Part shown: positions 1 through 12,991 of the stretch, piece by piece
How the letters are laid out: the number at the start of each line of letters is the position of its first letter
Numbering within the stretch: the stretch's first letter is position 1
Virus genome (UHGV): UHGV-0043381
Length of the DNA stretch: 12,991 bases
Strand: one strand, 5' to 3'
DNA from: a virus
Made by a program: the position numbers and the translations under genes
Notes under the pieces: generated by a model
Databases searched by the model: none
What the model was told of the DNA's origin: nothing
Seen by the model: only the letters and a program-made list of their open reading frames with translations

Positions 1-3
1 ATA

Positions 4-40
4 AACTGCAGAATATTATCCCATATAATATCCTGCAGTT
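4..40. repeat. 37-bp near-perfect palindrome (16-bp arms, 15/16 pairing, 5-nt loop) 10 nt downstream of the tfa stop; possible terminator or recombination site
   Basis: Read directly: arm 4-19 aactgcagaatattat pairs with 25-40 ataatatcctgcagtt around loop cccat. The window edge prevents seeing what follows on the minus strand. Confidence 0.4.
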
Positions 41-49
41 CGTAATGCA

Positions 50-634
50 CTATTCGATAATGGGTACTGTTGGCCATTCAATATCCGGTGCAGTTGTTGT
101 ATTAACACGGTTCAGCAACACCCGATATTTTTTCCAGGCTTCCAGCAATGAGGTTTCTTCCTCCGTTGCGATCTCCAGATCTACAGCATCCTGAAGTGGC
201 GCTATATGCTCACTGGCTACCTGCATCAGGCTGTTTTTTGTTTCTTCCGCCTCCCGGATCCGGAACAGTTTTTCTGCTTCCGTATCCTTCACCCAGGCTG
301 TGCCGTTCCACTTCTGATATTCCCCTTCCGGCGATAACCAGGTGACATTTTCCGGTAACGAGCCAAGTTCAGAAATAAATAACGCGTCGCCGGAAGCCAC
401 GTCATAGACGGTTTTTCCCCGATGATCTTCAACGAGATGCCACGATGCCTCATCACTGTTGAAAACAGCCACAAAGCCAGCCGGAATATCTGGCGGTGCA
501 ATATCGGTACTGTTTGCTGGCAGACCTGTATGAGGCGGAATATATGCGTCACCTTCACCAATAAATTCATTAGTTCCGGCCAGCAGATTATAAATTTTTA
601 TGGTCCGTGCTTGTTCACTCATTCTGAATGCCAT
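50..634 (-). CDS. tfa: Tail fiber assembly protein Tfa (lambda-type), 194 aa
   Basis: ORF-track protein [44 protein letters not shown]... matches my recollection of lambda Tfa along its whole length. ATG at 634-632 overlaps the TAA of the upstream frame (TAATG), as at lambda stf/tfa. Stop TAG at 52-50. Confidence 0.9.
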
Positions 635-2316
635 TATGCAAGCCTCACAATATAGTTAAATGCGATATTTTTGACGGTGTTTTCCGCGTTACCAGCAGCG
701 TTAACGGTGATGGTGTGTCCATGTGAGCCAATCGCAACCGAGTGCGTATGAGCACCAATATCCGTACCGATTTCGGTAAGGTAAACCCCGTTTTTGTTTC
801 GCTTACGTGGCATGCTGGCCACTGGCTTTCCGTAGACGGATGCCCCTTTAATGGGGATCACCCGGAACAGCCCATGTTTTTTCGAGCGTTCATACACAAT
901 GGTCGGGTCAATCCCGCCAGTATCCCAGCAGATACGGGATATCGACATTTCTGCACCATTCCGGCGGGTATAGGTTTTATTGATGGCCTCATCCACACGC
1001 AGCAGCGTCTGTTCATCGTCGTGGCGGCCCATAATAATCTGCCGGTCAATCAGCCAGCTTTCCTCACCCGGCCCCCATCCCCATACGCGCATTTCGTAGC
1101 GGTCCAGCTGGGAGTCGATACCGGCGGTCAGGTAAGCCACACGGTCAGGAACGGGCGCTGAATAATGCTCTTTCCGCTCCGCCATCACCTCAGCATCCGG
1201 ACGTTCGCCAATTTTCGCTTCCCATGTCTCACCGAGCGTGGTGTTCACGAAGGTTTTACGTTTTCCCGTATCCCCTTTCGTCTTCATCCAGTCTTTGACA
1301 ATCTGCACCCAGGTGGTGAACGGGCTGTACGCCGTCCAGATGTGAAAGGTCACACTGTCCGGCGGCTCAATCTCTTCACCGGATGACGAAAACCAGAGAA
1401 TGCCATCACGGGTCCAGATCCCGGTCTTTTCGCAGATATAACGGGCATCAGTAAAGTCCAGCTCCTGCTGGCGGATGACGCAGGCATTATGCTCGCAGAG
1501 ATAAAACACGCTGGAGGGGTCATCCGGCGTCCATTTGAGGCCAAACGGCGCCTCTTTGTCGCCAAATTTAAGATACTGCTCCTCCCCGCAGTGCGGGCAG
1601 GCAACATGAAAACGCATAAAATGCGGGGATTCACTGGCTGCACGCTCAATCTGGCAGGTGCCTCTCACTTTGGGCGTGGAGCCACGGATGGACTTTGGCC
1701 AGACCGAGCCTTCAATACGTTTGTCGCCAAGGAACGTCGGAGAGCCTTCCTGTTCAATATCCTCATCAAAGGCAGCAAGTTCATCATAACCCGCCACATC
1801 CACCGACTTTTCACGGTAGTTTTTTGCCGCTTTACCGCCCAGGCACCAGAAGCCACGACCATTGGAAAAACGCTTCATGGTGAGCGTGTTATCCCGGTGC
1901 TTTTTGCCATACCACGGAGCCAGCGCCAGCAGCGACGGAATATCGCGGATGGTCGGCTCAACGTGGGTTTTCATAAAGTTCTCGGCATCACCATCCGTCG
2001 GCAACCAGATAAGGGTGTTGCGCTGCTTATGCTCTATAAAGTAGGCATAAACACCCAGCAGCATTTTGGAATAACCGACACGGGCAGACTTCACCACATT
2101 CACCTCACGGATGTAGTCGCTGCCCATCGCATTCATGATGGCCCGCTGAAAGGGCAGTGTTTCCCAGCGCCCTTCCTGGTATGCGGATTCTTTTGGGAGA
2201 TAGTAATTGGCATCCGCCCATTCAACGGCGGTCTGTGGCTCCGGCCTGAACAGTGAGCGAAGCCCGGCGCGGACAAAATGCCGCAGCCTGTTAACCTGAC
2301 TGTTCGATATATTCAC
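634..2316 (-). pseudogene. A: Terminase large subunit gpA, C-terminally truncated (about 519 lambda-like codons) and fused in frame to about 41 unrelated codons, probably the 3' end of a side tail fiber gene
   Basis: Translation [56 protein letters not shown]... follows lambda gpA (641 aa in lambda) through ...[11 protein letters not shown], then diverges to [41 protein letters not shown] before the stop; joint near nt 759. Walker-A-like KSARVGYSK retained. GTG start at 2316 overlaps the nu1 3' end as in lambda. The frame ends exactly where tfa starts. Confidence 0.85.
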
Positions 2317-2836
2317 TCAGCAACCCCGGTATCAGTTCATCCAGCGCGGCTGCTTTGTTCATGGCTTTGATGATATCCCGTTTCAGGAAATCAACATGTC
2401 GGTTTTCCAGTTCCGGAAAACGCCGCTGCACCGACAGGGGGATCCCGTCGAGAATACTGGCAATTTCACCTGCGATCCGCGACAGCACGAAAGTACAGAA
2501 TGCGGTTTCCACCACTTCAGCGGAGTCTCTGGCATTTTTCAGCTCCTGTGCGTCGGCCTGCGCACGCGTAAGTCGATGGCGTTCGTACTCAATAGTCCCT
2601 GGCTGGAGATCTGTCTCGCTGGCCTGCCGCAGTTCTTCAACTTCCCGGCGCAGCTTTTCGTTCTCAATTTCAGCATCCCTTTCGGCATACCATTTTATGA
2701 CGGCGGCAGAGTCATAAAGCACCTCATTACCCTTGCCACCGCCTCGCAGAACGGGCATTCCCTGTTCCTGCCAGTTCTGAATGGTACGGATACTCGCACC
2801 GAAAATGTCAGCCAGCTGCTTTTTGTTGACTTCCAT
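2291..2836 (-). CDS. nu1: Terminase small subunit Nu1 (lambda-type), 181 aa
   Basis: Protein [71 protein letters not shown]... matches lambda Nu1 end to end; ATG at 2836-2834 sits immediately next to cosB. Confidence 0.93.
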
Positions 2837-3040
2837 TGTTCATTCCACGGACAAAAACAGAGAAAGGAAACGACAGAGGCCAAAAAGCTCGCTTTCAGCA
2901 CCTGTCGCTTCCTTTCTTTTCAGAGGGTATTTTAAATAAAAACATTAAGTTACGACGAAGAAGAACGGAAACGCCTTAAACCGGAAAATTTTCATAAATA
3001 GCGAAAACCCGCGAGGTCGCCGCCCCGTAACCTGTCGGAT
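2837..3040. other. cos site: cosB with Nu1-binding R3/R2/R1 elements (about 2850-2975), cosN 12-nt cohesive-end sequence at 3014-3025, cosQ-side flank to about 3040
   Basis: 3014-3025 aggtcgccgccc is the reverse complement of the lambda left cohesive end GGGCGGCGACCT and is followed by cgtaacctgt, the reverse complement of the lambda right terminus ACAGGTTACG. R-site-like motifs are visible as reverse complements (gagaaaggaaacg, cgcttcctttct, gaagaagaacggaaacg). Orientation is reverse-complement relative to the lambda map. Confidence 0.85.
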
Positions 3041-3224
3041 CGCCGGAAAGGACCCGCAAAATGATAATAATTATCATCTGCATGTCACAACGTGCATCTA
3101 CGCCATCAAACCACGTCAAATAATCAATTATGACGCAGGTATCATATTAATTGATCTGCATCAACTTAACGTAAAAACAACTTCAGACAATACAAATCAG
3201 CGACACTGAATACGGGACAACCTC

Positions 3225-3458
3225 ATGTCAACGAAGAACAGAACCCGCAGAACAACAACCCGCAACATCCGCTTTCCTAACCAAATGATTGAACAAATTA
3301 ACATCGCTCTTGATCAAAAAGGGTCCGGGAATTTCTCAGCCTGGGTCATTGAAGCCTGCCGCCGGAGACTGTGCTCAGAAAAAAGAGTTTCTCCTGAAGC
3401 AAACAAAGAAAAGAGTGACATTACTGAATTGCTCAGAAAACAGATCAGACCAGATTGA
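3225..3458 (+). CDS. Small basic hypothetical protein, 77 aa, possibly DNA-binding (ribbon-helix-helix-like N-terminus); cos-proximal, AT-rich
   Basis: ATG at 3225, uninterrupted to 3458. Arg/Thr-rich N-terminus MSTKNRTRRTTTRNIRFPNQMIEQINIALDQKG... resembles RHH/Arc-type regulators, judged by eye only. Weak SD. A similar small ORF sits near cos in DLP12-type prophages, from memory. Confidence 0.5.
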   Translation: MSTKNRTRRTTTRNIRFPNQMIEQINIALDQKGSGNFSAWVIEACRRRLCSEKRVSPEANKEKSDITELLRKQIRPD

Positions 3459-3517
3459 AGCAATTTAGATAATCGTGCAGACTACGCCTCCCCTCATATC
3501 ACATGGAAGGTTTATCT

Positions 3518-3928
3518 ATGGATCAGGTAGTCATTTTTAAACAAATATTTGATAAAGTTCGAAACGATTTAAACTATCAATGGTTTTATTCTGAGCTAAA
3601 ACGTCACAATGTCTCACATTACATTTACTATTTAGCCACAGAGAATGTTCATATTGTATTAAAAAATGATAATACAGTGTTATTAAAGGGCCTAAAAAAC
3701 ATTGTGTCTGTCAAATTTTCAAAGGATAGGCATCTTATAGAAACGACCTCTAATAAGCTGAAATCCAGAGAGATCACATTTCAGGAATACAGAAGAAACC
3801 TTGCTAAAGCAGGAGTTTTTCGGTGGGTTACAAATATCCACGAACAAAAAAGATATTACTATACCTTTGATAATTCATTACTCTTTACTGAAAACATACA
3901 GAGCACATCACAAATGTTTCCACACTAA
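3518..3928 (+). CDS. ybcV: DUF1398-family protein (YbcV/YdfO-like), 136 aa from the SD-supported ATG
   Basis: Protein [58 protein letters not shown]... matches my recollection of the K-12 DLP12 YbcV family. SD ggaagg lies 7 nt before the ATG at 3518; the ORF track extends to an upstream ATG at 3503, which lacks an SD. Strongly AT-rich relative to flanking phage genes. Confidence 0.65.
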
Positions 3929-4033
3929 ACCATAACGTCCGGTTTCTTCTACCCCTGCACCGGACTGGCTGACATGAAGAGCAACCCCGCGTTCAGTTGA
4001 CGCGTTAATAACCCGGTGTGCATCGTTTTTGAT

Positions 4034-4098
4034 TATTCCCGCACACTCACGCAGAAGGAATTCCCCGTCAGGCTACGGTCATGGTTAATGCGGGAATA
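4034..4098. repeat. Perfect 10-bp inverted repeat pair (tattcccgca ... tgcgggaata) flanking a 45-bp spacer, in the convergent gap between ybcV and rha
   Basis: Read directly: 4034-4043 and 4089-4098 are exact reverse complements; the spacer contains gaattc. No adjoining T-run in terminator orientation on either strand. Confidence 0.4.
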
Positions 4099-4230
4099 CG
4101 GCGACGATACAGCGCATGATGTGTCAGGCTTGAATACCTTTATCCGTTAAAAGGGATATCAGTTAAGTTATCCCGTGCAGGGTATAAGCCATTATCAAGC
4201 CCCCCGTAGATAGGCTTTGTAATGACATCT

Positions 4231-4755
4231 TCAATTAATCAGCAGTTCAGGCTGTGTCACCTGCAAGATGTATTCATGCTCGACAGCCAGGACACGCTTC
4301 TCTTTCTTCCGTTCGTTCATTAACCGACTGCCGATCGTACCTTTCAGCTTTGAGCGTGTTTCTTTGATGGCGTAGCGGTGCTGCATTTCTTCGCCAATTG
4401 CCATGCGGCGGCTCAGTTGTTCTGCCATCCAGTTGAATGCTGCGATATAGCTCTCCTTGATTGCCGCAGCAGCTTTCCCGGTGAACCCCATCACAACCAT
4501 GATCCAGCCATCTTTCGTCAGGCTGTACATCGGGCGAACCTTGCCCTGCTCATCGATATAATCAGCCGACGCAAAATTGCGTTGGCTAAACTCACGCGAG
4601 CAATCAGCCTTAACCTGCTCGATTTTCCTGAGAACATCACCGTGTCGCTTGCCGAAGTACTTGGCAATTTTTCTGGATGTGGTAACGACCTCTCCGTTTT
4701 TGGCTTGCACCATTTCTCGGAAGTCGAAGGCTGGAATAACTGAATGATTATTCAT
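4231..4755 (-). CDS. Rha-family phage regulatory protein (Phage_pRha-like), 175 aa from the first plausible ATG
   Basis: Motif ...EVVTTSRKIAKYFGKRHGDVLRKIEQ... near the N-terminus is typical of the phage Rha family as I remember it. The ORF-track frame extends upstream to 4998 through a non-ATG start; I place the start at ATG 4755-4753, preceded by aaagg. Confidence 0.65.
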   Translation of the reverse strand: MNNHSVIPAFDFREMVQAKNGEVVTTSRKIAKYFGKRHGDVLRKIEQVKADCSREFSQRNFASADYIDEQGKVRPMYSLTKDGWIMVVMGFTGKAAAAIKESYIAAFNWMAEQLSRRMAIGEEMQHRYAIKETRSKLKGTIGSRLMNERKKEKRVLAVEHEYILQVTQPELLIN

Positions 4756-4894
4756 AGCGTCTTTACCTTTTAGAAAGTGAGCCTGTCTCACAGAAAAGCC
4801 GCCCGAGAGAGGTCGCCACCTATAACGGCATTTCTCAGGCTCGCTTACTGAAAGGCTCTCGTTAATATGCGCGTGAGATGCGCTGTGAAATTCA

Positions 4895-4922
4895 GATATA
4901 AAAAGCCCCGCGAATGCGAGGC
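4895..4922 (-). terminator. Putative intrinsic terminator downstream of Rz/Rz1 (minus strand)
   Basis: Minus-strand hairpin gcctcgc-(attc)-gcggggc, 7-bp stem with one mismatch, followed by TTTTTATATCTG; sits between the Rz stop (5098) and the rha start (4755). Confidence 0.45.
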
Positions 4923-5097
4923 TAAATCCTGGTATTTGTAATGAACTGGCTCTTATCTCAACGCAGCCCCTTACTGCGCGCCAGATGCTCAATATCAAGC
5001 ATCAGCAATGAGATGTTTAATCTGGATTTACTCCAGAAGTGATCACCACCCTGTCTACAGAGCCAGATGTGAAGGATGATGAGTAAAATTATCGCTA

Positions 5098-5565
5098 TCA
5101 TCGAAGGCATTGCGTCCTAATGTATTCCTGAAGCGTTCTCAGTGCTGTTTGGTCGCGGATAATTCCGTCCCGGATATCGAGAACGTTTCGTCCAGCAACT
5201 GGAGAGAGTTCGACGGTGGCATCATTGCCCATGCCGGAGGCGCTGGAGGTTTCGGCAGAGGATGGCACAGGGCATTTTCCTTTGACGAGCACCCTGCCAC
5301 CATTATCAAGCTTCCGCAGAAGAGCATCATTTTCAGCTTTCGCATCAGCTAACTCCTTCGTGTATTTTGCATCGAGCGCAGCAACATCACGCTGACGCAT
5401 CTGCATGTCAGTAATTGCCGCGTTCGCCAGCTTCAGTTCTCTGACATTTTTGTCGCGCTGGGCTTTGTAGGTAATGGCGTTATCACGGTAATGATTAACA
5501 GCCCATGACAGGCAGACGATGATGCAGATAACCAGAGCGGAGATAATCGCAGTTACTCTGCTCAT
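5098..5565 (-). CDS. Rz: Rz i-spanin, 155 aa; N-terminus lambda-Rz-like, C-terminal half divergent
   Basis: [40 protein letters not shown]... matches the lambda Rz N-terminus (TM anchor). ATG at 5565-5563 overlaps the endolysin stop (ATGA). The ORF-track start at 5577 is a GTG extension that I reject. Confidence 0.85.
5139..5345 (-). CDS. Rz1: Rz1 o-spanin lipoprotein, embedded in the +1 frame of Rz, 68 aa
   Basis: [22 protein letters not shown]... has a lipobox (VAGC) followed by a proline-rich segment [16 protein letters not shown]; entirely inside Rz in another frame, the classic Rz/Rz1 arrangement. Confidence 0.75.
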
Positions 5566-6059
5566 TGCTGCCCCCACAAACAGACTTCACGCTCAATCTC
5601 ACGGCGAGTCATCAGCCCTTTCCATTGCTTACCGCCAGCATATGTCCAGCGACGTAGCTGATCACATGCGCCTTTGATATCGCCCTGGTTTATTTTGCGA
5701 AGAAGCGTCGATGTTCTGAAATTGCCAGCACCCACGTTGTAAACGAATGAGTAAAGAGCGCCGCGCATTGTTTCCGGTATATCGACTTTGATGTACGGGT
5801 TAATTTGTCTGGCGACCGTGGCAAGGTCTTTATTCAAGAGTGTTTTGCATTCTGCTTTGGTATACGTTTTACCGAGCATGATGTCTTTTCCTGTATGCCC
5901 GTGACATACAGTCCATACACCAACAATATCTTTGTATGGTATGTAGCTGACACCTTCCAGACCATCGTTACCACTTGGGCCAGTAATTAACACTGATGCT
6001 ATAGCAATTGCTCCGCCACCAATAGCAGCAGCAACGGCTTTTCGTAATGATGGAGGCAT
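5562..6059 (-). CDS. R: SAR endolysin (phage 21 R-type lysozyme with N-terminal signal-anchor-release domain), 165 aa
   Basis: [59 protein letters not shown]... matches my recollection of R21/RrrD. Gly/Ala-rich SAR segment; catalytic E35, D44, T50 present by count. ATG at 6059-6057 overlaps the holin stop (TAATG). Confidence 0.9.
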
Positions 6060-6274
6060 TATTCACCTCTCGCAGCCTTGCGCTTATCTTCTTTAATCTT
6101 GAAATAAAGGTTTGTCAGGTACGTCAGCAGGCCAAATACCAGGCTACCCAGCACTCCAATTGCCGCCCACTGTGAGGGCGTGACTTTATCGAGCAGCTGT
6201 AAAAACCAGTAACCGGCACTACCTGCTGAGGTGCCATAGGCGACACCCGTTGTTAACTTATCCATGGATTTCAT
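6059..6274 (-). CDS. S: Class II holin (S21-type pinholin) with dual-start motif MKSMDK, 71 aa
   Basis: [71 protein letters not shown] matches the S21/EssD family. Two in-frame ATGs at 6274 and 6265 (holin/antiholin dual start); SD-like gaggtgggg upstream. The ORF-track start at 6319 is a TTG extension that I reject. Confidence 0.88.
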
Positions 6275-6699
6275 AACCCCACCTCGCAGACAAAGCGGGT
6301 GTAAATTGAGGGAATACAACGTATCGCAAAAAAGCAGAAACGTAACAGACTCGGAGTCAGTGAATAACTCAGGTATTGAGTTATCAGCTAATATCGAGAC
6401 TCAAAAAATGGAAAAACCAGCTCGACGGCGGGTTTAAGCTGTGTGACGAAGTAACCACTCTTAACAGCATAACCAATTTTTTACGTACGTAAACCACTGA
6501 ATGATATTTATGAGAATGCTACCGAGTGTTCAAAACTCCACCACAAATACATAAGAAAACCTTAACAAATAACCAATAAATAATTTCCAGCGTTATTTTT
6601 AGCCAATTTAAATTGAACCTTCAAATTATAGAGCACTTATAAATAACAGCCATTAATATAAATTGGCTAATAGATTTATTTTTATTCAGCCAAGAGCCA

Positions 6700-6863
6700 T
6701 GAATAGGATTCGATAGAAAAAAGTTCAGATAAAAATAGAGATCTACTTCACAAATTAAACGAGAAACTAAAACTTACATCTTGAAATAATCACATTGATT
6801 AGATGAATATTTATCGCGCAGTGACATCATTTTTTAATAATAGTTCAAAAAAAAGGGCTCACG
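6700..6863 (+). promoter_or_regulatory. Putative nmpC promoter with OmpR-box-like repeats (ttacatcttgaaataatcacat), weak -10, SD aaggg
   Basis: Sequence at about 6770-6800 resembles the ompC C1 OmpR site TTTACATTTTGAAACATCTAT from memory. TTGAAA at 6781-6786; AT-rich 540-bp leader; a 12-bp perfect palindrome caatttaaattg at 6604-6615 lies further upstream. Confidence 0.35.
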
Positions 6864-7946
6864 ATGAAAAAATTAACAGTGGCAATTTCTGCTGTAGCTG
6901 CATCAGTACTGATGGCGATGTCTGCTCAGGCAGCTGAAATTTATAATAAAGACAGTAACAAGCTGGATCTGTACGGGAAAGTTAATGCTAAGCACTACTT
7001 CTCCTCTAATGATGCAGATGATGGTGATACTACTTATGCCCGTCTTGGCTTCAAAGGTGAAACCCAAATCAACGATCAACTGACTGGTTTCGGTCAGTGG
7101 GAATATGAATTCAAAGGCAACCGCGCTGAATCTCAAGGTTCCTCCAAAGACAAAACCCGTCTTGCATTTGCAGGCCTGAAATTCGGTGACTACGGCTCAA
7201 TCGATTACGGCCGTAACTACGGTGTAGCATACGACATCGGTGCGTGGACTGACGTTCTGCCAGAATTCGGTGGCGATACCTGGACCCAAACAGATGTATT
7301 CATGACTGGTCGCACCACAGGTGTTGCAACTTATCGTAACAACGACTTCTTTGGTCTGGTTGATGGCCTGAACTTTGCAGCTCAGTATCAGGGCAAAAAT
7401 GACCGAAATGAAGTAACTGAAGCTAATGGCGATGGTTTCGGTTTCTCAACTACTTATGAGTATGAAGGATTCGGCGTGGGTGCAACCTATGCTAAATCTG
7501 ATCGCACTAATAATCAGGTTATCTACGGTAACAACGGTCTGAATGCTTCTGGTCAAAATGCTGAAGTATGGGCAGCTGGTCTGAAATATGATGCGAACAA
7601 CATCTATCTGGCCACCACCTATTCTGAAACCCAGAACATGACTGTTTTTGGTAATAACCATATTGCCAACAAAGCACAAAACTTCGAAGCTGTTGCACAA
7701 TATCAGTTCGACTTCGGCCTGCGTCCATCCGTTGCTTACCTGCATTCTAAAGGAAAAGACTTGGGTGTTTGGGGTGATCAGGACCTGGTTGAATATGTTG
7801 ATGTAGGTGCAACCTATTACTTCAACAAAAATATGTCCACTTTTGTTGACTACAAAATCAACCTGATTGATAAGAGCGATTTCACGAAAGCATCTGGCGT
7901 TGCTACCGATGATATCGTTGCTGTAGGTATGGTTTACCAGTTCTAA
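6864..7946 (+). CDS. nmpC: Outer-membrane general porin of the OmpC/OmpF family (NmpC/OmpD-type), intact, 360 aa
   Basis: Signal peptide [23 protein letters not shown] followed by [24 protein letters not shown]... and C-terminal ...VGMVYQF (terminal Phe typical of OM beta-barrels); matches my recollection of the DLP12 NmpC family. Not IS-interrupted, unlike the K-12 copy. Confidence 0.92.
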
Positions 7947-7961
7947 TTTGATTACTAAAAG

Positions 7962-8043
7962 ATATGTTGTGGGAGGCTTTGCCTCCCCAACATATAAGTG
8001 GCTCCCTCAAGCCACTTCCTTTAGAAGCACAACCTTGCTTCTA
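7962..8043. other. Cluster of three consecutive stem-loops between the nmpC stop and the Q stop
   Basis: Read directly: 7962-7995, about 15-bp stem with one bulged t (atatgttgtgggaggc / gcctccccaacatat); 7996-8017, 8-bp perfect stem (aagtggct / agccactt); 8023-8042, 6-bp stem (agaagc / gcttct). Confidence 0.5.
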
Positions 8044-8082
8044 ACTATACAAACCTTCTGTTATATATTACCCTTTATTTTT

Positions 8083-8110
8083 GGGGGCGTTTCAACGCCC
8101 CATTTTTAAT
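8083..8110 (+). terminator. Intrinsic terminator for nmpC (GC stem gggggcg/cgcccc plus T-run)
   Basis: Stem 8083-8089 / 8096-8101 with loop tttcaa, followed by atttttaat on the plus strand. A T-run also precedes the stem, but the minus-strand 3' side is A-rich, so termination is mainly plus-strand. Confidence 0.55.
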
Positions 8111-8134
8111 AACTTTTAGTAAATAATTGGCGTA

Positions 8135-8518
8135 TTAATTAGAGTTATTAACAACGATATCCATCTCTAACCGGATATCTAATGCCATTAACATCCCTTC
8201 AATTATGCCCTCAGCCTTCTGTAACCTTTTCCCGATATAACCATCAGAGCAGCAATGCTTACCTGCCAGTGACATGAATGTCATACCGACTACATAATAA
8301 TCTACTAATAAATCGTGCAAATCGCTGTTGTTCTTTTTCAGACGGGCCATGCACCCGCAAATGATCATAGCGTCATCGTCACAACATTGCGGGCGAGATT
8401 TTACTTTTGAAGTAATTAATCCCTTAAAACCGGCGGCAATGGACGACCAGGTCACATCTTCATGATTATTAGCCGCCCACGCTCCCCAACGCTCAAGAAC
8501 CATCTGAATATCACGCAT
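8135..8518 (-). CDS. Q: Late-gene antiterminator Q (phage 21/82-type, DLP12 QuuD-like), 127 aa
   Basis: [62 protein letters not shown]... matches my recollection of QuuD, with Cys-rich zinc-binding region. ATG at 8518-8516 has GGAG 7 nt upstream; the ORF-track start at 8533 is a TTG extension that I reject. Confidence 0.85.
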
Positions 8519-8603
8519 CAACTTACTCCACAAAAATCAGACCAGAACGCCAATTACAAGCAAAAATCAATAAAACAGTATTAGTTGATTGTTATCTCTG
8601 ACT

Positions 8604-8726
8604 TCATACTCCTGCTCCTGTCAGGGTTTTGGCGTAATTCCTCAGTATTCGGTAATCGGTCAAAACAGAACTGGGGAAACGATATAAGCGCAGGCGCATC
8701 CAGCGGTGGCGAAGAAGTTCTGCCAT
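8604..8726 (-). CDS. Small ORF (40 aa) between rusA and Q, in the position of DLP12 ylcG
   Basis: Hand translation of the minus strand from ATG 8726: MAELLRHRWMRLRLYRFPSSVLTDYRILRNYAKTLTGAGV, stop at 8606-8604. No convincing SD; homology not verified. Confidence 0.3.
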   Translation of the reverse strand: MAELLRHRWMRLRLYRFPSSVLTDYRILRNYAKTLTGAGV

Positions 8727-8740
8727 ATTAAACTCAAACA

Positions 8741-9103
8741 TCATTCATTCCCCATTTCGGTGATGGTCAGTTCCAGCCTCCCACCTTTGGTAACAGGCAT
8801 CTTCACAACGCGGTAATCAACGACCTGAGCATCATCCAGCCAGAAACCTGCTTTAGTGAGTGCGTCAAAAGCGGCTTTTTGCAGATTATCCAGGTCACGG
8901 CGACGGCGATCCGGCATGTGGCACTCAATGCGGATTTTCACAGGCATAGTCAGGCCGATATCCAGCATTGCGTTTTTAATGATTCGGGCGACGTTATCGC
9001 GGTATGCCTGCCCCTCTGCGCTGACGTGCGTGCGCCCGCGATTATGGCGGTAATAGCGATTATTACTCGGAGGCCAGGGTAATGTGATGCTGTAGGTATT
9101 CAC
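8741..9103 (-). CDS. rusA: Holliday junction resolvase RusA, 120 aa
   Basis: [51 protein letters not shown]...[44 protein letters not shown]... matches E. coli RusA; GTG start at 9103 preceded by aagg. Confidence 0.93.
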
Positions 9104-9132
9104 GCCTTAATAACCCCCTCTTTCAGCCAGAT
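9104..9132 (-). pseudogene. 3'-terminal remnant (about 10 codons, ...[10 protein letters not shown]-stop) of a ybcO-like nin-region gene, abutting the deletion joint
   Basis: The minus-strand frame ending at 9100 encodes ...[12 protein letters not shown], which matches my recollection of the YbcO C-terminus, and its stop overlaps the rusA start. Further upstream that frame is merely antisense to bet, so the 72-aa track ORF 9100..9318 is a chimera. Confidence 0.45.
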
Positions 9133-9666
9133 ATCATCAATGAAAACCAGCAGTTTGATGGCATGGACTTTGAGCAGGACAATGAATCCTGCACATGCCG
9201 GATTTACCGCAAAGACCGCAATCATCCGATCTGCGTTACCGAGTGGATGGATGAATGCCGCCGCGAACCATTCAAAACCCGCGAAGGCAGAGAAATCACG
9301 GGGCCGTGGCAGTCGCATCCCAAACGGATGTTACGGCATAAAGCCATGATTCAGTGTGCCCGTCTCGCCTTCGGATTTGCTGGTATCTATGACAAGGATG
9401 AAGCCGAGCGCATTGTCGAAAATACCGCATACACTGCAGAACGTCAGCCGGAACGCGACATCACTCCGGTTAACGATGAAACCATGCAGGAGATTAACAC
9501 TCTGCTGATTGCCCTGGATAAAACATGGGATGACGACTTATTGCCGCTCTGTTCCCAGATATTTCGCCGCGACATTCGCGCATCGTCAGAACTGACACAG
9601 GCCGAAGCAGTGAAAGCTCTTGGATTCCTGAAACAGAAAGCCACTGAGCAGAAGGTGGCTGCATGA
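9133..9666 (+). pseudogene. bet: Lambda Bet (Red-beta recombinase), 5'-truncated; roughly the N-terminal 85 codons missing
   Basis: From about 9133 the frame reads IINENQQFDGMDFEQDNESCTCRIYRKDRNHPICVTEWMDECRREPFKTREGREITGPW...KATEQKVAA, colinear with the C-terminal two thirds of lambda Bet (261 aa) as I recall it. Upstream of about 9130 similarity stops and the frame closes at TGA 9085-9087. No start or promoter context. Confidence 0.85.
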
Positions 9667-10343
9667 CACCGGACATTATCCTGCAGCGTACCGGAATCGA
9701 CGTGAGAGCTGTCGAACAGGGGGATGATGCGTGGCACAAATTACGGCTCGGCGTCATCACCGCTTCAGAAGTTCACAATGTGATAGCAAAACCCCGCTCC
9801 GGAAAAAAGTGGCCTGACATGAAAATGTCCTACTTCCACACCCTGCTGGCTGAGGTTTGCACCGGTGTGGCTCCGGAAGTTAATGCTAAGGCGCTGGCAT
9901 GGGGAAAACAGTACGAGAACGACGCCAGAACTCTGTTTGAATTCACTTCCGGCGTGAATGTTACTGAATCCCCGATCATCTATCGCGACGAAAGTATGCG
10001 TACCGCCTGCTCTCCCGATGGTTTATGCAGTGACGGCAATGGCCTTGAGCTGAAATGCCCGTTTACCTCCCGGGATTTCATGAAGTTCCGGCTCGGTGGT
10101 TTCGAGGCCATAAAGTCGGCTTACATGGCCCAGGTGCAGTACAGCATGTGGGTGACACGAAAAGATGCCTGGTACTTTGCCAACTATGACCCGCGTATGA
10201 AGCGTGAAGGCCTGCATTATGTCGTGGTTGAGCGGGATGAAAAGTACATGGCGAATTTTGACGAGATGGTGCCGGAGTTCATCGAAAAAATGGACGTGGC
10301 ACTGGCTGAAATTGGTTTTGTATTTGGGGAGCAATGGCGATGA
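9663..10343 (+). CDS. exo: Lambda exonuclease (Red-alpha, Exo), intact, 226 aa
   Basis: [94 protein letters not shown]... matches lambda Exo at full length; ATG overlaps the bet stop (ATGA). Confidence 0.93.
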
Positions 10344-10750
10344 CGCATCCTCACGATAATATCCGGGTAGGCGCGATCACTTTCATCTACTCCGTTACCG
10401 TCACCGAGGCGTTAGAACTTGATACTGCCAAGAATGGTTACATCCTCCTGGTTCAGGACGCAGAGCCAAACTTCGATATAAATGGCAACTCTCCGGTAAC
10501 TCCGGATGGTTGGGTTATAGTGCCGAAGAAACTAACCGCTGAGAACGGCGCTAAGGGTGTGCTATCCGGTGAATTTTCAGAAACTACGTTTATAAGCTGC
10601 CCGGAATGCTTTGGTGATGATGATTGCGAAACTTGTGACGGCAGCGGAAGAATCGAAATCAAGGTTCCAGTCAGTTGGACAACTATCAAAACTATTTGGG
10701 CTAAAGGGTGTGAGTACTTTTCAATAGTAGCACCGCAGCAAGATGGGTGA
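10334..10750 (+). CDS. Hypothetical protein, 138 aa, with C-terminal CxxC-x5-CxxCxGxG zinc-ribbon-like motif; translationally coupled to exo
   Basis: ATG at 10334 preceded by gggga and overlapping the exo 3' end by 10 nt. Motif ...[21 protein letters not shown]..., where CxxCxGxG is the DnaJ cysteine-rich repeat signature. The N-terminus [19 protein letters not shown] may resemble the start of a lambda exo-adjacent small ORF, but I cannot confirm it. Confidence 0.6.
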
Positions 10751-10876
10751 TGAAAACAAGTATTTATAACTTAAAAGCATTAAAAAATCGCTTATAGATC
10801 AAAAGAAATCTACGTCAAATATTACTATATTTCAATGTGTTATAATTACCCCGTCCATAAAATGGGGGGACACAAA

Positions 10877-11119
10877 ATGTTCAAACGCTGCATCACCAAG
10901 TGTGGAAGCACACCTGACATCCAAGCTTTTATTAATGAAGATGGTAAGCTTGTTGTTGAGAGGAGTGGTCCTTTTATTAGCAAACAACTTATCATTACCT
11001 CTCCAGCGGAGATGGCCGGGGAATGGATAGTTTCTGAACCAGAGGAGTTGCACATCCCGCTTCCTTATGGCCCTCAGGGACTGATTTATAACCGTTATGT
11101 TCAGAAGGAGGCGGGTTGA
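10877..11119 (+). CDS. Hypothetical small protein, 80 aa from the SD-supported ATG (94 aa from ATG 10835)
   Basis: ORF-track frame 10835..11119. ATG at 10877 has gggggga 7 nt upstream; a perfect TATAAT at 10841-10846 in an AT-rich gap suggests its own promoter, in which case 10835 would be inside the leader. No family recognised (contains CITKC). Confidence 0.5.
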   Translation: MFKRCITKCGSTPDIQAFINEDGKLVVERSGPFISKQLIITSPAEMAGEWIVSEPEELHIPLPYGPQGLIYNRYVQKEAG

Positions 11120-11398
11120 CAATGTCAGGCATAACATCGCCGAGAAATCGAAAGAAAAACAGAACAAGGTAAACGTTGACCTTGCAGCATCAGGCATGGA
11201 GTACAGAGAGCGCCTTAACATACCTGTTATCACTGAGCAGGTATCATGAGAGCAACCTGAGCACTCACGCGAGTATTTCATGGAGCGCATCAGATACTAT
11301 CGCGAGCAGTCGTTAAACATGCCCAAGGGAAGCAACCCATGGTATATCGATATGGATGAACAGAACGCCAAGAAGTAAACGCAATTTGAACGAATGCG

Positions 11399-11426
11399 AA
11401 CCCGCCGAGTGCGGGTTTTCTTTTAT
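11399..11426 (+). terminator. Intrinsic terminator (7-bp stem aacccgc/gcgggtt, loop cgagt, T-run)
   Basis: Read directly at 11399-11417, followed by ttcttttatctg; about 20 nt after the stop of the small frame ending at 11378. Confidence 0.55.
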
Positions 11427-11624
11427 CTGAACTCGCTACGGCGAGTTTTGTTTTATGGCGATGATAAATGCACTTCCGAGTTACAGGTGAATAGAATGGA
11501 GAACCATTCAACAGAGTTATCGAAGCCGAGAACATCAGCGACTGCTATGACCACTGGATGCTGTGGGCGCAGATAGCACATGCAGACGTAACCAATATTC
11601 GAATTGAAGAACTGAAAGAACACC

Positions 11625-11652
11625 AAGCCGCCTGATGGCGGTTTTTTCTTGC
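11625..11652 (+). terminator. Intrinsic terminator 25 nt upstream of the xis start
   Basis: Stem aagccgcc (11625-11632) / ggcggttt (11637-11644) with one G-U pair, loop tgat, then a T-run tttttctt. Confidence 0.55.
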
Positions 11653-11674
11653 GTGTAATTGCGGAGACTTTGCG

Positions 11675-11893
11675 ATGTACTTGACACTTCAGGAGTGGAA
11701 CGCTCGCCAGCGACGCCCAAGAAGCCTTGAAACAGTTCGTCGATGGGTGCGCGAATGCAGGATATTCCCTCCTCCGGTTAAGGATGGAAGAGAATATCTG
11801 TTCCACGAATCAGCGGTAAAGGTTGACTTAAATCGACCAGTAACAGGTAGCCTTTTGAAGAGGATCAGAAATGGGAAGAAGGCGAAGTCATGA
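11675..11893 (+). CDS. xis: Excisionase Xis (lambda), 72 aa
   Basis: MYLTLQEWNARQRRPRSLETVRRWVRECRIFPPPVKDGREYLFHESAVKVDLNRPVTGSLLKRIRNGKKAKS is essentially lambda Xis; SD ggag 8 nt upstream; 3' end overlaps int as in lambda. Confidence 0.93.
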   Translation: MYLTLQEWNARQRRPRSLETVRRWVRECRIFPPPVKDGREYLFHESAVKVDLNRPVTGSLLKRIRNGKKAKS

Positions 11894-12941
11894 GCGCCGG
11901 GATTTACCCCCTAACCTTTATATAAGAAACAATGGATATTACTGCTACAGGGACCCAAGGACGGGTAAAGAGTTTGGATTAGGCCGAGACAGGCGAATCG
12001 CAATCACTGAAGCTATACAGGCCAACATTGAGTTATTTTCAGGACACAAACACAAGCCTCTGACAGCGAGAATCAACAGTGATAATTCCGTTACGTTACA
12101 TTCATGGCTTGATCGCTACGAAAAAATCCTGGCCAGCAGAGGAATCAAGCAGAAGACACTCATAAATTACATGAGCAAAATTAAAGCAATAAGGAGGGGT
12201 CTGCCTGATGCTCCACTTGAAGACATCACCACAAAAGAAATTGCGGCAATGCTCAATGGATACATAGACGAGGGCAAGGCGGCGTCAGCCAAGTTAATCA
12301 GATCAACACTGAGCGATGCATTCCGAGAGGCAATAGCTGAAGGCCATATAACAACAAACCCTGTCGCTGCCACTCGCGCAGCAAAATCAGAGGTAAGGAG
12401 ATCAAGACTTACGGCTGACGAATACCTGAAAATTTATCAAGCAGCAGAATCATCACCATGTTGGCTCAGACTTGCAATGGAACTGGCTGTTGTTACCGGG
12501 CAACGAGTTGGTGATTTATGCGAAATGAAGTGGTCTGATATCGTAGATGGATATCTTTATGTCGAGCAAAGCAAAACAGGCGTAAAAATTGCCATCCCAA
12601 CAGCATTGCATGTTGATGCCCTCGGAATATCAATGAAGGAAACACTTGATAAATGCAAAGAGATTCTTGGCGGAGAAACCATAATTGCATCTACTCGTCG
12701 CGAACCGCTTTCATCCGGCACAGTATCAAGGTATTTTATGCGCGCACGAAAAGCATCAGGTCTTTCCTTCGAAGGGGATCCGCCTACCTTTCACGAGTTG
12801 CGCAGTTTGTCTGCAAGACTCTATGAGAAGCAGATAAGCGATAAGTTTGCTCAACATCTTCTCGGGCATAAGTCGGACACCATGGCATCACAGTATCGTG
12901 ATGACAGAGGCAGGGAGTGGGACAAAATTGAAATCAAATAA
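11871..12941 (+). CDS. int: Tyrosine integrase Int (lambda), 356 aa
   Basis: MGRRRSHERRDLPPNLYIRNNGYYCYRDPRTGKEFGLGRDRRIAITEAIQANIELFSGHKHKPLTARINSDNS...HELRSLSARLYEKQISDKFAQHLLGHKSDTMASQYRDDRGREWDKIEIK matches lambda Int at full length, including the catalytic-region motifs. Confidence 0.95.
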   Translation: MGRRRSHERRDLPPNLYIRNNGYYCYRDPRTGKEFGLGRDRRIAITEAIQANIELFSGHKHKPLTARINSDNSVTLHSWLDRYEKILASRGIKQKTLINYMSKIKAIRRGLPDAPLEDITTKEIAAMLNGYIDEGKAASAKLIRSTLSDAFREAIAEGHITTNPVAATRAAKSEVRRSRLTADEYLKIYQAAESSPCWLRLAMELAVVTGQRVGDLCEMKWSDIVDGYLYVEQSKTGVKIAIPTALHVDALGISMKETLDKCKEILGGETIIASTRREPLSSGTVSRYFMRARKASGLSFEGDPPTFHELRSLSARLYEKQISDKFAQHLLGHKSDTMASQYRDDRGREWDKIEIK

Positions 12942-12991
12942 TGATTTTATTTTGACTGATAGTGACCTGTTCGTTGCAACAAATTGATAAG
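12942..12991. other. P' arm of a lambda-type attachment site (attP or prophage attL) with arm-type Int-binding sites; core lies just beyond the window
   Basis: aatgattttattttgactgatagtgacctgttcgttgcaacaaattgataag matches the lambda attP P' arm from memory. The reverse complement of 12953-12969 contains the arm-type motif AGGTCACTATCAGTCAA (P'2/P'3). The window ends before the core. Confidence 0.8.

What the first reader, a model, noticed from the sequence alone, without database searches (positions are those of the whole stretch)
3225..4755. AT-rich cos-proximal accessory island: small basic ORF, DUF1398 protein and convergent Rha-family regulator, with no Bor
Between Rz and cos, lambda carries bor and a few small ORFs. 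Here the slot holds a Rha-family regulator on the lysis strand, and on the opposite strand a DUF1398 (YbcV-like) protein of unknown function and a 77-aa basic, possibly RHH-type protein right next to cos. The composition is visibly more AT-rich than the flanking phage genes, arguing for separate acquisition. I find no Bor lipoprotein. Rha proteins are known from phage phi80 to affect infection outcome in IHF-deficient hosts; DUF1398 has no established function. The set could be a superinfection-control or host-modulation module.
Basis: partly seen in the sequence, partly recalled or inferred. Interest (0 to 1): 0.55.

Follow-up and report, generated by a model that had tools for sequence, protein, structure and literature searches.

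The report
Ordinary lambdoid prophage right-end accessory genes
The stretch between the lysis genes and the DNA-packaging site of this defective E. coli prophage holds three already catalogued phage genes in their usual places, so it is an ordinary mosaic, not a new three-gene module.

Summary
The three ORFs exist and belong to the families named: DUF3950 (YlcI/YnfO, 3225-3458 +), DUF1398 (YdfO/YbcV, 3518-3928 +) and Rha (4231-4755 -). There is no Bor.

They are not one island. A recombination joint at about 4117-4139 separates two unrelated modules.
- Module 1 (cos, ylcI, DUF1398) is lambda's own right end. It is 96% and 80% identical in DNA to lambda, which carries the same two genes on the same strand. 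Only the DUF1398 gene is AT-rich (31.5% GC), and lambda's copy is too (32.9%).
- Module 2 (Rz, orf50, terminator, rha) is the classical rha cassette. The protein is 73% identical to the founding phi80 Rha, and the leader is identical to phi80's over the 105 bases compared. The module is 99% identical to a P22-like phage that has neither other gene. Rha GC is 49.5%.

Co-inheritance fails. The ylcI-DUF1398 pair is in 2359 of 5426 complete E. coli genomes, this rha in 333, and the whole interval in 113. DUF3950 is in 155 phage records and DUF1398 in 43.

DUF1398 matches the solved YdfO structure (2HH8), which has no informative fold relatives. A ribbon-helix-helix fold for YlcI is plausible but unproven.

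Verdict: already known, low interest.

The parts
2837..3060 (.). cos region. cosB side lies next to the Nu1 start. The cohesive-end sequence AGGTCGCCGCCC is at 3014-3025. A cosQ-like stretch is at about 3030-3056.
   Evidence: Read directly from the sequence. Window 2837-3387 is 96% identical to lambda DNA. The cosQ assignment rests on my recollection of lambda's right end and is an inference.
3225..3458 (+). ylcI/ynfO-type gene, 77 aa, DUF3950. The first about 50 aa are nearly invariant across relatives and the C-terminal tail is variable. Candidate ribbon-helix-helix DNA binder.
   Evidence: Pfam PF13132 at 74.8 bits. RefSeq names it 'YlcI/YnfO family protein'. Alignment A1. The AF2 model has helices 19-32 and 34-53. 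97.7% DNA identity to K-12 Qin ynfO-ydfO.
3518..3928 (+). ydfO/ybcV-type gene, DUF1398, 136 aa (141 aa if the ATG at 3503 is used). GC 31.5%.
3929..4116 (+). Remnant of the lambda-type ybcV-bor spacer. The bor promoter predicted in HK629 (TGGACA-15-TACAAT) reads CGGTCA-15-TACGGC here.
   Evidence: 80% identity to lambda ends at 4116. Alignment A3. HK629 promoter annotation.
4117..4139 (.). Mosaic joint between the lambda-type cos-proximal module and the phi80/P22-type rha module.
   Evidence: Lambda homology ends at 4116 and phiv205-1 homology begins at 4139.
4231..4755 (-). rha, 174 aa, with the Phage_pRha domain at about residues 25-111. An alternative GTG start at 4791 corresponds to the phi80 annotation.
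   Evidence: Pfam PF09669 at 98.3 bits. 73% identity over the full length to phi80 Rha. 37% identity to P22 rha. 100% identity to the phiv205-1 Rha.
4756..4903 (-). rha leader. The 105 bases compared are identical to the phi80 rha leader.
   Evidence: Alignment A4. RNA fold z-score is -1.9.
4894..4923 (-). Intrinsic-terminator-like hairpin AGCCTCGC-ATTC-GCGGGGCT followed by TTTTTAT. It lies between the lysis cassette and rha.
   Evidence: Terminator scan. Conserved in phi80 and P22. Annotated as a putative terminator in phi80. Forms in the minimum-free-energy fold.
4958..5110 (-). orf50, a small protein with a hydrophobic N terminus that overlaps the Rz stop. Function unknown. It travels with the rha module.
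   Evidence: PHROG 11822 at E 2e-37. RefSeq hypothetical protein. Present in phiv205-1.
5098..5577 (-). Rz spanin. The embedded Rz1 lipoprotein ORF is at 5139-5345. This is the left boundary of the interval.
   Evidence: Pfam Phage_lysis at 107.6 bits. ORF list.

Best explanation
The interval is the ordinary right-end accessory region of a lambda-type prophage that is defective here. It is made of two independently assorting modules joined at about 4117-4139.

Module 1 is lambda's native cos-proximal pair, transcribed away from cos. It consists of ylcI/ynfO (DUF3950) and ydfO/ybcV (DUF1398), here as the Qin-type allele without the ybcW insert found in lambda and DLP12.

Module 2 is the phi80/P22-type post-lysis cassette: Rz, orf50, intrinsic terminator, conserved leader, rha. 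It occupies the place where lambda has bor, which is why Bor is missing.

How it most likely works (inferred):
- rha is a late-operon gene. It is reached by Q-antiterminated transcription that reads through the hairpin at 4904-4923.
- Its product is a DNA-binding regulator. The phi80 orthologue blocks phage DNA synthesis when host IHF is absent.
- ylcI and ydfO are expressed from their own signals in the lysogen or cryptic prophage.
- YlcI probably acts as a small dimeric ribbon-helix-helix DNA binder.
- YdfO is a soluble cytoplasmic alpha/beta protein that is dispensable for lytic growth and has a stress-linked host phenotype.
- The two proteins do not need each other.
For: Family assignments.

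Lambda has the same layout:
- Lambda carries YlcI, YbcW, DUF1398 and Bor in the same slot and on the same strand.
- Window 2837-3387 is 96% and 3442-4116 is 80% identical to lambda. Window 4139-5098 is 94-99% identical (two pieces, the 909-base one 99.5%) to the P22-like phage phiv205-1, which lacks ylcI and DUF1398.

The rha cassette is the classical one:
- phi80 has Rz, terminator, rha, opposite-strand ORFs, then cosQ and cos.
- The Rha protein is 73% identical to phi80 Rha.
- The terminator is conserved in phi80 and P22, and the leader is identical to phi80's over the 105 bases compared.
- P22 rha is in the same slot.

The modules assort independently:
- In complete E. coli genomes the pair is in 2359 of 5426, rha in 333 and the whole interval in 113.
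- In 80 IMG/VR loci whose DUF1398 is at least 96% identical, Nu1-YlcI-DUF1398 is near constant. About 26 carry Rha and 42 carry Qin-type cargo instead.
- DUF3950 is in 155 phage records and DUF1398 in 43.
- BP-4795 has DUF3950 alone.
- Distant DUF1398 homologues sit without YlcI.

Function and expression:
- Lambda CRISPRi and literature scoring list lambdap78 (DUF1398) and bor as non-essential (PMC10695390).
- ybcV and ydfO transcripts are measurable and regulated in K-12. YdfO overexpression was reported to raise oxidative-stress resistance (PMC7660256, PMC4077768).
- The DUF1398 model matches the soluble NMR structure 2HH8.
Against: - No + strand sigma-70-like promoter was found upstream of ylcI by the consensus scan. 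Independent expression is therefore inferred from K-12 orthologues, not shown here.
- The ribbon-helix-helix assignment did not reach significance in any test.
- No exact IHF consensus site lies in the rha leader, so IHF control is not demonstrated for this copy.
- This prophage lacks the immunity and replication regions and most structural genes. Late-operon expression of rha may therefore be negligible in this strain.
Confidence: 0.85

Rival explanations
1. The three genes form one co-acquired host-modulation or superinfection-control module.
For: - The genes are physically adjacent, and 113 E. coli genomes plus the viable phage PhiR70_1 carry the whole interval at 98-100% identity.
- None of them is a structural or lysis gene.
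Against: - A mosaic joint lies between DUF1398 and rha.
- Each module occurs far more often without the other.
- The two modules differ in GC.
- There is no meaningful PADLOC hit.
Confidence: 0.04
2. ylcI-ydfO is a toxin-antitoxin-like or regulator-effector pair. A ribbon-helix-helix antitoxin or autorepressor would be followed by its toxin or effector in one operon.
For: - The order is a small basic RHH-like gene followed 46-59 bp later by a second small gene on the same strand. The 46-48 bp spacing holds in 74 of 76 loci.
- There is a weak PHROG hit to a HicB-like antitoxin at E 0.007.
Against: - In lambda and DLP12 an opposite-strand gene (ybcW) separates the two.
- At least 112 phage records have DUF3950 without DUF1398, for example BP-4795.
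- DUF1398 homologues of 50% identity or less have no YlcI nearby.
- The DUF1398 fold resembles no known toxin.
- YdfO has been overexpressed and its structure solved as a soluble protein.
Confidence: 0.06
3. DUF1398 and/or YlcI are head or packaging accessory factors. This is suggested by the PHROG 413 label 'head protein', by the 'putative envelope protein' annotation, and by constant proximity to cos and the terminase genes.
For: - PHROG 413 is in the category 'head and packaging'.
- YlcI always sits next to the start of the packaging module, whether that is lambda Nu1/A or HNH/TerS/TerL.
Against: - Lambda DUF1398 is non-essential by CRISPRi and by the literature.
- The genes are on the strand opposite the late operon.
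- The protein has no signal peptide or membrane segment and is a soluble globular fold.
- DUF1398 also occurs in non-phage chromosomal contexts and in defective prophages that have lost all the head genes, as here.
- The labels look like annotation by position.
Confidence: 0.04

Closest known systems
Phage lambda right end (Rz - bor - lambdap78/YbcV - lambdap79/YbcW - unannotated YlcI-like ORF - cos) and its K-12 relics, DLP12 (borD-ybcV-ybcW-ylcI-nohD) and Qin (ydfO-ynfO-nohA)
   Same: - The genes have the same order, strand and distance from cos.
- DNA identity to lambda is 96% and 80%, and 97.7% to Qin ynfO-ydfO.
- The DUF1398 gene is AT-rich in lambda too.
   Different: - There is no ybcW between the two genes. 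This is the Qin-type arrangement.
- bor and its putative promoter are replaced by or degraded next to the rha module.
phi80 rha cassette (Rz - terminator - rha - opposite-strand ORFs - cosQ/cos), the locus where Rha was defined
   Same: - The protein is 73% identical over its full length.
- The terminator is conserved and the leader is identical over the 105 bases compared.
- It occupies the same slot after Rz on the late strand, convergent with opposite-strand ORFs before cos.
   Different: - The opposite-strand genes of phi80 are unrelated to DUF1398 and DUF3950, with no Pfam hits.
- The window has an extra orf50 between Rz and the terminator.
P22 rha (orf201) and P22-like phage phiv205-1
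   Same: - rha follows Rz/Rz1 and precedes the packaging genes.
- phiv205-1 carries the identical Rha protein and 99% identical DNA for Rz-orf50-rha.
   Different: - These are headful-packaging phages with no cos, no ylcI and no DUF1398.
- P22 Rha is only 37% identical.
YdfO, PDB 2HH8 (structural-genomics NMR structure, function unknown)
   Different: Nothing material. It is the same protein family and allele type.

Membership tests
DUF1398 (PF07166; YdfO/YbcV/YcgX) | A full-length match to the family profile above the curated cut-off. | tested here: met
   157.6 bits against a cut-off of 22, covering profile positions 1-119 of 119.
DUF1398 (PF07166; YdfO/YbcV/YcgX) | The fold of the solved member 2HH8. 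| tested here: met
DUF3950 (PF13132; YlcI/YnfO) | A match to the 30-residue family profile above the cut-off. | tested here: met
   74.8 bits against 25, residues 21-50. PHROG 949 at E 8e-34.
Ribbon-helix-helix (Arc/MetJ/CopG) superfamily, for YlcI | A beta-strand, helix, G-x-S/T turn, helix unit that is detectable by sequence or fold similarity to known RHH proteins. | tested here: inconclusive
   - The pattern NIRFP / NQMIEQINIALDQ / KGSGNFS / AWVIEACRRRL fits by eye.
- AF2 gives helices 19-32 and 34-53 with a disordered N terminus.
- No Pfam RHH hit at E<=10.
- No PDB profile hit.
Rha family (PF09669), phi80 rha orthologue | A Phage_pRha domain plus full-length similarity to phi80 Rha. | tested here: met
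   98.3 bits against 29.9. 73% identity over 173 aa, E 2e-100.
Rha family (PF09669), phi80 rha orthologue | Late-operon position directly after the lysis cassette, behind a terminator. | tested here: met
Rha family (PF09669), phi80 rha orthologue | Inhibits phage growth or DNA synthesis in IHF-deficient hosts. | not testable with these tools
   This is a phenotype known only from phi80 and P22 genetics (citing Mozola and Friedman 1985; the annotation note). No exact IHF consensus lies in the leader.
Bor lipoprotein | Any ORF or remnant similar to lambda Bor. | tested here: not met
   tblastn with lambda Bor finds no hit in the window at E<=1e-4, while it finds Bor in lambda and in DLP12-type loci.
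Type II toxin-antitoxin pair (RHH antitoxin plus toxin) | Obligate adjacency and co-orientation of the two genes across relatives. | tested here: not met
   ybcW is inserted between them in lambda and DLP12. DUF3950 occurs without DUF1398 in at least 112 phage records. DUF1398 occurs without DUF3950 in distant homologues.
Known anti-phage defence systems (PADLOC) | A match of any of the proteins to a defence-system model. | tested here: not met
   The only hit is a weak Csx23 match for DUF1398 at E 0.013 and 13.5 bits.
Moron (independently expressed accessory gene) | Its own promoter and terminator, and a composition that deviates from the backbone. | tested here: inconclusive
   The composition criterion is met for DUF1398 only. 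The simple scan finds no + strand promoter upstream of ylcI and no terminator after DUF1398. Expression of the K-12 orthologues is reported.

The most novel reading that the evidence does not exclude
The constant partner of YlcI/YnfO may be the cos or packaging-module boundary, not DUF1398. It is found next to lambda-type Nu1/A and next to HK97-type HNH/TerS/TerL alike, always reading away from cos. From my own knowledge, the right end of lambda DNA is the first to enter the cell. On that basis YlcI, with DUF1398 where it is present, could be the first gene exposed on injection. It could be an RHH DNA binder that acts at the genome end, or an early-entry or lysogen-expressed host-modulating function. 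That would be a real but uncharacterised role for genes present in lambda itself.
Probability: 0.08. Interest if true: 0.45.

Novelty: already known. Interest (0 to 1): 0.1.

Why it matters
It matters little for discovery. The window shows textbook lambdoid mosaicism, with the classical phi80 rha cassette swapped in for bor next to lambda's own right-end ORFs.

The residual value is as a reminder about two gene families. DUF1398 and DUF3950 are present in lambda itself, and this allele pair is in about 43% of complete E. coli genomes, yet neither has a known function. The popular labels 'head protein' and 'envelope protein' for DUF1398 are unsupported.

Tried and rejected
- Known RNA families: Rfam finds nothing in the interval. 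The only hit is IS009 at 93-291.
- Defence-system models: nothing meaningful in PADLOC.
- IHF sites in the rha leader: no exact consensus.
- A surviving bor promoter that would drive antisense RNA over rha: the -10 element is degenerate, TACGGC.
- The 17-bp palindrome ATGATAATAATTATCAT beside cosQ as a possible YlcI operator: it has no exact match in the lambda locus L003 or in BP-4795, so it is not a conserved partner.
- orf44 (4016-4150) as a gene: no family hit, and pN/pS 0.66 on very few changes.
- Literature: there is no functional study of DUF1398 or DUF3950 beyond expression and overexpression notes. Nothing newer than the phi80 and P22 genetics turned up for Rha.

Full report
**Setting**

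The window is a defective lambdoid prophage of E. coli, read in reverse orientation. These features were identified from the ORF list and Pfam:

| Feature | Coordinates | Strand |
|---|---|---|
| Tail-fibre assembly gene | 50-634 | - |
| Terminase large-subunit gene, truncated and fused to a tail-fibre 3' end | 634-2316 | - |
| Nu1 | 2291-2836 | - |
| Cohesive-end sequence AGGTCGCCGCCC | 3014-3025 | . |
| The interval in question | 3225-4755 | both |
| Rz, with Rz1 embedded | 5098-5577 | - |
| Endolysin | 5562-6059 | - |
| Holin | 6059-6319 | - |
| Porin gene | 6864-7946 | + |
| Q | 8135-8533 | - |
| rusA | 8741-9103 | - |
| Partial bet, exo, xis, int | 9163-12941 | + |

The cohesive-end sequence was read. 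The immunity and replication regions and almost all structural genes are missing.

**Observation check**

- The three ORFs are real, and their family assignments are far above the Pfam cut-offs: DUF3950 74.8 bits, DUF1398 157.6 bits, Phage_pRha 98.3 bits.
- RefSeq annotates the identical DNA in strain HS30-1 as 'YlcI/YnfO family protein', 'DUF1398 domain-containing protein' and 'Rha family transcriptional regulator'.
- tblastn with lambda Bor finds nothing in the window.
- The composition claim holds only for the DUF1398 gene. It is 31.5% GC, against ylcI 44.0%, Rha 49.5% and the window 46.8%.

**Lambda has the same genes**

Reading from Nu1 and cos it has a YlcI-like ORF, then YbcW on the other strand, then a DUF1398 gene (lambdap78, labelled 'putative envelope protein'), then Bor, then Rz.
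- The lambda YlcI-like ORF is 94.5% identical over 55 aa.
- The lambda DUF1398 protein is 77% identical, and its gene is 32.9% GC.
- At the DNA level, window 2837-3387 is 96% identical to lambda and 3442-4116 is 80% identical.
- The gap between those two segments corresponds to lambda's ybcW insert.
- The pair in the window is 97.7% identical to ynfO-ydfO of the K-12 Qin prophage.

AT-richness of DUF1398 is therefore an old property of this lambdoid gene. It is not evidence of acquisition here.

**The rha side is a different module**

- Homology to lambda stops at 4116. From 4139 to 5098 the window is 94-99% identical to the P22-like phage phiv205-1, the 909-base main piece at 99.5%. That phage has Rz, orf50 and Rha but no ylcI and no DUF1398.
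- The Rha protein is 73% identical over its full length to the founding phi80 Rha.
- phi80 has the same architecture: Rz, a putative terminator, rha (annotated 'DNA synthesis inhibition in IHF- hosts'), opposite-strand ORFs, then cosQ and cos.
- The hairpin at 4904-4923 with its T tract is conserved in phi80 and P22. The leader downstream of it is identical to phi80's over the 105 bases compared.
- P22 rha sits in the same place after Rz/Rz1.
- The remnant of the ybcV-bor spacer is still present at 3929-4116. The bor promoter predicted in HK629 is degenerate in it.

In short, the classical rha cassette has replaced bor.

**Co-inheritance**

| Collection | ylcI + DUF1398 pair | this rha | whole Nu1-Rz interval |
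|---|---|---|---|
| 5426 complete E. coli genomes, at least 80% coverage | 2359 | 333 | 113 |

- Among 80 IMG/VR loci with a DUF1398 at least 96% identical, Nu1-YlcI-DUF1398 is nearly constant. The cargo between DUF1398 and the endolysin varies. About 26 loci have Rha, and 42 have a Qin-type set with a cold-shock protein gene and a different spanin.
- Among phage records, DUF3950 occurs in 155 and DUF1398 in 43.
- BP-4795 has DUF3950 alone, between Rz and an HNH/TerS/TerL packaging module.
- DUF1398 homologues of 50% identity or less have no YlcI, Nu1 or Rz nearby. These are in Kluyvera, Pseudocitrobacter and Citrobacter, and include chromosomal copies in Escherichia and Shigella.

**What the proteins are**

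*DUF1398*
- It is essentially YdfO, whose NMR structure is 2HH8 (phmmer E 1e-88).
- The family is small and enterobacterial. There are 201 cluster representatives among 1.84 billion, and genuine genome hits are confined to Enterobacteriaceae.
- It has no signal peptide or membrane segment, so the labels 'envelope protein' and 'head protein' (PHROG 413) look positional.

*YlcI*
- It has a nearly invariant N-terminal 50 residues and a variable tail.
- AF2 gives two helices after a disordered basic N terminus.
- The pattern fits a ribbon-helix-helix protein, but no sequence or fold comparison reached significance.

*Purifying selection*
- pN/pS is about 0.3-0.4 for all three genes. The estimate is based on few differences for Rha and on some error-prone contigs.

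**Function**

- Lambda CRISPRi and earlier deletion work score DUF1398 and bor as non-essential (PMC10695390).
- K-12 ybcV mRNA depends on PdhR (PMC7660256).
- ydfO is strongly induced by an ionic liquid, and its overexpression was reported to raise oxidative-stress resistance (PMC4077768).
- For Rha, the only functional knowledge is the phi80 and P22 phenotype in IHF-deficient hosts (and the annotation).
- I therefore infer that rha is a late-operon regulator reached by Q-antiterminated read-through.
- I also infer that ylcI and ydfO are independently expressed accessory genes, with YlcI a probable DNA binder. None of this is shown for this copy.
- The promoter scan found no + strand promoter upstream of ylcI, and no exact IHF site lies in the rha leader.

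**Verdict**

The genes, their families, their positions and even the cassette boundaries are all already catalogued in lambda, phi80, P22 and K-12. The finding is a correct description of ordinary lambdoid mosaicism with an incorrect inference of a three-gene module. The only open question is the unknown function of DUF1398 and DUF3950, which does not arise from this window.

Noticed in passing
window 634-2316 (-): The terminase large-subunit ORF keeps the gpA ATPase and nuclease domains. It ends in a tail-fibre-like C terminus directly upstream of a tail-fibre assembly gene (50-634). A deletion has therefore removed all the head and tail genes, so this prophage cannot package DNA.
   Followed up: partly
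window 8741-9666: rusA (8741-9103, -) abuts a partial bet ORF (9163-9666, +). The whole immunity, replication and nin region that an intact relative has (strain HS30-1, locus L001) is missing here.
   Followed up: partly
window 93-291 (-): A full-length Rfam match to IS009 (RF02111) at 225 bits against a gathering score of 117. It lies inside the tail-fibre assembly gene.
   Followed up: no
window 4958-5110 (-): A 50-aa ORF with a hydrophobic N terminus overlaps the Rz stop codon. It matches PHROG 11822 (function unknown) and travels with the rha cassette in phiv205-1, but it is absent from phi80.
   Followed up: partly
window 3061-3088: A 17-bp perfect palindrome, ATGATAATAATTATCAT, sits next to the cosQ-like sequence. 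It overlaps a - strand promoter-like site (GTGACA-16-TATCAT, 10 of 12 matches) that points toward cos and Nu1. An exact copy is present in 49 of 154 fetched loci but not in the lambda locus or BP-4795.
   Followed up: partly
window 4751-4957; hits H105-H107: The terminator and the start of the rha leader recur in other E. coli genomes upstream of different cargo genes, namely a KilA-N domain protein and a GIY-YIG nuclease. This suggests a conserved boundary element in front of a variable post-lysis slot.
   Followed up: no
loci L091-L110, L114, L116, L121, L126-L128 (genome contigs); many 3.5-kb ENA contigs: Lambda right-end sequence, 100% identical, appears in assemblies labelled Pseudomonas, Kitasatospora, Brevibacillus, Flavobacterium and others. 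It turns up as contigs of about 3.5 kb or 48.4 kb. These look like lambda control-DNA contamination, not real homologues.
   Followed up: partly
window 6450-7946: An OmpC/NmpC-type porin gene (6864-7946, +) with a very AT-rich upstream region (29% GC at 6450-6900) lies between Q and the holin, on the strand opposite the late operon, as in DLP12.
   Followed up: no
window 3096-3206 (+): A 37-codon ORF between cos and ylcI is conserved at 92-100% in lambda and related loci. It is annotated as a hypothetical protein in one lambda record. Its conservation may only reflect the 96% DNA identity of the cos flank.
   Followed up: no

Follow-up and report, generated by a model that had tools for sequence, protein, structure and literature searches.

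The inverted repeat and its genomic setting

The stretch of DNA that was analyzed as a whole, referred to here as the window, comprises 12,991 nucleotides and is 100% identical to a DLP12-like prophage in the record of E. coli HS30-1. Two of its genes, ybcV and the gene of a Rha family regulator, converge on a gap of 302 bp (Table 1), and it is in this gap that a pair of exact reverse complements is located, with a spacer of 45 nt between the arms. On re-checking, the position, the perfection and the spacing of this repeat were exactly those given in an earlier note on the same DNA. The spacer includes the palindrome GAATTC, and relatives carry GAGTTC, GAGTCT or GAAGTT at the corresponding place; since it is not conserved, this palindrome was considered incidental. 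The Rha gene is the last gene upstream of the repeat-bearing element on the late strand in this prophage.

The earlier note regarded such a repeat as unlikely to arise by chance. When the 302-bp gap was shuffled 2000 times with its dinucleotides preserved, 1.7% of the shuffles contained a perfect inverted repeat of at least 10 bp with a spacer of 3-100 nt, and the whole window holds three such loci versus 1.4 expected. The observation is correct, but with a chance probability of about 0.02 the repeat by itself is only mildly unusual. The same note described the lack of a T-run, which was borne out: no run follows the repeat on either strand (CGGCGAC comes next on the plus strand and ATCAAAAAC on the minus strand), and the terminator scan made no call. 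Because the loop of 45 nt is far from the criterion of ~3-8 nt for an intrinsic terminator and a U-run is missing, the repeat is not part of a standard bidirectional terminator, the mundane outcome that the note had named as a refutation.

Table 1. Positions in the window of the inverted repeat, of the conserved element with its predicted helices, and of the neighboring genes.
Feature	Position	Strand	Remarks
Inverted repeat, left arm	4034-4043		TATTCCCGCA
Inverted repeat, right arm	4089-4098		TGCGGGAATA
GAATTC	4058-4063		Within the spacer
Whole conserved element, ~181 nt	3937..4117	-	Sharp conservation edges at ~3937 and ~4117
P1, 5' arm	4104..4110	-	GUAUCGU; pairs with 4020-4026
P1-P2 internal loop, 5' side	4099-4103	-	CGCCG
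P2, 5' arm	4088..4098	-	UAUUCCCGCAU; includes the right arm of the repeat
Apical domain, 43 nt	4045..4087	-	Closed by P2; sequence highly conserved (CAUUAAC, AGCC, UCUGCGNGAGUGU)
CCY/GGG hairpin	4063-4072	-	Small hairpin inside the apical domain
P2, 3' arm	4034..4044	-	GUGCGGGAAUA; includes the left arm of the repeat
P1-P2 internal loop, 3' side	4027-4033	-	AUCAAAA
P1, 3' arm	4020..4026	-	ACGAUGC; pairs with 4104-4110
Hairpin B	3988..4004	-	Sequence variable, pairing kept
Hairpin A	3937..3965	-	GUCCGGU ... GAAGAA ... ACCGGAC; purine-rich loop conserved
ybcV (DUF1398)	3503..3928	+	Context only; antisense to late transcription
Rha family regulator gene	4231..4755	-	RefSeq CDS in the identical HS30-1 record; context only
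77-aa ORF	3225-3458		YlcI/YnfO-family protein

Architecture of the conserved element

Alignments of related loci revealed a conserved block with abrupt ends, outside which the flanking sequences are unrelated among loci. The repeat is one helix of this unit of ~181 nt; both the unit and the relevant strand had been missed in the earlier note. The minus strand of the element corresponds to the direction of late transcription, and along it the predicted order from 5' to 3' is the P1/P2 domain, a linker, hairpin B, a further linker and hairpin A.

The repeat and one further U.G pair (4088/4044) make up the 11 pairs of P2, in which 98.7% of the alignment cells are paired; among the pair types seen at single positions of its 3' arm are CG/UG/GC/UA and UA/UG/CG. 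P1 comprises 7 pairs, 98.0% paired, with the alternations CG/UG and UG/UA. An internal loop of 5x7 nt separates both helices, and its A-rich 3' side is almost invariant. Taken together, P1 (7 bp) and P2 (11 bp) across this loop have roughly the shape of an RNase III site, which spans ~two turns of double helix and often has an internal loop, a shape that is not diagnostic. Inside the apical domain, the CCC/GGG stem of the small hairpin is paired in 100% of the cells, with a loop of variable sequence and length; 10 nt of this domain are missing from two variants, and no consistent fold of it was found beyond the CCC/GGG hairpin.

Hairpin B is 92.7% paired, with changes on both sides in three of its four inner pairs. 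Hairpin A begins 9 nt past the stop codon of ybcV, on the opposite strand, and five of its seven pairs have changed on both sides (CCGG/CCGG, CCUG/CAGG and, in the Salmonella phage ES18, CUCGAU/AUCGAG). The tail that follows hairpin A has a U fraction of 0.40 in its first 8-9 nt, compared with 0.28 for the background, and varies among copies. Several loops are strongly conserved in sequence (CAUUAAC, UCUGCGNGAGUGU, AAUCAAAAA and GGAAGAAA). This very high loop conservation suggests a constraint beyond pairing, which could be a protein partner, a tertiary fold or a role at the DNA level. Two further possibilities, GUGUGC/GCACAC as an alternative helix and a loop-loop contact of hairpin A with the apical domain, were discarded on inspection of the alignment, as neither was supported by the lambda-type or Sakai-type variants.

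Distribution and neighboring genes

A query of 361 nt covering the locus gave matches in 3907 of 5426 complete E. coli genomes, at a median of one and a maximum of seven places per genome, and a core of 121 nt matched 432 phage records, in 431 of them over at least 80% of the core length. The lambda copy lies at 46868-47070, between bor and lambdap78, and the copy of the K-12 prophage DLP12 at NC_000913.3 579009-579212. The element is also carried by HK630, 933W, phage 21, Stx phages and the Salmonella phages ES18 and S107. The 933W copy is a chimera with one G.G mismatch. The arms of the repeat are conserved in hundreds of orthologous loci, where the earlier note had allowed that they might be absent.

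In all cases the element was found between the lysis cassette and the packaging genes, in constant orientation. For 154 copies, the nearest recognised gene on each side was recorded. Upstream on the late strand, this neighbor was Rz in 63 copies, bor/iss in antisense in 45, Rha in 16, an HK620p39-like gene in 11 and a DUF6979 gene in three. The downstream neighbors were ybcV/p78, a TonB-like gene, ylcI, an ECs1967-like gene and a small terminase gene, among others, and 39 neighbor combinations were counted in total. Rz and the terminase genes were on the same strand as the element in every case, and in 29 copies the element starts 4-13 nt past the Rz stop codon. From the variety of its neighbors, the shared strand with Rz and the terminase genes and the spacing from Rz, it follows that the element is an independent module whose place and polarity within the late operon are fixed. 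The block is, moreover, more conserved than the coding genes that flank it.

Comparative evidence for an RNA structure on the late strand

The core alignment comprised 65 distinct sequences. RNAalifold recovered P1 and P2 on its minus strand, with a consensus energy of -20.9 kcal/mol. When 78 distinct sequences were folded, the consensus energy was -18.0 kcal/mol on the minus strand versus -5.7 kcal/mol on the plus strand, and the stem was absent from the plus-strand consensus fold.

Standard pairs occupied 98.5% of the 1170 cells of P1 and P2 on the minus strand, compared with 84.0% on the plus strand. None of 500 column shuffles reached as high a value and slid controls gave 27-65%; as the copies are closely related and recombining, the cells are not independent events and these shuffle statistics overstate their independence. 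The asymmetry between strands was also seen in the type of the non-Watson-Crick cells: on the minus strand, 171 cells, distributed over 10 positions, are G.U and two are A.C; a further count over P1 and P2 gave 187 G.U versus four A.C cells on that strand. Among the changes in both arms by which pairing is retained are C-G to G-C (lambda type), C-G to U-A and U-A to C-G, and ES18 contributes U-A to C-G and C-G to A-U. Nearly all of the single changes leave a G.U pair on the minus strand. A simple mutation bias was rejected as the cause, because C-to-U and A-to-G changes both occur, and solely where the partner base tolerates them. Exceptions to the pairing were also recorded: P2 of ES18 has two C.A mismatches, which would be U.G if read on the other strand, and a U.C mismatch is present at one P2 pair in 10 of 76 copies.

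Additionally, an extended set of 76 distinct sequences, including ES18, was used for the analysis of five helices (P1, P2, the CCC/GGG apical hairpin, B and A). In this set 96.2% of the cells were paired and 12 pairs had changed on both sides; no shuffle out of 500 matched the observed pairing, and the slid controls ranged from 32 to 57%. Hairpin A of ES18 is completely rewritten, with CUCGAU/AUCGAG replacing UCCGGU/ACCGGA. The discrimination between strands is only weak in hairpins A and B, with 29-30 G.U cells versus 14-15 A.C cells.

A covariance model restricted to the P1/P2 domain found a single copy in the window (4008-4124, minus strand, 133.9 bits) and scored 104.7 bits for ES18. Across ~0.7 Mb of mostly unrelated contigs, nothing else scored better than E = 0.4. 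These contigs, which served as negative controls, had been collected with the short pattern CCCGNACACTCNCGCAGA, whose 120 matches were mostly due to chance.

The folding energy of the whole 181-nt sequence was ordinary (z = -0.34 on the minus strand and -0.28 on the plus strand). The 65-nt segment spanned by the repeat, for which the earlier note had proposed energy and covariation analyses, was the only unit that stood out (z = -2.74 on the minus strand and -1.70 on the plus strand).

The features by which a structured non-coding RNA is recognised in comparative data, namely pairing beyond the controls, strand specificity (more weakly in hairpins A and B) and lack of protein coding, were found here. 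Therefore, of the options raised in the earlier note, the stem of a structured RNA is the one which the conserved arms, the pair-keeping changes in both arms and the G.U pairs on the minus strand support. The repeat is a genuine, functionally constrained feature, and most likely it forms the central helix (P2) of a structured RNA of ~181 nt on the strand of the late transcript, as judged from the compared sequences.

Searches for coding capacity, known families and transcription signals

No coding signal was detected across the element, where indels are not multiples of three and the column entropy shows no codon periodicity. The 44-aa ORF at 4016-4150, annotated in phage PhiR70_1, was also considered as a small protein and rejected, as it is not conserved and accumulates non-synonymous changes. 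It is the sole ORF across the element, and in lambda a 1-nt deletion breaks it.

Searches against Rfam 15 gave no match at the gathering thresholds, and for 3850-4300 at E values of up to 10 they returned three chance-level eukaryotic matches (E 5-10). In the control searches, AgvB and STnc100 were recovered at their own positions in Sakai, and IS009 was found at 93-291 of the window. No description of the element was found in the literature by sequence-string and keyword searches. Considering the Rfam result, these literature searches and the annotations of the records (a promoter, a hypothetical protein or nothing), the element is apparently undescribed.

Neither strand of 3400-4700 gave a promoter-like site, and no canonical sigma-70-type promoter was detected. 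Conservation ends a few bases 5' of P1, and the sequence upstream is unrelated between contexts. Together with the frequent start of the element right after the Rz stop codon, the missing promoter and the unrelated upstream sequence point to production within longer late transcripts.

In K-12, a bicyclomycin-sensitive (Rho-dependent) 3' end has been mapped at 579345 (+), on the late-sense strand (PMC7815308, supplement). This end lies ~130 nt beyond the DLP12 copy, so transcription passes through the element without being stopped at hairpin A. In the same Term-seq tables, searches by coordinate over 579000-579029, 579100-579129 and 579170-579229 found no 3' end (PMC7815308, supplement). The tail of hairpin A is weakly U-rich, and the hairpin was considered as a terminator; with no Term-seq end in the ranges searched and the Rho-dependent end downstream, this assignment was rejected. 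No published RNA end, cleavage site or phenotype was found for the element.

Alternative explanations

The main rival on the same strand is a small RNA, either encoded by a stand-alone minus-strand gene with its own promoter and acting in trans in the manner of HnrS, AgvB or PasA-D, or cut from the 3' UTR of the late or lysis mRNA. The structural evidence on the minus strand fits this explanation equally well, and the discrete edges of the block, its three stem-loops and the somewhat U-rich tail of the last hairpin also speak for it. Prophage late regions are rich in small RNAs (PMC4104026; PMC13502914), and a -10-like hexamer, AATAAT/GATAAT, is invariant at the 3' arm of P2. However, this hexamer is accompanied neither by a promoter-like site nor by a -35 partner or a TG extension, and the sequence upstream differs between contexts. 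The canonical terminator of an Hfq-dependent trans-acting RNA is also missing; K-12 Term-seq data show no end at hairpin A in the ranges searched, and the Rho-dependent end is located 130 nt downstream. Furthermore, after correction for a coordinate shift, the Hfq-CRAC peaks of EHEC Sakai (Table S2) include none at the estimated positions of the copies that could be placed, those in Sp9, Sp10 and Sp12. A small RNA is therefore unlikely, even if it is the competitor to be taken most seriously. A function on the plus strand was judged improbable. It would consist of a promoter, an operator or a 5' leader of bor/iss, or of a 3' UTR of ybcV, ylcI or HnrS, with the repeat as a regulatory palindrome. 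In lambda, HK630, phage 21, 933W and DLP12 the block does lie 115-180 nt upstream of bor/iss, a promoter annotated in HK630 overlaps the right arm, and bor is expressed in lysogens (PMC7067206). Nevertheless, the promoter hexamers belong to the lambda-type variant only, bor/iss is adjacent in just 45 of the 154 copies, and the block is equally conserved beside Rz, Rha, HK620p39-like and DUF6979 genes. The 171 G.U cells of the stem would also be A.C mismatches on the plus strand, whose consensus fold is devoid of the stem.

An equally improbable explanation is that the block has no function of its own and is a shared linker of recent ancestry, homogenised by homologous recombination at a mosaic boundary, in which the repeat is accidental. 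The mean column identity of 73-80%, the existence of chimeras such as 933W, the location of the block exactly at a mosaic junction with 39 neighbor combinations, the probability of ~0.02 for the repeat alone and the unremarkable thermodynamic z-scores are all compatible with it. Neutral drift, in contrast, would not confine the changes in the stem to compensatory or G.U changes on one strand (187 G.U versus four A.C cells in P1 and P2), and the 12 pairs changed on both sides, including the rewritten hairpin A of ES18, the sharp edges in every context and a conservation above that of the flanking coding genes likewise argue against it. The idea placed first in the earlier note, an operator pair for Rha or for the YlcI-like (there RHH-like) 77-aa protein, or else a recombinase site, is very improbable. 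The repeat is a perfect dyad and both candidate genes are near it in the window, but Rha is the nearest recognised neighbor in 16 and YlcI in 13 of the 154 copies, and the arms are conserved in all of them. The sequence of the block is the same whether or not Rha and YlcI lie beside it, so an operator is not supported. Substitutions that are asymmetric between strands (171 G.U versus two A.C cells) would also be unexpected for the recognition of duplex DNA by a dimer, the arms are 45 bp apart within a larger conserved unit, and no promoter that could be regulated was found nearby (3400-4700). Nothing speaks for a recombinase site either: the element has a syntenic position and a constant orientation, and no recombinase is associated with it. 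Least credible of all is an ordinary bidirectional intrinsic terminator between convergent genes. The convergent arrangement of ybcV and rha would suit it; against this, the loop measures 45 nt, neither side has a U-run, the terminator scan made no call, many copies do not lie between convergent genes, and late-sense transcription in K-12 passes the element on its way to the Rho-dependent end.

Proposed role in the late transcript

The reading preferred here, to which we give an even balance of confidence and doubt, is that of a structured RNA which belongs to the Q-dependent late transcript, acts in cis and probably serves as a processing or stability module; its structure is supported by comparison, and its function is inferred. 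The element would be encoded on the minus strand, along which transcription from the late promoter passes S, R, Rz and Rha before it reaches nohD and the terminase gene. The RNA would be made within the Q-antiterminated late transcript, or by read-through from upstream accessory genes. Once transcribed, it may fold into a long irregular hairpin, in which P1 (7 bp), the 5x7-nt loop and P2 (11 bp) would close the 43-nt apical domain, followed by hairpins B and A.

This RNA would act in cis where the lysis segment meets the packaging genes, as an RNase III-type cleavage site, as a barrier to 3' exonucleases, or as both, and may in this way protect or retro-regulate the message of the lysis genes. 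Its three stable helices could block 3' exonucleases that enter from Rho-terminated ends and, possibly, from run-off ends at cos. A wider claim can be made more tentatively, as a serious possibility that falls somewhat short of an even balance: the element may represent a previously unrecognised cis RNA family of three domains and ~180 nt, present in lambda and in ~70% of E. coli genomes, which would control the processing, stability or retro-regulation of the late operon between lysis and packaging and, in view of its invariant apical domain, might also bind a specific phage or host factor.

The late operon of lambda is a textbook system, and its stretch from Rz to cos is usually seen as accessory DNA, with bor and a few ORFs. 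A structured RNA held there in one orientation, in cryptic prophages as well as in lambda, Stx phages, phage 21 and ES18, would point to an unstudied post-transcriptional step in the expression of late genes. Such a step could be the separation or stabilisation of the lysis message, or its retro-regulation after antitermination. The annotation of this region would also be affected, since records now show a promoter, small hypothetical proteins or nothing there. Additionally, the element offers a compact marker of where the lysis module ends in mosaic prophages, beside the virulence-linked bor/iss and HnrS.

Comparison with known systems

HnrS (EcOnc10/11/12) is a 66-nt Hfq-dependent prophage small RNA that represses hha (PMC13502914; peaks in PMC4104026, Table S2). 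Like the element, it is found between the lysis cassette and the terminase genes, and in Sakai Sp10 a distance of ~15 nt separates the end of its terminator from hairpin A. HnrS differs in being located on the opposite strand, antisense to the late genes, in its unrelated sequence and in having its own intrinsic terminator with a U7 run. HnrS is, moreover, largely confined to EHEC and EPEC, and the window has ybcV in its place. The HnrS sequence CTACCCAATCAGTAC, with the seeds complementary to mazF and hha, was absent from the window even when up to three mismatches were allowed. The Sakai coordinates of 2014 are 128-137 nt lower than those of NC_002695.2, as determined from the Rfam position of AgvB; after this correction, HnrS of Sakai adjoins the element on the other strand, and the identity of both was discarded. 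PasB was likewise rejected, since the window lacks the probe sequence published for it. Other non-coding RNAs of enterobacterial prophages, AgvB (RF02702), AsxR (RF02703), STnc100 (RF02076), IS009 (RF02111) and C4 (RF01695), gave no match to 3850-4300.

The bor promoter annotated in HK630 (JQ086376), TGGACA-N15-TACAAT, overlaps the right arm of the repeat in the lambda-type copies. The variant in the window carries CGGTCA and TACGGC at the positions of these hexamers, and the bor gene is absent. In the lambda type, the hexamers occupy nucleotides of the apical domain and the internal loop plus one base of the outer P2 pair, and the pairing is intact. A bor promoter may thus have been fitted into the element in the lambda lineage; it cannot explain the conservation across the family.

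Hairpins for RNase III processing and retroregulation are known in polycistronic phage transcripts, such as sib/tI of lambda and the R1.1-type sites of T7. The putative structure described here resembles them by analogy in three respects: a long irregular hairpin with two helical segments and an internal loop between them; a location in an untranslated stretch of a long antiterminated transcript, with no U-tail; and a position directly downstream of the genes whose message would be affected. In contrast to these sites, with which it has no sequence similarity, the element has a conserved apical domain of 43 nt and two more hairpins. Structured RNAs that act in cis within phage operons are a known kind of element, and this member and its role are apparently new.

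Lambda-Type Copies of the Element and Their Variants

In the lambda-type copies, TGGACA-N15-TACAAT forms a promoter-like pair of hexamers and is annotated, upstream of bor, as a promoter. Since nearly all of its bases are part of loops in the folded RNA, the same sequence seems to be in dual use in the lambda-type lineage, both as a promoter-like pair and as RNA structure. The copy of phage 933W was found to be a recombinant, in which a lambda-type 5′ arm and apical domain are followed by a Sakai-type 3′ arm. The joining of these two arms accounts for the single G.G mismatch in P2, the central helix of this copy.

Identical lambda-type copies, scoring 111.7 bits each with the covariance model of the P1/P2 domain, were also detected in nine contigs (L079, L063, L060, L089, L022, L025, L062, L082, and L086) from assemblies of unrelated taxa, e.g., Arcanobacterium, Brevibacillus, Cohnella, Pseudomonas, and Verrucomicrobium. 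The contig is approximately 3.5 kb long in several cases, and one among these is labelled as a plasmid. These look like public assemblies contaminated by lambda right-end control DNA, which we infer to be the 3.6-kb nanopore control strand.

Surroundings of the Element

In K-12 DLP12, the Term-seq tables (PMC7815308) list a Rho-dependent 3′ end at NC_000913.3 579345 (+), antisense to ybcV and located just beyond the element. A second 3′ end, at 578444 (-) and antisense to rzpD, is probably the end of the borD transcript. In E. coli Sakai Sp10, the element is adjoined by the sRNA HnrS on the opposite strand; the NC_002695.2 coordinates are 128–137 nt higher than those given by Tree et al. (2014) in their Table S2, a shift that can mislead mapping.

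The segment that separates the element from the stop codon of Rha (window 4118-4232) is also conserved with Stx2 phage 1717 and PhiR70_1, and seems to travel together with the Rha and HK620p39-like genes. Two hairpins lie within it, the second of which is possibly the rha terminator.

Additionally, two other inverted repeats were found in the window, the longer one approximately 200 nt upstream of an ompC/nmpC-like porin gene (6864-7946). Moreover, a strong Rfam match to IS009 was obtained; the offset from the annotation of HS30-1, the E. coli record identical to the window, places it in the area of the portal and head-tail joining genes.

Coordinates of the features detected in the window and in related records
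Feature	Record	Position	Strand	Remarks
Promoter-like TGGACA-N15-TACAAT	HK630 (L009)	1266-1292
Promoter-like TGGACA-N15-TACAAT	lambda	~46,930-46,960
Recombinant copy	933W (L011)	1999-2115
HnrS (EcOnc11)	Sakai Sp10 (L252)	~6447-6512	(-)	sRNA
Hairpin GGGATA..TATCCC	window	4153-4174
Hairpin AAGCC..GGCTT	window	4197-4222
12-bp inverted repeat	window	6599-6610 / 6659-6670		perfect; 48-nt spacer
10-bp inverted repeat	window	325-334 / 387-396
IS009 (RF02111)	window	93-291	(-)	225 bits; gathering score 117

Follow-up and report, generated by a model that had tools for sequence, protein, structure and literature searches.

IpeX is a known prophage RNA. Reviews describe it as a 167-nt product of DLP12 or PA-2 that is made within the porin transcript and lowers host OmpC and OmpF, so that the phage porin replaces them. 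According to the same reviews, published genetics showed that ipeX acts in trans on both OmpC and OmpF. Reviews up to 2025 state that IpeX lacks complementarity to ompC and that its action does not involve base pairing, and its effect on ompC was reported to be Hfq-independent. For Escherichia coli K-12, the listed coordinates of ipeX are 574365-574531 (reverse strand, 167 nt; PMC8313858 supplement). A second described arrangement that bears on the present locus is the late control region (pR'-qut-tR') of lambdoid phages, in which the late promoter is located directly after the Q antiterminator gene in lambda, 21, 82, H-19B, and Sp5. In Sp5, the transcript from pR' to tR' was found to be 258 nt long by dRNA-seq and Term-seq (Sy et al., PMC7547250).

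The window analysed here, the whole 12,991-nt stretch of DNA from virus genome UHGV-0043381, is a lambdoid prophage. Over 6300-8600 it shares 100% identity with E. coli HS30-1, and its identity with several sequenced Escherichia phages is ~93-99%. The order on the minus strand is nin-region genes, rusA, ylcG, Q, a 188-bp gap, nmpC (on the opposite strand), a 590-bp spacer, essD, rrrD, Rz, and terminase genes. The layout of K-12 DLP12 is the same, apart from an IS5 that interrupts nmpC in K-12; the porin gene of the window is intact. An earlier sequence-only reading had named the two convergent genes nmpC and Q, and both calls were correct, as indicated by matches to Pfam Porin_1 and Phage_antitermQ. 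The coordinates of the features are shown in Table 1.

Related DNA also occurs as remnants. In the yedK-fliE region of E. coli O18, a degenerate DLP12-like remnant retains nmpC, the whole IpeX region, and a 3' fragment of Q beside ybcM-ybcL-emrE, and in other strains only a ~65-bp 3' fragment of Q is left, which is annotated as IS200/IS605 tnpA. Elsewhere in the window, the only Rfam match is IS009 (225 bits) at 93-291 on the minus strand. It straddles the start of the portal gene and the gene of the head-tail joining protein (by offset to an annotated record), and this "RNA family" may be nothing other than coding sequence that is conserved in phages.

Table 1 Positions of genes, RNA elements, and putative control signals in the window.
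Feature	Position	Strand	Description
nmpC-type porin gene	6864..7946	+	Pfam Porin_1, E = 3.6e-152; related records annotate ompC/OmpD
Q antiterminator gene quuD	8135..8518	-	Pfam Phage_antitermQ PF06530, E = 3.5e-53; distant match to Q21 structures
Holin gene essD (S)	6059..6274	-	Pfam Phage_holin_2_1; first late gene downstream of the pR' homologue
ipeX (~165-167 nt), probable	7944..8110	+	nmpC stop codon to end of terminator T-run
Hairpin H1	7962-7995	+	8 + 7 bp, one bulged T, loop TTT (UUU in RNA)
Hairpin H2	7996-8017	+	8 perfect bp, loop CCCTCA (CCCUCA, 8004-8009)
Hairpin H3	8021-8044	+	9 perfect bp, 6-nt loop
Unpaired linker, predicted	8051-8080	+	between H3 and H4
Hairpin H4 stem	8084-8101	+	GGGGCGT/ACGCCCC
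H4 and U-run, nmpC/ipeX intrinsic terminator	8084-8107	+ only	terminator scan: GGGGCGTTTCAACGCCCC then ATTTTTAATA
pR' homologue, predicted promoter	6459..6493	-	-35 TTTACG 6493-6488; -10 TATGCT 6471-6466; inferred start ~6459; aligned with H-19B and Sp5
Promoter-proximal terminator-like hairpin	6412..6432	-	CCCGC..GCTGG + UUUUU; from alignment

The hairpin cluster downstream of nmpC

The gap between nmpC and Q is filled by four stem-loops (H1-H4), all of which were found at or near the positions given for them in the sequence-only reading. The exception in size is the third stem, which had been described as 6 bp at 8023-8042 and consists of 9 perfect base pairs over a longer interval. Folding of the cluster is far beyond chance. 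The plus strand RNA of 7947-8112 has a predicted energy of -58.5 kcal/mol, compared with -29.4 ± 3.4 kcal/mol for 200 dinucleotide shuffles (z = -8.5, 0/200), and the minus strand is also over-stable (z = -9.1 versus shuffles). In the predicted fold, the linker between H3 and H4 is mostly unpaired (0.78) and the loop of H2 has an unpaired probability of 1.00.

H4 followed by TTTTT is a canonical intrinsic terminator, in agreement with the suggestion that the gap terminates nmpC on the plus strand. The T-runs flanking this GC stem are present as had been noted, and both are on the plus strand, so that H4 is a terminator of the plus strand only; on the minus strand, A's come after it. H1 is the only hairpin with U's after it on the minus strand, where CUUUUAG follows directly. 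Some transcripts from the Q strand could thus end at H1. A 53-codon ORF beginning with TTG at 7948-8109 was rejected as spurious; it crosses all four hairpins and its frame is lost in the other clades described below. In addition, 8103-8122 in the tail of the terminator and 8135-8154 in the last codons of Q form an AT-rich, imperfect inverted repeat of 20 nt with 80% complementarity.

The cluster is very probably ipeX, that is, the 3' untranslated region (UTR) of nmpC read on the plus strand and ending at H4, and not a late promoter region. The K-12 ipeX interval (NC_000913.3) begins at the nmpC stop codon and aligns with ~7944-8110 of the window at ~95% identity. Position, strand, and length also agree, with the nmpC stop at 7946, the plus strand terminator at 8084-8107, and a length of ~167 nt. 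Our covariance model (R1) scored 209.9 bits for the K-12 copy and 215.3 bits for the window copy. Since ipeX itself is already known, the hairpins noted from the letters alone represent a prophage RNA that had been described before. In HS30-1 the gap is 100% identical, and it was found in ~2,500 of 5,426 complete genomes, with an nmpC-type porin gene adjacent in every record examined. A REP-like or dispersed repeat was also considered and was rejected because the gap sequence is confined to the flanks of nmpC-type porin genes in all examined records. An Rfam search of 6300-8250 gave no family match, neither at the gathering threshold nor at E ≤ 1.

The late promoter and the porin module

The sequence-only reading had placed pR', the Q-utilisation site (qut), and tR' in the gap, on the strand of Q. 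This placement was not supported. The Q of the window belongs to the H-19B/933W/Sp5 family (74-77% DNA and 77% protein identity), and in H-19B and Sp5 the end of Q and the late promoter overlap. In a search for distant DNA similarity, Stx phages (H-19B, 933W-type, and others) showed a second short match less than about 100 bp after Q, which corresponds to ~6412-6500 of the window and not to the gap. In blastn, the Sp5 pR' region matched 6494-6412 with E = 8e-12, and matches in the gap were at chance level (best E = 0.08). H-19B and Sakai Sp5 both have TTTACG, a 16-nt spacer, TATCAT, then gataagAGTGGTTAC...CCCGCcgatgcGCGGG and seven T's; window 6493-6412 has TTTACG, a 16-nt spacer, TATGCT, then gttaagAGTGGTTAC...CCCGCcgtcgaGCTGG and five T's. 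Judged by this alignment, the homologue of the late control region is located at 6493-6412, between nmpC and the holin gene and ~1.6 kb from the gap. Our reading of Sp5, from a start 7 nt after TATCAT to the T-run of the GCCAGCC...GGCTGGC terminator, gives 258 nt and matches the published length exactly; absolute Sp5 coordinates differ by a constant offset of 142 nt between PMC7547250 and NC_002695.2.

A standard promoter scan of the gap on the Q strand gave no sigma-70 promoter. A relaxed scan of the minus strand returned only a weak, possible promoter-like match, TTGAAA, a 19-nt spacer, and TAATAT at 8095-8065 (9/12), lying across H4, and two further matches of 8/12. H1 followed by CUUUUAG on the Q strand is without a promoter upstream of H1, and the U-run is missing in clades B and C. 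The primers of the DLP12 reporter fragment that was published as the lysis-cassette promoter region place it at 6753-7522 of our K-12 locus (L002), which is the nmpC-essD spacer, and the fragment gives independent experimental support for a promoter outside the gap.

The numbering of that published fragment (-121 to +650) implies a "+1" at ~6874 of L002, equivalent to ~6816 of the window. This position lies ~48 bp past the start codon of nmpC and is upstream of both the pR' homologue (by ~350 bp) and essD (by ~525 bp). Either a second promoter may serve the lysis cassette, or the fragment may have been numbered from a different (RpoE-dependent) start.

The region of the pR' homologue showed no excess folding stability in the window (z = 0.39 versus shuffles). 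In its promoter-proximal hairpin, base 6419 is T in the window and G in K-12 DLP12 (CCCGC..GCGGG), which breaks the middle pair of the stem and weakens the hairpin. With this single G-to-T change, late or lysis genes of the prophage might be expressed more leakily. A GC hairpin with seven T's is likewise present in Sp5 (775-797 of our locus L019) and at the equivalent position of H-19B, ~30-50 nt past the mapped pR' start. The published full-length Sp5 transcript is nevertheless 258 nt long, so that transcription in vivo seems to pass through this terminator-like hairpin.

The Q proteins of the window, Sp5, and ev087 are collinear up to residue 120 (RLEMD) and diverge completely beyond it. The break indicates that a porin module, from ~8158 to ~6500, was inserted between Q and its promoter; the module supplies only the last 7 codons and the stop of Q (8135-8158). 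The cargo after this junction is nmpC and IpeX in the window, pR' and stx in Sp5, and a convergent blc lipocalin gene in ev087. Codon 120/121 of Q (~8159 of the window, and the corresponding sites in Sp5 and ev087) looks like a recurrent recombination junction for morons. The corrected map would read Q, the porin-plus-IpeX module, pR', and then the lysis genes.

Relatives of IpeX and predicted pairing with ompC and ompF

In ~140 plasmids, a diverged porin gene has a 3' flank that is 68-71% identical to the gap. These relatives form two clades next to the one that includes the window (clade A). Clade B, represented by three loci, has a convergent helix-turn-helix gene downstream, not Q. Clade C, represented by five loci on P1-like/IncY and other replicons, has ssb or an unrelated same-strand gene downstream, also not Q. 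The replicon types are IncY, IncHI1B, IncF, IncI1, and IncK2/Z, and the hosts are E. coli, E. fergusonii, E. albertii, Salmonella, Klebsiella, and Citrobacter. Among these plasmid loci, IncHI1B replicons have phage-type lysozyme, ssb, or head-protein genes nearby. In one clade B locus (L005), the annotated start codon of the porin (1482) looks wrong, and an in-frame ATGAAAAAG at 1434 suits a porin signal peptide. A scan of species-representative genomes for the exact H2 motif hit E. coli only, plus one contig labelled Streptomyces, and showed no wider taxonomic spread. This 442-bp contig (NZ_VJYK02000722.1, labelled Streptomyces alkaliterrae) is probably an E. coli contaminant.

All 11 sequences taken from the three clades fold, each alone, into H1-H2-H3-linker-H4. 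MAFFT with RNAalifold on the same sequences recovered just 18 pairs and misaligned H1, H3, and H4, and a covariance-model alignment was used instead. In that alignment (model built from clade A, n = 11), which is fitted to the structure and in which three clades amount to few independent events, 97.2% of cells are paired, compared with 38-48% when the partners are slid, and 19 of 39 pairs are changed on both sides (0/500 shuffles equal). The compensatory changes include 8 of the 15 pairs of H1, across three clades, and 5 of the 9 pairs of H3, and in clades B and C, H4 is likewise kept through compensatory changes. G.U cells are more frequent than A.C cells (6 versus 2), which mildly favours an RNA of the plus strand. 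The unpaired elements are nearly unchanged: the H2 loop CCCUCA is invariant in all three clades, and the linker has the core AAC.UU..UGUUAU.U. Since the cluster is kept with other convergent neighbours and with compensatory changes in about half of its pairs, it belongs to the porin gene and not to Q.

For target prediction, RNAduplex on full-length RNAs gave meaningless whole-molecule duplexes; instead, the linker was paired with windows of the start regions, with shuffles and opening energies taken into account. IpeX AACCUUCUGUUAUAU (8052-8066) is complementary to ompC AUAUAACAGAGGGUU (-21 to -7, including the Shine-Dalgarno sequence) over 15 contiguous pairs with one G.U, and IpeX CCUUUAUUU (8072-8080) is complementary to ompC AAAUAAAGG (-31 to -23) over 9 bp. 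The duplex of the linker with ompC -31 to -7 has a predicted energy of -25.1 to -26.4 kcal/mol, and none of 1000 shuffles was as good. With the opening costs of the two RNAs included, the net value is -18.5 kcal/mol, compared with -15.2 kcal/mol for the validated MicC-ompC pair in the same calculation. With the 5' end of MicC the linker shares GUUAUAU and CCUUUAUU, the two halves of the MicC seed. In a scan of 50 kb of K-12 around ompC (both strands, ~20,000 windows), the ompC start region was the best site for the linker; the next best site had -20.3 kcal/mol, and the mean was -8.9 with an SD of 3.2.

Pairing with ompF is weaker and marginal for the clade of the window (-18.8 kcal/mol; 33/1000 shuffles as good). 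No pairing above chance was obtained with ompA (470/1000 shuffles), which agrees with the 2006 work of Castillo-Keller, Vuong and Misra, in which OmpA was reportedly unaffected by IpeX. For the linkers of clade B, the predicted energies with ompC are -25.9 to -28.7 kcal/mol (0/300 shuffles as good). The linkers of clade C reach -27 to -28 kcal/mol with the ompF start region (0/300 shuffles as good) and also pair with ompC around the start codon. Each element spares the start region of its own porin (-9 to -14 kcal/mol), the sequence of which differs (AAGGGC...AUGAAAAAA). The H2 loop is complementary to UGAGGG, which occurs in a hairpin loop of the ompC leader and in the Shine-Dalgarno region of ompF.

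These predictions suggest the following mechanism, which, taken together, we consider somewhat more probable than not. H1-H3 would stabilise the RNA and display the unpaired linker. The linker would pair with the ribosome-binding region of ompC, covering the Shine-Dalgarno sequence and overlapping the MicC site, so that translation would be blocked, and the overlapping stretch GUUAUAUAUUACCC would pair more weakly with the ompF start region. Speculatively, the invariant H2 loop would make the first loop contact with UGAGGG in the targets. On the minus strand, H1 followed by CUUUU may also stop part of the transcription leaving Q. The absence of the U-run in clades B and C led us to treat this stop as a secondary and unproven role; convergent transcripts could then overlap across IpeX.

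We give about an even chance to the wider reading that IpeX is a conventional antisense RNA acting on ompC, and more weakly on ompF, and the founder of a family absent from Rfam. Such a family would comprise four-hairpin 3' UTRs of porin genes in lambdoid prophages, conjugative plasmids, and P1-like phage-plasmids. Its members would carry an inverted host porin start, directed at ompC in two clades and at ompF in the third, and would spare their own porin. The literature consulted, which covers IpeX through later reviews, contains no description of the four-hairpin covariation, the plasmid and phage-plasmid relatives, or the complementarity to ompC and ompF.

Competing explanations and comparison with known systems

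Three other accounts of the cluster were weighed against a trans-acting antisense RNA. A minus strand carrying pR', a Q-loading site, and tR', sharing its DNA with the nmpC terminator, would fit the position of the late promoter in the lambdoid phages named above, the resemblance of H1 and CUUUU to a minus strand terminator, and the 9/12 promoter-like match. However, the promoter region of the same Q family resembles 6494-6412 and not the gap, the standard promoter scan of the gap returned nothing, the whole cluster is conserved beside porin genes that have no adjacent Q, the break after residue 120 marks an insertion between Q and its promoter, and the published lysis-promoter fragment leaves out the gap. 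On homology, a late promoter in the gap is largely refuted, and we regard it as extremely improbable. A pair of back-to-back terminators with no trans role, in which H4 stops nmpC, H1 stops transcription exiting Q, and H2 and H3 stabilise the RNA or insulate against convergent polymerases and 3' exonucleases, is also improbable, though less so. The canonical terminator at H4 and the CUUUU after H1 on the minus strand agree with it, and strong 3' hairpins generally protect mRNAs. Yet the U-run that H1 would need is found only in clade A, although the hairpins are kept in all three clades, and mere termination leaves the invariant H2 loop and the conserved antisense linker of the three clades unexplained. 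The published trans action of ipeX on OmpC and OmpF, including reported repression of ompC in trans by the 165-nt RNA in isolation, also contradicts an element that serves for termination only.

The current view in the literature, that IpeX acts in trans but indirectly and without pairing to ompC, for example by titration of a protein through its hairpins, is a more substantial competitor, and we consider it unlikely rather than improbable. It is consistent with the statements in reviews that complementarity is lacking and that the ompC effect does not need Hfq, and a protein-binding site could account for the sequence conservation seen in the stem and loop of H2. On the other side, the complementarity of 15 + 9 bp to the ribosome-binding region of ompC does exist and is predicted to be stronger than that of MicC. 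Moreover, in each of the three diverged clades the linker has remained antisense to the start region of a host porin, and the clade's own porin is spared. Direct pairing of the linker with the porin mRNAs, if true, would overturn the review statement that IpeX lacks target complementarity.

IpeX has been a porin regulator without a known mechanism for 20 years, and the complementarity to the starts of ompC and ompF makes its mechanism directly testable. As modelled here, a mobile element that comes with a porin of its own has, in the tail of that gene, an antisense RNA that could silence the porins of the host. Porin switching of this kind is relevant to the exclusion of phages by receptor and to antibiotic permeability. 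It is the antisense model and the wider family that deserve further work.

The element of the window matches IpeX of K-12 DLP12 and PA-2 in locus, strand, and length, is ~95% identical, and has no structural difference; we regard the two as the same element. The lambdoid pR'-qut-tR' region (21, 82, H-19B, 933W/Sp5; StxS RNA) has its homologue in this prophage upstream of the holin gene. The gap is without homology to that region and without a convincing promoter on the Q strand, and the promoter is parted from Q by a porin module of 1.65 kb. The nmpC module resembles other phage moron cassettes in having its own upstream region and terminator and a sharp junction after Q codon 120, and differs from them in the additional trans-acting RNA in its 3' UTR. 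Among porin-directed RNAs, the predicted IpeX site on ompC overlaps that of MicC, both seed halves are common to MicC and the IpeX linker, and this linker, like MicF, looks like a porin start region in inverted form. In contrast to MicC and MicF, IpeX is the 3' UTR of a porin mRNA and not an independent gene with its own promoter. It also differs from MicC in that the seed halves are split by AUUAC, the pairing reaches across the Shine-Dalgarno sequence, the reported effect on ompC is independent of Hfq, and there is no overall sequence homology. Since it starts at the nmpC stop codon and is made in the porin transcript, IpeX would work like MicC but is not a member of the MicC/MicF family.

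Follow-up and report, generated by a model that had tools for sequence, protein, structure and literature searches.

The short open reading frame between rusA and a Q-type antiterminator gene in a decayed lambda-like prophage as a copy of ylcG, a conserved small-protein gene

The locus analysed here raises the question of whether a short open reading frame (ORF) lying between a rusA gene and a Q-type antiterminator gene is a gene, which gene it is, and what its product might do. The DNA, referred to below as the window, is a stretch of 12,991 nucleotides of the UHGV virus genome UHGV-0043381, and it is a decayed lambda-like prophage that adjoins ybhC and has a lambda-type integrase. The first-pass annotation had described, within 8534-8740, an unannotated minus-strand ORF of 40 codons that starts at 8726, is Arg- and Leu-rich and lies between rusA and Q. 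An ORF is present at this site on the minus strand and ends in the TGA at 8606..8604, both residues are frequent in its product (7 Arg and 7 Leu in 46 residues), and it is flanked, as stated, by rusA (9103..8741) on one side and by the Q gene, quuD (8518..8135), on the other. The features of the region are as follows.

9103..8741, minus strand: rusA, Holliday junction resolvase gene, 120 amino acids, the upstream cistron (PF05866, 83.4 bits; NF007305, 277 bits; RefSeq)
8744..8741, minus strand: ATGA overlap of the ylcG start codon (8744..8742) with the rusA stop codon (8743..8741), a junction of the termination-reinitiation type
8744..8604, minus strand: coding sequence assigned to ylcG, 46 codons plus the TGA stop at 8606..8604, 141 nt (ORF list, NF033498, PHROG 2705, RefSeq, K-12 b4509)
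8726..8724, minus strand: internal ATG (Met7), the start of the first-pass annotation, without a Shine-Dalgarno sequence and not conserved beyond the E. coli clade
8603..8519, minus strand: ylcG-quuD spacer, 85 nt, AT-rich, with one mismatch to K-12
8529..8526, minus strand: Shine-Dalgarno sequence GGAG of quuD, 7 nt before the quuD ATG
8518..8135, minus strand: quuD, Q-type late-gene antiterminator, 127 amino acids, the downstream cistron (PF06530, 179 bits; RefSeq)

Translation that begins with the ATG at 8726 yields MAELLRHRWMRLRLYRFPSSVLTDYRILRNYAKTLTGAGV, a peptide of 40 residues; in the ORF list, the frame is open further upstream as far as an ATG-ATG at 8744, giving 46 codons. The start at 8744 is also the one annotated in RefSeq and in K-12. 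In 41 of 44 related loci, the ylcG start codon (ATG, GTG or TTG) overlaps the stop codon of the upstream gene by 4 nt, and the members linked to ninG have a GGAGG 6-7 nt 5' of the start. Because of this recurrent overlap, and because Met7 is confined to the E. coli clade in the family alignments and is not preceded by a Shine-Dalgarno sequence, 8744 is the start that the sequence supports, and the 46-codon version replaces the 40 codons read from 8726. The part of the proposed range of 8534-8740 that lies outside the ORF, 8534..8603, belongs to the ylcG-quuD spacer (8519..8603).

As the first-pass annotation had stated, the ORF is below the threshold of the ORF track, and this length threshold is the sole reason why ylcG was missed at first. 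ORFs of 25-50 codons are plentiful in all frames here, with 38 ORFs of at least 25 amino acids overlapping 7500..9800, and an ORF of 40-46 codons is by itself unremarkable, as would be expected if it had arisen by chance in an intergenic gap with no gene. Since ORF length alone is uninformative, the case for ylcG as a gene is built on homology and on the pattern of substitution. The protein-level conservation across at least 12 Enterobacteriaceae genera described below, together with synteny and the substitution pattern, refutes a chance origin and leaves it a negligible probability.

The ORF at 8744..8604 on the minus strand is almost certainly ylcG, the same gene as orf45 of phage 82. This is a 46-residue small-protein gene of DLP12-type and other lambda-like phages and prophages of Enterobacteriaceae. 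The protein matches the NCBIfam model NF033498 (YlcG_phage_expr, 'YlcG family protein'), whose curated cutoff of 30 bits it exceeds with 75.4 (E 2.1e-21), aligning residues 4-41 to profile positions 2-39 of 41, and PHROG 2705, which is labelled 'unknown function' and is also matched by the Gifsy-1 and Klebsiella phage members, with 73.3 bits (E 1.8e-20). Every homologue in the protein database bears the precomputed label PF26818; in the local copy of Pfam-A, from which this family is probably absent, neither the window YlcG nor eight family members had a match even at E 10. The length of 46 residues is within the 43-46 or so of the family (among the 44 loci, 46 amino acids in 31, 45 in 7 and 43 in 5), and all the family invariants, W15, L18, R19, D30, Y31, R32, I33, L34 and N36, are found in the window protein. 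Its position is likewise that of the family, with the ATGA overlap with rusA upstream and quuD 85 nt downstream.

The window DNA from 8100 to 9133 is found with 100% identity in complete E. coli genomes, where RefSeq annotates the same 141-nt ORF as ylcG (WP_001393963.1) with the 4-nt overlap with rusA, and the rusA-ylcG-quuD block is matched in 4177 of 5426 complete E. coli genomes. The description of the ORF as unannotated has thus to be withdrawn, as identical DNA carries the RefSeq annotation and the curated YlcG model is passed. The gap had also been recognized as the one where DLP12-type prophages carry ylcG; the location is right, but the ORF is ylcG itself and not just an occupant of its place. 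It is an ordinary gene, already known and routinely annotated, and the ORF holds no novelty.

The remark that small proteins of the nin-Q region are poorly characterised is borne out, this being a genuine conserved gene of uncharacterised function. In the literature naming ylcG, no functional study of YlcG was found. PMC12844172 describes HusR binding at K-12 rusA and a more than 5-fold HusR-dependent induction of the rusA-ylcG mRNA in stationary phase, the two genes behaving there as one unit, and it credits the stationary-phase induction of ylcG to Hemm et al. 2008. Overexpression of ylcG from the ASKA library is connected with a glycogen-deficient phenotype in PMC2853380, which would agree with a product acting in trans. 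Also, ylcG was tested among the genes disrupted in an evolved methylotrophic strain, the passage concerned giving no ylcG-specific result, and it is listed in a gene-presence table of another paper.

The conservation check suggested by the first-pass annotation, a tblastn search with the peptide, was carried out and found it in 60 phage records with strong amino-acid conservation, including phages 82, 434, mEp237 and HK225, Gifsy-1, Gifsy-2, Enterobacter phage CobraSix and Klebsiella prophages. An absence of amino-acid conservation, which had been named as an outcome that would speak against the gene, is clearly not what was found. In a scan of one genome per species, 45 ylcG loci were detected, and these belong to Enterobacteriaceae of at least 12 genera, with two exceptions: the unclassified 'Bacterium BS0013' and a 667-bp contig labelled Actinomadura, which is probably contamination. 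An exhaustive HMMER search of 1.84 billion representatives returned only 26 clusters at 50% identity, and the profile search returned 928 clusters at 90% identity; among the best 120 of these 928, nearly all proteins are 45-46 amino acids long.

The substitutions point to the peptide as the conserved element. In divergent pairs, synonymous differences are saturated (pS 0.7-0.8) and nonsynonymous ones are not (pN 0.2-0.4), with dN/dS of 0.1-0.35, and third codon positions have twice the variation of first or second positions. In the 41 distinct sequences from 44 Enterobacteriaceae loci used for codon usage, the invariant residues are encoded by 2-6 synonymous codons, and L18, R19, G25, R32, I33 and L34 by 3-6; counting residues conserved in at least 90%, L18 has five codons, L34 six, R32 four, I33 all three and G25 three. 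All 42 distinct DNA sequences have an uninterrupted sense frame, and every other frame is open in at most 18 of the 42. Given the synonymous saturation with low dN/dS, the codon turnover at invariant residues and the openness of the sense frame only, these comparisons indicate that selection acts on the peptide and not on the DNA or RNA. Close E. coli alleles have dN/dS of 0.4-1.0, calculated on very few changes, and frameshifted ylcG variants are present in the databases, so the copies in decayed prophages, that of the window included, may be drifting.

The same data bear on the suggestion that this segment is a conserved DNA 'linker' for recombination among mosaic lambda-like genomes, in which the ORF is incidental. 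Some observations agree with it: the GenBank record of phage 434B puts the 434 x DLP12 crossover inside ylcG, between codons 34 and 39; the C-terminal tail tracks the type of Q, being KTLTGAGV with QuuD and KTLKGAAA with Q82; and ylcG, with its 141 nt, accounts for five of the nine differences from K-12 in the 969-nt block. Divergent members, in contrast, are saturated at synonymous sites while their amino acids are kept, which is the opposite of conservation at the DNA level, and the codon-level pattern, with the sense frame open in 42 of 42 sequences, contradicts a linker, making this suggestion very improbable.

The neighbourhood of ylcG is constant on the downstream side. A gene in the Q position directly follows ylcG in the 44 genome loci that could be analysed and in the 12 phage loci inspected (44/44 and 12/12). 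These Q-position genes belong to PF06530 (QuuD), PF06323 (Q82) or PF03589 (mEp237/Q21-like), classes with no BLAST similarity between them, and in two more loci this position is taken by a DUF1133 protein or by one without assignment. Of the 44 loci, 33 have a 4-nt overlap between the ylcG stop and the Q start and three a 1-nt overlap, and the remaining eight have a spacer of 5-85 nt. Like that of the window, these spacers mostly precede QuuD-class genes, and in six of the eight loci ylcG still ends in ATGA.

This arrangement could mean that the translation of ylcG is itself what matters, the ORF serving as a coupling ORF, or as a leader peptide at work within the ribosome, that brings ribosomes to Q and thereby sets the level of Q and the timing of lysis. 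Such a role would agree with the overlaps on both sides (downstream as given above, upstream in 41 of 44), with the placement of ylcG directly before the Q-position gene in every locus whatever the Q family, and with the terminal ATGA of six of the eight spacer loci, which resembles a relic of an overlapping Q start. Coupling in cis, though, requires no particular peptide, yet the YlcG peptide is under purifying selection with synonymous turnover. Also, ylcG is kept intact and conserved where Q lies 61-85 nt away and has its own Shine-Dalgarno sequence, as in the window, and in lambda there are 4-nt overlaps at the ninG-ninH and ninI-Q junctions too, so overlaps may be a general habit of the nin region and not peculiar to ylcG. 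With these observations, a coupling or leader function is unlikely.

Two particular forms of a leader were considered and rejected. An arrest or leader peptide does not agree with the distance from the DYRILxN motif (N36) to the stop codon, which varies between 7 and 14 residues across the family, whereas known arrest peptides have a fixed register. Sensing of rare Arg codons, a candidate as tRNA-Arg genes are found near Q in some phages, is made unlikely by the Arg codons of ylcG, which are mostly the common CGC.

The upstream side is more variable. In the 44 loci, the gene before ylcG encodes RusA in 15, NinG in 20 and another protein in six, with no qualifying ORF in three; the six others comprise one Dam methyltransferase (PF05869), one YbcO-like small ORF, assigned by eye and without a Pfam match, and four small unassigned ORFs. 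In phage 434, ylcG comes after an insertion of lpxR on the opposite strand and has no adjacent resolvase gene. The Pfam families of RusA and NinG are different, no BLAST similarity links the two proteins here, and every combination of upstream class and downstream class occurs. The distance between YlcG cores (residues 11-38) is 0.26-0.27 within neighbour classes against 0.29 between them, and when YlcG was examined for changes that follow the class of Q or that of the upstream gene, the differences were tiny (0.02-0.06).

These data concern the proposal that YlcG serves the Holliday junction resolvase encoded just before it, RusA here and NinG elsewhere, as an accessory subunit or regulator. 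A resolvase gene immediately precedes ylcG with a 4-nt overlap in 35 of the 44 loci, PMC12844172 treats rusA-ylcG as one operon of K-12, and a basic protein such as YlcG would suit a DNA binder. Against this are the nine loci with one of the other upstream genes (Dam, YbcO-like and small proteins) or without a qualifying ORF, the position of ylcG in phage 434, and the unrelatedness of RusA and NinG, between whose contexts the YlcG core hardly differs (0.27 versus 0.29). In addition, RusA can resolve junctions on its own, in vitro as well as in vivo. An accessory role for the resolvase is accordingly improbable. As for Q, gene order is broadly conserved in lambda-like phages, and the adjacency of ylcG and Q may therefore reflect position and not function; a functional tie of ylcG to Q is proved neither by the overlaps nor by this adjacency.

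YlcG is strongly basic (pI 10.9, net charge of about +4.6) with a GRAVY of -0.13. It has no membrane-spanning segment (about 18 or more uncharged residues), its longest uncharged stretch being the seven amino acids at residues 23-29, and a small membrane protein or holin-like peptide was discarded for want of a hydrophobic segment of spanning length. AlphaFold2 predicts a single long helix from an alignment of E. coli sequences only (pLDDT 73), and from a diverse alignment, built from database proteins, two helices at residues 3-20 and 24-44 with a break at the conserved R-x-P/R-G-S turn (pLDDT 72, pTM 0.38); across models, pLDDT is 72-73 and pTM 0.31-0.38. A two-helix shape is thus predicted with modest confidence.

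Foldseek searches of the PDB with the model returned generic helical hairpins only (E of 4.9 or higher), and a profile search of PDB sequences gave only non-significant, gapless matches to ETS domains (E 0.3-1.2). With PADLOC, three family members had no match at E up to 1, and a defence or anti-defence component was ruled out on this ground. A NinH/Fis-like helix-turn-helix was likewise rejected, hhalign against lambda NinH giving a probability of 0.15% and an E of 0.38 over five aligned columns. In all, no homology pointing to the function of YlcG was found in PHROG, PADLOC, or the PDB sequence and fold searches.

The first-pass annotation had proposed that the small protein would be cotranscribed with Q. 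This is plausible, because neither promoters nor terminators are predicted in 8519..8744 and the 85-nt spacer lacks a stable RNA structure (its folding is less stable than that of shuffles, z +1.56), and because the Q start overlaps the ylcG stop in 33 of 44 relatives. In the quuD subtype, as the sequence shows, Q is equipped with its own ribosome-binding site. Other origins of the spacer were also considered: an RNA element in the gap was rejected with no Rfam match on 7900..9400 at E up to 1 and a spacer that folds worse than shuffles, and so was a decayed 5' end of a longer Q, as tblastn aligns inside quuD only. The QuuD-class relatives of 165 amino acids have an N-terminus only about 10 residues longer.

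In this prophage, similarity to intact relatives ends at about 9133/9134, where a remnant of DUF1364 (ybcO) of about 30 nt is joined to a recT that lies on the other strand and is truncated at its N-terminus. The immunity and replication region, and with it the native early promoter, has therefore been lost by deletion just upstream of rusA. This loss has also removed one of the two HusR boxes that were reported for K-12.

Here it is proposed that ylcG would close the rightward nin operon, as its final cistron ahead of Q. As its start codon overlaps the rusA stop in the ATGA, ribosomes ending rusA would probably reinitiate on ylcG, and quuD would lie on the same transcript, translated from its own Shine-Dalgarno sequence after the 85-nt unstructured spacer; translation of ylcG by reinitiation after rusA and a transcript shared with quuD are, together, likely. 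The product could then act in trans, as a soluble, strongly basic two-helix protein with a partner common to all hosts, although this part of the proposal is tentative. The invariant residues W15, L18, R19 and D30-Y31-R32-I33-L34-x-N36 would form the surface that probably binds this partner, which may be a nucleic acid or a host machine, for example RNA polymerase or the ribosome. Such a common partner is more likely than a particular Q protein or the resolvase, because the same YlcG core is found beside Q proteins of three unrelated families and beside upstream genes of several unrelated kinds. The explanation as a whole, comprising the identity of ylcG, its expression and a trans-acting protein, is considered highly probable.

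That ylcG always lies immediately ahead of Q suggests that it functions around the switch from early to late genes. A broader and rather doubtful extension is that YlcG is a general accessory factor of this switch in lambda-like phages, acting on RNA polymerase, NusA, the ribosome or the late transcript and tuning the timing or strength of late-gene expression; a shared host target would account for the association of YlcG with three Q families that have no structural relationship. Many conserved small proteins of phages lack an assigned function, and YlcG is one of these. Because the survey finds it under protein-level selection, confined to prophages of Enterobacteriaceae and always directly before the late-gene antiterminator, of whatever family, it can reasonably be regarded as a candidate small regulator of the switch that times lysis, and one amenable to simple phage genetics.

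Among known systems, the most distant likeness is to the helix-loop-helix of ETS domains (alpha2-loop-alpha3 of PU.1/Spi-B). The match is gapless over 36-38 residues, the first helix sharing hRW and the second R-L-(K/R)-N-Y-x-K-T, with a helix spacing approximating that of the AlphaFold2 model. Unlike YlcG, ETS domains are eukaryotic, have about 85 amino acids and include a beta-sheet wing, and D30 and Y31, the most conserved residues of YlcG, are unmatched in them. The likeness is no evidence of membership and serves only as a lead to a two-helix shape that binds nucleic acid. Lambda NinH (68 amino acids) is comparable in another respect, as it is also encoded by a small-protein gene right after a resolvase gene in the nin region, but it has no detectable similarity to YlcG, and ninI lies between it and Q; by sequence comparison, NinH has a comparable position and is not a relative of YlcG.

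The members from Gifsy-1, Gifsy-2, Klebsiella and Enterobacter phages share with the window PHROG 2705, the invariant residues and the place directly before Q, and their ylcG has 141 nt as in the window, except in Gifsy-2, where it has 147 nt. They differ in being only 43-60% identical, in having ninG and not rusA upstream and a strong GGAGG before the start, and in an N-terminus two residues shorter and a tail two residues longer.

Closer to the window is orf45 of phage 82 (GenBank X92588, the rus-Q record), with a peptide 84.8% identical and the same overlap with rus. Its stop overlaps the start of a Q82-type Q (PF06323), whereas the window has the 85-nt spacer and QuuD (PF06530), and its C-terminal tail is KGAAA where that of the window is TGAGV. 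The ORF has been on record since the deposition of this phage 82 rus-Q sequence.

The closest system is the YlcG of K-12 (b4509) in DLP12, with the same rusA-ylcG-quuD order, 141-nt gene, ATGA overlap and 85-nt spacer. Over the rusA-ylcG-quuD block, the two have nine mismatches in 969 nt (99.1% identical), and the flanking genes are 99.4-99.7% identical. The window prophage differs from the K-12 DLP12 in lying by ybhC, in its lambda-type integrase and in the deletion upstream of rusA. The proteins themselves are identical in 43 of 46 residues, and the three substitutions, G16M, G25S and K35R, are at family-variable sites or are conservative.

The rusA-ylcG-quuD block of the window is cut off from its usual upstream region at a deletion junction, where similarity to intact DLP12-like prophages ends. 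The DUF1364/ybcO gene that precedes rusA is reduced to a remnant of about 30 nt, which adjoins a plus-strand RecT fragment. The features of this region are as follows.

9104..9666: region of the deletion junction, which lies near 9133/9134, with similarity to intact DLP12-like prophages ending at about 9133
9163..9666, plus strand: RecT fragment, covering profile positions 116-195 of 198 only
8985..9000: HusR box CGGGCGACGTTATCGC, about 104-119 nt inside rusA, an exact match to the K-12 box

The immunity and replication region of the prophage was lost by this deletion together with the early promoter, and rusA-ylcG-quuD is therefore without its native promoter. Two HusR boxes have been reported for rusA-ylcG of E. 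coli K-12 (PMC12844172). The second of these, CAGGTAAGAATCCCTG, is located within ybcO in K-12 and is absent from the window because of the deletion; with one box kept and the other deleted, HusR control of the window copy is uncertain.

At the other end of the gene, the ylcG stop of the window is found in an ATGA context, despite the start of quuD being 85 nt away, and the reading frame begun by this ATG is a mini-ORF of just 8 codons (MKSEITIN; 8580..8607). An overlapping Q start is present at the ylcG stop in 33 of the 44 relatives, and the ATGA is also kept in six of the eight spacer-type loci; it looks like a relic of such an overlapping start.

Differences from K-12 are concentrated in ylcG, which at 141 nt holds five of the nine found over the 969-nt rusA-ylcG-quuD block, against an expected number of about 1.3. 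Of the five nucleotide changes in ylcG (8604..8744), four are non-synonymous and result in three residue changes, all of them at family-variable or conservative sites, and other E. coli YlcG alleles (P0001) carry the same residues as the window at the positions differing from K-12. This suggests that a short patch was exchanged by recombination, or that constraint is relaxed.

Some copies elsewhere in the family may be degenerate. According to the GenBank annotation, the 434 x DLP12 crossover that gave phage 434B is placed within ylcG, at codons 34-39 (loci L003, 434B, and L011, 434; 2001..2141), and YlcG has 40 aa in wild-type phage 434 versus 46 aa in 434B. Compared with the window, the 434 alleles have a dN/dS near 1 and several Arg-to-Cys changes, for which reason they may be decaying. 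Some E. coli YlcG entries (such as the database proteins P0043 and P0058) have an internal frameshifted stretch before returning to frame, as where GVCAYIVSPVLF replaces RLRLYRFPGSV, which points to occasional degenerate copies. YlcG matches labelled Actinomadura (L033, a very short contig of 667 bp) and Bacillus (P0077 and P0180), in a family otherwise found only in Enterobacteriaceae, are probably contamination.

YlcG is rich in Arg, and tRNA-Arg genes were found shortly downstream of Q at two of the compared loci.

L005 (Enterobacter phage CobraSix), 3284..3359: tRNA-Arg gene
L006 (Gifsy-1), 3984..4062: tRNA-Arg gene

A link between these genes and the Arg-rich protein is unlikely, since the Arg codons of ylcG are mainly the common CGC.

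Two further genes of the window prophage were identified.

11871..12941, plus strand: lambda-type integrase with an arm-DNA-binding domain
6864..7946, plus strand: intact OmpC/NmpC-type porin gene (360 aa), just downstream of quuD and on the opposite strand

In the closest genome (L014), the prophage adjoins the host gene ybhC, where the lambda attachment site is located. The porin gene is intact in the window, whereas the corresponding nmpC is broken by IS5 in both K-12 and phage 434B.

Follow-up and report, generated by a model that had tools for sequence, protein, structure and literature searches.

The abrupt start of bet homology in the lambdoid prophage of the virus genome UHGV-0043381 is very probably a scar of prophage decay, left at att-lambda by a RecA-independent illegitimate deletion and apparently neutral for the host. 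It is a fresh instance of a well-known type of scar and represents an ordinary stage of decay, not a new system. The window, i.e. the whole stretch of 12,991 nt analysed here, is essentially one entire defective lambdoid prophage, a remnant of about 13 kb as judged from the list of open reading frames (ORFs), the Pfam scan and the gene calls.

In the proposed course of events, a lambda-like prophage at att-lambda (from ybhB and the adjoining GGDEF gene to ybhC) would have lost its central region between two ends sharing only TA, from inside an already truncated stub of the nin-region gene ybcO to codon 85 of bet. Since the genes on both sides retain their native order and orientation, a simple deletion suffices. 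The loss would amount to 7.7 kb if it took place in one step from a complete prophage and to 2.6 kb if the immunity region had been deleted previously, and would have taken pL, pR, cI, N, O, P, kil and gam. The removal of these would leave Q, the lysis genes, rusA and bet'-exo without a known promoter and the element locked in the chromosome. Loss of the whole centre was presumably tolerated, unlike loss of cI alone, because Q, the lysis genes and rusA were also deprived of their normal promoter. The intact state of exo would follow from the position of the breakpoint upstream of it and from the short time available for decay. The joint alone matters little, being one more dated step in lambdoid prophage decay, and the intact gene beside the scar is no evidence of domestication.

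Gene content and chromosomal site of the remnant

The ORF list, the Pfam matches and the gene calls give the following organisation. A tail-fibre assembly gene (50-634, minus strand) is followed by an ORF of 560 aa (634-2316) in which most of the terminase gpA is fused to the C-terminus of a tail fibre. Nu1/nohD, DUF3950, DUF1398 and a Rha-family regulator come next, in this order from left to right, with Rz, lysozyme and holin genes to the right of the regulator. An intact OmpC/NmpC-like porin gene (6864-7946, plus strand) precedes quuD, ylcG and rusA (8741-9103, minus strand), which lie between the porin and the joint. An ORF of 138 aa with a DUF1317 N-terminus (10334-10750) is found to the right of exo, and lambda-type xis and int (11675-12941; int 11871-12941) occupy the right end. 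No repressor, cro, N, O or P was found among the window ORFs or in the Pfam listing; cI/cro, N and O/P are all present in the complete att-lambda prophage of strain WP8-S18-CRE-02 (L017). The missing head and tail genes, marked by the terminase-A::tail-fibre fusion at 634-2316, together with the missing replication genes, would make the production of phage particles impossible.

The gpA part of the fused ORF comprises the ATPase and most of the nuclease domain, with the fusion joint near 759-764, and the head and tail genes between gpA and the tail-fibre C-terminus are all deleted; three related loci (L002, L003 and L027) carry other joints within the same interval. The porin (360 aa) is located between the lysis genes and quuD on the strand opposite to theirs, with a strong terminator-like hairpin at 8084-8101 on its 3' side, and is the most plausible candidate for host-useful cargo in the remnant.

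Incomplete prophages preferentially lose replication, packaging and lysis functions and retain integrase and tail-fibre genes (PMC7744054). Compared with such general surveys (PMC7744054), the window likewise keeps the tail-fibre assembly and integrase ends, but its lysis genes are retained too.

In near-identical public loci the element lies between the GGDEF gene next to ybhB and ybhC, a position that corresponds to att-lambda and not to argU. Thus, in L010, which is 5 SNPs from the window, the GGDEF gene flanks it on the ybhB side and ybhC on the other. In both order and orientation the arrangement matches L017, with rusA-ybcO' on the minus and bet-exo-xis-int on the plus strand.

The deletion joint at base resolution

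Window positions 9133-10398 align with phage lambda without gaps and with 97.2% identity over 1,266 nt, beginning at nt 253 of bet, where codon 85 starts (IINENQQ...). Identity rises to 99.5-100% with the best-matching E. coli bet alleles, to which the match begins at 9132. On the other side, positions 9100-9133, read as the reverse complement, agree at every base with the final 34 nt of K-12 ybcO (...WLKEGVIKA, stop). The rusA-side homology extends over 1-8 kb at 98-99.9% identity and ends at 9133 in every relative examined. Matches of this length and near-identity are not due to chance. The distance from the rusA start to the first base of bet is 30 nt. The sequence-only reading of this DNA had placed the breakpoint at about 9133, near residue 85 of Bet and 30 bp from the start of rusA on the opposite strand, with the C-terminus of a ybcO-like gene in between, and the alignments bear out all these assignments.

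rusA (8741-9103, minus strand) is an intact gene for a Holliday-junction resolvase of 120 aa, as indicated by the ORF list and by a Pfam match covering RusA positions 1-123 of 124 (E 2.6e-23), i.e. a complete domain, and it is annotated as rusA by RefSeq in relatives 99.9-100% identical. The adjacent 3' stub of ybcO (DUF1364; 9100-9133, minus strand) consists of 34 nt, comprising 10 terminal codons, the stop codon and a single additional base, and its TGA overlaps the GTG start of rusA at 9103. Next to ninX, ybcO is found as a stub of 84-90 nt in L002, L003, F247 (L006), the complete prophage L017 and L029, while other att-lambda prophages (L001 and L030) have it at full length. As the gene was already a stub in the former, the event trimmed about 90 nt to 34 nt and cut no intact gene. 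The earlier suggestion that the deletion had cut a ybcO-like gene is therefore to be revised, the 84-90-nt stub being already present in the closest att-lambda relatives and in the complete L017.

A three-way alignment with L017 places the deletion joint at 9132-9133, on a TA common to both parental sequences. The parental sites in L017 read ...CCAGA[TA]ACCTG on the ybcO side and ...TCCCG[TA]TCATC on the bet side, and the window reads ...CCAGA[TA]TCATC. As TA is shared by both parents, the crossover can be placed no more finely than these two positions. The microhomology amounts to 2 nt relative to L017 and to 1 nt (A) relative to lambda itself, which answers the search for microhomology proposed in the earlier reading. 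No longer homology or repeats were found at the parental breakpoints, the 40 nt on either side agreeing in register at 23 of 80 positions, as expected by chance. By our own calculation, about 16% of random joints would show an overlap of 2 nt, P(k) = (k+1)(1/4)^k(3/4)^2. Sharing of only 1-2 nt by the parents points to illegitimate recombination, and RecA-independent joining would fit this lack of homology, from which the mechanism is deduced.

An adjacent deletion mediated by an insertion sequence was considered and rejected, as no IS sequence is present at or near the joint, unlike in ECC-1470, L007/L009 and L029. The joint has also created a chimeric ORF of 72 aa (9100-9318, minus strand), in which antisense bet is fused in frame to the last ybcO codons. 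Its stop overlaps the rusA start and, if transcribed, it could couple translation into rusA; it is probably a chance ORF.

Occurrence of the joint in other genomes

Exact-protein look-ups of the 167-aa Bet' ORF (see below) and of Exo were used to locate carriers of the joint, which was represented by the k-mer TTCAGCCAGATATCATCAATGAAA. This 24-mer occurs in ten loci from nine NCBI E. coli draft assemblies (GCA_964206315.1, GCA_054663655.1, GCA_966514285.1, GCA_030370785.1, GCA_049547665.1, GCA_053745695.1, GCA_003470965.1, GCA_024396195.1 and GCA_016666065.1), all of which belong to this defective prophage, at att-lambda wherever the flanks are visible. It is absent from the 5,426 complete E. 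coli genomes of RefSeq, among which there is also no contiguous match spanning the joint; MLI110 and MB06021 gave the only matches with 80% coverage, in two pieces about 550 nt apart with ybcO-ninE-ybcN' between them. Exact-match scans for the 24-mer in the GTDB representatives (one genome per species) and in JGI metagenome contigs returned nothing. Over lengths of up to 13 kb, 0-6 SNPs separate the carriers from the window, and no differences in bet'-exo were observed in three of them compared base by base. The joint genuinely belongs to one group of closely related strains, and its 24-mer is a clean lineage marker for the clone.

It is scarcely credible that the joint arose as an error of assembly or by recombination between two different prophages, i.e. 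a chromosomal rearrangement, and not as a deletion within one prophage. Several lambdoid prophages coexist in E. coli genomes, and their rusA and bet modules are nearly identical (8,242 places in 3,807 genomes); repeats of this kind can mislead assemblers. The surroundings of the MLI110 prophage also look rearranged, elaD-IS5-quuD flanking it to one side and int-ybhC to the other. However, the identical joint is shared by nine independent assemblies, including one contig of 4.6 Mb, so an artefact is not the explanation. The flanks in L010 are those normal for att-lambda (GGDEF on the left, ybhC-ybhJ on the right), L021 has the same flanking neighbours, though the end of the locus cuts ybhJ, and the order and orientation on either side fit a single prophage. 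The survey of other genomes proposed in the sequence-only reading has thus yielded nine positive assemblies, and the possibility of an artefact raised there is answered by the same data.

Relationship to known prophages with similar joints

DLP12 of K-12 carries a quuD-ylcG-rusA-ybcO module 98.8% identical to that of the window. Its P'::exoD' joint, like that of the window, brings a pR-operon remnant head to head with a pL-operon remnant after loss of immunity, and DLP12 likewise has no repressor and a rusA without its natural promoter. The differences lie in the site (argU with IntD, as against att-lambda with lambda Int), in the breakpoints, which in DLP12 fall inside P and exo (from window position 10064, annotated with 279 nt) so that exo is a pseudogene and bet is gone, and in the gene content, DLP12 having kept full ybcO, ninE and ybcN and gained emrE, ybcK and IS3.

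Parallels are also provided by the MS 124-1 type (ren'::bet'; 13937-14505 of L030) and MLI110 (ybcN'::bet'; 9654-10314 of L001). Like the window, both are at att-lambda with a lambda-type int, both have an N-truncated bet followed by an intact exo of 226 aa, and both have their immunity and replication regions deleted. The breakpoints are independent, being at bet codon 114 (joined to ren) in the MS 124-1 type, at codon 119 (joined to ybcN) in MLI110 and at codon 85 (joined to the ybcO stub) in the window, and ybcO is of full length in the first two, unlike the stub in the window. As their bet breakpoints are 16 nt apart, MLI110 may derive from the MS 124-1 type through a second deletion.

A further kind of truncation was seen in L007 and L009 (8814-10504), where an IS3-family element abuts bet at the equivalent of window position 9162 and leaves a 167-aa Bet' and an intact exo. 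That locus is at a different chromosomal site, adjoining an omptin gene.

One deletion or two

L017 has the order rusA-ybcO'(90 nt)-ninX-ninE-methyltransferase-ninB-ren-P-O-cII-cro-cI-...-sieB-DUF2528-cIII-kil-gam-bet-exo-...-xis-int-ybhC, and a single loss of about 7.7 kb from such a complete parent yields the joint. In F247, also at att-lambda, a truncated methyltransferase gene is joined to DUF2528, immunity and replication having been lost, and ninX-ninE and cIII-kil-gam-bet-exo are kept; removal of about 2.6 kb from a state of this kind is enough. Neither a direct ancestor with the same flanks and an intact early region nor an intermediate with identical flanks was found, L017 being the best complete relative. 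Identity to the window is only 94% for L017 on the rusA side and 97-99% for F247.

Accordingly, a two-step nested decay, in which an earlier deletion of immunity and replication (F247-like mtase'::DUF2528) was followed by one of about 2.6 kb across it, may be entertained as a tentative variant of the main explanation; it is no alternative to decay. The second deletion would take with it the first joint, ninX, ninE, cIII, kil, gam and the 5' part of bet. F247 carries just such an intermediate at the same att site and with the same 90-nt ybcO stub, and the lineage demonstrably went on deleting later. In MLI110 the ybcN'::bet' joint is 16 nt (about 5 codons) deeper in bet than the ren'::bet' joint of MS 124-1 (window 9236 versus 9220), a spacing as expected from a second deletion spanning an older joint. 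Against this, F247, at only 97-99% identity, is no direct ancestor, and the closest relatives, L002 and L003 (99.9-100%), are uninformative, the interval in question being covered by deletions of their own. A viable loss of cI would, moreover, have to drop the pL and pR functions simultaneously, for which a single large deletion would be simplest. As the deletion erased the informative interval, a single event cannot be confirmed. Thus, of the earlier statement that one deletion removed the region from the 5' part of bet to the nin region, the loss of the early region stands and the single event is not established, both the 7.7 kb (L017) and the 2.6 kb (F247) routes leading to the same joint.

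The truncated bet gene, exo and their transcription

The bet' remnant (9133-9666, plus strand) comprises codons 85-261 and the stop, the first 84 codons being missing in the alignment to lambda bet. It differs from lambda bet by one amino acid and 12 synonymous codons, 176 of 177 residues being identical to Bet residues 85-261. In the PDB it matches residues 85-178 of the annealing-domain structure of Red-beta 1-177 (7ujl) and the C-terminal domain (8tfu, 6m9k). The longest ORF with a start codon inside bet', as found in the ORF list, encodes 167 aa (9163-9666, plus strand) from the ATG at 9163, which corresponds to Met95 of Bet and is the only in-frame start in bet'. This ORF matches Pfam RecT only at profile positions 116-195 of 198 and is called as a gene in public assemblies; the sequence upstream of its ATG, CAGCAGTTTGATGGC, contains no GGAG-like motif that could serve as a ribosome-binding site.

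The N-terminal domain of Red-beta binds DNA and its C-terminal domain binds Exo and the host SSB (PMC11611040). Lacking 84 residues of the annealing domain, Bet' cannot be a recombinase, and there is hardly any doubt that its annealing activity is lost; the fragment, if translated, might in principle retain binding to Exo or SSB.

exo (9663-10343, plus strand) is an intact gene for lambda exonuclease of 226 aa, identified from the ORF list and the Pfam YqaJ domain (positions 2-149 of 150, E 4.6e-30). The protein has five substitutions relative to lambda Exo (221 of 226 identical), and the ATG of exo, which overlaps the stop codon of bet, has AAGGTGG ahead of it. The view that bet is N-terminally truncated and exo intact is upheld, Bet residues 1-84 being absent beside a full Exo of 226 aa. 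In relation to the lambda Red module (gam-bet-exo under pL), Exo and Bet 85-261 are near-identical in the window, which lacks gam, the pL/N control and, in the absence of residues 1-84, a full Bet. Without a full Bet, gam and pL, the window has no Red recombination system.

A consensus scan of the plus strand found no promoter-like site from 8299 to 9663. A 10/12 match (8269-8298, plus strand) lies upstream, inside quuD on its antisense strand, with no predicted terminator between it and bet'-exo; the scan gave 5 hits in total against a mean of 5.0 in shuffled sequence. With pL and N deleted from the remnant, the expression of Red through pL and N antitermination fails, and on the strength of the promoter scan bet'-exo appears to be transcriptionally silent. 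The ORF and Pfam listings, the RefSeq annotation of relatives 99.9-100% identical and the promoter scan agree with the sequence-only reading in finding no repressor, no N and no obvious promoter for bet'-exo. The possibility that the joint had given rusA or exo a new promoter was also considered and rejected, as no such site reaches the scan threshold.

In the otherwise complete prophage L008 (9719-10504), bet is split into ORFs of 90 aa and 167 aa, which implies a point-type disruption near codon 91. Splits of this type account for the 167-aa ORF being so common in the protein index (564 blocks).

Is exo maintained by selection?

Exo, possibly together with the Bet C-terminal domain that binds Exo and SSB, might be selected for a host function that does not require Bet, such as the processing of DNA ends or protection from incoming DNA, but this is very unlikely. 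Exo is of full length in all carriers of the joint, including three found through Bet' and not through Exo, and is intact in three other independently bet-truncated prophages, and Bet' keeps the whole C-terminal domain, which has been crystallised with Exo in 6m9k (PMC11611040). However, the carriers are at most 6 SNPs apart, with no bet'-exo differences in the three compared at every base, and the seven complete genomes of the ren'::bet' clade show 99.9-100% identity. Both groups are too uniform for dN/dS to be estimated, leaving no power to detect selection, and in carriers so nearly clonal an intact exo says nothing about it. The identical Exo protein is also present beside a full-length Bet of 261 aa in the intact prophages L018, L020 and L024, so the allele bears no lineage-specific change.

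Equal-length probes of 252 nt in the 5,426 genomes matched the bet 5' end in 4,344 places, the bet 3' end in 4,576 and the exo 5' end in 4,849. Retention thus climbs steadily towards int, as the geometry of deletion alone predicts if losses extend from the centre outwards. The counts were rejected as proof of exo retention, the rise being monotonic and confounded by allele divergence and mosaic partners. Further points against selection are that DLP12 of K-12 keeps only the last 279 nt of exo, that L002, L003 and L029 are without exo entirely, that there is no promoter-like site nearby and that the 167-aa ORF is without a recognisable ribosome-binding site.

Exo is intact in four independent bet-truncated lineages, namely the window type, the MS 124-1 type, MLI110 and the IS3-family-truncated L007/L009. 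This could hint at retention, but the sample is biased as it was found with bet' and exo queries. A more specific proposal is that the host has recruited Exo, perhaps complexed with a translation product of bet' that keeps the C-terminal domain for Exo and SSB binding, as an independent module of 5'-3' exonuclease activity. This is marginally more doubtful still; if true, it would explain the intact exo in several independently bet-truncated prophages. The sequence-only reading had offered either a very recent remnant or a Bet-independent role for exo. The recent remnant is the better of the two, though the joint predates at least two further deletions in the lineage, and no evidence was obtained for a Bet-independent role.

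Deletion states and the order of events

The joint is present in L022 and L027 together with about 2.3 kb on the 3' side of exo (DUF1317, DUF1382, TraR, Ea22 and others) that is absent from the window. In the window a second deletion joint is found just after exo (10387-10398), between imperfect 12-nt direct repeats, CTACTCCGTTAC and CTATTTCGGTAC, that match at 9 of 12 positions with 3 nt exact. This loss made the 138-aa ORF at 10334-10750, of which about the first 20 residues are DUF1317. L021 carries the joint and a further left-hand deletion, in which window positions 784-4845 are lost, and L027 has left-hand losses of its own. The retention of the 2.3 kb in L022 and L027 and the loss of 784-4845 in L021 indicate that the bet'::ybcO' joint came first and that at least two deletions followed it.

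Seven joint carriers were compared over 3 kb of chromosomal flank. Six of them show 0-1 SNP, as do L002 and L003, and the remaining carrier, L026, has an indel there. The prophage parts of L002 (20AR0354) and L003 (ET881) are 99.9-100% identical to the window and end in other scars. In L002, ninE' is joined to the ea region and bet-exo is gone altogether, and in L003 the scar runs from just past the ybcO stub into int. Since these two share the flank and differ in their scars, the common ancestor must have been much more complete. Within this near-clonal group (L002, L003, L021 and L027 against the window, 0-1 SNP per 3 kb of flank), at least five deletion states of one att-lambda prophage are thus represented. 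Deletion has therefore been faster than point mutation in this clone, and the group provides a worked example of prophage decay proceeding much faster by deletion than by point substitution.

Follow-up and report, generated by a model that had tools for sequence, protein, structure and literature searches.

In the window (the whole 12,991-nucleotide stretch of viral DNA that was analysed), the exo-xis interval extends from the exo stop codon (10341-10343) to the xis start (11675) and measures 1,331 bp (Table 1). As the original prediction held, it is shorter than its lambda counterpart of 2,269 bp, in which exo ends at 31348 and xis starts at 29078, and it differs in content. Lambda carries orf60a, orf63, orf61, orf73, ea22, ea8.5 and orf55 between these two genes. 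The left flank of the window (9133-10398), comprising truncated bet, exo and the first 65 nt of orf60a, is 97.2% identical to lambda by blastn, and the right flank with orf55, xis and int (11413-12991) is 98.5% identical; between them, 1,952 bp of lambda, from the rest of orf60a through ea8.5, give way to 1,015 bp of non-lambda DNA (10398-11412). The cysteine motif, the TATAAT, the 80/94-aa ORF and the terminators described from the letters alone are all present, and the exo-xis slot is indeed a mosaic accessory region, as expected of a variable lambdoid slot.

Table 1. Features of the exo-xis interval and its borders in the window.
Feature	Position	Strand	Basis or remark
bet, 5'-truncated, upstream of exo	9163-9666		ORF list
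exo, intact, 226 aa, left boundary	9663-10343	+	ORF list; lambda identity; RefSeq annotation of relatives
138-aa ORF, chimeric, overlapping the exo stop (ATGGCGATGA)	10334-10750	+	orf60a N-terminus and Ead/Ea22-family C-terminus
orf60a-derived segment, first 21 codons, native exo/orf60a overlap kept	10334-10398	+	alignment to L001 and lambda orf60a
Deletion/recombination junction	10387-10398	.	imperfect 12-nt microhomology, CTACTCCGTTAC versus CTATTTCGGTAC; perfect TAC at the crossover
Conserved C-terminal module, about 85 aa	10484-10735	+	beta-hairpin with four-Cys knuckle, then V.W..IK.IW and helix; alignments
CxxC-x5-CxxCxGxG cluster, predicted loop at the beta-hairpin tip	10598-10648	+	aa 89-105; putative single structural Zn site
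AT-rich intergenic region, travelling with orf80	10751-10876	+	27.8% GC
orf80, 80 aa	10877-11119	+	identical to RefSeq WP_000476264.1; phrog_9613, E 3e-50
DNA polymerase III theta (HolE / P1 Hot-like) pseudogene	11097-11378	+	PF06440
Tandem intrinsic-terminator-like hairpins, each followed by a T-run, just 3' of the theta stop	11398-11418, 11429-11448	+	terminator scan
Lambda-homologous segment (lambda 29079-29340)	11413-11674	+	95% identity to lambda
orf55 (lambdap35) pseudogene	11468-11635	+	phrog_676, 55/55 profile match, E 3e-38
Terminator-like hairpin just before xis	11625-11644	+	terminator scan
xis, right boundary	11675-11893	+	xis and int together span 11675-12941
int, lambda-type	11871-12941	+	

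From nt 10396 onward the interval aligns colinearly, at 99-100% identity, with prophages of 59 complete E. coli genomes, which cover 94-96% of the interval at 98.7-100% identity; colinearity of about 95% of the interval with known prophages is a point that the original prediction missed. Among the closest relatives are the attB-lambda prophages, adjacent to ybhC, of E. coli IAI1, STEC313, STEC316 and others, together with IMG/VR contigs such as IMGVR_UViG_2534681912_000009. Over 10387/10396-12991 these relatives are 99.7-100% identical and carry, in the same order, the Zn-knuckle module, orf80, theta with the same TGA, orf55, xis and int; IAI1 differs by an ISSen4 insertion between theta and orf55. 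The outcome that had been named as refuting the original reading, colinearity with a known phage, is essentially what was observed: prophages and IMG/VR contigs align over 10387/10396-11674 at 99.5-100%. No INPHARED record of an isolated phage reached at least 80% coverage, matches there being limited to the orf55 end, short pieces of the module and orf60a.

Unlike the window, these relatives keep gam, kil and the immunity region, and their exo is separated from the module gene by about 2.29 kb more, made up of orf60a, orf63, orf61, orf73/TraR, an ea22-like gene, a 251-aa ORF and a partial ORF. Their complete order is exo, orf60a, orf63, orf61, orf73 (TraR), ea22-like, 251-aa ORF, an Ea22-family fragment or gene with a Zn-knuckle end, orf80, theta, orf55 and xis. 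Against these near-identical prophages, the shortness of the interval reflects an illegitimate deletion of orf60a, orf63, orf61, orf73, the ea22-like gene and others, not an alternative gene set. Two blastn segments define the event: window 9133-10397 corresponds to positions 2443-3707 of the related prophage locus L001, and window 10387-12991 to positions 5992-8596 at 99.85% identity, so that the segments overlap at 10387-10397. A second locus, L016, matches the left side at 99.1% and the right side at 99.8% identity, and its two matching parts are separated by 2,292 bp. Illegitimate recombination at the 3-nt microhomology would have removed this segment and left orf60a running on from its codon 21, without a change of frame, into the Ea22-family gene at roughly codon 162. 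Because the left arm is 96.8-99.1% and the right arm 99.8-100% identical to relatives, the event may instead have been a recombination between two different prophages. Outside the window, the junction, defined by the 32-mer TTTCATCTACTCCGTTACCGTCACCGAGGCGT, turned up on a single 1.2-kb Logan contig; searches of 5,426 complete E. coli genomes, IMG/VR and the GTDB species representatives did not find it.

orf80, the theta pseudogene and their flanking signals

The predicted ORF of 80-94 aa is present (10835/10877-11119). Its 94-aa version would start at ATG 10835 (10835-11119). We rejected this start: the upstream ATG in L036, the locus of the only divergent orf80 homologue, stops after 7 codons, and both the position of the SD-like GGGGGG (10864-10869) and the RefSeq annotation favour 80 aa. 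Relatives of orf80 are few, with only 9 clusters among 5.8 billion proteins, and tblastn against 50,697 phage records returned no match. No Pfam or NCBIfam family was found for it. Judged by sequence comparison, orf80 is a real gene under purifying selection, because its dN/dS versus L036 is 0.19 and its upstream region is conserved, the gap remaining about 80% identical to that of L036 despite saturated synonymous sites.

The AT-rich gap does hold the perfect TATAAT that had been noted (10841-10846). The hexamer is preceded by TG, which makes TGTTATAAT (10838-10846) a candidate extended -10 element. By our estimate, about 0.26 lone TATAAT hexamers are expected by chance in 126 nt of such composition, and in a two-hexamer promoter scan of the gap on the + strand no site passed. 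Within the interval, orf80 alone would appear to have a plausible promoter region of its own.

The stretch between orf80 and xis had been described as about 550 bp with terminators. The terminators stood up, as three intrinsic-terminator-like hairpins on the + strand; the impression that little else lies there did not, since two pseudogenes, theta/Hot and orf55, occupy it. A terminator scan of 9000-12000 gave 10 sites on both strands, compared with 3.3 +/- 2.0 in shuffled sequences. The sole match in an Rfam scan for non-coding features was a sub-threshold rsmX driven by these terminators, and a search for direct and inverted repeats found none.

The theta pseudogene matches Pfam PF06440 with 98.9 bits (cutoff 34.6; E = 1.3e-28) and phrog_1105 (E = 1e-31), and shares about 70% identity with P1 Hot and with theta homologues of Klebsiella phages. 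Unlike these, the window copy is disrupted by an in-frame TGA at codon 51 (11247-11249), present in all 31 copies compared, and by what is probably the loss of 1 nt; both lesions are common to the copies examined, and RefSeq flags an "internal stop" in the theta of relatives. Comparison of the start region with Klebsiella phage 2b points to ATG 11122, 2 nt after the orf80 stop and preceded by the SD AAGGAGG (11105-11111), as the likely ancestral start, now out of frame through the probable 1-nt loss. Readthrough or selenocysteine insertion at the TGA was considered, given its fixation in all copies, and was rejected in view of the second lesion, the frameshift at the SD-preceded start. A scan for a theta variant with an intact start found none. 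The orf55 homologue is also nonsense-mutated, with TAG (11492-11494) replacing the TGG of lambda codon 9. The same TAG occurs in the relatives L001, L002 and L010, where RefSeq likewise records an "internal stop", and orf55 is intact in L004 and L008. We suggest that orf80 and the Hot-like theta gene were once a translationally coupled pair closed by the tandem terminators. Theta is now dead, through the frameshift and the TGA, and so is orf55, through the TAG.

One reading of this arrangement is that the non-lambda insert is a defence or exclusion moron, in which orf80, with or without theta, forms an autonomous cassette, driven from its own promoter and closed by terminators, to the benefit of the lysogen. 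The conserved AT-rich upstream region with its candidate -10 element, the tandem terminators, the selection on orf80 and the presence of the cassette on at least three prophage backbones fit such a role, as does the reported expression of P1 Hot in lysogens (Chikova & Schaaper 2007, via PMC7556043). Several results count against it. Defence-type content, which had been named as typical of such slots, was not borne out: PADLOC-DB v2 defence models gave no significant match to the encoded proteins and none at all to orf80, theta or orf55, the two marginal matches (E 0.009-0.024) lying on cysteine or coiled-coil stretches. Neither a protein family for orf80 nor a passing two-hexamer promoter was found, the theta partner is dead in every copy examined, and few E. 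coli genomes (91 of 5,426) have the cassette. We therefore regard a defence moron as unlikely. A secondary and improbable possibility, given the former coupling to a Hot-like theta, is that orf80 would act on the Pol III proofreading sub-assembly as a new partner or modulator.

The 138-aa reading frame and its origin

The predicted 138-aa ORF does overlap the end of exo, and its status as a native exo-coupled gene did not survive comparison: it is a fusion product whose coupling is inherited from the orf60a start, lambda having the same overlapping exo/orf60a start. Use of the second ATG (10340, ATGA overlap), the start used in lambda and in the RefSeq annotation of orf60a, would yield 136 aa. 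Residues 3-22 match profile positions 1-20 of the 60 positions of Pfam DUF1317 (PF07026; E = 7e-9); the full-length domain of about 60 aa is absent, and a three-way DNA alignment shows that similarity to orf60a ends with codon 21.

The rest of the ORF is read in the frame of an Ead/Ea22-family protein of 281 aa (L004:4509-5354) and corresponds to the last 117-120 residues of that protein, to which residues 19-138 of the ORF are 98% identical. The same residues are 98% identical to the 137-aa RefSeq protein WP_225343792.1 and to the C-terminus of a further Ea22-like protein, P0154, and the ORF matches phrog_60 (E = 5.5e-20). The 281-aa protein, the presumed donor of residues 22-138, matches PF13935 (Ead_Ea22) within its N-terminal 126 aa (aa 3-126; E = 4.7e-29) and has the coiled-coil sequence of lambda Ea22. 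The window's ORF, which keeps nothing upstream of aa ~162, lacks both the coiled coil and the Ead_Ea22 domain, a Pfam search giving no match to PF13935. The pro-lysogenic lambda Ea22 consists of an N-terminal domain, a coiled coil that assembles as a tetramer and a C-terminal domain that varies (PMC7093339, PMC10834534), and Ea22 proteins display a repertoire of unrelated C-terminal domains on the coiled-coil scaffold (PMC7093339, PMC8614690, PMC10834534). [quoted passage not shown] Taken at the level of DNA alignment, the 138-aa ORF is an accidental chimera created by the ~2.29-kb deletion.

The exact 138-aa protein was found on one other contig only, of 1.2 kb (Logan), among 153 billion gene positions. 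To the left of the interval, rusA (8741-9103, minus strand) abuts truncated bet, with lambda homology starting at 9133, and everything that lies between bet and rusA has been lost, the immunity region and the replication genes as well as pL and N. Genes of the left operon would consequently lack their native promoter and antitermination. With pL and N gone, the chimera is probably silent or weakly expressed, although read-through or fortuitous promoters may transcribe it.

The deletion might nonetheless have done no more than exchange the leader of an intact effector module, leaving a functional 138-aa protein under the efficient exo-coupled start of orf60a, for example in an Ea22-like pro-lysogenic or host-takeover role. 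Upstream exo is intact, and the fusion would keep the orf60a coupling and the complete module (aa 51 to ~130) in frame while losing the Ead_Ea22 N-domain and coiled coil. It could still be active, unrelated N-termini being tolerated naturally: the family has many of them, besides stand-alone forms. Apart from the loss of pL, N and the whole immunity region and the truncation of bet, this reading has to contend with the absence of the exact protein from all 5,426 complete E. coli genomes, with the decay of the adjoining genes and with the 1-in-3 chance that any such join falls in frame. An AF2 model of the full chimera was unusable (pLDDT 43), with its N-terminal half unstructured. We consider a functional 138-aa protein quite improbable, and favour the accidental chimera.

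The C-terminal module and its cysteine motif

The CxxC-x5-CxxCxGxG motif had been read correctly (Table 1). Its four cysteines show no variation among 48 close homologues and very little across the wider family; the motif is therefore not a chance pattern. Some wider-family members lack the cysteine cluster altogether, and the GxG is not kept in distant members. The invariant residues are those of the flanking LTAENGAK...GEF and V.W..IK.I segments, not the cysteines. An AF2 model of the module alone, built from a more diverse alignment, reached pLDDT 81 and predicted H26-30, E35-41, E59-65 and H68-84, with the cysteine cluster between the two strands. The model suggests a compact helix / beta-hairpin / helix domain with a putative structural four-Cys zinc knuckle at the hairpin tip. 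Pfam, NCBIfam and PDB sequence and profile searches with the module returned no family and no fold match.

The module occurs in 1,312 cluster-50 representatives (E<=1e-3), nearly always C-terminally, in proteins of 125-442 aa, and also in stand-alone forms of 76-90 aa. Its fusion partners include Ead_Ea22 and PF04447, the core is conserved and the N-termini are variable in the family alignment, and some of the proteins with the module have at their end the K/RGE tail known from Ea22. Position 10484, where the module begins, is a recurrent mosaic joint from which many loci share sequence only onward. This distribution suggests a C-terminal cassette carried by hundreds of different phage early accessory proteins, among them Ea22 scaffolds, DUF550/dATP-dGTP pyrophosphohydrolases and proteins with short leaders. 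Judged from its architecture and distribution, the module most likely acts as a host-protein-binding head and not as a chaperone. The joint claim that it is an undescribed host-targeting effector head shuffled by phages and that the orf60a::module fusion is still made and active strikes us as decidedly doubtful.

The likeness to the DnaJ cysteine-rich repeat signature held as a local resemblance, which also appears in the RefSeq/PGAP product name of the 137-aa relative, "molecular chaperone DnaJ"; identity with DnaJ failed every test. Like the DnaJ cysteine-rich domain (PF00684, 1EXK) and Anti-TRAP, the module has a local CxxC...CxxCxGxG at a predicted hairpin tip that would plausibly bind one zinc ion, and weak sub-threshold matches were seen to Anti-TRAP (PF15777; 11.6-13.2 bits, E 0.09-0.28, over 12 residues only, short of the gathering score of 32 bits), to GRXCR1/2_C and, in 1 of 37 family members, to DnaJ_CXXCXGXG. 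Unlike DnaJ, with four repeats and two Zn centres, the module has one CxxC and one CxxCxGxG and a single putative site. The J domain (PF00226) gave no match at E<=1 in the window's ORF or the 137-aa relative, PF00684 gave none at E<=1 in the window protein, and 1EXK appeared in the PDB profile search only at E 0.83. Given the missing J domain, the lack of any significant match in sequence or fold, a GxG that distant members do not keep and cysteines that are dispensable in some, a DnaJ-type zinc-finger chaperone or co-chaperone, or an anti-TRAP-like regulator, is exceedingly improbable.

A decayed accessory region and a widespread module

We conclude, with a probability of about 0.85, that the interval is a decayed, deletion-scarred remnant of the mosaic exo-xis accessory region of a cryptic lambda-like prophage that integrated by way of lambda-type int/xis. 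The accessory region itself is already known from dozens of E. coli lambda-like prophages, and in this respect the interval is ordinary. What looked like a novel DnaJ-like protein coupled to exo is to be corrected to a deletion chimera accompanied by pseudogenes in a decaying prophage, and is of little importance for the window. The Hot-like theta allele, with its two disabling lesions, has spread unaltered to no fewer than three prophage backbones, which illustrates how dead genes hitch-hike in mosaic modules. For the module family, the RefSeq name "molecular chaperone DnaJ" is misleading: the family is uncharacterised, very widespread and part of the Ea22 C-terminal repertoire, and it merits the definition of a domain and a structure.

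The exo–xis interval is a known mosaic region

The interval between exo and xis spans 1,331 bp, compared with 2,269 bp in lambda, and the features in the original prediction were all present: an ORF of 138 codons overlapping the exo stop (ATGGCGATGA), a CxxC-x5-CxxCxGxG motif at its residues 89–105, an AT-rich gap of 126 nt (27.8% GC) containing TATAAT, an ORF of 80 or 94 codons, and terminators, seen as three terminator-like hairpins on the + strand. A terminator scan of nt 9000–12000 returned 10 sites, against 3.3 ± 2.0 in shuffled sequences. Rfam gave nothing above the gathering score, and a repeat search found none.

The interpretation was only partly supported. The interval had been proposed to differ from that of lambda; a colinear alignment with a known phage, named beforehand as the refuting outcome, was essentially found, since nt ~10396–11674 are colinear at 98.7–100% identity with prophages (though not isolated phages) of 59 complete E. 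coli genomes, and also with many IMG/VR contigs. According to blastn, the non-lambda part is restricted to nt 10398–11412, both flanks being 97–98.5% lambda. PADLOC gave no meaningful match for any protein, and no evidence of a defence function was found. The interval is a known mosaic exo–xis region: 2.3 kb have gone from it, nonsense and frameshift mutations have built up, and the prophage around it lacks pL and N.

Features of the window (nt, + strand coordinates)
Feature	Position	Strand	Remark
tfa	50–634		order of window starts here
Terminase-large-subunit-like ORF joined to tail-fibre-like C-terminus	634–2316	minus	560 aa
nohD-like gene			
Lysis genes			
OmpC/NmpC-like porin gene	6864–7946		360 aa
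Q			
rusA	8741–9103	minus	
bet, 5'-truncated	9163–9666		C-terminal 167 aa only
exo	9663–10343		
Cys motif of 138-aa ORF	10598–10648		
TATAAT	10841–10846		
orf80	10877–11119		stop 11117–11119
theta pseudogene	11097–11378		in-frame TGA 11247–11249
SD AAGGAGG	11105–11111		
Terminator-like hairpins	11398–11418, 11429–11448, 11625–11644	+	
xis	11675–11893		
int	11871–12941		lambda-type

A deletion chimera carrying a widespread Cys-containing module

The 138-codon ORF is a chimera that arose by an accidental in-frame fusion. In Pfam, its residues 3–22 correspond to positions 1–20 of the 60-position DUF1317 (orf60a) profile (E = 7e-9), with no other significant match. A three-way alignment revealed that the window tracks orf60a up to ...TACTCCGTTAC and then jumps into the interior of a "molecular chaperone DnaJ" gene (RefSeq WP_225343792.1, 137 aa, from E. 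coli STEC313 and IAI1). Residues 19–138 are 98% identical to this protein and, equally, to the last 120 aa of an "ead/Ea22-like family protein" of strain SCZE5 (281 aa), whose N-terminal 126 aa match Pfam Ead_Ea22 (E = 4.7e-29), as does lambda Ea22. Using blastn against a locus of a relative (L001), we aligned window 9133–10397 to 2443–3707 and window 10387–12991 to 5992–8596 (99.85%). The best "parent", an IMG/VR contig, matches the left arm at 99.1% and the right arm at 99.8%, with the arms 2,292 bp apart; judging by the relatives, the missing DNA comprises the remainder of orf60a, orf63, orf61, orf73/TraR, an ea22-like gene, a 251-aa ORF and a partial ORF. The two arms meet within a 12-nt stretch of imperfect microhomology that includes a perfect TAC, a mark of illegitimate recombination. 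The overlap noted as translational coupling to exo is the native exo/orf60a one. The orf60a/module junction is rare: it is absent from all 5,426 complete E. coli genomes searched and was not found in IMG/VR or GTDB species representatives; the exact 138-aa protein appeared in one further contig of 1.2 kb (Logan ERR5917321).

Among homologues, the C-terminal ~85 aa form a highly conserved module, opening with (A)GNSPVxPDGWVxVP and closing with VPV.WTTIK.IW.KG, preceded by mutually unrelated N-terminal segments. An exhaustive HMMER scan identified 1,312 cluster-50 representatives (251 at E ≤ 1e-30), 125–442 aa long, in which the module is nearly always C-terminal; it is fused, among others, to Ead_Ea22 and to the dATP/dGTP pyrophosphohydrolase domain (DUF550). 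Pseudomonas, Vibrio and Serratia phages carry distant relatives, and others stand alone as proteins of 76–90 aa. Nt 10484 (codon 51, GNSPV) is a recurrent mosaic joint, at which homology to the window starts in many IMG/VR and E. coli loci. The GNSPVxPDGW linker is common to EaA, DUF551, DUF550 and Ea22-type genes.

The DnaJ repeat signature read in this protein holds as a motif, not as a relationship. The module belongs to no Pfam or NCBIfam family; the DnaJ_CXXCXGXG profile did not match the window protein, PDB 1EXK scored E = 0.83, Anti-TRAP fell far below threshold, and there is no J domain. The likeness to DnaJ is therefore local and the label superficial. PGAP nevertheless names WP_225343792.1 and its relatives (L001 5942–6355) "molecular chaperone DnaJ" without a J domain or significant DnaJ Cys-rich-domain match, likely an annotation artefact spreading via databases.

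In a diverse alignment, P..LT.ENGAK...F and W are invariant and IK.I nearly so; the GxG of the Cys motif is not conserved, and several members, P0145, P0150, P0152 and P0153 among them, have no Cys cluster. The AF2 model from this alignment was confident (pLDDT 81), comprising a short helix, a β-hairpin (E35–41, E59–65) and a long C-terminal helix, with the Cys cluster in the loop joining the hairpin strands. The cluster is probably a single, putative structural zinc knuckle at the hairpin tip. Ea22 proteins have been described as an N-domain and a tetrameric coiled coil bearing one of a varied set of mutually unrelated C-terminal domains, for which a role in host processes has been speculated (PMC7093339, PMC8614690, PMC10834534). 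The module fits among these C-terminal domains as a further example, and we infer a putative protein-binding head.

orf80 and two disrupted genes

The ORF downstream, annotated as WP_000476264.1 in relatives, matches phrog_9613 (function unassigned) and is rare, with no more than 9 clusters in 5.8 billion proteins and no tblastn match among 50,697 phage records. Compared with its lone divergent homologue, which sits in another prophage setting and shares 70% aa identity, it gave a dN/dS of 0.19 with saturated dS (1.44), indicating a real gene. The 94-aa form was rejected, its extension not being kept in this homologue. Upstream, ~115 nt of AT-rich sequence (window 10751–10876 versus 4873–5000 of the homologue's locus, L036) are ~80% conserved, including TGTTAT(AA/GC)T. 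Such conservation despite saturated synonymous sites suggests a candidate regulatory region, possibly a promoter or operator, moving with orf80; in the gap, a two-hexamer promoter scan passed 0 sites.

The final "550 bp with terminators" does contain them, but also holds theta and orf55 genes, both disrupted. The first matches DNA polymerase III theta (PF06440, E = 1.3e-28) and is ~70% identical to P1 Hot-like phage proteins. Its in-frame TGA recurred in 31/31 copies examined (7 E. coli, 24 IMG/VR), on at least three prophage backbones (lambda int beside ybhC, TorI beside dsdC, and P22-like int). An excellent SD within the orf80 3' end precedes ATG 11122, which lies 2 nt after the orf80 stop, is out of frame with theta and now opens a 16-codon ORF (MSGITSPRNRKKNRTR). 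A Klebsiella phage homologue begins ATG TCA CAG TGG AAC ATT, against ATG TCA GG- CAT AAC ATC in the window, pointing to a probable 1-nt loss after the ancestral theta ATG. Two lesions common to the copies mark theta as a true pseudogene that spreads by hitch-hiking in a mosaic module; 91 of the 5,426 E. coli genomes carry orf80 together with theta. With the SD and ATG 11122 so placed, orf80 and theta were formerly translationally coupled, a hint that orf80 may be functionally linked to a theta/Hot protein.

Tandem terminators lie directly 3' of the theta stop. Beyond them, nt 11413–11674 are lambda sequence (95% identity) containing an orf55 (lambdap35) homologue in which codon 9 has changed from TGG to TAG, a mutation common to IAI1 and STEC313 and absent in SCZE5. 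A terminator-like hairpin immediately precedes xis. In the IAI1 relative (L010 6735–7855), but not in the window, an inserted ISSen4 element (IS3-family) separates the theta pseudogene from orf55.

A cryptic lambda-like prophage

The window is a cryptic lambda-like prophage whose + strand is equivalent to the lambda leftward (pL) strand. Lambda left-operon homology begins only at nt 9133 (blastn), and the truncated bet directly adjoins rusA (window 9103–9163); therefore all between them is gone, namely gam, kil, cIII, N, pL, cI, cro, cII, O, P and most of nin. One large deletion removed this block, leaving a prophage without immunity or replication region.

In translation, the first ~500 aa of the 560-aa ORF resemble the lambda terminase large subunit and the last ~45 aa a side-tail-fibre C-terminus, with tfa next, suggesting that every head and tail gene was deleted and both ends were joined. 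The porin gene looks intact and is flanked by Q, the antiterminator, and the lysis cassette, an arrangement also seen in DLP12-type prophages.

Follow-up and report, generated by a model that had tools for sequence, protein, structure and literature searches.

The interrupted reading frame at positions 11097-11378 of the virus genome UHGV-0043381 is, with little room for doubt, a pseudogene: the non-functional remains of a hot/holE gene carried by a prophage. It lies in a stretch of 12,991 nucleotides, here called the window, which represents a lambdoid prophage inserted beside ybhC, at the attachment site of lambda. Theta is described as a non-essential third subunit of the Pol III core that stabilises the epsilon proofreading exonuclease (PMC2528190; PMC7556043; PMC13220808). 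The Hot protein of phage P1 can take the place of theta and stabilise epsilon and, according to the same sources, is expressed in lysogens as well as during the lytic cycle (PMC2528190; PMC7556043, citing Chikova and Schaaper 2005, 2007; PMC13220808). Two of them present the intact hot/holE product as a three-helix protein of about 85 amino acids that binds epsilon of the host DNA polymerase III (PMC2528190, PMC7556043). The action of Hot on epsilon has been assayed by dnaQ49 suppression, pull-down or NMR (work cited in PMC2528190).

The original prediction offered three interpretations of this frame: a gene inactivated by an opal codon, two small peptides, or a leader peptide with an attenuator. 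It described the frame as open from 11085 to 11378 but for one TGA, and our translation agrees. Positions 11085-11381 encode FITVMFRRRRVDNVRHNIAEKSKEKQNKVNVDLAASGMEYRERLNIPVITEQVS, a stop, EQPEHSREYFMERIRYYREQSLNMPKGSNPWYIDMDEQNAKK and a second stop; the first of these is the single in-frame TGA at 11247-11249 and the second is the TAA at 11376-11378. The interrupted frame contains two ATG codons, of which 11097 opens a peptide of 50 amino acids and 11280 one of 32. Both peptide strings given for the two halves, and the ATG at 11280, were confirmed. Two of its features are these:

11097-11378, + strand: theta/Hot pseudogene frame, with a PF06440 match across both halves and the same coordinates as in the RefSeq PGAP annotation
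11247-11249, + strand: opal stop TGA in place of the invariant Arg43, one C-to-T transition from CGA

What did this frame encode? When the stop is read as Arg, the conceptual product of 93 amino acids matches the Pfam family DNA_pol3_theta (PF06440) with 100.9 bits and an E-value of 3.1e-29, well above the curated cutoff of 34.6, and covers profile positions 2-67 of 70. The N-terminal half by itself scores 56 bits against the profile. The rise to 100.9 bits for the whole means that the second half continues this domain without a change of frame. Solved structures give the same identity: P1 Hot (1se7/2ido) is the best match, over residues 13-85 of the repaired translation (E 2.7e-29), and E. 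coli theta (1du2) matches residues 12-76 (E 5.7e-16). In a distant blastn search of phage genomes, 11133-11377 matches hot of phage P1 and, in HK639 and in phages of Klebsiella, Enterobacter and Salmonella, genes that carry the annotation 'DNA polymerase III theta subunit'. The original prediction had named non-conservation of the frame, as in a non-coding spacer, as the outcome that would overturn it. A spacer with a long frame open by chance has the presence of a stop codon in its favour and nothing else; given the Pfam E-value and the 442 homologous proteins found in about 5.8 billion protein clusters, we discard this reading altogether.

The relic can be placed among its known relatives. 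Like P1 Hot, it belongs to PF06440 and is carried by a temperate phage of enterobacteria. The two genes share about 72% DNA identity; P1 hot, however, stands among the P1 late genes, whereas the window copy is found between exo and xis, in the accessory region of a lambdoid prophage, and is broken by a 1-nt deletion and by the TGA at Arg43. E. coli theta (HolE) shares the motifs VNVDLAA-G and REQPEH with the window copy. HolE is chromosomal and has 76 amino acids, whereas the window copy is of the phage/prophage Hot-like branch of about 85 amino acids, and is inactivated. Intact prophage theta genes are known, for example, from E. coli H5 (WP_016247099.1), phage HK639, Salmonella phage SEN34 and temperate phages of Klebsiella. 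They resemble the window copy in family, in their accessory early/nin location and in an architecture of about 85 amino acids beginning MSxHNIA. Unlike the window copy, they are uninterrupted and under purifying selection (pN/pS 0.12-0.19).

The identity of the codon lost at 11247-11249 is clear from the homologues. Residue conservation was counted in an alignment of 118 intact homologues, and all 118 have Arg at the position of the TGA, inside the motif A-R-E-Q-P-E where helix 2 ends; in the window a stop takes the place of this invariant residue. The codon is CGA in the sister alleles L008, L009 and L013, and CGC or CGT in the intact L005 and L006. Since the sisters within the clade have CGA, the TGA is a single C-to-T transition. 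One allele, L004, retains the ancestral GCA (Ala) just before the TGA, so the nonsense mutation is older than the neighbouring Ala-to-Ser change. Of the three interpretations offered originally, it is the opal pseudogene that these observations bear out.

A TGA in an otherwise open frame might instead be decoded. On this account, read-through of the UGA, programmed or leaky and inserting Trp, or its recoding as selenocysteine, would give small, regulated amounts of a theta-like protein of full length. In favour of this, UGA is the leakiest of the E. coli stop codons, the half downstream of it is still in frame and recognisably theta, and one ENA gene call (P0001) has W at the stop position. 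That W, however, comes from a genetic-code-4 miscall of TGA. Recoded UGA codons are expected to align with Cys or Sec in homologues, to be followed by a conserved RNA element and to be under selection, and the window codon does not answer this description. The homologous position is an invariant Arg, not Cys or Sec; the two z scores for a SECIS-like or read-through hairpin downstream of the UGA, -1.4 and -0.1, do not differ from shuffled sequence; and in L003 the TGA is followed at once by a TAG. The frame also lacks a usable start. Read-through or recoding is therefore, in our judgement, highly improbable, and the evidence again favours a pseudogene.

P0001 was also tried, and rejected, as an intact allele. 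It is a protein of 93 amino acids from a public metagenome (L007, 493-774 of ENA contig k141_77261), and the DNA has the TGA. The short contig had been called with TGA as Trp, and under table 11 the gene does not translate to the query. P0001 is thus a database artefact that mimics an intact allele.

An uninterrupted homologue in phages had been proposed as a check on the prediction. Intact theta genes do exist there, and by blastn they are distant only. Among the matches listed, the intact homologues have 84-104 amino acids, mostly 85, and start with M-S-x-[H/W/F]-N-I-A. After the miscalled P0001 and a frameshifted protein, P0002, the best protein match is 79% identical to the repaired window translation, and the search of about 5.8 billion protein clusters found no intact close relative. 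Among 5426 complete E. coli genomes searched with a query repaired to CGA, 91 carry the allele and not one of these carriers matches at 100% identity, so the exact CGA version of the window allele was not found in this set. Megablast against sequenced phages gave no near match for 10750-11412; the allele is in no isolated phage of that collection.

The TGA is not the only lesion. The start region holds the following features:

11105-11111, + strand: ancestral theta Shine-Dalgarno sequence AAGGAGG, read in the sequence, with GAGG conserved in intact homologues
11122-11172, + strand: canonical ATG, where the homologues begin (M-S-x-[H/W/F]-N-I-A), now out of frame and opening a 16-codon ORF, MSGITSPRNRKKNRTR and a stop
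11129-11130, + strand: site of a 1-nt deletion, GGC CAT to GGCAT, from DNA alignments

The window reads ATGTCAGGC-ATAAC where the intact L005 has ATGTCTAGCCATAAC: one base has gone after canonical codon 3, and the distance from the ATG to the invariant AAC ATC codons (N-I) is 11 nt in the window versus 12. As a result of this loss, the canonical Shine-Dalgarno sequence and ATG give only the 16-codon out-of-frame ORF. The window thus lacks what an intact member of the family has, an uninterrupted ORF of about 76-87 amino acids from this Shine-Dalgarno sequence and ATG. The deletion is present in every clade member that has the 5' end (the window, L001-L004, L007-L011 and L013), and absent from the intact L005, L006 and L014 in the DNA alignment; in L012, IS100 has removed the part of the gene where it would lie. 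By comparison of these alleles, the deletion is the older of the two lesions in the window. The original prediction thus named the right kind of object, an opal pseudogene, but did not give the gene's identity, overlooked this older deletion and took 11097 as the start, which is not the ancestral one.

The ATG at 11097 does overlap the end of the upstream ORF (10877-11119), as predicted, by 23 nt. It has no Shine-Dalgarno sequence and no purine-rich tract upstream, and it encodes MFRRRRVDNVR, of which the first eight residues have no counterpart in 116 of 118 homologues. It is in the theta frame by accident and is not an ancestral start. Given the older frameshift near the true start, placing the start at 11097, as the annotation does, is an artefact of extending the ORF.

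How, then, did the gene come to its present state? In the original layout, orf80 would have been followed by the Shine-Dalgarno sequence and ATG, theta and two intrinsic terminators, the whole forming a small cassette of accessory genes in the exo-xis region. Loss of one base after codon 3 came first, and ribosomes initiating at the old site would now make the 16-residue out-of-frame peptide. In the lineage of the window, CGA (Arg43) then became TGA, and initiation at the ATG lacking a Shine-Dalgarno sequence at 11097 would end after 50 residues. The relic would persist as a hitch-hiker on the intact orf80 and the terminator module, a block that recombines among prophages.

The 50-residue product is the basis of a different reading, in which a fragment made from 11097 and comprising helices 1 and 2 is a working, shortened Hot that binds epsilon, perhaps as a modulator or a dominant negative. 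The fragment is certainly widespread. Its exact sequence occurs on 706 contigs, its 90% cluster has 29 members, each of 41-50 amino acids, and the allele is found in at least three chromosomal contexts; a working product would explain this wide spread. We nevertheless consider it very unlikely. The strong Shine-Dalgarno sequence serves the out-of-frame ATG at 11122, not 11097, and in several carriers an IS element or a deletion has taken away the 5' end of the gene. The N-terminal half is itself altered at near-invariant positions (V34M, A35E, K37R, A46T and A50S), and the sister alleles with CGA have been inactivated by other routes. Finally, helix 3 of the three-helix bundle is missing. AlphaFold places the helices of P0003, the closest intact relative, at residues 11-31, 38-44 and 47-64 (mean pLDDT 79.8), and Arg43 closes helix 2. 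Helix 3 is wholly downstream of the stop, so the stub lacks both it and the C-terminal tail; the window product is short of the complete three-helix fold as mapped from the P0003 model, not from a model of the stub itself. On this model the 50-residue stub would be predicted neither to fold nor to stabilise epsilon.

A related proposal is that the stub, made by ribosomes that start weakly at 11097 or re-initiate after orf80, or else a trace of protein from UGA read-through, docks on epsilon and subtly alters replication fidelity or epsilon stability in lysogens. Such activity would account for an allele carried by hundreds of E. coli contigs, in prophages of several backgrounds, and would make it a prophage-encoded modifier of host replication fidelity. 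We rate its chances as very slim, and return to the pseudogene, for which the close copies of the gene offer further evidence.

Those copies have decayed independently. In addition to the lesions of the window, the following were found:

L003: TAG directly after the TGA
L007: canonical ATG changed to AGG
L008, L009: 1-nt deletion near 11336, with the terminator read through to give the 154-residue P0002
L010: 5' truncation by IS3
L011: 5' truncation by deletion, with fusion to a Rad52 pseudogene
L012: 5' truncation by IS100
L013: 2-nt deletion near 11231

The frame therefore has what defines a pseudogene: homology to intact genes with at least one disabling lesion (two in the window, the start frameshift and the nonsense codon), and independent extra lesions in close copies (L003 and L007-L013).

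The pattern of substitution agrees. A dN/dS analysis across related prophages had been suggested along with the prediction. Between pairs of intact homologues pN/pS is 0.12-0.19, and it is 0.22-0.25 for the window or L008 against intact genes. Within the 82-codon core of the clade we count 13 substitution events, of which 3 are synonymous, 8 change the amino acid and 2 create a stop. A count of 10 or more non-synonymous events in 13 has a probability of 0.0015-0.05 under an omega of 0.12-0.25 and of 0.76 under neutrality; with only 13 events the test is small, and it is borderline at an omega of 0.25 (P = 0.05). Constraint thus appears relaxed in this small sample, and the substitutions fit neutral decay. 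The window product departs from the consensus of at least 90% at 13 positions; K37 and L57, both invariant, are among them, as are the near-invariant V34 and A35. As an internal control we used orf80, in which 7 of 11 substitutions are non-synonymous and 4 synonymous, too few to decide. Because the non-synonymous share is fairly high in orf80 as well, the contrast between it and the theta relic rests on the disabling lesions, not on dN/dS.

Downstream of the frame the original prediction had placed a strong terminator, and there are two:

11398-11428, + strand: intrinsic terminator 1, an 8-bp GC-rich stem followed by a T-run (-12.3 kcal/mol, z -2.46), conserved in Gifsy-1
11429-11455, + strand: intrinsic terminator 2, in tandem with terminator 1 (-11.9 kcal/mol, z -3.78)

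Terminator 1 begins 19 nt past the stop codon of the frame. A consensus scan for + strand hairpins with T-runs reports 11398-11418 and 11429-11448, and a third at 11625-11644; the terminator scan gave 7 sites versus 1.2 expected. The terminators outlast the gene. In Gifsy-1 and Gifsy-2 all that is left of a theta gene is its last ~40 nt (ending EQNTKK and a stop), together with the same tandem terminators, at 86% identity (L016, Gifsy-1, 1501-1607 against window 11343-11449), upstream of a dinI homologue. This theta remnant is an even more eroded relic. In Gifsy-1 the stem of terminator 2 has a compensatory change from U-A to C-G. Homology to lambda begins at 11413, inside terminator 1. These two comparisons indicate that the terminators, and not the ORF, are the conserved functional boundary.

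The remaining interpretations, two independent small proteins of 50 and 32 amino acids or a leader peptide with attenuation at the downstream terminators, draw on the tandem arrangement of two ATG-initiated ORFs upstream of a terminator and, for the two proteins, on the fact that the ORF of 32 amino acids is called in some assemblies. Yet the two ORFs correspond, in order, to successive parts of one PF06440 domain, and the ATG at 11280 is a conserved internal Met (M62 in window numbering) with no Shine-Dalgarno sequence before it. Attenuation calls for a short regulatory ORF that chooses between hairpins. The fold of 11379-11460 contains the two terminator hairpins only, with no alternative antiterminator, and the terminators are present without these ORFs in lambda, HK106 and Gifsy. 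We regard two peptides or a leader as extremely improbable, and neither of these two original interpretations is supported. An Rfam scan of the whole window at a permissive E-value returned nothing credible in 11097-11460. A known sRNA at the terminators was considered and rejected: the sole match, to rsmX, is below threshold (24 bits against a cutoff of 56) and is driven by the two terminator hairpins.

The third GC-rich hairpin, at 11621-11650 (-13.0 kcal/mol), has T-runs on the + strand and was scored on the - strand too. Lying between the orf55 relic described below and the start of xis at 11675, it could be a bidirectional terminator just upstream of xis.

If the theta frame is dead, why is it so common? 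That the TGA allele is common, nearly invariant and present in several prophage contexts does count against an inert relic, and its spread could in principle reflect selection rather than hitch-hiking. The neighbouring gene offers a simple account:

10877-11119, + strand: orf80, 80 amino acids, no Pfam match, intact in every allele that keeps orf80 whole

The exact orf80 protein occurs on at least 1000 contigs. Being intact and abundant, orf80 provides a simple hitch-hiking explanation for the abundance of the pseudogene beside it. The same orf80, pseudo-theta and terminator cassette is found elsewhere with other neighbours (torI-dsdC, torI with an MFS transporter gene, and torI with an integrase gene), and thus moves as a mosaic block. 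In the window the local order is bet', exo, an ORF of the DUF1317/zinc-finger type, orf80, pseudo-theta, the two terminators, orf55, xis and int, and the interval from exo to xis is recognised as variable and accessory in lambdoid phages (PMC3824215, PMC8614690). A gap of 2 nt separates the TGA stop of orf80 from the canonical theta ATG that follows, a spacing typical of translational coupling.

About 30 nt upstream of the orf80 ATG at 10877, within an AT-rich spacer, stands TGTTATAAT (10838-10846, + strand), a perfect extended -10. It was seen by reading only; the promoter scan found no two-hexamer sigma-70 site upstream on the + strand. This putative extended -10 suggests that orf80, theta and the terminators may once have been an autonomous, moron-like cassette.

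The prophage around the cassette is itself rearranged and defective. Its bet/RecT ORF (9163-9666) matches only profile positions 116-195 of 198 and is thus truncated at the N-terminus, and bet abuts an inverted rusA (8741-9103, - strand) and a Q/lysis/porin block. Directly downstream of the theta relic, the homologue of lambda orf55 (a 55-residue ORF between ea8.5 and xis), at 11468-11635 on the + strand, has TAG at 11492-11494 where relatives have TGG (Trp9), and PGAP records an 'internal stop' for it in the closest genome; it is a second nonsense pseudogene. The truncated bet, the inverted rusA junction and this TAG together identify the prophage as defective.

The pseudogene status of the theta frame is already known from public annotation, contrary to the expectation that these ORFs would be missed. 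Where complete E. coli genomes in RefSeq match 10750-11460 at 100% identity, they carry, at the interval equivalent to 11097-11378, a PGAP entry 'DNA polymerase III subunit theta', pseudo, with 'internal stop' (for example FORC64_RS27400, HF562_RS07655 and ACUYGU_RS16225, identical in sequence and coordinates). The 50-residue product has been deposited in GenBank and UniRef as 'DNA polymerase III subunit theta [Escherichia coli]'. The PGAP entries, however, record the internal stop only and do not note the frameshift at the canonical start. To the public annotation we add this older frameshift, the independent decay series in the sister alleles, and the persistence of the last theta codons and the tandem terminators as a module boundary in Gifsy and lambda-type phages. 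The result has little import beyond correct annotation: the 'interrupted ORF plus terminator' seen in the accessory region between exo and xis is hot/holE, a known accessory gene, in a dead copy, and no new regulatory device.

Two other ORFs of the window deserve mention. The ORF of 138 amino acids at 10334-10750 (+ strand) matches DUF1317 in its first 20 residues and has a C-terminal zinc-finger motif of the CxxCxGxG type. It looks like a fusion ORF, and some RefSeq genomes label it 'molecular chaperone DnaJ'. Near the other end of the window, the Rfam family IS009 (RF02111) matches at full length at 93-291 on the - strand (225 bits, E 7.7e-56). The match is wholly within a tail-fibre-assembly ORF (50-634, - strand; Pfam Caudo_TAP, E 1e-43), and the IS009 'sRNA' family may simply be coding sequence of a prophage tfa gene.

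Follow-up and report, generated by a model that had tools for sequence, protein, structure and literature searches.

In the pL operon of bacteriophage lambda, the N protein acting at nutL overrides the terminators tL1, tL2 and tL3 and the later terminators, and the textbook description is of a leftward operon read only by antiterminated polymerase. The int gene is transcribed from the cII-dependent promoter pI, and these transcripts start downstream of the xis ATG. Lambdoid remnants that have decayed and kept int and xis as orphan genes are common. Benedik, Mascarenhas and Campbell reportedly described in Virology in 1983 both the promoter of the integrase gene and the T'I terminator for lambda and 434. 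We take the hairpin upstream of pI in phage 434 to be this T'I terminator.

Promoter pI is activated by CII (PMC5300877), and a lysogen makes little Int while neither PL nor PI is active (PMC2951348). In lambda's exo-xis region three terminators, designated t3, t4 and t5, were predicted with ARNold (Bloch et al. 2014, PLoS One, Table 4, PMC4195576). EAEC O104:H4 is among the strains in which a gene named dgcX, with an adjacent prophage, has been found between ybhC and ybhB (PMC10459773).

Here we analyze terminator-like hairpins upstream of xis in the virus genome UHGV-0043381, a stretch of 12,991 nucleotides that is called the window below. The most probable reading, in our view, is that these hairpins are ordinary inherited terminators of the lambda type, and that the loss of regulators rather than the terminators has stranded the element.

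Gene content and losses of the prophage

Relative to the standard lambda map, the window runs in the reverse direction. After the tail-fibre assembly gene at its left end come, from left to right, the genes of the terminase large subunit and Nu1 (- strand), ORFs with DUF3950 and DUF1398 domains, Rha, Rz, lysozyme and holin (-), a porin (+), and the Q antiterminator, ylcG and rusA (-). They are followed rightward on the + strand by the C-terminal two-thirds of bet, an intact exo, a fusion ORF with a DUF1317 start, ORF80, a theta-like pseudogene, an orf55 pseudogene, xis, int and the P' arm (Table 1). The truncated terminase gene lies directly against the tail-fibre assembly gene, so the head and tail genes have all been deleted. 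An Rfam search at gathering thresholds revealed no known structured RNA within 11000-12991; the only match in the window is a full-length one to IS009 (RF02111) at 93-291 (-), which lies within the tail-fibre assembly gene and scores 225 bits (gathering score, 117).

Table 1 Coordinates of the features of the window
Feature	Position	Strand	Description
Tail-fibre assembly gene	50-634	-	From Pfam and the ORF list
Terminase large subunit gene	634-2316	-	C-terminally truncated, 560 aa; abuts the tail-fibre assembly gene
Deletion junction	9133 (9100-9200)		ninG/DUF1364 remnant joined to bet at codon ~85; located by BLAST against relatives
Second deletion junction	10387-10397		11 nt overlap between two matches; ~2.3 kb of the exo-xis region missing in comparison with the STEC313 prophage
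Extended -10 match	10838-10846	+	TGTTATAAT; in the 85-nt gap upstream of ORF80; candidate cassette promoter
ORF80	10877-11119	+	80 aa, no Pfam match; GGGGGG Shine-Dalgarno-like run upstream; a longer 94-aa version starts from 10835
DNA polymerase III theta-like (HolE/Hot-like) pseudogene	11097-11378	+	In-frame TGA at 11247-11249
T-a, predicted terminator hairpin	11398-11426	+	GAACCCGC-CGAGT-GCGGGTTT then TCTTTTAT; consensus scan site 11398-11418
T-b, predicted terminator hairpin	11429-11456	+	GAACTCGC-TACG-GCGAGTTT then TGTTTTAT; consensus scan site 11429-11448
orf55 (lambdap35) remnant	11468-11635	+	TGG to TAG at codon 9 (11492-11494)
T-c, predicted terminator hairpin	11625-11650	+	AAGCCGCC-TGAT-GGCGGTTT then TTTCTT; consensus scan site 11625-11644
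cII-binding box TTGC-N6-TTGC, -35 region of pI	11649-11662	+	Identical to lambda; homologous site annotated in 434
xis	11675-11893	+	Intact, 72 aa; Pfam Exc
int	11871-12941	+	Intact, 356 aa; Pfam Arm-DNA-bind_1, Phage_integrase
Start of the attL P' arm	12942-12991	+	Identical to lambda attP; core beyond the window end

The late genes are like those of DLP12 of K-12 (essD, rrrD, quuD, ylcG, rusA and a nohD-like gene), and the likeness extends to a porin gene between Q and S. The window porin gene (6864-7946, +, 360 aa) is of the OmpC/NmpC type, lies between the Q antiterminator and holin genes on the opposite strand, and has a strong terminator of its own at 8084-8101. It is similar to DLP12 nmpC and to lc of phage PA-2. 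In location, relatives of the window resemble the dgcX-associated remnant (PMC10459773), as they occupy attB between ybhB and ybhC beside a diguanylate cyclase gene. The window copy differs from remnants of the DLP12 and dgcX types in that its lambda-type xis and int are still intact and its two deletion junctions are its own.

The first junction was placed by the matches on its two sides: window 1188-9133 matches the relative L003, and 9133-10397 matches the prophage of E. coli strain STEC313 (L084) within bet. Missing at 9133 are the rest of the nin region, the replication genes, the immunity region, pR, pL, nutL, N, cI, cII, cIII, kil and gam. At the second junction, codons 1-20 of orf60a (DUF1317) are joined to the C-terminal portion of an ORF with a DnaJ-like zinc finger. 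A first-pass annotation, made from the sequence, had already considered pL and N deleted, and our searches bear this out. The ORF and Pfam inventory of the window contains no match to N, cI, cro, cII, cIII, O or P, no boxB-like site occurs in it at up to 3 mismatches, and tblastn with approximate sequences of lambda N, cII and cIII as queries gave only noise, with no significant match to any of the three. Nor is there room in the gene map for a pL-nutL-N antitermination system.

Close copies of the element in complete E. coli genomes sit between ybhB (the bio side) and ybhC, that is, at the lambda attB, and their decay varies: int is truncated in ET881, and exo and bet are lost in 20AR0354. 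ET881 lacks window 761-1187 and has an IS66 fragment in its place. In none of the 5,426 complete E. coli genomes does a single match cover at least 80% of the window. The window itself is a decayed prophage remnant at the lambda attB.

The accessory cassette upstream of xis

ORF80 is the first gene of an accessory cassette that ends at T-a and T-b. The cassette has no match among 50,697 phage records at megablast sensitivity; the only places where it turned up are E. coli prophages and a small number of viral contigs. A moron would be a prophage cassette that brings both a promoter and a terminator for its accessory gene; at the cassette here, T-a and T-b stand at the downstream end, and the sole match to the extended -10 consensus TGNTATAAT stands upstream of ORF80 and is compatible with chance. 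One match in the window compares with 0.49 expected by chance, and such a match was present in 41% of shuffles. TGTTATAAT may serve as the cassette promoter, and is by itself statistically non-significant.

Programmed recoding at the TGA codon of the theta-like gene was considered and rejected, because a second theta-like pseudogene, in the STEC313 prophage, has its stop at a different codon. That pseudogene lies elsewhere in the prophage (L084, 1460-1708). An intact theta-like gene is present in Flyfo siphovirus Tbat2_3 (L090, 821-1075), at the same place as in the window.

Three predicted terminators upstream of xis

The consensus scan places three hairpins, T-a, T-b and T-c, on the same strand as xis and int, each with an 8-pair stem and a T-run. 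The stems contain 4-5 G-C pairs, the loops are of 4-5 nt, and at least 5 of the following 8 bases are T. The stem of T-c has no more than five G-C pairs, and its closing pairs are weaker. Folded alone, T-a reaches -12.3 kcal/mol (z = -2.5 against shuffles), T-b -11.9 kcal/mol (z = -4.1) and T-c -13.0 kcal/mol (z = -2.7), and all three are kept in the centroid fold of the 291-nt leader 11385-11675.

A stricter scan, limited to hairpins with a minimum of 8 pairs, of which 4 or more are G-C, and with 5 or more T among the 8 bases that follow, gave four sites on both strands of the 13-kb window, and three of them are T-a, T-b and T-c. The mean over 300 dinucleotide shuffles was 0.76 sites (sd 0.88), and none of these shuffles had three same-strand sites inside 300 nt. 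The clustering of the three hairpins is beyond chance.

The hairpins are located where terminators would be expected. T-a begins 20 nt past the TAA (11376-11378) of the theta-like ORF, and the original stop codon of orf55, TGA at 11633-11635, is inside the loop of T-c. All three have the anatomy of Rho-independent terminators, i.e., a G+C-rich stem-loop with an immediate T-run, 3' of a coding region on the same strand. From this canonical anatomy we predict that transcription terminates at T-a, T-b and T-c.

The first-pass annotation listed two terminators, at 11399-11426 and 11625-11652. Both positions are right to within a base, and T-b, which lies between them, was missed. Its second interval does contain a hairpin, yet the 3' end of that interval, 11649-11652, is the first TTGC of the cII box of pI. 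The distance of 25 nt that it gave from the second terminator to xis agrees with our coordinates: with the T-run of T-c ending at 11650 and the xis ATG located at 11675, the gap is ~24-25 nt.

Origin of the hairpins in lambda and phage 434

In a megablast search against phages, window 11413-12991 is 98.5% identical to lambda 29340-27762, and the match reaches the window end. According to a three-way alignment, the stretch from T-c up to beyond the xis start is identical to lambda. T-c is identical to the predicted t5 of lambda, and T-b departs from the predicted t4 in one base only, where an A in place of G makes a U-A pair out of a U-G pair. Both thus show sequence identity to a lambda hairpin at the orthologous position. 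T-a is just outside the lambda homology; it is a non-homologous replacement, at the same position, of the lambda t3 that lies 3' of ea8.5. The order, spacing and strand of t3-t5 and their relation to orf55, pI and xis are all as in the window. The difference is upstream and in orf55: the window has ORF80 and the theta-like pseudogene instead of ea8.5, and its orf55 is inactivated. Judged by this comparison, T-b and T-c are ancestral equipment inherited from the lambda lineage, and T-a is a positional replacement.

Phage 434 offers a second comparison. Its record (GenBank OL657226.1) annotates a hairpin 24-47 nt before xis as 'terminator, PMID:6305007', and this terminator directly abuts a feature annotated as 'pI promoter; CII-controlled'. 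As in the window, the T-run of the 434 hairpin enters the TTGC-N6-TTGC cII box of pI, and the downstream sequence is the same. The stem-loop itself, GCCGCA-TCAA-TGCGGC, is not homologous to AAGCCGCC-TGAT-GGCGGTTT of lambda and the window. Hairpins at these positions are therefore already known, as published predictions in lambda and as an annotated terminator at the t5 position in 434. A special or acquired insulation of this element was rejected as an explanation, because the same hairpins occur in wild-type lambda and in ~1700 E. coli genomes.

The xis and int genes, pI and the attachment site

The first-pass annotation was correct in considering both recombinase genes intact. Xis of the window has the same sequence as Xis of HK022, 434 and HK97 (100% identity), and G59S is its only difference from lambda Xis; at the nucleotide level, the window and lambda xis genes differ by six synonymous changes and one non-synonymous change. 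Int differs from lambda Int at two residues and retains all six of the catalytic ones (R212, K235, H308, R311, H333 and Y342). The neighbouring orf55 and theta-like genes carry nonsense mutations, while the xis and int ORFs are undamaged.

Identity with lambda throughout the pI region (11640-11700) means that this is no int-constitutive variant. T-c abuts the cII box, and the interval 11652-11675 consists of the -35 region and spacer of pI. The window thus has the cII box and the promoter sequence of a lambda pI, and CII and CIII are not available from the same element.

Both 15-bp att cores, attR included, were found in the relative L002, where the P arm is largely conserved; its P1 and P2 arm-type sites are conserved in an alignment judged by eye. 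The parts of a lambda-type site-specific recombination module are accordingly all present: a tyrosine recombinase with an arm-binding domain and the RKHRHY residues, an Exc-family Xis, and the att arms (attR having been seen in the relative L002).

Hairpins before xis in other loci

We scanned 83 loci, namely 80 viral contigs with Xis 99-100% identical to the query together with lambda, E. coli relatives and the window. In all 83 Xis-bearing loci a hairpin with a T-run is found 47-80 nt before the xis ATG. These hairpins fall into three non-homologous classes: AAGCCGCC-TGAT-GGCGGTTT, GCCGCA-TCAA-TGCGGC and AAAGGAGC-TTCG-GCTCCTTT. They accompany either a lambda-type Int (~99% identity) or an Int that is ~75% identical to the lambda type. 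As the loci within each class are nearly identical, the informative comparison is that between the non-homologous classes. Homology between the modules breaks at the hairpin, and the T-run and the pI sequence are common to them.

Outside this set, Salmonella phage SI8 (Xis 80% identical) has a fourth form of the hairpin at -50, which enters the TTGC-N6-TTGC box. In the distant phage Flyfo siphovirus Tbat2_3 (Xis 43% identical) an intact theta gene is followed by two tandem hairpins and then by xis. No hairpin was found before xis in the Providencia and Pseudomonas relatives examined.

The segment 11380-11900 is present at a coverage of at least 80% in 1696 of the 5426 complete E. coli genomes, and some genomes have up to five copies of the xis segment. 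In strain STEC313 the segment is 100% identical and is situated inside a far more complete prophage with an immunity region, replication genes, kil, gam, bet and exo. On this sequence comparison, stacked terminators are common equipment of functional phages and no trait of this remnant.

The immunity region of the STEC313 prophage (L084, 5673-8622) is Rac-like and includes genes of an XRE repressor, a YdaS/YdaT-type pair, ImmA/IrrE and DUF4411. No lambda-type N or cII is detectable in this prophage, yet it has a lambda-type pI with a cII box and the same terminators before xis.

Discussion

Compared with the pL/N/pI circuit of lambda, the window keeps an identical downstream half (terminators, pI, xis and int), whereas pL, nutL, N, cII and cIII are deleted and the circuit is inoperable. 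In an intact phage, polymerase from pL, modified by N at nutL (by put RNA in HK022), would read through the terminators and allow both Xis and Int to be made. Unmodified polymerase would halt at the terminators, so Xis would appear only after induction. Promoter pI would fire downstream of T-c and of the xis ATG, only in the presence of CII, and would give Int alone. T-a and T-b would close the accessory cassette, which is ORF80 with the theta-like pseudogene in the window and ea8.5 in lambda, and T-c would close orf55 directly against the cII box of pI.

The window would simply have inherited these hairpins, and one deletion took pL, nutL, N, cI, cII and cIII. Both routes to xis and int would thereby be closed and the two intact genes left as orphans. 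The terminators would be an added barrier against stray transcription from upstream, not the cause of silence. For example, a transcript from the possible promoter at 10838-10846, the sole candidate found as a source of stray transcription, would run into the tandem T-a and T-b and after them into T-c. With no known xis promoter, no antitermination and no activator of pI, both genes are expected to be silent, and we infer that the element is unable to excise itself.

The first-pass annotation proposed another arrangement, in which the terminators selectively insulate xis while pI continues to supply Int, and the element is locked in because Int without Xis cannot excise. The starting points of this proposal stand: there are real terminators upstream of xis, pI lies downstream of them and is identical in sequence to lambda, and pL and N are absent. 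The insulation of xis by three terminators with no pL or N, and its expected silence, can be retained, except that this insulation was neither acquired by this element nor special to it, as fully functional phages carry the same terminators. It is the normal state of a lambda-type prophage without N activity, and here it is permanent. The supply of Int is where the proposal fails. Since pI depends on CII (PMC5300877) and cII was lost, together with cIII, in the same deletion, int is expected to be off too; little Int is made without activation of PL or PI (PMC2951348), and pI shows no change from lambda that could make it constitutive. We consider selective insulation with continued Int supply quite improbable. 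It is unlikely, if less so, that excision persists at a low rate owing to read-through of the terminators, an unrecognized promoter, or a co-resident prophage of the lambda, HK022 or 434 type that supplies Xis and Int in trans. Read-through or a fortuitous promoter could give very low levels of Int and Xis that are sufficient for rare excision. The intact state of xis and int, the mostly synonymous changes in xis (6 vs 1), and the presence of both att cores and a largely conserved P arm (P1 and P2 by eye) in a relative with the same remnant are in line with this, and up to five copies of the xis segment in some E. coli genomes make supply in trans plausible. Undamaged xis and int beside neighbours with nonsense mutations could hint at continued use, and recent decay is also compatible with them. 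Against persistent excision are the three consecutive terminators and the fact that no xis promoter was found, and the stepwise decay in place seen in relatives (int in ET881, exo and bet in 20AR0354) fits long residence better than mobility.

The remaining objection concerns the hairpins themselves, which might not usefully terminate transcription and might instead be stabilizers of mRNA 3' ends, processing sites, or traces left at mosaic boundaries by the exchange of cassettes. It is exactly at the hairpins that homology between phage modules stops, as it would at cassette boundaries, and t3-t5 of lambda are predictions (PMC4195576). Yet the canonical anatomy is complete in all three hairpins, which lie on the sense strand directly behind stop codons, four unrelated sequences keep this anatomy at the same spot beside pI, and the 434 record cites a publication for its terminator. 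We regard a role other than termination as very improbable. Inherited terminators combined with lost regulators therefore remain our preferred reading, and, as the same hairpins are found in lambda and its relatives and the regulators have been lost, the finding is an ordinary one.

Its significance beyond correct annotation is small, terminators upstream of xis being textbook lambda design. For annotation, intact int and xis in a remnant do not imply mobility once pL, N and cII are gone, and the activity of pI is not to be assumed without CII.

Four unrelated hairpins at one spot against pI fit the known mosaic exchange of phages at terminator-bounded cassettes. The terminator position kept beside pI across unrelated upstream modules is an illustration of such exchange and no new principle. 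A more ambitious reading of the same four forms, which we find distinctly unlikely, is that selection has kept the hairpin beside the cII box of pI as a dedicated gate, one that would make Xis strictly dependent on antitermination, and that in decayed prophages this gate, with T-a and T-b, would stop a cassette promoter from triggering excision. If such a gate existed, it would have helped the host to keep the remnant and its cargo, for example the diguanylate cyclase gene by attR in relatives. This gene lies between attR and the tail-fibre assembly gene (L002, 4645-5976; L003, 6645-7976), just past the left end of the window, and is probably dgcX. Cargo of this kind could explain why the remnant has been retained.

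A further hairpin, at 4904-4923 (-) between the lysis cassette and Rha, is the strongest terminator-like hairpin of the - strand. Its core CCTCGCATTCGCGGGG almost equals the core CCTCGCACTCGCGGGG of lambda t3, and the 16-mer pattern was matched in 0 of 200 shuffles. The same terminator motif may have been reused at different cassette boundaries of lambdoid genomes.
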